Source: a virus
Lineage: Duplodnaviria; Heunggongvirae; Uroviricota; Caudoviricetes
Virus record (IMG/VR): IMGVR_UViG_3300013942_000118
Location: 1 to 9,306 of that record
Length of the DNA: 9,306 bases
Strand: one strand, 5' to 3'
Part shown: in pieces, positions 1 to 9,306 of the stretch
Layout of the letters: the number at the start of each line of letters is the position of its first letter
Numbering within the stretch: the first letter of the stretch is position 1
Program-made: the position numbers and the translations under genes
The notes under the pieces: model-generated
Database searches by the model: none
Told to the model about the DNA's origin: nothing
Seen by the model: the letters and a program-made list of their open reading frames with translations, nothing else

Positions 1-825
1 TCACCCGGTGAAAGTACCAATAAAGGTTTCTACTTTGCTGTCTTTGAATTTTTCAACAAGCAGATCACGAAATTCGTTAGCCATTTCTTCCTGCACTGCT
101 TCCAGCTGAATAATGCGCAGAACCAGTACAGGGCGATCACCAGTGATAATGCTGAGGCGTAATTTAAACGGACGTTCTTTCAGGCCTTCAAACGGAACGC
201 ATTTAAACTCAAATGCTACTGGCATAATGTCTTTGGTTTTCGCTTCGACAGACTCCATCAGAGAGCGTTTGCCGCTGAAGTCATTGTCTTCAAAATCAGC
301 GGTCTGGTTTGCTTCAATCGTGATTTTACGGACCGCCGCAGCCGCTTTTGTTGCCTGAATGGCGTCACCATTAGCATCAAAGCCCACAAGGTAGTCGGCC
401 CAGTCTTCAATCCATTCTGCCAGTGACTTCTGGGAGTTACGCTCGCCGTTAACAGACAACAGGGCAGAGAACGGTGCTGTCTTTTTCAGTTTGAGAGTGG
501 CGGTGTTATCTGCGTGACCTGGTTCATCAATAGTACCCAGGTTAAGCATACTGACGGCTCGCATATTATCAGCATCGATAAAGCAGCGGGTGCCTTCATC
601 TGCAAGATCTTTAGAATAACGGGTAAAGTCATCGATGCTGGCAGTGGAAAGCGCACCACGGAAACGGAAGCGATTTAAATTAAATTTTTCCAGATCATGA
701 ATGCGGAAATTCTCAGGCAATGCCACAGCATCGGCACCAATCTTACTGATAATTTCATTAACACCCTGAGCAGAAATAAGGGCATGGATTTGATTAATTG
801 CGGTTGCGTCTAAGTTCTGAGACAT
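1..825 (-). CDS. yfdQ: DUF2303-family prophage protein (YfdQ-like), 274 aa
   Basis: Complete minus-strand ORF: ATG at 825-823, TGA at 3-1, GAGGA Shine-Dalgarno 6 nt upstream (complement of 833-837). Family assignment is from memory of YfdQ/DUF2303 in CPS-53-like prophages; no search run. Confidence 0.8.
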
Positions 826-890
826 AATAAGTCCTCACTATATAAAGATATTCAGTGATGAGATAAATAATCAGTTTATTAAAAACGATA

Positions 891-1253
891 TTAACGACCT
901 GCTGCGCGGAGTTTTCCGTCAGGTTCACCGGCAAGAGTCAGTAATTGTCCCTGGTCTTCCTGCAGAATAGTCAGGCGACCACCGCGATTGACATACATCG
1001 GCGTTTCGGTGGTGTCTTCTTCGGAAATTTTCCCGCGGTTAGTCGGGCGAACATATGAGAGTTTGTGTTTGATTTTTACACGGTTCTCATCAAACGGTTC
1101 GATTTCCAGGTTGAGCGAGACCTTACCTTTGGTTTTCGTGTTCATCACACCGGAAGCGACTTCACTGAGAACTGCGCCGATTTTGGTTTCAAATACGCCG
1201 CCGTCCAGCTCCCCGATAAATGCCTGCACATCAGTACTGCGTTCGCTAGCCAT
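891..1253 (-). CDS. Small prophage early protein, 120 aa (YfdP-like by recollection); start chosen at internal ATG
   Basis: The 226-aa track ORF has an Arg/Cys-rich, non-protein-like N-terminal 106 codons. The ATG at 1253-1251 (MASERSTDV...) has a GGGGAG Shine-Dalgarno 7 nt upstream and gives 120 aa directly upstream of, and co-oriented with, the DUF2303 gene. Stop TAA at 893-891. Confidence 0.65.
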   Translation of the reverse strand: MASERSTDVQAFIGELDGGVFETKIGAVLSEVASGVMNTKTKGKVSLNLEIEPFDENRVKIKHKLSYVRPTNRGKISEEDTTETPMYVNRGGRLTILQEDQGQLLTLAGEPDGKLRAAGR

Positions 1254-1271
1254 TTTGCTGCTCCCCATCAT

Positions 1272-1287
1272 ATCGACCCTGCAGGGT
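1272..1287. repeat. 16-bp perfect palindrome CGACCCTGCAGGGTCG in the leader of the leftward early operon
   Basis: Read directly from sequence; lies 19-34 nt upstream of the 120-aa gene start on the minus strand. Confidence 0.8.
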
Positions 1288-1302
1288 CGGTTGGTTTCTC
1301 CA

Positions 1303-1390
1303 CAAAACAGAGAAGAACACCTGCGGTGGCAGCCGCCCGGATGGATTGGGTTATGAGCCCGTCGTCCGGTGATGCTCTTCTCTGTTTTGT
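1303..1390. repeat. 15-bp perfect inverted repeat (ACAAAACAGAGAAGA / TCTTCTCTGTTTTGT) enclosing a 58-nt GC-rich loop
   Basis: Arms at 1303-1317 and 1376-1390 are exact reverse complements; read directly from sequence. Function unknown. Confidence 0.8.
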
Positions 1391-1722
1391 AAAAAGGACG
1401 GTACCAGCCGGAAGCAAGGGTACAAGCTGATACCGCCAGGACTACACACAGCATAAAGTTGTGGTGCCGGGTGCCTCCCGGTGCCTGGCGAAGGTTGCAC
1501 ACCAGGCGGGTGGGTATCCACAGAAGGTCGACTGTCAGCCTCAACCTTAACCCGCGTGCGCTGAGCCGCATTCACCACAACGCTAAGGATTCTCTCTGGT
1601 TGAAAATACTTAGCTGTTATGTGCCTGCTTTTAGCCACATCAGGCGAGGTGGACCTAGTTATTCCCCAACAACAAGGATTTGGTTAATCTGGATATCCCC
1701 AACAACTAGCTGAGTATTCAAC

Positions 1723-2244
1723 GTGATAGCTGAACTGTCTGCGGCTATGGCCGCTATAAAGGAGACTGCCGGTCTTGCTAAGGTTATTAATGACGCGAAA
1801 ACGGATGCAGAAGTTAAAGCTGCAACCATTGAACTCCAGAACAAACTAATCACGCTTCAGGCAGAATGCTTCTCTCTTGGCGATGCGATCCGCCTTCGTG
1901 ATGAAGAGGTGATGCATCTCAAAGCAAAAATTGCAGAGTTTGAAGATTTTTGTGCCAAGGTAGAAGGATATGTCCTTGATCAGCTTGACTCTGGTGCTTT
2001 TGTTTACTCTAAAAATGAAATTGTGAGTGGAAAAGAAATAACTGTGCATCTGTGCCCACTTTGTTATTCCAAAAATATAAAATCGATACTTCATCCGCTT
2101 CCAGTAGGTAAAACTTCTCATTTTCTTACAAGCCGTTGCCTTCACTGTGAAAATAAATTTCTTATGGAAAAAAATCCGATGTACGAACGACCAAGATCAT
2201 TACGTGAGTTGGGGCGAGATCTGAATTCGCCTTGGATTCCTTAA
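1723..2244 (+). CDS. Hypothetical protein with N-terminal coiled-coil and C-terminal CxxC-x25-CxxC zinc-ribbon, 173 aa from GTG 1723 (165 aa from ATG 1747)
   Basis: Clean ORF ending TAA 2242-2244 and followed by an intrinsic terminator. Markedly AT-rich compared with the flanking DNA, by eye. Heptad-like charged N-terminus, then HLCPLC...RCLHCE. No obvious Shine-Dalgarno or sigma70 promoter upstream. Transcribed convergently with the PL-like promoter. Confidence 0.55.
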   Translation: MIAELSAAMAAIKETAGLAKVINDAKTDAEVKAATIELQNKLITLQAECFSLGDAIRLRDEEVMHLKAKIAEFEDFCAKVEGYVLDQLDSGAFVYSKNEIVSGKEITVHLCPLCYSKNIKSILHPLPVGKTSHFLTSRCLHCENKFLMEKNPMYERPRSLRELGRDLNSPWIP

Positions 2245-2287
2245 ATCTTGCATTGGTTGGATGATACCCAGATTGTTAAAGAGCTAA

Positions 2288-2309
2288 GCGTCCTGTAGGG
2301 CGCTTTTTT
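2288..2309 (+). terminator. Rho-independent terminator downstream of the 173-aa ORF
   Basis: Stem GCGTCC (2288-2293) / GGGCGC (2298-2303) with one G-U pair, loop TGTA, followed by TTTTTT (2304-2309). Confidence 0.6.
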
Positions 2310-2388
2310 GTTGCTAACGAATCATCCTGGACTTCATATGCCCCAGGCGGATACTTCGTGGGCGTCCTGCCTGTTTGTTGTTTCTCTT

Positions 2389-2425
2389 GGGTACATTATG
2401 TATCTCAAAGGTACATTGTCAAGTA
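2389..2425 (-). promoter_or_regulatory. PL-like leftward promoter with GTAC-containing operator half-sites (OL-like)
   Basis: On the minus strand: TTGACA (complement of 2417-2422), 16-nt spacer, CATAAT (complement of 2395-2400). Overlapped by repeated GGTACATT motifs that match the GTAC cores of the operators at 3152-3223. Confidence 0.45.
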
Positions 2426-2449
2426 TAAAAAAACCTGCCGAAGCAGGTT
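2426..2449 (-). terminator. Rho-independent terminator of the repressor gene
   Basis: On the minus strand: stem CCTGC / GCAGG (plus 2434-2438 and 2443-2447), loop TTCG, followed by a U-run (plus A-run 2427-2433). Begins 13 nt after the repressor stop. Confidence 0.65.
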
Positions 2450-2461
2450 CATAAACATTGA

Positions 2462-3136
2462 TTAGGCTTTGATTTTGTATCTTCTTGGTTTTCCTGAGAA
2501 AATCACAGTTCCAATTATAGAGCAATTACCGTTGATCTTAATGTAAGGCTCAGGCCAGTTTGGGTTTAACGCTTTGAGATAACGCTGTGTCCCATCTTCT
2601 ATCAACCTTTTGAAGGTGGTTTCACCTGTATCGTGCATCAATGCAATAACGTCGTCACCGTGGCAGGCAGGTACTTCAGGATCGACAAAAATCATGTCTC
2701 CCGGGCGGTACTCATCAATCATTGAATCACCTATCACCCGCAAGATATAAGTCATTTCCCCACAGGGTACAGGGCAGGGATACGTTTCTGCTGTGCTCAA
2801 ATCAACCTCAGAATATCCAACTTCTTTCCATGCTCCGGCCTGTACCCATGATATGACAGGGACTAATGTGATTTGTTTATTAGTGATTGAAACATCAGGT
2901 TTTTTTGTGATGTTCGTTGTCTGGTGTTCTTGATCGAGCCATCCGACAGGCAGGTCGAAACATTTTTCGATGTGTCGTGCCATGCTGTCACCGATATTTT
3001 TAGTAGCACCATCTCCCATAAACCTGCTGGTCTGGGTTGGCTCGCGATCAATCATAGTGGCAAAGGAAGAATTCCCGCCAACACCATCTCTCAGTTTTCT
3101 GGCGTTAGACCGCCGGATGTCATGGATTGTTTTCAT
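2462..3136 (-). CDS. Prophage CI-like repressor, HTH plus S24 (LexA-like) autopeptidase domain, 224 aa
   Basis: ORF ATG 3136-3134 to TAA 2464-2462. C-terminal half carries an Ala-Gly candidate cleavage site (VQAGAW), the GDSM serine motif and a downstream Lys (TFKRL), typical of the LexA/cI S24 fold. Sits divergent from a Cro-like gene across a palindromic operator region. No Shine-Dalgarno before the ATG. Confidence 0.9.
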   Translation of the reverse strand: MKTIHDIRRSNARKLRDGVGGNSSFATMIDREPTQTSRFMGDGATKNIGDSMARHIEKCFDLPVGWLDQEHQTTNITKKPDVSITNKQITLVPVISWVQAGAWKEVGYSEVDLSTAETYPCPVPCGEMTYILRVIGDSMIDEYRPGDMIFVDPEVPACHGDDVIALMHDTGETTFKRLIEDGTQRYLKALNPNWPEPYIKINGNCSIIGTVIFSGKPRRYKIKA

Positions 3137-3226
3137 AACGAAATTAAAACCCTTGTACCGTTAAGGTACAAGTATCTTGAAGGTTCATTTCAATCATGTA
3201 ATATGTACACCGGAGGTACATATTGT
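3137..3226. promoter_or_regulatory. Divergent PRM/PR-type control region with two palindromic operators
   Basis: Operator 1 is CTTGTACC-N5-GGTACAAG (3152-3172); operator 2 is ATATGTAC-N7-GTACATAT (3201-3223). Candidate PR on plus: TTGAAG (3177-3182), 16-nt spacer, TAATAT (3199-3204), GGAGG Shine-Dalgarno 3212-3216, cro ATG 3227. Candidate PRM on minus: TTGTAC (complement of 3166-3171), 17-nt spacer, TTTAAT (complement of 3143-3148), ending about 6 nt before the repressor ATG. Confidence 0.6.
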
Positions 3227-3427
3227 ATGAAAGCGTATTGGGACTCTTTAACCAAAGAACAGCAGGGCGAGTTGGCCGGAAAAGTTGGCTCAACACCTAG
3301 CTACTTACGGCTGGTTTTCAATGGCTATAAAAAAGCCAGTTTTGTGCTGGCTAAAAAACTTGAGCAATGCACGTCAGGTGCAATTACGAAATCTGACTTA
3401 AGACCGGATATCTATCCGAAAGATTAG
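3227..3427 (+). CDS. Cro/YdaS-like small HTH regulator, 66 aa
   Basis: ATG at 3227 is in frame inside the longer track ORF and has a GGAGG Shine-Dalgarno 10 nt upstream; TAG at 3425-3427. Product MKAYWDSLTKEQQGELAGKVGSTPSYLRLVFNG... resembles YdaS/Cro-family HTH proteins. Divergent from the repressor. Confidence 0.8.
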   Translation: MKAYWDSLTKEQQGELAGKVGSTPSYLRLVFNGYKKASFVLAKKLEQCTSGAITKSDLRPDIYPKD

Positions 3428-3458
3428 CAGAACACTTTCAATTTTTAACCACAGAACG

Positions 3459-4022
3459 ATGAGGCTAATCGTGGGTAAGCATCACTGGAAAATAGAAAAA
3501 CAGCCTGAGTGGTACGTGAAAGCTGTCAGAAAAACTATCGCGGCGTTGCCGGGTGGTTACGCTGAAGCGGCTGACTGGCTGGATGTAACAGAGAACGCAT
3601 TATTTAACCGCCTTCGTGCCGATGGCGATCAGATTTTCCCGCTGGGATGGGCAATGATTTTGCAACGTGCTGGTGGAACTCACTTCATTGCTGACGCTGT
3701 GGCGCAGTCTGCAAATGGCGTCTTTGTGTCTCTTCCTGACGTCGAGGATGTGGACAACGCCGATATTAACCAGCGTCTGCTGGAAGTCATTGAACAGATC
3801 GGCAGTTATTCAAAACAGATTCGTTCAGCAATCGAAGACGGTGTAGTGGAACCGCATGAGAAGACAGCAATTAACGACGAGCTGTATCTCTCAATTTCGA
3901 AGCTGCAGGAGCATGCAGCACTGGTCTACAAAATCTTTTGCATTTCAGAAAGTAATGACGCCCGCGAGTGTGCAGCTCCGGGCGCCGTGGCGTGTCGTGA
4001 CTGTGGAGAAACTAACGCATGA
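3459..4022 (+). CDS. CII-like phage regulatory protein (CP76/YdaT-like family), 187 aa
   Basis: ORF immediately after the Cro-like gene, the usual position of cII/ydaT. Family assignment from memory, moderate. Start is uncertain: ATG 3459 has a weak Shine-Dalgarno, while in-frame GTG 3471 is preceded by GAGG. Stop overlaps the next ATG as ATGA. Confidence 0.65.
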
Positions 4023-4377
4023 ACAGTTTAACAACACACTACCGTCGCTCGCAACTGATTGCGCTTCCTGTACCGGGTGGAAAAGCGAAGGTGGAGTATT
4101 GCTATGCAGTTAATGTACCAGGTGACAGGGAAATTGTAACCCACAGCTTTGCTGAGTGGGCTGTGGGTGATTTCAACCGGCAGAAGGAGACAGTCCTTTG
4201 CGACAAGTTAACCGCTGGTTCAAAGATCACTACGGAGTGCCCGTCAGAGTCATTCGTTGGGAGCCGGAAACACAACGAGTTATCTACCTCCGCGAAGGCT
4301 ATGAGCATGAGTGCTTCAGCCCGCTCGAACAGTTTCGTCGTAAATTCAGGGAAATAGAGGTCGGTCATGAGCACTAA
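4019..4377 (+). pseudogene. Unknown early gene apparently split over two reading frames (one-base frameshift near 4170-4215), or a 112-aa ORF plus an overlapping 59-aa TTG-initiated ORF
   Basis: Frame of ATG 4019 gives a plausible N-terminus but a low-complexity Ser/Ala-rich tail to 4357. The -1 frame from about 4171 to TAA 4375-4377 reads ...[58 protein letters not shown], which looks like genuine protein and ends 8 nt into the next gene. No XXXYYYZ slippery heptamer seen. Confidence 0.4.
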
Positions 4378-5308
4378 ATTAACCGGCTATGTATGGGATG
4401 GTTGCGCTGCATCAGGCATGAAATTATCCAGCGTGGCAATTATGGCCCGCCTGGCTGATTTCAGTAATGACGAAGGTGTGTGCTGGCCATCAATTGAAAC
4501 TATTGCCCGTCAGATTGGCGCGGGGATGAGTACCGTCAGGACGGCTATCGCACGGCTGGAAGCAGAAGGCTGGTTAACGCGTAAGGCGCGTCGCCAGGGT
4601 AACCGCAATGCGTCGAATGTTTATCAGCTTAACGTTGCGAAGCTTCAGGCAGCGGCATTTTCTCAACTGTCAGATTCTGACCCGTCAAAATCTGACGCAT
4701 CAAAATCTGACCCGTCAAAATTTGATGCGTCGAAATCTGGCAAAAAAGCGGGTTTTCACCCGTCAGAATCTGGCGGGGATCCGTCAGTAAAATCAAAACA
4801 TGATCCGTCAGATAAAAAACCTTCTCGTCCGGACGCTTCGCAACCGGACACGCAGACGGATGAACAGGATTTTTTAACTCGCCATCCTGATGCGGTTGTA
4901 TTCAGCCCTAAAAAGCGCCAGTGGGGAACGCAGGATGATTTGACCTGCGCACAGTGGCTCTGGAAAAAAATCATCGCCCTGTACGAGCAAGCCGCCGCAT
5001 GTGACGGCGAGGTGGTTCGTCCCAAAGAACCGAACTGGACAGCCTGGGCAAACGAAATTCGCCTGATGTGTGTACAGGATGGTCGTACTCACAAACAAAT
5101 CTGCGAGATGTACAGCCGCGTCAGCCGCGATCCGTTCTGGTGCCGTAACGTGCTCAGCCCGTCGAAGTTGCGGGAAAAATGGGATGAGCTTTCCCTGCGC
5201 TTATCACCGTCCGTCAGCACGTACACCGAAAAACGCGAAGACCCGTACTTCAAATCCAGTTACGACAACGTGGACTACAGCCAGATCCCGGCAGGATTCA
5301 GGGGGTGA
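4367..5308 (+). CDS. Replication initiator (lambda O-like: N-terminal winged-helix DNA-binding domain, acidic/Ser-Pro-rich linker, C-terminal domain), 313 aa
   Basis: ATG 4367 with GAGG Shine-Dalgarno 6 nt upstream; TGA 5306-5308. N-terminal region resembles phage replication-initiator HTH domains. An iteron array lies inside the coding sequence, as for ori in lambda O. Sits at the O position of the early-right operon. Confidence 0.75.
   Translation: MSTKLTGYVWDGCAASGMKLSSVAIMARLADFSNDEGVCWPSIETIARQIGAGMSTVRTAIARLEAEGWLTRKARRQGNRNASNVYQLNVAKLQAAAFSQLSDSDPSKSDASKSDPSKFDASKSGKKAGFHPSESGGDPSVKSKHDPSDKKPSRPDASQPDTQTDEQDFLTRHPDAVVFSPKKRQWGTQDDLTCAQWLWKKIIALYEQAAACDGEVVRPKEPNWTAWANEIRLMCVQDGRTHKQICEMYSRVSRDPFWCRNVLSPSKLREKWDELSLRLSPSVSTYTEKREDPYFKSSYDNVDYSQIPAGFRG
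4669..4740. repeat. Iteron-like tandem array (about 5 units of 14-15 bp, consensus near CCGTCAAAATCTGA), putative phage origin
   Basis: Units GTCAGATTCTGAC (4669), GTCAAAATCTGAC (4684), ATCAAAATCTGAC (4698), GTCAAAATTTGAT (4714), GTCGAAATCTGGC (4728). Degenerate CCGTCAG copies continue to about 4815. Several units are internally palindromic. The array encodes the DPSKSDASKSDPSKFDASKS repeat in the initiator. Confidence 0.6.
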
Positions 5309-5310
5309 TC

Positions 5311-5799
5311 ATGAGTCTGTTAAATGACGTTCAGAAATTCATTGAAGCCCATCCGGGGTGTACTTCCGGAGACATTGCGGATGCTTTTGCAGGTTACTCA
5401 CGGCAGCGCGTTCTGCAGTCTGCAAGCAAGTTACGTCAGAGTGGGCGTGTGGCTCACCGTTGTGAAGGAGATACACGCAGACATTTCCCGCGCCTGACTG
5501 AGAGAGCGCAGGAGCCGGAACCACAACCAGTTCGTGAAACCAGACCTGTGCGCAATTTCTATGTCGGCACTAACGATCCACGGGTGATTTTGTGCCTGAC
5601 CCGCCAGGCTGAAGAACTGGAGTCCAGGGGCTTATACCGTCGTGCTGCAACGGTGTGGATGGCGGCATTCCGTGAAAGCCACTCCCAGCCAGAACGAAAC
5701 AATTTTCTGGCGCGTCGTGAACGGTGTTTACGGAAAAGCAGTAAGCGGGCTGCATCGGGTGAAGAGTGGTATCTGTCAGGGAATTACGTGGGGGCGTAA
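5311..5799 (+). CDS. PerC-family-like transcriptional regulator with an N-terminal HTH-like extension, 162 aa
   Basis: ATG 5311 with GGGGG Shine-Dalgarno 5 nt upstream (the track start GTG 5305 overlaps the previous stop). C-terminal segment AEELESRGLYRRAATVWMAAFRE...RRERCL resembles the PerC/Pch signature. From memory only, moderate. Confidence 0.55.
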   Translation: MSLLNDVQKFIEAHPGCTSGDIADAFAGYSRQRVLQSASKLRQSGRVAHRCEGDTRRHFPRLTERAQEPEPQPVRETRPVRNFYVGTNDPRVILCLTRQAEELESRGLYRRAATVWMAAFRESHSQPERNNFLARRERCLRKSSKRAASGEEWYLSGNYVGA

Positions 5800-6125
5800 T
5801 GACGACGTTAACTCAATGCCAGCAGCAGGTGCTGGATATGCTGATTTCTTATCAGAAAGAGCGTGGCTTTCCGCCAACCAATCAGGAGGTGGCAACCATG
5901 CTGGGATACCGTTCGGTGAATGCAGCGGTGGAGCATCTTCGCGCACTGGAGAAAAAAGGCGTCATCACGATAAAGCGTGGCGTGGCACGGGGGATAACGC
6001 TTCATACCGCTGTGAAGGACGACGACAGCGAGGCGGTCGGGATTATCCGCGCACTGCTTGCCGGTGAGGAAAACGCCAGGCTGCGTGCAGCCCACTGGTT
6101 ACATGAGAGGGGCCTGAAAGTATGA
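5799..6125 (+). CDS. LexA N-terminal DNA-binding-domain paralogue lacking the S24 peptidase domain, 108 aa
   Basis: Start ATG 5799 overlaps the upstream stop (TAATG). LTQCQQQVLDMLISYQKERGFPPTNQEVATMLGYRSVNAAVEHLRALEKKGVITIKRGVARGITL aligns by eye with E. coli LexA residues about 4-68 at roughly half identity. The protein stops after about 40 further residues with no peptidase motifs. Confidence 0.8.
   Translation: MTTLTQCQQQVLDMLISYQKERGFPPTNQEVATMLGYRSVNAAVEHLRALEKKGVITIKRGVARGITLHTAVKDDDSEAVGIIRALLAGEENARLRAAHWLHERGLKV

Positions 6126-9306: not shown

Follow-up and report, generated by a model that had tools for sequence, protein, structure and literature searches.

Several described RNA elements stand close to the leader analyzed here. 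The put element of phage HK022 is cis-acting, binds RNA polymerase and needs no dedicated trans-acting protein; its antitermination depends on the zinc-binding domain of the polymerase beta' subunit. Lambda provides RNase III sites in the N leader and at sib, which offer a parallel to one of the duplexes described below, and mRNA mimics of tRNA anticodon arms exist, such as the thrS operator. The put RNA is about 70 nt long and forms two stem-loops right after its promoter (PMC9378689). DicF occurs as a 190-nt species made by RNase III and a 53-nt species made by RNase E (bioRxiv 10.1101/2023.04.14.536235), and PasD, a reported relative of STnc100, is an abundant Hfq-bound sRNA in RIL-seq (bioRxiv 10.64898/2026.05.13.724894). 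In the e14 prophage, ymfH, xisE and intE have been described as one operon listed in the YmfT iModulon (PMC12133099), and overexpression of ymfH has been reported to trigger the retron-Sen2 toxin; beyond this operon and iModulon listing and the retron-trigger screen, our search of the ymfH and yfdP literature returned nothing further.

The window (the whole stretch of 9,306 nucleotides that was analyzed) carries at 1268-1578 a RefSeq/PGAP annotation as a 'frameshifted hypothetical protein' (ymfH). Judged by its sequence, the minus strand of 1270-1615 is instead a non-coding, modular RNA cassette, widely conserved and situated in a prophage early-operon leader. Genome annotation thus mislabels an RNA leader as a broken protein gene.

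Layout of the leader and its modules

Dense conserved secondary structure occupies 1270-1615, and the RNA strand is confirmed as the minus (leftward) strand. For 1254-1625, the minus-strand fold has -162.4 kcal/mol (z = -6.9 versus dinucleotide shuffles), which exceeds chance, whereas the plus strand reaches z = -3.3 only; the G-U pairs and the lower z-score of the minus strand both favour it as the RNA strand. An earlier note on this DNA had proposed a GC-rich structured leader spanning 1254-1722. The conserved structured part is confined to 1270-1615, and the last ~110 bp (1616-1722) lie outside the conserved RNA, in a variable junction where homologues have mosaic breakpoints at about 1652, 1706 and 1721. 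The stretch is indeed GC-rich (55-57% at 1201-1650 versus 38-50% in the flanks), and every sequence feature that had been listed is found, with coordinates off by 0-2 nt: CCGGG-N5-CCCGG at 1467-1481, GCCTGG-N13-CCAGGC at 1483-1507, three occurrences of GTGCC within 1463-1486, and TCCCCAACAAC at 1663 and again at 1696. The 16-bp perfect palindrome CGACCCTGCAGGGTCG exists, but at 1274-1289 rather than 1272-1287. The 15-bp perfect inverted repeat also exists (1302-1316 / 1376-1390) and extends to 25 nt at 84% complementarity, but its supposed 58-nt loop holds two conserved hairpins.

The stretch is non-coding, as the earlier note had held: no ORF is kept, there is no codon periodicity, and the ORFs gave no match in Pfam or NCBIfam. 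A frameshift-free ORF conserved among homologues, named beforehand as the mark of a decayed gene, was looked for and not found. From the YmfH start, the ORF runs to 103 aa in e14 only, to 75 aa in the common type and to 19 aa in Salmonella phage ST64B, and the e14 length is due to the loss of 1 nt from the AGGCA loop of helix P5 (see below), which is otherwise nearly invariant. The leader and that of ST64B share 77.1% identity; their mismatches divide by phase as 27/26/26 and the indels measure 1, 1, 20 and 1 nt, whereas the adjacent yfdP is 60.6% identical with mismatch phases of 28/34/81. Nucleotide conservation of the stretch exceeds that of the flanking genes.

Four modules make up the minus-strand cassette: M1 (1458-1581), M2 (1391-1437), M3 (1302-1390) and M4 (1274-1289). 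The structured RNA proposed by the earlier note is borne out, all helices covarying among relatives. MAFFT misaligned P4, M2 and M4 between lineages, and those helices were therefore analyzed with a custom parser and with permutation controls.

M1 is a pseudoknotted multi-helix domain, identified from covariation, RNAalifold and a helix table as an 'early-operon' variant of the STnc100 superfamily. Helix P1 pairs 1573-1581 with 1458-1466, P2 occupies 1554-1569, P4 1483-1507 and P5 (CCGGG-AGGCA-CCCGG) 1467-1481; P1, P2 and P5 have the support of covariation and are predicted by RNAalifold, and among the 51 sequences of the helix table P1 takes 44 and P4 40 distinct sequences. With 20 early-type relatives aligned (A2), 94.5% of cells are paired, versus at most 44.5% with the partners slid. 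Eight pairs show changes on both sides, and the covariation score of 0.261 (0.141 in shuffles) was equalled in 0 of 500. The pseudoknot joins AAGGUUG (1542-1548) to CAACCUU in the P4 loop (1491-1497), and its partners covary with lineage: CAGUUAA/UUAACUG in Qin, UGGUUAU/AUAACCA in phage P1 and AGACUGACAAA/UUUGUCAGUCU in the Pantoea type. A loop-shuffle control is weak for single sequences, so a cross-sequence permutation test was used instead; the duplex averages 7.28 bp with a sequence's own loop versus 5.20 bp with the loops of other sequences, and the observed total was equalled in 0 of 5000 permutations. An upstream hairpin, GCUAAGUAUUUUC / GAGAAUCCUUAGC (1582-1614, minus strand), is predicted from an inverted repeat and the MFE structure; it is conserved in the E. 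coli type only, and its lack of conservation in ST64B weakens the case for it.

The earlier note had suggested an Rfam scan, which gave nothing at gathering thresholds; in permissive mode, matches to STnc100 and DicF appeared. The STnc100 match (RF02076; 1389-1611, minus strand) takes in M1, the linker and M2, and covers model positions 1-206 of 206 at 40.5 bits, below the gathering score of 47 (canonical late-operon units score 57-79 bits). Its E-value is 2.4e-7 on a 651-nt region and 3.5e-6 on the whole window, of which it is the sole STnc100-like match. P1, P2, P4 and P5 are kept by compensatory changes across canonical STnc100 and early-type members, and M1 is a homolog of STnc100.

M1 is followed by a linker, UUUAUGCUGUGUGUAGUCCU (1438-1457, minus strand), which is single-stranded in the MFE structure of the full leader and is a candidate sRNA seed; a fold of the M2 segment by itself has some of the linker paired to the U-tract region. 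Of 31 divergent leaders with differing upstream domains and terminator stems, at least seven keep GCUGUGUGUAGUC, and others have alternative linker 'alleles'. M2 is a DicF-like intrinsic terminator, starting 20 nt after P1, with a 13-bp stem (1425-1437 with 1397-1409) and then C-UUUUU (1396-1391). The segment that contains it (1385-1458) folds at -23.7 kcal/mol (z = -3.7). The same 31 leaders have 19 distinct M2 stems, nearly all then running into UUUUU(U), most commonly as C(C)UUUUU(U)AC. The DicF model (RF00039) matches weakly at 1396-1450 (20.5 bits against a cut-off of 48, E 0.06 to 0.85), with 28.5 bits for the e14 copy.

M3 is a three-way junction with a 20-bp outer stem and two hairpins, H1 (1337-1369) and the variable H2 (1323-1336). 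It folds at -51.2 kcal/mol (z = -7.8). In an alignment of 23 leaders (A3), 95.8% of cells are paired versus at most 52% when slid, ten pairs show changes on both sides (0 of 500 shuffles reach that), and a conserved U-G pair again places the RNA on the minus strand. More than 120 viral contigs contain the motif ACGGGNUCAUNNCCCAAUC, and no Rfam family matches M3. Directly after it, GGAGAA (1296-1301, minus strand) is conserved as (U)GGAGAA across the A3 leaders; its pairing with the M2 U-tract, seen in the predicted fold, would extend the M3 stem to about 25 bp. A mini-ORF reading (A/G)UG-GAG-AAA after M3 was considered and dropped; its first three codons alone are conserved, without a Shine-Dalgarno sequence. 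The tip of H1 (GGG-CUCAUAA-CCC, 1348-1360) presents an invariant UCAU loop on a GGG/CCC stem, with U33 and CAU invariant in all variants. Over 17 positions, 15 of the tip sequence ACGGGCUCAUAACCCAA agree with UCGGGCUCAUAACCCGA, which we take to be the corresponding part of E. coli tRNA-fMet, including three G-C pairs and the CUCAUAA loop.

M4 is the hairpin CGACCC-UGCA-GGGUCG (1274-1289, minus strand), with a conserved (U/G)GCA loop. It lies 8 nt upstream of the yfdP Shine-Dalgarno sequence GGGGAG (1261-1266), which precedes the ATG (1251-1253, minus strand) of the first ORF after the leader. Fourteen distinct stems occur in the 31 leaders around a constant loop core, e.g. GGCGGU[GGCA]GCCGCC and UGCCAU[UGCA]GUGGCG, and ST64B has a different hairpin in its place. 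M3 and M4 always stand ahead of the first ORF, which is yfdP here, xisE in e14 and an ORF beginning MFNPFFKN... elsewhere.

Outside the conserved RNA, the two TCCCCAACAAC direct repeats (1663-1706, 33 bp apart) sit at mosaic breakpoints. On the minus strand they read GUUGUUGGGGA, which in a post hoc comparison resembles the 5' start of M1, GUUGUGGUGAA. A motif TTGTKGNGRA has four minus-strand occurrences within 1296-1705; this count carries little weight since the motif was defined from those same instances.

The transcript is likely to start at a pL-like promoter, TTGACA-16-CATAAT (2395-2422, minus strand), which matches the consensus at 11 of 12 positions and overlaps operator-like GGTACAT repeats. 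The surrounding 2313-2470 and the ymfK-ymfJ intergenic region of e14 share 94% identity, e14 encodes an identical repressor protein, and repressor operators lie at 2395-2430 and 3155-3220. The stretch thus lies between the pL-like promoter and yfdP, in agreement with its earlier assignment to the leader of the leftward early operon. Directly upstream of M1 we found no promoter, and any RNA would therefore come from a transcript starting ~800 nt away and running antisense through the zinc-ribbon ORF. Leader matches are found in 2860 of 5426 complete E. coli genomes, i.e. the homologous stretch is present in about half, and in 103 phage records.

A model for the cassette and its alternatives

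We consider it somewhat probable that this pL-leader cassette combines an sRNA unit of the STnc100/PasD/DicF kind with a structured 5' UTR, working in a dicBF-like manner. Of the three options put forward in the earlier note (a put-like element, an RNase III site or an sRNA), the sRNA fits best, based on the similarity to STnc100 and DicF and on the internal intrinsic terminator. The 5' half would be the sRNA unit, made of the pseudoknotted M1, the 20-nt variable 'seed' linker and the M2 terminator, and the 3' half (M3 and M4) would be a conserved structured 5' UTR placed before whichever gene comes first. By analogy with dicBF of Qin, loss of the repressor would allow leftward transcription from pL into the cassette. 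A fraction of the polymerases, depending on how efficiently M2 terminates, would stop there and leave an RNA of about 190 nt, which trimming in the A/U-rich linker may convert to a DicF-sized RNA of ~65 nt that could act in trans through the linker. Polymerases that read through would produce the yfdP-yfdQ... mRNA, carrying M3 and M4. The 20-25-bp stem of M3 is a plausible RNase III site in the modelled fold and may act as a 5'-end-stabilising element, with M4 positioned at the ribosome-binding site; the RNase III cleavage-mapping literature that we searched returned DicF by citation only and nothing on e14. The function of both modules in translation or stability is at present a guess.

A purely cis-regulatory leader is a possibility to which we give little credence. 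M1 to M4 would then fold together into a single 5' UTR that senses a signal or binds a factor, an attenuator of the riboswitch-like or protein-binding sort with M2 as its terminator, and the early-left genes would be regulated with no trans-acting RNA. The order aptamer-like domain, short linker, intrinsic terminator is that of a transcriptional attenuator, M3 and M4 precede the first ORF in every case, and in Qin and phage P1 the domain is placed immediately before the ribosome-binding sites of dicB and tciA, without a terminator, an arrangement no less compatible with cis than with trans action. Alternatively, AAGGUUG of the pseudoknot can pair with the nearby UCGACCUU, a possible switch, but ST64B has this local hairpin in weakened form and Qin lacks it. 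By eye, the 3' side of M1 showed no stretch complementary to the terminator stem that could form an antiterminator. The canonical relatives are moreover stand-alone tandem units with nothing downstream to regulate, and the reported relatives were detected as Hfq-bound sRNAs.

It is similarly doubtful that M1 is a cis-acting processive antiterminator, either put-like or acting jointly with Nus factors and a boxA-like site. Modification of the polymerase by the nascent RNA would permit read-through of M2, later terminators and the Rho sites of the long untranslated leader, replacing an N protein. Indeed, no N-like gene is evident after the leader, the first ORF varying between phages, and downstream of M1 stands a conserved intrinsic terminator, which polymerases must cross to reach any early-left gene. 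The M1 loops and junctions are nearly invariant over wide divergence, as expected of a protein- or polymerase-binding surface. Such conservation exceeds what a simple 5' stabiliser would need and hints at a specific ligand or protein partner. In a lambda-type nut site, boxA (YGCUCUUUA) is followed by a boxB hairpin, and an arginine-rich N protein is the first pL gene product. The boxA core UGCUCUUU precedes M1 in phage P1, Pantoea and other relatives, but the motif is degenerate in the window (AUCCUUAG). HK022 put resembles M1 in being a structured nascent RNA in the early-operon leader of a lambdoid phage, but M1 is 124 nt long, pseudoknotted and ~800 nt from pL rather than adjacent to the promoter. 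A blastn search of the leader against HK022 24000-32600 (the immunity region, with putL and putR) gave nothing better than E 1.7. The window has no second leader copy in the rightward operon (one STnc100-like match, no internal repeat). A put-like antiterminator, as suggested earlier, is therefore not supported. Furthermore, in Qin the domain is placed after the DicF terminator, and antitermination would be pointless for each unit of the canonical tandem domain-plus-terminator arrays downstream of Q.

Less likely still is a joint reading in which M3 and M4 are a new class of phage cis-RNA mimicking the initiator-tRNA arm, M1 is an antiterminator and the triggering of retron-Sen2 is an RNA effect. 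If this were true, the UCAU loop on its GGG/CCC stem would engage the translation-initiation machinery or a tRNA-directed enzyme, M3 and M4 serving for example as a decoy for a VapC-type anticodon nuclease, and a polymerase- or Nus-bound M1 would let lambdoid phages that lack N transcribe past the terminator in their own leader.

Action of the repeats in DNA, as operators, recombination sites or an origin, is very improbable. The stretch does contain perfect palindromes, mosaic breakpoints cluster at the module edges and the two TCCCCAACAAC repeats are three helical turns apart, but the stems are maintained by G-U pairs that only one strand allows, the pseudoknot and the hairpin-specific loop conservation have no rationale in DNA, and the operators of the repressor are elsewhere; a DNA-level role is possible for the 1663-1706 repeats only. 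Finally, a decayed protein gene, as the PGAP call and the 103-aa YmfH annotated at the corresponding position of e14 in E. coli K-12 would have it, is hardly to be entertained given a frame that is not kept, an intact e14 ORF that stems from a single deletion, substitutions that are compensatory base-pair changes and lack the codon periodicity so strong in yfdP, the want of any matching protein family, and nucleotide conservation above that of the flanking genes.

The YmfH of K-12 and the derived pseudogene calls in many E. coli genomes would accordingly be re-read as RNA, not protein. The pseudoknotted domain is now defined for direct testing, as is the still unclassified three-way junction with its tRNA-like loop, and the cassette is an obvious place to test how N-less lambdoid phages achieve early-left expression through a conserved leader terminator.

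Comparison with described RNAs

The H1 tip of M3 shares with the anticodon arm of initiator tRNA-fMet a GGG/CCC stem and a CUCAUAA loop, but M3 has no acceptor, D or T arm. ARAGORN and the Rfam tRNA model found no tRNA and no cloverleaf in the leader. A tRNA or tmRNA identity, considered after a blast match beside tRNA-Arg in Klebsiella phages, was dropped, ARAGORN finding neither. The lambda N leader and sib are comparable to M3 as a long duplex: the M3 outer stem is nearly perfect over 20-25 bp, belongs to a putative pL transcript and lies just upstream of the ribosome-binding site of the first ORF. M3 differs in being a three-way junction with sequence-invariant apical loops, and in leaving the ribosome-binding site unsequestered.

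M1 has in common with STnc100 and the related PasD sRNAs of lambdoid and Stx prophages the closing helix UGGUG...CACCA, the P5 hairpin CCGGG-AGGCA-CCCGG and the pseudoknot topology, and its P2 loop UNAGC is found in part of the canonical units. The order of domain, linker (roughly 25 nt in canonical units) and intrinsic terminator is likewise the same. The P2 stem and central region of M1 nevertheless define a distinct 'early-operon' subtype, GGUGAAUGCGGCUNAGCGCACGCGG. Canonical units lie between Q and the lysis genes, whereas the element here is in the pL leader and has no detected promoter of its own.

DicF differs from the present unit in its linker (UGCUGUGUGUAGUCCU here versus UUUCUGGUGACGUUU in DicF), alignment similarity being confined to the hairpin, and its targets ftsZ and manX therefore cannot be assumed. 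The upstream domain also differs, being of the STnc100 type here and not of the Qin type. A different domain, enclosed by the same GUUGUGG...CCACAAC helix, stands ahead of the DicF-type hairpin in Qin and other phages; in Qin it fills the sequence before the 53-nt DicF, and we equate it with the published 190-nt species. The early-type M1 domain is itself present in Qin, between DicF and dicB, and in phage P1, directly upstream of tciA. What the locus shares with dicBF is an RNA within a repressor-controlled early-left operon of a lambdoid prophage, a hairpin GGCGGUAUCAG...CUG..CCGCC followed by a U-tract, and a structured domain of ~130 nt directly upstream, which together would give a precursor of ~190 nt with the terminator at its 3' end. 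On this comparison, DicF, STnc100/PasD and the ban-operon leader of phage P1 would join the present cassette in a single modular family of prophage RNAs, within which domains, seeds and terminators are exchanged.

Coding potential and prophage setting

The structured part (window 1270-1615) of the stretch at 1254-1722 is a genuine RNA, conserved and non-coding, that has been misannotated as protein. One portion belongs, as a divergent member, to a prophage sRNA superfamily that is known though poorly understood; the other is an uncatalogued motif. All of the repeats named in the earlier note, which had proposed a GC-rich structured leader from the sequence alone, are present with shifts of 0-2 nt, and the stretch is indeed richer in GC than its flanks. 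The segment 1254-1625 folds at -162.4 kcal/mol on the minus strand (z = -6.9), with z = -3.3 for the plus strand. Of 5426 complete E. coli genomes, 2860 carry a homologous segment, as do 103 phage records, among them SfV, SfII, SfIV, ST64B and, for part of the segment, P1-like phages.

RefSeq labels 1268-1578 on the minus strand a "frameshifted hypothetical protein", and the homologous segment of e14 is annotated as YmfH, a protein of 103 aa. A coding reading is rejected on the unkept frame, the even spread of mismatches over codon phases and the absence of protein-family matches. When a conserved frameshift-free ORF was sought in homologues, the frame starting at the YmfH initiation codon reached 103 aa in e14-type copies only; it stops after 75 aa in copies of the common type and after 19 aa in ST64B. 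Compared with this Salmonella phage, the leader is 77.1% identical, its mismatches fall 27/26/26 by phase without codon periodicity, and its indels measure 1, 1, 20 and 1 nt; for the neighbouring gene yfdP, only 60.6% identical, the phases are 28/34/81. Pfam and NCBIfam searches with the ORFs of the stretch, YmfH among them, returned no match. The e14 ORF itself arises by a 1-nt deletion in an AGGCA loop that is nearly invariant in other copies: this copy (L003 2500-2811, K-12 ymfH) has GGCA in the loop of hairpin P5, and UAAU instead of UCAU in the loop of hairpin H1, losses of invariant bases that fit decay in a cryptic prophage. A preprint describes triggering of the retron-Sen2 toxin by "ymfH" overexpression and, since the stretch reads as RNA here, the effect may be due to the RNA.

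The prophage in the window is lambdoid, of the CPS-53/e14/SfV/ST64B kind. Leftward yfdQ (1-825) and yfdP (891-1253) lie on one side of the leader; on the other are a rightward, plus-strand zinc-ribbon ORF (1723-2244, with its own terminator at 2286-2305) and ymfK (2462-3136), encoding a LexA-like repressor identical to the e14 repressor of E. coli K-12, with a cro-like gene next. Operator-like palindromes, GTACCGTTAAGGTAC and GTACACCGGAGGTAC, occupy 3155-3169 and 3205-3219 between the repressor and cro genes. A near-consensus minus-strand promoter, TTGACA-16-CATAAT (2422-2395), overlaps GGTACAT repeats, and the surrounding ~160 bp (2313-2470) share 94% identity with the region between ymfK and ymfJ of e14. 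We take this promoter as pL, which would place the leader on the pL transcript, ~800 nt downstream of pL and past the antisense zinc-ribbon ORF. That ORF, antisense to the presumed transcript and missing at the same place in e14 and ST64B, looks like an inserted moron, and convergent transcription against pL is possible. Near it, direct repeats of TCCCCAACAAC (1663-1673 and 1696-1706, 33 bp apart) coincide with mosaic breakpoints among homologues (~1652, 1706 and 1721) and may be scars of module junctions or the binding site of a protein; their minus-strand reading, GUUGUUGGGGA, resembles the M1 5' start GUUGUGGUGAA in a post hoc comparison.

The STnc100-type domain

A permissive Rfam search, one of the checks suggested in the earlier note, gave a single STnc100-like match in the window (RF02076, full length, 1389-1611), whose 40.5 bits (E 2.4e-7) fall below the family cut-off of 47 bits. 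The frame UGGUGAAU...CCGGGAGGCACCCGG recurs at >120 loci in a pattern scan of viral contigs. Most of these are canonical units (57-79 bits), flanked by the Q antiterminator and the lysis genes and often in tandem, each consisting of a domain, a ~25 nt linker and an intrinsic terminator. The window domain, M1 (1458-1581, minus strand), is a distinct early-operon subtype (GGUGAAUGCGGCUNAGCGCACGCGG), found by genome scan and blast in e14, SfV, ST64B and prophages of Pantoea, Mixta, Klebsiella, Raoultella and Enterobacter; it adjoins tciA, directly upstream, in P1 and SJ46, and in Qin lies between DicF and dicB.

The fold of M1 comprises a closing helix P1, a helix P2 with loop UNAGC, a variable insert, a hairpin P4 and, one nucleotide later, P5 (CCGGG-AGGCA-CCCGG), while the segment after P2 forms a pseudoknot with the P4 loop. 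Among 20 early-type relatives, 94.5% of cells are paired, versus at most 44.5% with the partners slid. The compensatory changes expected of true stems are present, with eight pairs altered on both sides in M1: P5 is CCUGG/CCAGG in Qin and UCGGG/CCCGA in Enterobacter, and the P1 helix of phage P1 reads GUUGCGGUG/CACCGCAAC. Pseudoknot partners change together as well (AAGGUUG/CAACCUU in the window, CAGUUAA/UUAACUG in Qin, UGGUUAU/AUAACCA in phage P1, AGACUGACAAA/UUUGUCAGUCU in Pantoea), giving 42 distinct duplexes among 51 sequences. Duplexes with a sequence's own loop average 7.28 bp versus 5.20 bp with the loops of others, and the observed total was reached in 0 of 5000 permutations. Kinship of the sequences inflates such statistics, yet the duplexes include many independent ones. 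The M1 junctions and the loops of P5, H1 and M4 are kept invariant, presumably through some partner.

The late region of the window has features of its own. The Q-like antiterminator, probably a pseudogene of a defective prophage, is broken by an in-frame TGA at 8485-8487 (...IICG*MARL...; ORFs 8305-8487 and 8488-8697). The tR'-like terminator downstream of Q (8793-8825) caused a spurious sub-threshold match to "Betaproteobacteria toxic sRNA", and an IS3-family orfA (8998-9306) truncates the late region where related phages carry canonical STnc100 units. A run of 10 N (6370-6379), masked or unresolved, falls within the plus-strand ORF 6122-6394. Elsewhere, isrK in ST64B (64 bits, L004 5232-5308) and isrI among the STnc100 units arrayed in a viral contig (60 bits, L072 5220-5316) exceed the Rfam threshold; small-RNA genes are closely packed in such phage regions.

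Terminator, junction and hairpin modules

Twenty nucleotides after P1, beyond a linker (1438-1457), the M2 hairpin (1391-1437) forms 13 bp followed by C-UUUUU; its segment folds at -23.7 kcal/mol (z = -3.7) and weakly matches DicF in Rfam. M2 is a conserved intrinsic terminator. The 31 divergent leaders show 19 different stems, nearly all of them with a UUUUU(U) tract directly behind, usually as C(C)UUUUU(U)AC.

What had been read as a 15-bp repeat enclosing a 58-nt loop proves to be a three-way junction, M3 (1302-1390), whose 20-bp outer stem reaches ~25 bp once the M2 U-tract pairs with a conserved GGAGAA (1296-1301), and which carries H1, with tip ACGGGCUCAUAACCCAAUC, and a variable H2. M3 folds at -51.2 kcal/mol (z = -7.8). 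Across 23 divergent leaders 95.8% of cells are paired, versus at most 52% with the partners slid, and ten pairs are altered on both sides, a number that none of 500 shuffles attained. In 20 of the 23 a U-G pair is kept; the minus strand is therefore the RNA strand. The H1 motif, with its UCAU invariant and adjacent loop positions variable, occurs in >120 viral contigs, and M3 nearly always lies downstream of a terminator (a U-tract stands <=70 nt upstream of H1 in 90 of 108 non-redundant cases). On its 3' side follow GGAGAA, the M4 hairpin (1274-1289; 14 different stems, the same (U/G)GCA loop), a Shine-Dalgarno sequence and the first ORF, which is yfdP-like, an MFNPFFKN... ORF or, in e14, xisE. 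Phage P1 and one Pantoea-type contig have an M3-like element upstream of M1, so the modules are shuffled. No Rfam family matched M3 or M4. The H1 tip agrees at 15 of 17 positions with the anticodon arm of E. coli initiator tRNA; ARAGORN found no tRNA. In some variants (viral contigs L240, L180, L171 and L186) the H2 loop reads (A/G)AYUCCUAAC, which looks both like an anti-Shine-Dalgarno sequence and like a CCU-bearing anticodon loop; M3 in these variants shows two tRNA-like loops.

Possible mechanism and the DicF comparison

The best-supported reading, which we hold to be probable though by no means assured, is a cassette working like the dicBF operon. Beyond structure, homology and context, the mechanism that we infer would begin with pL transcription running into the leader. 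A stop at M2, with processing by RNase E/III, would yield an STnc100/DicF-type RNA in which the linker might act as seed, and read-through would produce the early-left mRNA with M3/M4 at its head. The linker core GCUGUGUGUAGUC is retained across leaders with different upstream domains and terminator stems, and alternative linkers occur in others, a pattern shown by the seed regions in families of small RNAs. PasD, reported relatives, are abundant Hfq-bound sRNAs (bioRxiv 10.64898/2026.05.13.724894).

Cis-acting antitermination, the main rival, appears unlikely. The first ORF after the leader is not N-like, all early-left genes must pass the terminator located downstream of M1, and the M1 loops are nearly invariant, all of which would suit it; yet the put-like element suggested earlier bears no likeness to HK022 put and has no copy in the rightward operon of the window, the Qin domain is placed after the DicF terminator, and downstream of Q the canonical units are arrayed in tandem. 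Also on the side of antitermination is a boxA-like UGCUCUUU(CC)GUUG, which in many relatives stands directly before the helix that closes M1 or the Qin-type domain (P1 L006 1955-2030; Pantoea L139 and L164; L177 and L191) and is degenerate in the window; it may be a Nus-factor site shielding long untranslated RNA cassettes from Rho. That the stretch is purely a cis-regulatory leader is similarly doubtful; an element acting at the DNA level is very improbable, and a decayed protein-coding gene, given the unkept frame, even more so.

Qin and several phages carry a different domain 5' of the DicF-type hairpin, bounded by the same GUUGUGG...CCACAAC helix. This second conserved, structured domain, GUUGUGGYAAYCCGCGAAAUGGCGCGGCGGUAAGUAUGG...CCACAAC (Qin L129 2230-2383, upstream of dicF; also L177, L188 and L191), fills the slot of M1 before DicF-type hairpins and, at the Qin locus, has no Rfam match at E <= 0.1. 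Published DicF includes a 190-nt species with its 5' end made by RNase III and a 53-nt form made by RNase E (bioRxiv 10.1101/2023.04.14.536235). We equate the Qin-type domain with the body of that 190-nt precursor, and M1 and M2 of the window together likewise span ~190 nt.

Follow-up and report, generated by a model that had tools for sequence, protein, structure and literature searches.

The stretch from 2286 to 2449 is, to judge from its signals, an ordinary CI-controlled early-left control region of an e14/SfV-type lambdoid E. coli prophage, made up of the cI (ymfK) terminator, a leftward promoter, two 17-bp CI operators and the converging terminator of an accessory gene. Positions refer to the window, i.e., the whole stretch of 9,306 nucleotides that was analyzed. 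The leftward transcript carries a conserved structured RNA at its 5′ end and then a boxA identical to that of E. coli rRNA, and we consider it rather probable that this is an insulated early-left region whose PL transcript is antiterminated by boxA and Nus factors. The features concerned are:

2462-3136, minus strand: open reading frame of the cI-type repressor gene, a ymfK homologue, with an N-terminal region and then a Peptidase_S24 autocleavage domain
2424-2450, minus strand: intrinsic terminator of cI, one-directional, with an 8-bp stem at 2431-2450 and U7 at 2424-2430
2395-2422, minus strand: PL promoter, with the -35 TTGACA at 2422-2417, a 16-nt spacer and the -10 CATAAT at 2400-2395
2399-2415, no strand: operator OL1, TGTATCTCAAAGGTACA, filling the promoter spacer, with one mismatch to TGTAC-N7-GTACA
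2379-2395, no strand: operator OL2, TGTTTCTCTTGGGTACA, with two mismatches, covering the last -10 base and the predicted start
2316-2379, minus strand: structured leader RNA of ~65 nt, from alignment, covariation and a covariance model (CM)
2286-2310, plus strand: converging terminator of the accessory gene, stem 2286-2305 and then T6
2272-2284, minus strand: boxA, GCUCUUUAACAAU, in the PL transcript directly past the hairpin
1723-2244, plus strand: accessory ORF of 173 aa with a coiled-coil N-terminus and a CxxC...CxxC C-terminus, PHROG 1244, converging on PL
1389-1611, minus strand: STnc100-like structured RNA within the PL transcript (Rfam RF02076)
891-1253, minus strand: yfdP, the first protein gene that the PL transcript meets on its way into the early-left genes; yfdQ (1-825) is next

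The repressor product matched Pfam Peptidase_S24 (1.5e-26) and PHROG 4 ‘transcriptional repressor’, and its homologues carry ymfK or cI annotation in relatives. An earlier note on this DNA had placed an OL/PL-like module right after the repressor terminator, and our analysis bore this out, every feature being found where it had been described. The minus-strand promoter TTGACA-16-CATAAT, which that note had seen overlapped by repeats, agrees with the sigma-70 consensus at 11 of 12 positions, is the top promoter-like site in the window and points away from the repressor 3′ end toward the early-left genes; transcription is predicted to start near 2388. The repeats, GGTACATT, occur exactly at 2390-2397 and 2410-2417 and represent half-sites of 17-bp TGTAC-N7-GTACA operators. 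The same motif is present at OR (3154-3170, 3171-3187 and 3204-3220, the first and last of these being perfect), and the window holds seven matches to it vs. 2.7 expected, a number reached by 3 of 200 shuffles. Two operators overlap PL, with a consensus common to OL and OR, and the adjacent gene encodes a CI-type repressor with a LexA-like autocleavage domain, as expected of an OL/PL module. Among 33 distinct versions of this immunity type the -35, the -10 and the operator half-sites (including TGTACC of OL2) are invariant and the operator centres vary, and in divergent relatives OL1 is a perfect TGTACC-N5-GGTACA palindrome.

The module is conserved in e14, SfV, SfIV, PhiR29, Ayreon and cdtI; SfV, SfIV, Ayreon, cdtI and e14 (ymfK-ymfT-ymfL) have the same cI, cro and cII-like genes, cI terminator, PL and operators at 91-100% identity. 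Given that it is common to e14, SfV, SfIV, PhiR29 and Ayreon and partly annotated there, the region is of a familiar type: a terminator is annotated at the site equivalent to that of cI in the records of SfV and Ayreon, the Ayreon record has a promoter at the site equivalent to PL, and the promoter, operators and terminators are standard for lambdoid phages and have annotated counterparts in sister phages. Beyond PL the relatives differ. SfV, SfIV and e14 have the 5′ leader RNA in common with the window, whereas Ayreon and cdtI have the same cI and PL and no leader; SfV and e14, unlike the window, are without the hairpin and boxA. The cargo between PL and yfdP is orf33 in SfV, ymfJ in e14, a 68-aa ORF in SfIV and Kati, and the converging PHROG 1244 gene in the window and PhiR29. 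In E. coli K-12, whose e14 has the same PL, OL and leader as the window, ymfJ (the first leftward gene), intE and ymfM undergo late SOS induction (PMC11002266); by analogy, the induction of ymfJ and intE lends indirect support to a repressor-dependent, SOS-inducible leftward transcription from PL. The prophage in the window is defective, with an in-frame stop in Q and truncation of the element by IS3, so that its PL, leader and boxA signals may be out of use now.

Terminators lie on either side of PL. That the repressor gene ends in a minus-strand intrinsic terminator, as the earlier note had recognized, was supported by the fold of the 2431-2450 stem with its U7 (-11.6 kcal/mol, z -4.7, with 0 of 200 shuffles as stable) and by a compensatory change in the stem among the 33 versions in relatives; read on the plus strand, it has no U tract. 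The converging plus-strand terminator likewise proved genuine in form, an intrinsic terminator with its stem at 2286-2305 before T6 and a folding energy (-11.5 kcal/mol) that alone is unremarkable (z -1.0); the stem is kept in many phages and its loops vary. The complement of this terminator had been taken for the first obstacle to leftward transcripts, and this part of the earlier description failed. Read leftward, the hairpin has a conserved C.A mismatch and an A run before it and ends in the tail AGCUCUUU with no U tract; the weakened hairpin has a folding energy of -6.8 to -7.5 kcal/mol, and the minus strand gives -7.5/-3.9 where the plus strand gives -11.5, which does not make an intrinsic terminator. 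By this reading of the sequence the complement is no barrier to leftward transcription, and the barrier that does resemble an intrinsic terminator lies at 1397-1437. The strand asymmetry of the 2286-2305 hairpin is retained in 22 of 24 variants, and a hairpin that terminates a converging gene while being transparent to PL bears on the insulation of accessory genes in phage operons. This asymmetry had been overlooked earlier, as had the leader RNA at 2316-2379 and the boxA at 2284-2272.

The leader RNA consists of a helix P1 (2379-2374 paired with 2321-2316), a helix P2 (2347-2343 paired with 2330-2326) and an invariant mini-hairpin (2371-2369 paired with 2363-2361), with the invariant junction sequences AGGCAGGA.GCCCACGAAGUAG and GAUGA; a pseudoknot of GUAGC with the P2 loop is possible. 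The copy at PL is the only one in the window and matched the CM with 86.6 bits; its P1 contains an A.C mismatch, and position 2351, where G is nearly invariant, is a T. In an alignment of 66 diverse copies, 93.8% of the cells were paired vs. 72.2% in shuffles (0/500), the covariation score was 0.512 vs. 0.134 with slid controls at or below 0.121, and eight pairs showed double changes; RNAalifold independently recovered P1 and P2. Going by the counts of G.U vs. C.A in P1 and P2, either strand could be the one that folds. Enterobacterales species-representative genomes yielded 90 full copies with many different arm variants. In prophages from about 90 species of this order the leader invariably stands at the 5′ end of an early-left transcript, and it directly follows at least 10 unrelated promoter/operator sequences; in mEp237, SPN3UB and ZF40 its place is between the repressor gene and kil/recE. 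About 25 unpaired bases are invariant across genera, suggesting a constant host partner. Rfam scans of the whole window and of 2240-2460 assigned neither the leader nor the boxA block to a family, a literature string search with the invariant leader sequence gave no match, and going by Rfam 15 and the searchable literature the leader is, as far as searched, undescribed. A leader peptide inside this RNA was ruled out on the grounds that its AUG is not conserved.

The boxA 13-mer is identical at 13/13 positions to the boxA of the E. coli K-12 rrnB leader, and the consensus GCUCUUUAACAA is present as an exact 12-mer at 2284-2273 of the minus strand, as in a nut-site boxA. It continues into a conserved AUCUGG(A/G)UAUC extension to about 2261 and, in the manner of an rrn-type leader, heads a leftward RNA of 1135 nt ahead of yfdP that has C>G stretches and no credible ORF. 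Across 148 leader contexts the boxA core was found 40 times downstream in the sense orientation, 0 times upstream and 0 times antisense. In the unbiased set, 14 of the 90 leader copies had it within 255 nt vs. 0.35 expected, mostly 34-37 nt after P1, and it is retained in leaders without a preceding hairpin. Several observations count against an explanation by boxA: it follows only about 16% of the unbiased leader copies, it is absent from SfV and e14 despite the same PL and leader, and its presence showed no correlation with the length of the following untranslated stretch, leaving the predicted link unsupported. A boxB hairpin was not found 3′ of boxA, where only the AUCUGG(A/G)UAUC extension is conserved and the remainder varies with the cargo. 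An N-like gene was not found either, since the first ORFs after boxA either encode an acidic protein of 68 aa or are shadows of the gene on the other strand, and none is annotated in mEp237, SPN3UB and ZF40. A boxA-like ACTCTTTAACCA inside cro (3243-3254) has two mismatches and was rejected as not above chance.

In agreement with the earlier note, the path of leftward transcription to yfdP and yfdQ runs through the antisense strand of the accessory ORF and through a structured region. The ‘structured leader’ at 1260-1720, however, has its STnc100-like match on the minus strand, and the region therefore belongs to the PL transcript and is not a leader of the plus-strand ORF. The match to RF02076 is full-length at 1611-1389 of the minus strand (40.5 bits, E 3.5e-6) and below the gathering score of 47, and the RNA is a relative of STnc100, not a certified member. 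Its 3′ end is a terminator-like hairpin at 1397-1437 with a 12-bp stem and a 17-nt loop, followed by CUUUUUAC; this hairpin region folds with -25.4 kcal/mol (z -3.9) and also appeared in the terminator scan. Going by layout, we infer that the terminator between orf33 and orf32 of SfV is its equivalent. The STnc100-like region was ruled out as a put-like element, since Rfam STnc100 gives no match in HK022 PL/PR. A defence-system search with the accessory ORF gave no PADLOC match, and Pfam returned only a sub-threshold DUF641.

In the proposed course of events, CI (YmfK) bound to OL1 and OL2 would block PL in the lysogen, while the cI terminator would stop PRM transcripts just before PL and the one-directional terminator would stop the converging accessory gene short of PL and cI. 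Upon cleavage of CI, PL would fire at about 2388, and the nascent RNA would first fold into the three-helix leader (2379-2316). The polymerase would then pass the accessory terminator, which leftward is only a mismatched hairpin without a U tract, and boxA (2284-2272) would become exposed and recruit NusB/NusE along with further Nus factors of the host, in the way that boxA does on the leaders of rRNA and CRISPR transcripts; the leader RNA may help in this recruitment. So modified, the polymerase would resist Rho over ~1.1 kb of accessory-ORF antisense and STnc100-like RNA and go on to yfdP, yfdQ and the genes beyond. In running through the accessory gene, PL transcription would also switch it off, either by interference or through antisense pairing. 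The presence of boxA and a conserved leader supports the antitermination reading at the level of sequence signals, the boxA being of the rrn type and the leader occupying a nutL/putL-like position. Complexes of the rrn type read poorly through intrinsic terminators, so boxA alone would probably be insufficient for passing the 1397-1437 hairpin. There is precedent for antitermination of untranslated RNA by boxA only (PMC7665894; PMC12360218). Counting against the proposal, NusB/E on a boxA can also work in the other direction and favour termination by Rho, for which suhB and hisG are examples (PMC12360218).

Likeness to rrn operons extends to the identical boxA 13-mer following an A-rich hairpin (rrnB AAAAAGCG...GCACUGCUCUUUAACAAU) and to a predicted use of host factors only, and, as in rrn and CRISPR transcripts, boxA heads a long untranslated RNA that would otherwise be a Rho target (PMC7665894). 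Unlike rrn, this is a phage early operon under a repressor, the hairpin ahead of boxA also serves as the terminator on the opposite strand, and a conserved extension, AUCUGGAUAUCC, stands in place of a GU-rich boxC. The region resembles lambda OL/PL in having an S24 repressor, operators of one type at OL and OR with an overlap onto a strong leftward promoter, and a boxA soon after the start. It differs from lambda in having two operators instead of three, a cI terminator abutting the -35 hexamer where lambda has rexAB between cI and PL, and the full rrn form of boxA vs. the weaker CGCUCUUA; lambda has boxB and N, whereas the window revealed no boxB 3′ of boxA and no N-like arginine-rich protein. 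The lambda leader, AUCAGCAGGACGCAC...AUGAAGGUGAC-GCUCUUAA, has the short strings CAGGACGC and AUGA in common with ours just before its boxA, and was rejected as a homologue because only these short strings are alike and the CM gave no match.

How the large group that includes e14, SfV/SfII/SfIV, ST64B, mEp237, SPN3UB, ZF40 and the prophages of about 90 Enterobacterales species, with no N gene seen in those examined, gets past terminators and Rho in the early-left operon is undescribed in Rfam 15 and the searchable literature, and the leader at the 5′ end of PL together with the rRNA-identical boxA in a subset provides concrete candidates that can be mutated. Tentatively, the leader RNA itself may be the main cis-acting antiterminator, similar in action to HK022 put and unrelated to it in sequence, with boxA as an optional add-on; it would remain attached to the polymerase that transcribed it and render this polymerase termination-resistant. 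Like putL, it is a structured RNA (~65 nt, put RNAs being ~65-75 nt) that starts the PL transcript of lambdoid phages in which no N gene was seen (PMC9378689; HK639 annotation). It stands at the extreme 5′ end behind many unrelated promoters, its helices are proven by covariation, and by position and structure it is a candidate for an RNA acting in cis on polymerase. With a loose terminator definition, 54 of 151 downstream leader contexts had a co-directional hairpin and U tract within 2.5 kb, compared with 21 for the reverse direction and 1 for shuffled sequence, and one STnc100-type element accounts for many of these 54; a strict definition left co-directional terminators in only 10 of 156. 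In e14 the STnc100-like region separates ymfJ from intE, yet the two are induced jointly (PMC11002266). On the other hand, HK022 putL/putR and the HK639 putL-like RNA matched the leader neither in sequence nor by CM, and homology to put was rejected. The leader is a three-helix junction and put has two long stems, it is present once, at PL and not at PR, unlike HK022 putL/putR, and by BLAST put phages and leader phages are disjoint sets. Ayreon and cdtI have the same cI and PL and no leader. A new, widespread family of cis-acting processive-antitermination RNAs at PL of temperate Enterobacterales phages without a recognized N gene, a counterpart of put that is sometimes coupled to a host-type boxA, is thus a possibility that we hold with reserve; if it were true, the early-left operon would be read without a phage antiterminator protein. 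Given that e14 carries the leader, this can be tested in E. coli K-12 itself.

Rather doubtful, in our view, is the explanation that there is no dedicated antitermination, the hairpin-boxA block being the 3′ end of a mobile accessory cassette and the boxA match incidental. The leader would then serve stabilisation, processing or regulator binding instead, and PL transcripts would mostly end at ~1392 as an STnc100-like small RNA, with yfdP/yfdQ having their own promoter. An imperfect inverted repeat, AATCTGG(A/G)TATC, flanks the accessory ORF, suggesting a cassette, and the block accompanies this ORF into a Klebsiella phage with a different immunity region and no leader. The terminator-like hairpin ahead of yfdP fits this explanation, as does the absence of boxA from most leader copies irrespective of untranslated length. 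However, boxA is kept, always in the PL sense, without the hairpin and also ahead of the PL-sense 68-aa ORF, where there is no converging gene, and its 40/0/0 strand and position bias and the 13 consecutive bases identical to rrnB count against this explanation as well. The promoter scan, moreover, found no promoter-like site on the minus strand between 1437 and 1254, and the joint rise of e14 intE and ymfJ (PMC11002266) is a further point against it.

It is improbable that the layout mainly controls the accessory ORF, with induced PL transcription colliding or its RNA pairing with the ORF mRNA and so switching off a lysogen-expressed gene. In several sampled prophages, of more than one immunity type, the PHROG 1244 gene lies in antisense directly behind the PL leader, oriented to PL as it is in the window, and it has its own terminator facing PL. 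But the promoter scan gave no convincing promoter for it, and antisense silencing would follow automatically from any PL read-through and is most probably a side effect. Leader, hairpin and boxA stand ahead of a PL-sense ORF or other cargo elsewhere, and hence they are not tied to the accessory gene.

Judged by its sequence, the window represents the immunity region of a lambdoid E. coli prophage of the e14/SfV type, and its bases 1200-3500 show 100% identity to the chromosome of E. coli strain S43 and 91-98% identity to phages PhiR29, SfIV, SfV, Ayreon and cdtI. Its relevant features are:

1-825, minus strand: yfdQ, left of cI
891-1253, minus strand: yfdP, left of cI
1611-1389, minus strand: STnc100-like RNA (Rfam RF02076, 40.5 bits vs a gathering score of 47, E 3.5e-6)
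1723-2244, plus strand: accessory ORF, 173 aa, PHROG 1244
2379-2395: operator OL2, TGTTT-N7-GTACA, overlapping the final -10 base and predicted start of PL
2399-2415: operator OL1, TGTAT-N7-GTACA, filling the PL spacer
2462-3136, minus strand: cI/ymfK, Peptidase_S24
3227-3427: cro/ymfT
3459-4022: cII-like ymfL

All the features that the earlier note had listed for 2286-2449 are present in the window. The cI gene ends in an intrinsic terminator on the minus strand, a GC-rich 8-bp stem (2431-2450) followed by U7, which folds at -11.6 kcal/mol (0 of 200 shuffles fold as well), and the -35 TTGACA of PL, the repressor-controlled early-left promoter, begins two bases past it. PL (TTGACA-16-CATAAT, 2422-2395, minus strand) agrees with the consensus at 11 of 12 positions and is the top promoter-like site in the window; from the CATAAT at 2400-2395, transcription should start near 2388. 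The GGTACATT repeats, found at 2390 and 2410, are the right half-sites of the two 17-bp operators, and between cI and cro the perfect form TGTAC-N7-GTACA occurs at 3154-3170 and 3204-3220, together with a weaker third copy. Among 33 distinct versions of this immunity type from viral contigs, the -35, the -10 and the operator half-sites are invariant, the operator centres vary freely, and the cI terminator stem shows compensatory changes. A terminator is annotated at the equivalent position in the SfV record, as are both terminator and promoter in the Ayreon record. The region is securely a standard, well-insulated OL/PL, known in kind and partly annotated in sister phages, in which the cI terminator would stop PRM read-through from entering the early-left operon, that of the accessory gene would keep convergent transcription away from PL and cI, and PL would be occluded by CI.

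The plus-strand terminator has its stem at 2286-2305, followed by T6, and lies 41 nt past the stop codon of the accessory ORF. Read leftward it becomes AAAAAAGCGCCCUACAGGACGCUU, in which the plus-strand U.G wobble turns into a C.A mismatch and the folding energy weakens from -11.5 to -7.5 kcal/mol (centroid -3.9), with a tail, AGCUCUUU, that has no U run; the terminator scan of the minus strand made no call at this complement. The opposite strand of the hairpin folds better in 22 of 24 variants (mean -10.0 vs -6.5), among which the loops vary and the stem and mismatch are kept. Because of the leftward mismatch, the lack of a U run and this kept asymmetry, the hairpin is, as modelled, a one-way terminator of the converging gene, predicted to be transparent to PL transcription.

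Between its predicted start at 2388 and the start codon of yfdP, the PL transcript runs for 1135 nt with no credible leftward ORF and passes first the antisense of the accessory ORF, then a conserved block (1614-1722) and finally the STnc100-like RNA; positions 79-195 and 352-468 of the PL RNA are C-rich and G-poor. A 12-bp hairpin and then CUUUUUAC (1437-1391; -25.4 kcal/mol, z -3.9) form the end of the STnc100-like RNA. The earlier note had leftward transcripts first meet the complement of the plus-strand terminator at 2288-2309, then the antisense of the zinc-ribbon ORF and a structured leader. From the minus-strand STnc100-like match and its end hairpin it follows that this structured leader is part of the PL transcript, and that the real terminator-like barrier is the end hairpin rather than 2288-2309. 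The SfV record carries a rho-independent terminator between orf33 and orf32, which, from the layout, we take to be its equivalent. Past the STnc100-like end hairpin, a long inverted repeat (1303-1390, about 17 bp, ACAAAACAGAGAAGA.., enclosing some 50 nt) and another GC hairpin (1272-1291), just upstream of the yfdP ribosome-binding site, add structure to the transcript. The ymfH gene of e14 (5070-5381 in locus L008) and window ORFs 1351-1638 and 891-1571 are translations of the STnc100-like RNA region and probably not real proteins.

The first 75 nt of the PL transcript are largely a conserved leader RNA. Segment 2315-2385 is conserved at 78-98% identity across phages of Escherichia, Shigella, Salmonella (ST64B, SPN3UB and SEN34), Klebsiella, Citrobacter, Pantoea, Yersinia and Pectobacterium, and several hundred leader copies came from pattern searches, two over viral contigs and one over species-representative genomes. 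An alignment of 66 diverse copies, A1, contained the following elements:

P1, outer helix: forms GCGAA/UUCGC, GUCAUC/GAUGAC, CCACC/GGUGG, AUCGAA/UUCGAU
Mini-hairpin, invariant: GGC-AGGAN-GCC
P2 hairpin: forms CCUGG/CCAGG, CCGAC/GUCGG, CACC/GGUG, CUACC/GGUAG and others
Invariant unpaired stretches: AGGCAGGA.GCCCACGAAGUAG and GAUGA

Pairing held in 93.8% of A1 cells vs 72.2% after shuffling (0/500), the covariation score was 0.512 vs 0.134 for shuffled alignments and at most 0.121 for slid controls, double changes occurred at eight pairs, and RNAalifold independently recovered the same helices. In the 90 full copies from species genomes, P1 had 5 or 6 of 6 pairs in 86 and P2 had 4 or 5 of 5 in 87. 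GUAGC may also form a pseudoknot with the P2 loop, a pairing that is 95.5% compatible; double changes were looked for there and none was seen, and its variation, G-C or G.U only, would fit the PL-sense strand. The leader stands directly 3' of at least 10 unrelated promoter/operator sequences and therefore starts no more than about 20 nt into the transcript; in mEp237, SPN3UB and ZF40 it has the repressor gene to one side and the early-left genes kil/recE to the other. The covariance model derived from A1 found a single copy in the window (2308-2381, minus strand, 86.6 bits), with no match at the window's PR, and it matched neither the HK022 put sites, the HK639 putL-like RNA nor the lambda PL leader. 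No family in Rfam 15 matched, a literature text search with the invariant sequence returned nothing, and the RNA family appears undescribed in the resources searched. In the window copy, P1 contains an A.C mismatch, and at 2351 the window, like strain S43, has a T where 64 of 66 copies have G (GUAG to GUAU). This T would cost the proposed pseudoknot one of its pairs, and it may reflect decay of a defective prophage. In many phages a second module (..GCGCAGCAGGU..AACGUUCCGC-loop-GGCGAUAAGGCA..) takes the place of hairpin and boxA after the leader, as at 2568-2620 in mEp237 (L360) and in many of the loci L130-L236, e.g., L163 and L159; its small hairpin covaries (CGCC/GGCG vs CGUC/GACG), and it lies 5' of the leader in a few loci and between leader and boxA in L025 and L072.

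Directly after the one-way hairpin the PL transcript carries a boxA, GCUCUUUAACAAU (2284-2272), whose exact 12-mer occurs once in the window and whose 13-mer recurs unchanged in the boxA region of the E. coli K-12 rrnB leader, where an A-rich hairpin likewise lies 5' of boxA. The boxA core was found within 255 nt of 14 of 90 unbiased leader copies vs 0.35 expected, mostly 34-37 nt past P1, and in 148 distinct leader contexts it occurred 40 times downstream in sense and never upstream or in antisense. With its flanks (GCUUAGCUCUUUAACAAUCUGGAUAUCC) it is kept in PL leaders that have no hairpin or even no 5' element, and before differing cargo. We judge from these sequences that the boxA is not a chance feature. 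No boxB-like hairpin was found 3' of it, the ORFs that follow encode a 68-aa acidic protein or are antisense-gene shadows, none N-like, and boxA presence bore no relation to untranslated length. Combining a repressor-controlled phage promoter with a boxA identical to that of rrn, in the absence of N, appears to be undescribed in the resources searched. A boxA-like ACTCTTTAACCA with 2 mismatches at 3243-3254 (plus strand), within the first cro codons, has 9-nt complementarity to the PL boxA region; as a boxA it does not exceed chance expectation, and its conservation is explained by its coding for protein.

The earlier note had held that this layout implies either antitermination or deliberate antisense control of the accessory ORF. 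By analogy with rRNA and CRISPR leaders, for which boxA and Nus factors provide precedent (PMC12360218, PMC7665894), we lean slightly towards boxA rendering PL transcription Rho-resistant through host Nus factors. That the conserved 5' RNA is itself a put-like antitermination element is speculative and rather doubtful, hinted at by its location, its lack of variation between hosts and between immunity types and the failure to detect an N gene, with a further supporting hint from the co-induction of ymfJ and intE of e14 in the SOS response (PMC11002266). Caution comes from the ability of boxA also to promote termination (PMC12360218), from Ayreon and cdtI, which have the same PL without the leader, from the absence of boxA in most leader copies, from the lack of any relation between boxA and untranslated length, and from the P1 mismatch, the T for a near-invariant G and the defective state of this prophage. 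Antisense silencing of the accessory gene would be a consequence of any read-through and need not be the layout's purpose, because the same leader precedes other cargo.

The 100-nt block 1614-1722 upstream of the accessory ORF shows ~86% identity between E. coli and Klebsiella phages vs 45% amino-acid identity for the ORF, and its sequence yielded no convincing promoter. The ORF is flanked by an imperfect inverted repeat, AATCTGG(A/G)TATC, at 1686-1697 (plus) and 2261-2272 (minus), whose right copy is the conserved boxA extension; this suggests that the ORF moves as a cassette between two junction motifs or was inverted between them. Elsewhere, a Q-family late antiterminator gene (8320-8697, plus) has an in-frame stop at codon 56, and the prophage is therefore probably defective for late transcription. 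An IS3-family orfA (8998-9306, plus) runs past the window end, the insertion sequence interrupting the prophage right arm, and 10 consecutive N (bases masked or unknown) occur at 6370-6379 within ORF 6122-6394. Four 15-bp direct repeats (TCTGACCCGTCAAAA, 4676-4739) within the O-like replication gene (4367-5308) produced a spurious Rfam mir-5880 match and are probably origin iterons.

Follow-up and report, generated by a model that had tools for sequence, protein, structure and literature searches.

The 90-base gap at positions 3137–3226 of the window (the whole 9306-nucleotide stretch of viral DNA that was analysed) very probably serves as the right operator region (OR) in a lambda-like prophage whose immunity module is of the e14/SfV type. 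Several operators of one shared palindromic consensus, two strong and one weak, overlap the divergent promoters PR and PRM, and a second operator cluster is found at the leftward early promoter PL, as expected of a lambdoid phage. An operator region (in the SfV record) and the leaderless ymfK mRNA (in 2014) have already been described, and the finding is correct and ordinary; the third site, the pair of left operators (OL) and the geometry shared across genera are refinements within a well known kind of system, and the current understanding of phage switches is unchanged by these results.

Genes of the immunity module

The gap is the entire interval between the ATG of the repressor gene (3136–3134, minus strand) and that of the Cro-like gene (3227–3229, plus strand). 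An earlier note on this DNA had called it a compact divergent control region, a description borne out by its neighbours, an S24-type repressor and a Cro-like protein, with a CII-like gene next in line (Table 1). The repressor matches Peptidase_S24 in Pfam (E = 1.5e-26) and the transcriptional repressor family phrog_4 (E = 1.7e-49), and its matches in the PDB include the C-terminal domain of lambda cI, UmuD and LexA. For comparison, a one-genome-per-species scan supplied loci with repressors 73–88% identical from 16 other genera of Enterobacterales, among them Klebsiella, Pantoea, Edwardsiella and Rahnella, which together with the window make 17 sequences. In the alignment of these 17, the cleavage site Ala100-Gly101 and the catalytic residues Ser138 and Lys176 are invariant, and Asp137, beside Ser138, is replaced by Glu in two. 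Pfam found no HTH in residues 1–90, and the sole structural lead for the DNA-binding part is a weak PDB match to 5d50, ‘Repressor’ (E = 0.0018). At the position of the repressor-gene terminator a hairpin and T-run are present in every orthologous locus, and the SfV and Ayreon records annotate a terminator at the equivalent of 2431–2450.

The Cro-like protein matches YdaS_toxin (E = 1.6e-5) and HTH_3 (E = 9e-4), both under the Pfam gathering cut-off, and has a clear match to phrog_35, transcriptional repressor (E = 3.3e-15). The gene that follows it belongs with phrog_101, a family of CII-like transcriptional activators. The locus thus has the gene content of a lambdoid switch: a self-cleaving S24 repressor divergent from a small HTH Cro, with a CII-like gene after the latter.

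Table 1. Positions of genes and control elements in and around the switch region
Feature	Sequence or product	Positions	Strand	Basis
OL2 operator	TGTTTC-TCTTG-GGTACA, 2 mismatches	2379–2395		Motif search; 20 bp from OL1
PL, leftward early promoter	TTGACA-16-CATAAT	2395–2422	−	Promoter scan, 11/12 consensus
OL1 operator	TGTATC-TCAAA-GGTACA, 1 mismatch	2399–2415		Motif search; fills PL spacer
Repressor-gene intrinsic terminator	8-pair stem then TTTTTTT	2431–2450	−	Stem and T-run
cI-type repressor gene	e14 ymfK (cohE) ortholog, 224 aa	2462–3136	−	ORF, Peptidase_S24, PHROG, PDB, RefSeq name
Repressor start codon = PRM transcription start		3134–3136	−	Published K-12 start, identical sequence
PRM −10 hexamer	TTTAAT, ends 6 nt before ATG	3143–3148	−	Read from sequence, and conservation
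OR-a operator	TGTACC-GTTAA-GGTACA	3154–3170		Core of palindrome 3152–3172, centred at −26 of PRM
PRM −35 hexamer	TTGTAC, 3/6 matches, 17-bp spacer; one OR-a arm	3166–3171	−	Read from sequence
OR-m, proposed third operator	AGTATC-TTGAA-GGTTCA, 3 mismatches	3171–3187		Conserved position
PR −35 hexamer	TTGAAG	3177–3182	+	Read from sequence
PR −10 hexamer	TAATAT, 16-bp spacer	3199–3204	+	Read from sequence
OR-b operator	TGTACA-CCGGA-GGTACA, 1 mismatch	3204–3220		Core of palindrome 3201–3223
Cro Shine-Dalgarno	GGAGG, 10 nt before ATG, inside OR-b centre	3212–3216	+	Invariant in orthologs
Cro-like gene	e14 ymfT (croE) ortholog, 66 aa	3227–3427	+	Pfam, PHROG, RefSeq name ymfT
CII-like activator gene	e14 ymfL ortholog	3459–4022	+	Phage_CP76 E 1.6e-13; phrog_101 E 3.5e-70

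Relationship to e14 and the SfV-type phages

Positions 3100–3260 (161 bases) are identical to the ymfK–ymfT (cohE–croE) region of the K-12 element e14, and the window is 98.7–99.9% identical to E. coli loci annotated ymfK/ymfT/ymfL, including that of K-12 C600. A 1.2-kb region is 98.7% identical to K-12 e14 and 95–99.7% identical to phages PhiR29, SfIV, SfV, Ayreon, cdtI and a series of Stx2c phages, and at the protein level the repressors of the window and SfIV are 100% identical. Near-identity in repressor, Cro and intergenic sequence places the window in the e14/SfV immunity group. The ‘putative operator region’ of the SfV GenBank record corresponds to 3153–3221, from the first palindrome of the gap to the second. 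Among 5426 complete E. coli genomes, 2023 contain the 1.2-kb region, which is present over 80% or more of its length in 1323. The module is accordingly very common, with about a quarter of complete E. coli genomes carrying most of it, and it is present in Shigella serotype-converting, Cdt and Stx2c phages and in K-12 itself. Predicted repressor and Cro binding sites were reportedly included in an analysis of e14 by Mehta, Casjens and Krishnaswamy in 2004.

Candidate operators of the right operator region

Two palindromes with GTAC cores dominate the gap, at exactly the places given in the earlier note. Palindrome 1 (3152–3172) reads CTTGTACC-GTTAA-GGTACAAG and palindrome 2 (3201–3223) reads ATATGTAC-ACCGGAG-GTACATAT; both have perfect 8-base arms, around centres of five and seven bases, respectively. 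Set in the register of palindrome 1, palindrome 2 becomes ATATGTACa-CCGGA-GGTACATAT, with 9-base arms that contain one mismatch and a 5-base centre. The common core scored as the motif is TGTACC-N5-GGTACA (6+5+6). At two mismatches or fewer, TGTACCNNNNNGGTACA has five matches in the 9.3-kb window, against 0.24 expected, and none of 200 shuffles reached five at this threshold. Four of the five are grouped at the two ends of the repressor gene.

The palindromes had been said to bracket PR and PRM, but instead they overlap the promoter elements. Palindrome 1 spans the −35 element and spacer of PRM, and its core, OR-a, covers −18 to −34 of that promoter. Palindrome 2 includes the tail of the PR −10, the start predicted for PR (approximately 3211–3213) and the Cro Shine-Dalgarno GGAGG (3212–3216); OR-b, within it, includes the final base of that −10 and the same start and Shine-Dalgarno. 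Both PR (TTGAAG-16-TAATAT) and PRM (TTGTAC-17-TTTAAT) match the promoter consensus at 8/12 positions and were missed by a scan with a threshold of 9/12; they were placed by hand and checked against the published start and against conservation. The CTTG of the PR −35 is kept in 16 of the 17 sequences (CTTT in Pantoea), and the −10 position reads TAATAT, TAGAAT, CATAAT or TATCCT in the orthologs.

The two strong sites are retained across the comparison set. OR-a has no mismatch in 15 of the 17 sequences and is always centred at −26/−27, around 12 different 5-base centres, and OR-b stands at −76/−77 of the repressor ATG in all 17. The expectation that the gap would hold two operators was correct as to these sites but probably not as to the number: a weak site at a conserved position, OR-m (3171–3187), probably makes three. 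OR-m adjoins OR-a, and its centre falls on the PR −35 and at −43 relative to PRM. By itself OR-m is not significant in the window, where 2.45 matches with three mismatches are expected by chance; its support is its conserved position, with a match of three mismatches or fewer at −43/−44 in 14 of 17 loci that are related by descent. The GGTTCA arm is invariant, and most other genera read AGTACC-N5-GGTTCA.

A model in which only the two obvious palindromes bind repressor, and in which the GGTTCAT/CTTG block is kept as part of the PR −35 region or as a site for another factor, would accommodate both the chance expectation for OR-m and the drift of its variable arm to four or more mismatches in 3/17 sequences; CTTG, moreover, belongs to the PR −35 and would be conserved anyway. 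We nevertheless regard this model as unlikely. The invariant GGTTCA sits in the PR spacer, which normally drifts, it is one base off the consensus half-site GGTACA, and it is separated from an AGTACC-like arm by exactly one 5-base centre in 14/17 sequences, always at −43/−44. A Pseudomonas phage described below, in which neutral DNA would be expected to be scrambled, has a site with two mismatches at −42. If OR-m is the third operator, its centre is 17 bp (∼1.6 helical turns) from that of OR-a, an unusual spacing for cooperative binding, and the two sites could instead be occupied in a mutually exclusive manner.

We infer operator function for these sites from their sequences, as a repressor-binding experiment was not found in the searchable literature; searches for binding data or motifs of YmfK or YmfT (CroE) gave only lists and expression data.

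PRM and the leaderless repressor mRNA

The earlier note had predicted a PRM −10 about 6 nt from the repressor ATG, no Shine-Dalgarno and hence a leaderless transcript, and all three predictions hold. TTTAAT ends 6 nt from the ATG, and a single purine run, AAGGG, is present upstream, its end at a distance of 13 nt from the ATG, so that the repressor is without a usable Shine-Dalgarno. The −35 hexamer of PRM lies within GGTACAAG and is invariant among the orthologs. In K-12, transcription starts have been mapped by differential RNA-seq (Romero et al., 2014; PMC4681348); in Table S3 of that work the start assigned to ymfK is of class I, coincides with the start of the gene and leaves a leader of 0 nt. 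The coordinate in the TSS table is one base higher than the gene start (PMC4681348), and the leader is therefore 0, at most 1, nt. The leaderless start is taken here from these K-12 data, which apply directly to the window because the sequence is identical. [quoted passage not shown]

Several further points agree with this start. Position 3136 is the earliest possible in-frame start after a stop, and the N-terminus MKT is kept in all orthologs. Met28 was considered as the start and rejected: residues 1–27 are conserved and lie in the domain shared with the repressor of the Pseudomonas phage. Structure prediction leaves the first 19 nt of the mRNA unpaired. All 17 sequences have an nnnAAT hexamer (xxTAAT in 14/17) whose end is 6 nt from the ATG, or 7 nt in two of them, and the bases from the −10 to the ATG vary freely. 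A fixed spacing with free bases is the pattern expected of a transcription start fixed on the ATG.

The mapped start also bears on whether the main role of the palindromes is that of hairpins in RNA or DNA, which might, for instance, terminate or attenuate transcription coming in from the Cro side. The terminator scan does flag 3172–3152 (minus strand), an 8-pair stem followed by GGTTTTAATT, but we consider this explanation extremely improbable. The repressor start lies downstream of the palindrome 1 hairpin, and the PRM transcript therefore never contains it. The 6+5+6 motif recurs at OL within a promoter spacer, and at OR-b and OR-m with imperfect arms. What is invariant is the sequence of the arms and not merely their pairing; compensatory changes, which a hairpin would tolerate, were not seen in the orthologs. 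A hairpin or terminator role for palindrome 1 was rejected on these grounds of start position and arm sequence.

PL and the candidate left operators

PL sits just past the repressor-gene terminator (2431–2450). Its CTTGACA and CATAAT are invariant in 17/17 sequences, and a promoter is marked at the corresponding place in the Ayreon record. OL1 reads ATGTACC-N5-G[GA]TACAT in the 16 other genera, with invariant arms and a free centre. OL2 covers the final base of the PL −10 together with the start predicted for PL (about 2388); its promoter-side arm (ATGTACC in the repressor sense) is the same in 16/17 sequences (ATGTACT in Edwardsiella) and its distal arm is weak and variable. The block CTTGACA-ATGTACC-N5-G[GA]TACAT-AATGTAC as a whole is conserved in all 17, the OL2 arm in 16/17. 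A second operator cluster at the leftward early promoter is a lambdoid trait.

The K-12 start-site list contains no reverse-strand start at the PL equivalent, despite the 11/12 consensus match, and no forward start between 1200691 and 1207102, although it does contain the start of ymfK. No PR start is listed in these data, which come from uninduced cells. Of the two starts that had been proposed for mapping by dRNA-seq, the published K-12 data thus supply that of PRM, at the ATG, and list none for PR in the uninduced state. PL looks silent in the lysogen, and the list fits a lysogen in which PR and PL are shut and PRM is active.

Conservation across genera and operator specificity

The proposed comparison of operators across related prophages was carried out with the 17 sequences and found arms and positions kept in the 16 other genera and centres free. 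Alignment of the gaps shows no variation in the operator arms, and 5-base centres that change in nearly every sequence. At three mismatches or fewer the motif has 48 matches in the 17 gaps, against 0.44 in shuffles, although the 48 are not independent events because the loci are related by descent; the centres of all 48 lie at −26/−27, −43/−44 or −76/−77 from the ATG. The informative part is the contrast between fixed arms and free centres, the pattern expected of half-sites read by a protein.

Two natural comparisons agree that the operator motif travels with the repressor, which supports the earlier linkage of the operator consensus to immunity specificity. In a heteroimmune prophage of E. 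coli ET791, the left flank and ymfL match those of the window, whereas the repressor and Cro are different, and CTAAG/CTTAG-type repeats take the place of the motif at OR and OL alike. Conversely, the repressor of Pseudomonas phage vB_Pae_BR144a shares only residues 1–71, at 59% identity, and its Cro is 33% identical, yet the sites are kept along with the N-terminal domain: TGTACC-TCCTG-GGTACA, TGTACC-GTCAA-GGTTCT and TGTACA-TTTCT-GGTACA, centred at −77, −42 and −26 from its ATG, respectively. At such divergence, unconstrained DNA would not be expected to retain them.

A model of the switch and its response to DNA damage

In the mechanism that we propose, a repressor dimer would read TGTACC-N5-GGTACA through its N-terminal domains and leave the five central bases unread. 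PR drives the Cro-like gene, then the CII-like gene and then the replication genes. In the lysogen, repressor on OR-b, OR-m, OL1 and OL2 would keep PR and PL shut, and repressor at OR-m would be in a position to assist RNA polymerase at the weak PRM, like lambda cI from OR2. At OR-a, excess repressor, or Cro during lytic growth, would shut PRM. On DNA damage, active RecA would prompt the repressor to cut itself at Ala100-Gly101, releasing both early operons.

The same layout is seen from E. coli to the Pseudomonas phage: a perfect palindrome, OR-a, on the PRM core, and a site at the OR2-like position, −43, with a half-site that is a conserved single-base variant, GGTTCA (GGTTCT in the Pseudomonas phage). 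If affinity follows match, OR-a, the best palindrome, would be filled first and the repressor would shut its own promoter before the others, unlike the order in lambda; activation of PRM from OR-m is therefore a guess by analogy, at which only the geometry (a site at −43) hints. Under the same condition, occupation of its own promoter first would give tight negative autoregulation, and a deliberately weak −43 site would, if this is true, set the threshold for the shut-off of PR or the stimulation of PRM.

Induction of e14 genes by DNA damage is known (PMC11228462). In that study, their induction by AZT depends on LexA cleavage, as judged in a lexA3 background, and 13 weak LexA boxes in e14, found earlier by Courcelle et al., are considered likely to be functional (PMC11228462). 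Direct control of the promoters by host LexA through such weak boxes, in place of control by the prophage repressor, is the account given there for SOS induction across e14, but for the switch described here we judge it to be very unlikely. A search for CTGT-N8-ACAG with at most one mismatch found no LexA box in 2300–3300, the nearest being at 3803, the repeated motif has a different spacing and different arms from a LexA box, and the locus encodes its own self-cleaving S24 repressor. Furthermore, a lexA3 strain cannot raise RecA levels, from which we infer that the effect of lexA3 on e14 could be indirect. The e14 repressor is not taken up in PMC11228462, whose text lacks ‘ymfK’ and ‘phage repressor’ and has ‘cohE’ once.

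Repressor self-cleavage accordingly remains our preferred account for this locus. That the switch is wired unlike that of lambda and, in a related step, that the e14-wide SOS induction is really YmfK self-cleavage acting through OR and OL, we put forward jointly as a tentative idea, possible but less probable than not. The map of three OR and two OL sites, PR, PRM, PL and a leaderless start offers a simpler, testable account of the e14-wide DNA-damage response, is a template for footprinting and reporter tests, and allows immunity-group typing of prophages by sequence alone.

Comparison with known systems

In lambda, OR1, OR2 and OR3 are common to the divergent promoters PR and PRM and are spaced 23–24 bp apart, with the centre of OR2 near −42 of PRM and OR3 on top of the PRM core. 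Transcription of cI begins at the A of its start codon, the −10 being 6 nt away, and cI helps RNA polymerase at PRM from OR2. Taking the lambda side from this general background, the present module is similar in having divergent PR and PRM with three operators (one of them proposed here) and a second cluster at PL, in placing one operator at −43 of PRM and another over the PRM core, and in its leaderless repressor mRNA with a −10 that ends 6 nt upstream. The self-cleaving S24 C-terminal domain of the repressor is, in addition, homologous to that of lambda cI.

The two systems differ in operator sequence, TGTACC-N5-GGTACA versus the 17-bp TATCACCGC-type sites of lambda, and in operator spacing, 17 and 33 bp versus 23–24 bp. 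The sites at −43 and on the PRM core thus give a layout that resembles lambda in position but not in spacing. The best match to the consensus in the module is the PRM-proximal site, which is another difference from lambda, and neither the DNA-binding domain of the repressor nor the Cro, which is of the YdaS type, is a lambda homolog.

K-12 e14 has the same gene order and gene names (ymfK/cohE, ymfT/croE, ymfL) as the window and differs in its flanks. On the left, the window has a plus-strand ORF of 173 aa and yfdP/yfdQ-like genes, whereas K-12 has ymfJ-ymfI-ymfH-xisE-intE; on the right, e14 has lost the replication and late-control genes, of which the window retains a full set. Phages SfV, SfIV, cdtI, Ayreon, PhiR29 and the Stx2c phages share the same repressor, Cro and gap at 95–99.7% identity; the SfV-type phages differ by a few base changes, mostly in the operator centres, with TGTAC changed to TGTAT in one OR-b arm. 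The other two prophage genes with very short leaders, racR and dicA, resemble ymfK in encoding prophage transcription regulators, but belong to other protein families with other operators.

Proposed leftward operator-promoter region

In the window, a block comprising two putative operators (OL1 and OL2) lies within PL, the predicted leftward early promoter, and is located directly beyond the repressor terminator. This layout is kept at every orthologous locus, in 16 other Enterobacterales genera.

Features of the window, with positions and strands
Feature	Position	Strand	Remarks
173-aa ORF	1723-2244	+	phrog_1244, unknown function
Terminator belonging to the 173-aa ORF	2286-2305	+	
OL1 + OL2, putative operator pair within PL	2379-2422		near-consensus TTGACA-16-CATAAT, leftward
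119-aa ORF	5766-6125	+	
ORF running off the right end	8998-9306	+	

A fifth match to the operator motif TGTACC-N5-GGTACA, with two mismatches (2755-2771, TTTCCC-CACAG-GGTACA), falls within the repressor coding sequence, where it coincides with the codons for the invariant peptide YPCPVPCG. Conservation at this position is uninformative because the protein itself is constrained, and the match could be either chance or an additional weak site.

In the gap between the repressor and Cro-like genes, palindrome 1 (3152-3172) on the minus strand is followed by GGTTTTAATT and was flagged as terminator-like. It could serve as an attenuator of transcripts arriving from the Cro side, a possible source of which could be a hypothetical CII-dependent establishment promoter.

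SOS induction

Induction by the SOS response across e14, the E. coli K-12 prophage with the same immunity module, is ascribed to weak LexA boxes in a 2024 report (PMC11228462), which contains no discussion of the self-cleaving YmfK repressor. A search of window positions 2300-3300 for LexA boxes (CTGT-N8-ACAG, at most one mismatch) found none near PR, PRM or PL.

Other reading frames

The 119-aa ORF presumably resembles, by eye, the N-terminal DNA-binding domain of LexA, lacking the S24 cleavage domain. ORF 6122-6394, which we take by eye to be RusA-like, is broken by a run of ten Ns (6369-6378) that is an assembly gap or a masked stretch. Again by eye, the ORF at the right end presumably resembles the initial reading frame of a transposase of the IS3 family, and an insertion sequence seems to break up the late-control region of the prophage.

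Comparison with other prophages

The prophage of E. coli ET791 carries a heteroimmune module within the same backbone: its repressor and Cro differ from those of the window, CTAAG/CTTAG-type repeats are present at both OR and OL (1570-1640 and 2300-2400 of its locus, L005) and the left recombination junction lies just left of OL, near window position 2376. Pseudomonas phage vB_Pae_BR144a shares the window's three TGTACC-N5-GGTACA sites, placed at -77, -42 and -26 relative to the start codon of its own repressor gene (1116-1183 of its record, L030), whereas its similarity to the window is limited to the N-terminal 71 residues of the repressor (59%) and to Cro (33%). Since the latter similarity begins at residue 14 of the annotated 112-aa Cro, that start may be annotated too far upstream.

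The 173-aa ORF, with a coiled-coil N-terminus and two Cys pairs in its C-terminus, looks like a moron. It is convergent with PL and stands where SfV has orf33 and K-12 has ymfJ, so that PL transcripts would cross it antisense.

Follow-up and report, generated by a model that had tools for sequence, protein, structure and literature searches.

A short phage protein with a LexA-type DNA-binding domain and a conserved helical tail: a possible RecA-insensitive surrogate for LexA

Introduction

The closest described counterparts of the protein considered here come from the Bacillus phage GIL01. Its gp6 is a truncated LexA homologue that activates the late promoter P3; recognition depends on K38, and the site, GaCACA-nn-TGTGaC, overlaps the -35 element (PMC6182141). 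A second GIL01 protein, gp7, manipulates the LexA regulon and thereby suppresses a co-resident prophage (PMC9700832). Artificial proteins of a related kind are also familiar: fusions to the LexA DNA-binding domain (DBD), as used in bacterial two-hybrid work, repress an SOS-type operator only if they are dimerised (Dmitrova et al., 1998, reviewed in PMC12369361). For the enterobacterial family treated here (PHROG 362), full-text literature searches returned no functional study and no DNA-binding, oligomerisation or reporter data, with gp6 and gp7 the only precedents.

The gene lies in the nin region of a 9,306-nt stretch of phage DNA (IMG/VR record IMGVR_UViG_3300013942_000118; the whole stretch is called the window below), and its features are collected in Table 1. 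Like gp6, its 108-aa product consists essentially of the DNA-binding part of LexA, encoded by a phage, with the cleavage domain missing, and is apparently expressed with early genes. However, gp6 has 66 aa and no helical tail, whereas the 108-aa protein has one; and gp6 is an activator of changed specificity, whereas the 108-aa protein keeps LexA contact residues. With E. coli LexA (1lea, 3jso) it has in common the winged-helix fold and residues S39, N41, A42, E45, K53, and R64-G65-I66. It differs in being phage-borne, in lacking the S24 autoprotease, the catalytic Ser/Lys and a conserved Ala-Gly bond, and in having a 35-aa helical hairpin where LexA has its linker and C-terminal domain. In the two-hybrid fusions, as here, the DBD is cut off from the LexA domain for dimerisation and cleavage, and so from the RecA-responsive part, but those are artificial constructs; the tail of the 108-aa protein is natural, and would be the dimerising element. 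Finally, gp7 and DinI are carried by phages and, once DNA has been damaged, maintain or re-establish repression of the LexA type or dampen RecA*. They do so by binding LexA or RecA, while the 108-aa protein would itself occupy operators.

The gene is common and has long been annotated. What is new is the tail, the retention of the contact residues, and the linkage of relatives to SOS boxes.

Table 1. Features of the window discussed in the text.
Feature	Position	Strand	Basis or remark
cI-like S24 repressor	2462-3136	-	with cro-like ORF, lambdoid layout
Right operator/promoter region, immunity switch	3154..3220	.	three 17-bp palindromes TGTAyC-N5-GGTACA
PerC-like gene (yfdN-like)	5305..5799	+	Pfam PerC E 7.8e-9; phrog_1324
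LexA-DNA-binding-domain-only gene	5799..6125	+	ATG-to-TGA ORF, 108 aa; PHROG 362 family
LexA-type winged helix-turn-helix	5799..6008 (codons 1-70)	+	AlphaFold2, Foldseek, LexA alignment
Recognition helix VNAAVEHLRALEK (LexA: PNAAEEHLKALAR), S39 just before	5916..5954 (codons 40-52)	+	
Conserved two-helix tail (helices 73-88, 93-103)	6015..6107 (codons 73-103)	+	model, family alignment
rusA (Holliday-junction resolvase)	6122..6490	+	Pfam and PHROG RusA; tblastn with L001 RusA

The DNA-binding domain

RefSeq names the proteins of the PHROG 362 family (105-135 aa) "LexA family transcriptional regulator," and the PHROG label is "transcriptional repressor," with no target stated. The phrog_362 profile matches the 108-aa protein from end to end (1-106 of 106, E 1.6e-59), and the gene has 100% nucleotide identity to that of E. 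coli MEI008 (WP_000210154.1). The Pfam profile LexA_DNA_bind (PF01726) is covered in full (1-65 of 65, E 2.9e-19; score 69 bits, cutoff 23.7), and a phmmer search of PDB sequences finds E. coli LexA (1lea, 1jhh, 3jso) at E ~1e-15. An earlier note on this DNA had put the resemblance to the LexA N-terminal domain at about half identity, which is what the alignment gives: over residues 2-70 of E. coli LexA, without gaps, 34 of 69 positions (~49%) are identical, and Foldseek reports 49-51%.

The same note had described the protein as having no S24 peptidase domain. In agreement with this, the Pfam profile search gave no match to Peptidase_S24 (PF00717), and the NCBIfam lexA equivalog (TIGR00498) matches over positions 1-91 of 203 only, where its 70.5 bits fall short of the 110.95 cutoff. 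With no S24 domain, a score below the cutoff, and an Ala-Gly bond that is not conserved (see below), the protein falls outside the equivalog; it ends at residue 108, rusA follows directly, and nothing recognisable of an S24 domain is left. A comparison with PADLOC defence models gave no meaningful match.

Modelling of the recognition helix, which the earlier note had suggested, supports the assignment. The AlphaFold2 model (mean pLDDT 83.8) has predicted helices at residues 6-22, 28-35, and 40-52 and wing strands at 56-58 and 66-68, and its top Foldseek match is DNA-bound LexA (3jso; rmsd 0.9 A over 68 residues, 50% identity). The residues by which LexA contacts DNA include S39, N41, A42, E44, and E45 (PMC13416735; contacts taken second-hand from this source and PMC5999292). 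Four of these five are kept in the 108-aa protein, the exception being E44, replaced by V. Among 36 family members S39 and N41 are invariant, while A42 is found in 83% and E or D at position 45 in 69%; in several Klebsiella-type members position 45 is L or T. Since E44 is replaced and E45 varies in these members, specificity may have drifted; gp6 is an example of a DBD-only protein whose specificity has changed and which acts as an activator. At position 38, where gp6 has K, the 108-aa protein has R, and family members have R, S, or A. K53 and R64-G65-I66 of the wing are invariant in the 36 relatives. In LexA this part of the wing contacts DNA. Judged by alignment and predicted structure together, this is a genuine winged-helix DNA-binding domain of the LexA type.

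The C-terminal tail

The rest of the protein is predicted to form two further helices, modelled at pLDDT 87-89. Eleven apolar positions are conserved in them (A79, V80, L82, L83, L86, L87, A93, A97, I98, an aromatic residue at 100, and L101), with A97 invariant; they occupy more than one helix face, and the pattern is kept across relatives at 40-98% identity. When the tail alone was searched against Pfam and PDB sequences there was no credible match (best E 0.003-0.5, far short of the cut-off). We infer that it serves for dimerisation or for binding a partner, in place of the S24 domain.

The earlier note had also placed the end of the protein ahead of any Ala-Gly cleavage site. Literally this is not so: there is an A88-G89 dipeptide, within LLAGEE, and HMMER aligns it with the VAAGE of LexA that holds the A84-G85 cleavage bond. 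In substance the statement is right, because the dipeptide is replaced in orthologues (by AN, AK, VG, ER, TR, DD, EE, and others) and sits inside a predicted helix of the AlphaFold2 model; no cleavage site is conserved. For the same lack of conservation, A88-G89 was rejected both as a relic of the cleavage site and as a pseudo-substrate.

Operon context, distribution, and selection

The gene overlaps both of its neighbours. At 5796-5801 (TAATG) the stop codon of the PerC-like gene overlaps its ATG, and at 6122-6125 (ATGA) the rusA start overlaps its TGA (rusA itself contains a run of N at 6370-6379). On the + strand, no terminator-like site is predicted from 3338 to 8236, which fits co-transcription with the early-right genes; the transcript presumably originates at the right operator/promoter region. 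Both the overlaps and the lack of a predicted + strand terminator support the earlier placement of the gene in the early-right operon.

This position is fixed across genera, in the order PerC / methyltransferase / LexA-like / rusA / antirepressor-like / DUF968 / Q. A place in the rightward operon after the replication/PerC genes (and the methyltransferase) and before rusA/DUF968/Q is found in the window and in E. coli, SfII, SfIV, Cronobacter, Atlantibacter, Salmonella, Kosakonia, and Enterobacter. Details vary: the DNA methyltransferase gene, present between the PerC-like and LexA-like genes in most relatives, is absent in the window, SfIV, E. coli MEI008, and the Klebsiella type. The LexA-like gene adjoins rusA in E. 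coli, Salmonella, Atlantibacter, and Kosakonia; a small ORF separates the two in Enterobacter and in locus L107, and a reverse ORF in Cronobacter; the Klebsiella and Raoultella loci have no rusA.

Of 5426 complete E. coli genomes, 2233 (~41%) carry the gene, and it is also present in phages SfII, SfIV, SfV, mEp460, cdtI, and Stx2a/Stx2c. The gene is under strong purifying selection: in 56 alleles dN is 0-0.012, against dS of 0.05-0.20, and there are no stop codons. Relatives down to ~40% identity share the short architecture without S24, and the 130-aa Klebsiella form is a full match to phrog_362.

The protein is at least 97% identical in phages with different cI/operator types, which speaks against a target tied to the immunity region. 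On this ground the operators of the phage's own immunity switch (TGTAyC-N5-GGTACA) were rejected as a target, and binding to "this phage's operators," as the earlier note had envisaged, is unlikely.

SOS boxes

Several searches of the window for SOS boxes gave nothing convincing. CTGT-N8-ACAG with at most one mismatch has 6 matches, against 3.35 expected, which is not significant; a scan with a scoring matrix (made from ~21 E. coli boxes) found none of 10 bits or more; and CTGT-Nx-ACAG at spacings of 0-20 gave only scattered matches in coding sequence, none of them tellingly conserved. Among 80 near-identical viral loci, a strong SOS box lies within 10 kb on either side in 39, in a few unrelated modules. 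Because the boxes are limited to these 39 loci and lie in unrelated modules, an obligatory SOS-box target in cis was rejected.

Relatives of 130-135 aa, from Klebsiella, Raoultella, and Enterobacter, are usually encoded behind dinI or a phage recA. Here, in every context sampled, a canonical SOS box of 21-27 bits lies 0.4-1.5 kb upstream of the gene in the same orientation; as background, 7 Mb of shuffled sequence contained 0 boxes of 20 bits or more. In Klebsiella and Raoultella the box directly precedes dinI; in L107 it precedes a phage recA, and in Enterobacter orf82. DinI, an SOS modulator, shares an SOS-box operon with the 130-aa relatives of the 108-aa protein.

Possible roles

The reading that we favour, at a probability of roughly 0.45, is that the protein stands in for LexA but is insensitive to RecA, and that, expressed from the early-right operon, it occupies SOS-type operators. 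The helical hairpin would make it dimeric, and the dimer might then bind CTGT-containing, SOS-box-like operators. It would be made upon prophage derepression, and the protein of the 130-aa subfamily directly from a LexA-controlled promoter; both of these times would coincide with the destruction of host LexA. Being made while host LexA is destroyed, the protein would therefore re-impose repression, in a form that RecA* could not reverse. Its targets would be host SOS genes together with LexA-controlled genes of its own or of co-resident mobile elements (for example dinI operons, antirepressors, and colicins). What the phage might gain is a matter for speculation: SOS damping, timing, or the silencing of rival SOS-induced elements.

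LexA dimerises via its C-terminal domain. The mixed complexes with LexA that the earlier note had proposed are unlikely to form by this usual route, because that dimer interface is missing from the 108-aa protein, which has its own conserved helical tail instead.

A more ambitious version is doubtful as a whole: that the protein is a natural "RecA-proof LexA," a dimeric DBD protein that re-closes SOS-box promoters as host LexA is destroyed, with roles in both the lambdoid and the Klebsiella-type phages. If it held, lambdoid phages including those carrying Stx2a and Stx2c would truncate the host SOS response during lytic growth, in which LexA-controlled rivals (antirepressor-induced prophages, colicins, integrons) would also be silenced. 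In Klebsiella, Raoultella, and Enterobacter the subfamily would form, with dinI or recA, a LexA-controlled negative-feedback module, which would set how much damage is needed before Q and the late genes are expressed.

Rather unlikely, though the GIL01 precedent makes it worth weighing, is a phage-specific transcription factor like gp6, acting on a phage operator other than an SOS box and perhaps tuning the expression of Q, the late genes, the methyltransferase, or KilA-N. The absence of an SOS box from the window speaks for such a factor, as do the variability of positions 44 and 45 within the family, a PHROG label that specifies repression and no target, and the fixed place of the gene in the PerC-to-Q module across genera. 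However, the recognition helix retains four LexA contacts, unlike that of gp6. No conserved non-SOS palindrome is found near the gene, in a module almost without intergenic DNA. Nor are the two proteins close: the best PHROG match of gp6 is phrog_3502, which matches the 108-aa protein at E 4.4e-15 only, against 1.6e-59 for phrog_362, and BLASTP of the 108-aa protein against gp6 gives no alignment. A gp6-like regulator would be of modest interest, as one more small regulator of the nin region.

The codon overlap with rusA, and the conserved adjacency across genera to rusA, DUF968, and methyltransferases that are not homologous to one another, could instead suggest a DNA-binding accessory to these enzymes (rusA, the DUF968 nuclease-like gene, and the methyltransferase), one that might guide or adjust recombination, resolution, or methylation and would not be a transcription factor. 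This seems improbable: neither partner is constant, the methyltransferase being absent in the window, SfIV, MEI008, and the Klebsiella type, and rusA being absent in Klebsiella and Raoultella and set off by a reverse ORF in Cronobacter, and the residues that are invariant are those of a sequence-specific recognition helix.

A protein-protein role is still more improbable. The tail would attach to LexA, CI, UmuD, or RecA*, acting either as a partner or as a pseudo-substrate, and so alter their cleavage or form mixed complexes. The HMMER alignment of LLAGE with the LexA cleavage region is in keeping with this, as is the linkage of relatives to dinI and recA; but the Ala-Gly dipeptide is not conserved, the segment is predicted to be helical and not an extended loop, and the LexA dimer interface in the C-terminal domain is missing.

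Least credible is that the gene is a functionless leftover, truncated from a lexA or cI-type gene of full length, a reading which the earlier note had allowed for and which the decay of the prophage in the window (a frameshifted DUF968, a nonsense codon in Q, an IS element) might seem to favour, but which is rejected because relatives are equally short, with the same architecture in thousands of genomes of several genera, and dN is far below dS, while rusA follows without S24 trace and viable phages such as SfII, SfIV, SfV, and mEp460 carry the gene.

To return to the RecA-insensitive surrogate, a protein that sits on SOS boxes and cannot be cleaved would act as a brake, supplied by the phage, on the SOS regulon. 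It would also be a natural case of the two-hybrid design in which the LexA DBD is joined to a foreign dimeriser. The hierarchy of prophage induction, the output of Shiga toxin after antibiotics, and SOS mutagenesis could all change under such a brake, and mobile elements under LexA control that share the cell could be affected. The question has some reach: the gene, carried by ~41% of complete E. coli genomes, is also found in Shigella phages that convert the serotype and in phages with Stx2a or Stx2c. As to the operators themselves, the spacing of the half-sites would depend on the geometry of the tail dimer, if dimerisation differs from that of LexA.

LexA-like domain and C-terminal tail

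The protein encoded by the LexA-like gene of the window matches the Pfam LexA_DNA_bind model over all 65 model positions (protein residues 1-65; E 2.9e-19, 69 bits against a cutoff of 23.7); the same search of the 108-aa protein gave no match to Peptidase_S24. The NCBIfam lexA equivalog aligned only over positions 1-91 of 203, at 70.5 bits, below its cutoff of 110.95. The top matches among PDB sequences are E. coli LexA (1lea, 1jhh, 3jso; E about 1e-15), with 34 of 69 residues identical and no gaps over residues 2-70. An earlier note on this DNA had put the identity at roughly half and the S24 domain as missing, and both estimates hold, as does its claim of translational coupling: the ATG overlaps the stop codon of the PerC-like ORF (TAATG), and the TGA overlaps the rusA start codon (ATGA).

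The AlphaFold2 model, built from a 36-sequence alignment (mean pLDDT 83.8), predicts a LexA winged helix composed of three helices (6-22, 28-35, 40-52) and two strands (56-58, 66-68); aligned with the N-terminal domain of LexA bound to DNA (3jso), the model deviates by 0.9 A across 68 residues. A passage of PMC13416735, citing Knegtel 1995, names S39, N41, A42, E44, and E45 as DNA-contacting LexA residues; N41 is also given as a contact in PMC5999292. Four of the five, S39, N41, A42, and E45, are also found in the phage protein, whose residue 44 is V. Among the 36 family members, S39, N41, K53, and the wing residues R64-G65-I66 are invariant, A42 is retained in 83%, and residue 45 is acidic (E or D) in 69%, with L or T in several Klebsiella-type members.

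Beyond the winged helix, two extra C-terminal helices are predicted (73-88 and 93-103; pLDDT 87-89). This tail has no credible match in Pfam or among PDB sequences, but is conserved to about 40% identity (A79, V80, L82, L83, L86, L87, A93, I98, an aromatic residue at 100, and L101), and A97 is invariant across the family alignment. Since the conserved apolar positions span more than one helix face, the hairpin probably packs against a second copy (dimerisation) or another partner.

Distribution

The gene is very common and has long been annotated; phage records call it “LexA DNA binding domain protein,” “LexA-like protein,” or “repressor, lexA family.” Its protein aligns with the full profile of PHROG 362 (“transcriptional repressor”; positions 1-106 of 106; E 1.6e-59). 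Of 5426 complete E. coli genomes, 2233 carry the 327-bp sequence at 95-100% identity, in as many as four copies per genome. Fifty deposited phage genomes have it as well, among them SfII, SfIV, mEp460, 1720a-02, Stx2a_1447/WGPS2, and many Stx2c phages, and a protein-level search adds SfV and cdtI. IMG/VR contributes more than 560 loci. Across 56 distinct nucleotide alleles, none of which contains a stop codon, dN is 0-0.012 versus a dS of 0.05-0.20.

Full-text searches turned up no functional study of this enterobacterial family. The new points are descriptive: a helical tail that is conserved and unclassified, the retained LexA contact residues, the breadth of the family, and the consistent SOS-box/dinI/recA embedding of one subfamily.

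Possible roles

We propose, with a probability somewhat short of one half (about 0.45), that the protein is a dimeric, RecA*-insensitive binder of SOS-box-like operators. The tail would render it dimeric; the dimer would occupy CTGT-type operators when host LexA is already cleaved, re-imposing repression in a form that RecA* could not lift. What was observed is that the LexA-type DNA-binding domain retains the LexA contact residues, that a RecA-responsive domain is lacking, that the extra helical tail is conserved, that purifying selection is strong, and that the gene lies in the early operon. The N-terminal cleavage fragment of LexA keeps some operator binding, and is reportedly removed by ClpXP after cleavage, so a stable LexA DNA-binding domain could be physiologically consequential. 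Two precedents make the mechanism plausible: in a LexA bacterial two-hybrid system, DNA-binding domain fusions repress an SOS-type operator only if their partners join two domains (PMC12369361), and gp7 of the Bacillus phage GIL01, which manipulates the LexA regulon following damage, stabilises LexA on DNA so that a co-resident prophage is suppressed (PMC9700832). The gene makes a cheap, well-posed target for experiment, and may bear on SOS control and Stx-phage biology.

The strongest alternative, although an unlikely one, is a phage-specific regulator with a site of its own. GIL01 gp6, a 66-aa truncated LexA homologue, binds GaCACA-nn-TGTGaC and activates a late promoter (PMC6182141), and is thus a characterised phage LexA homologue without a cleavage domain. 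However, gp6 has no tail, is assigned to PHROG 3502, and shows no similarity to the LexA-like protein in pairwise comparison; its specificity depends on K38 of the recognition helix, whereas the LexA-like protein retains the LexA contacts. A role as an accessory of rusA, DUF968, or the methyltransferase would fit the conserved synteny with these genes, but each is dispensable in some lineage, making this improbable.

There is very little to recommend the idea that the protein serves LexA, CI, or RecA as a pseudo-substrate or binding partner. The protein does contain an Ala-Gly dipeptide, contrary to the earlier note (A88-G89, in LLAGEE), and HMMER places it on the LexA VAAGE, home of the A84-G85 scissile bond; but the family does not conserve it (AN, AK, VG, ER, TR, DD, EE, and others occur instead), and it falls in a predicted helix, so it is no meaningful cleavage site. 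The C-terminal domain by which LexA dimerises is missing here, and the mixed complexes with LexA that had been envisaged are therefore also unlikely.

Least credible is a non-functional remnant of a longer gene, which is refuted by conservation: relatives, sought exhaustively with HMMER and also by profile search, share the short architecture at 40-60% identity. They comprise 105-112-aa proteins in Cronobacter, Atlantibacter, Kosakonia, Salmonella, and Citrobacter, and a 130-135-aa form with an N-terminal extension in Klebsiella, Raoultella, and Enterobacter. By these comparisons the ORF is a real, conserved gene. Some distant matches (160-350 aa; P0133, P0148, P0151, and others) have a tandem pair of LexA_DNA_bind domains, which would be another route to bivalent binding without an S24 dimerisation domain.

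SOS-box operons of the 130-135-aa subfamily

Of the contexts compared, that of the 130-135-aa subfamily tells the most about a possible target. Each setting sampled has a 21-27-bit SOS box 0.4-1.5 kb upstream of the gene; box and gene share an orientation and are separated only by short genes that run the same way. The first of these is a dinI homologue (its predicted -10 overlapped by the box) in K. pneumoniae/K. variicola, K. oxytoca, and Raoultella, orf82 in Enterobacter, and a phage recA in metagenomic contig L107. The subfamily is physically linked to RecA-pathway genes, and from the upstream box it is predicted to be SOS-induced.

In Klebsiella and Raoultella (L004-L007, L104-L106), Enterobacter (L092-L093), and L107, other genes (reverse-strand in L004-L007 and L092-L093; a co-directional restriction-modification pair in L104) stand between the early region and the nin/Q operon, which begins at its own predicted SOS-box promoter, so Q in these prophages could be under direct LexA control. 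The order is SOS box, dinI or phage recA, orf77-96 (phrog_1813), LexA DNA-binding domain gene, orf66/67 (phrog_1212), rusA (in some), DUF968, and Q.

SOS boxes and candidate targets

SOS boxes were scored with a matrix of about 21 E. coli boxes, which calls for some caution, although its top-scoring boxes are textbook TACTGT-N8-ACAGTA sequences; a shuffled control gave none of at least 20 bits in 7 Mb. No SOS box was found in the window: CTGT-N8-ACAG with up to one mismatch has 6 matches versus 3.35 expected, nothing reaches 10 bits, and other spacings (CTGT-Nx-ACAG) give only scattered matches in coding sequence. The immunity operators are unlikely targets, since the protein is at least 97% identical across phages with unrelated immunity regions. 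A strong box lies within 10 kb on either side in 39 of 80 near-identical IMG/VR loci, in a few unrelated modules (the SfII-type cI gene, the 5′ end of a late-region methyltransferase gene, and upstream of the SfIV-type KilA-N gene), so there is no obligatory target in cis.

The box within the cI coding sequence, common to Shigella/E. coli and Cronobacter prophages, might be an internal or antisense LexA-controlled promoter, as one possibility. The methyltransferase gene with a box in its first codons is directly upstream of lysis genes in many lambdoid prophages. The strong box in the SfIV spacer suggests LexA control of its antirepressor-like KilA-N gene; in the window there is no such spacer, and KilA-N starts 18 nt after rusA.

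Features of the window and SOS boxes at related loci
Feature	Locus	Position	Strand	Remarks
cI-like S24 repressor	Window	2462-3136	-	
17-bp operators	Window	3154-3170, 3171-3187, 3204-3220; 2379-2395, 2399-2415		TGTAyC-N5-GGTACA; five palindrome copies flanking cI-like gene
PerC-like ORF	Window	5305-5799		
Methyltransferase slot	Window	5796-5801		Empty
LexA-like ORF	Window	5799-6125	+	ATG to TGA, 108 aa
rusA	Window	6122-6490		10-N run 6370-6379 in place of about 33 nt
DUF968 gene	Window	7308-8302		Two frameshifts: 7314-7757, 7759-8094, 8096-8299
Q antiterminator	Window	8305-8697		In-frame stop 8485-8487; Cys in relatives
IS3-family transposase	Window	8998-9306		Starts 8998
TACTGTTTTTATATACAGTA	L002 (SfII); L008-L011 (Cronobacter)	16446-16465; about 2190-2209		Perfect or near-perfect SOS box in SfII-type cI coding sequence, 25.8-27 bits; this or a one-base variant (7 loci), also at 18/80 IMG/VR loci
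TACTGTAAAAATAAACAGTG	L014; L103	14038-14057; 11805-11824		SOS-like box, 22.3 bits, in first codons (MKNTVKINSV) of N6/N4 DNA methyltransferase gene; about 20/80 IMG/VR loci
TACTGTATTTATGAACAGTA	L003 (SfIV)	20765-20784		23.8 bits; 160-nt spacer between rusA and KilA-N

Prophage context

The window covers the early region of a lambdoid prophage. The five palindromes are presumably the OR and OL operators of an e14/SfIV-type immunity; their half-site has TGTA, at a spacing 3 bp wider than in an SOS box. The cI-like gene and operators are followed by cro-like, cII-like (YmfL), O-like (HTH_36), PerC-like, LexA-like, rusA, KilA-N, DUF968, Q, and IS3-type transposase genes. As no terminator-like site is predicted on the + strand between 3338 and 8236, it is reasonable to infer that the LexA-like gene is expressed on the rightward early transcript. 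The prophage is decaying, with DUF968, Q, and rusA all affected; the LexA-like gene within it is intact.

Between the PerC-like gene and the LexA-like gene, most relatives carry a gene for a DNA methyltransferase. As in the window, this slot is empty in SfIV and in MEI008, an E. coli with a LexA-like gene 100% identical to the one here. Methyltransferases in the slot are non-homologous between genera (L001, L008, L094-L100): a PF05869 Dam in E. coli and Cronobacter, a PF02086 D12 in Atlantibacter, Salmonella, and Kosakonia, and in L098 a PF00145+PF02086 fusion.
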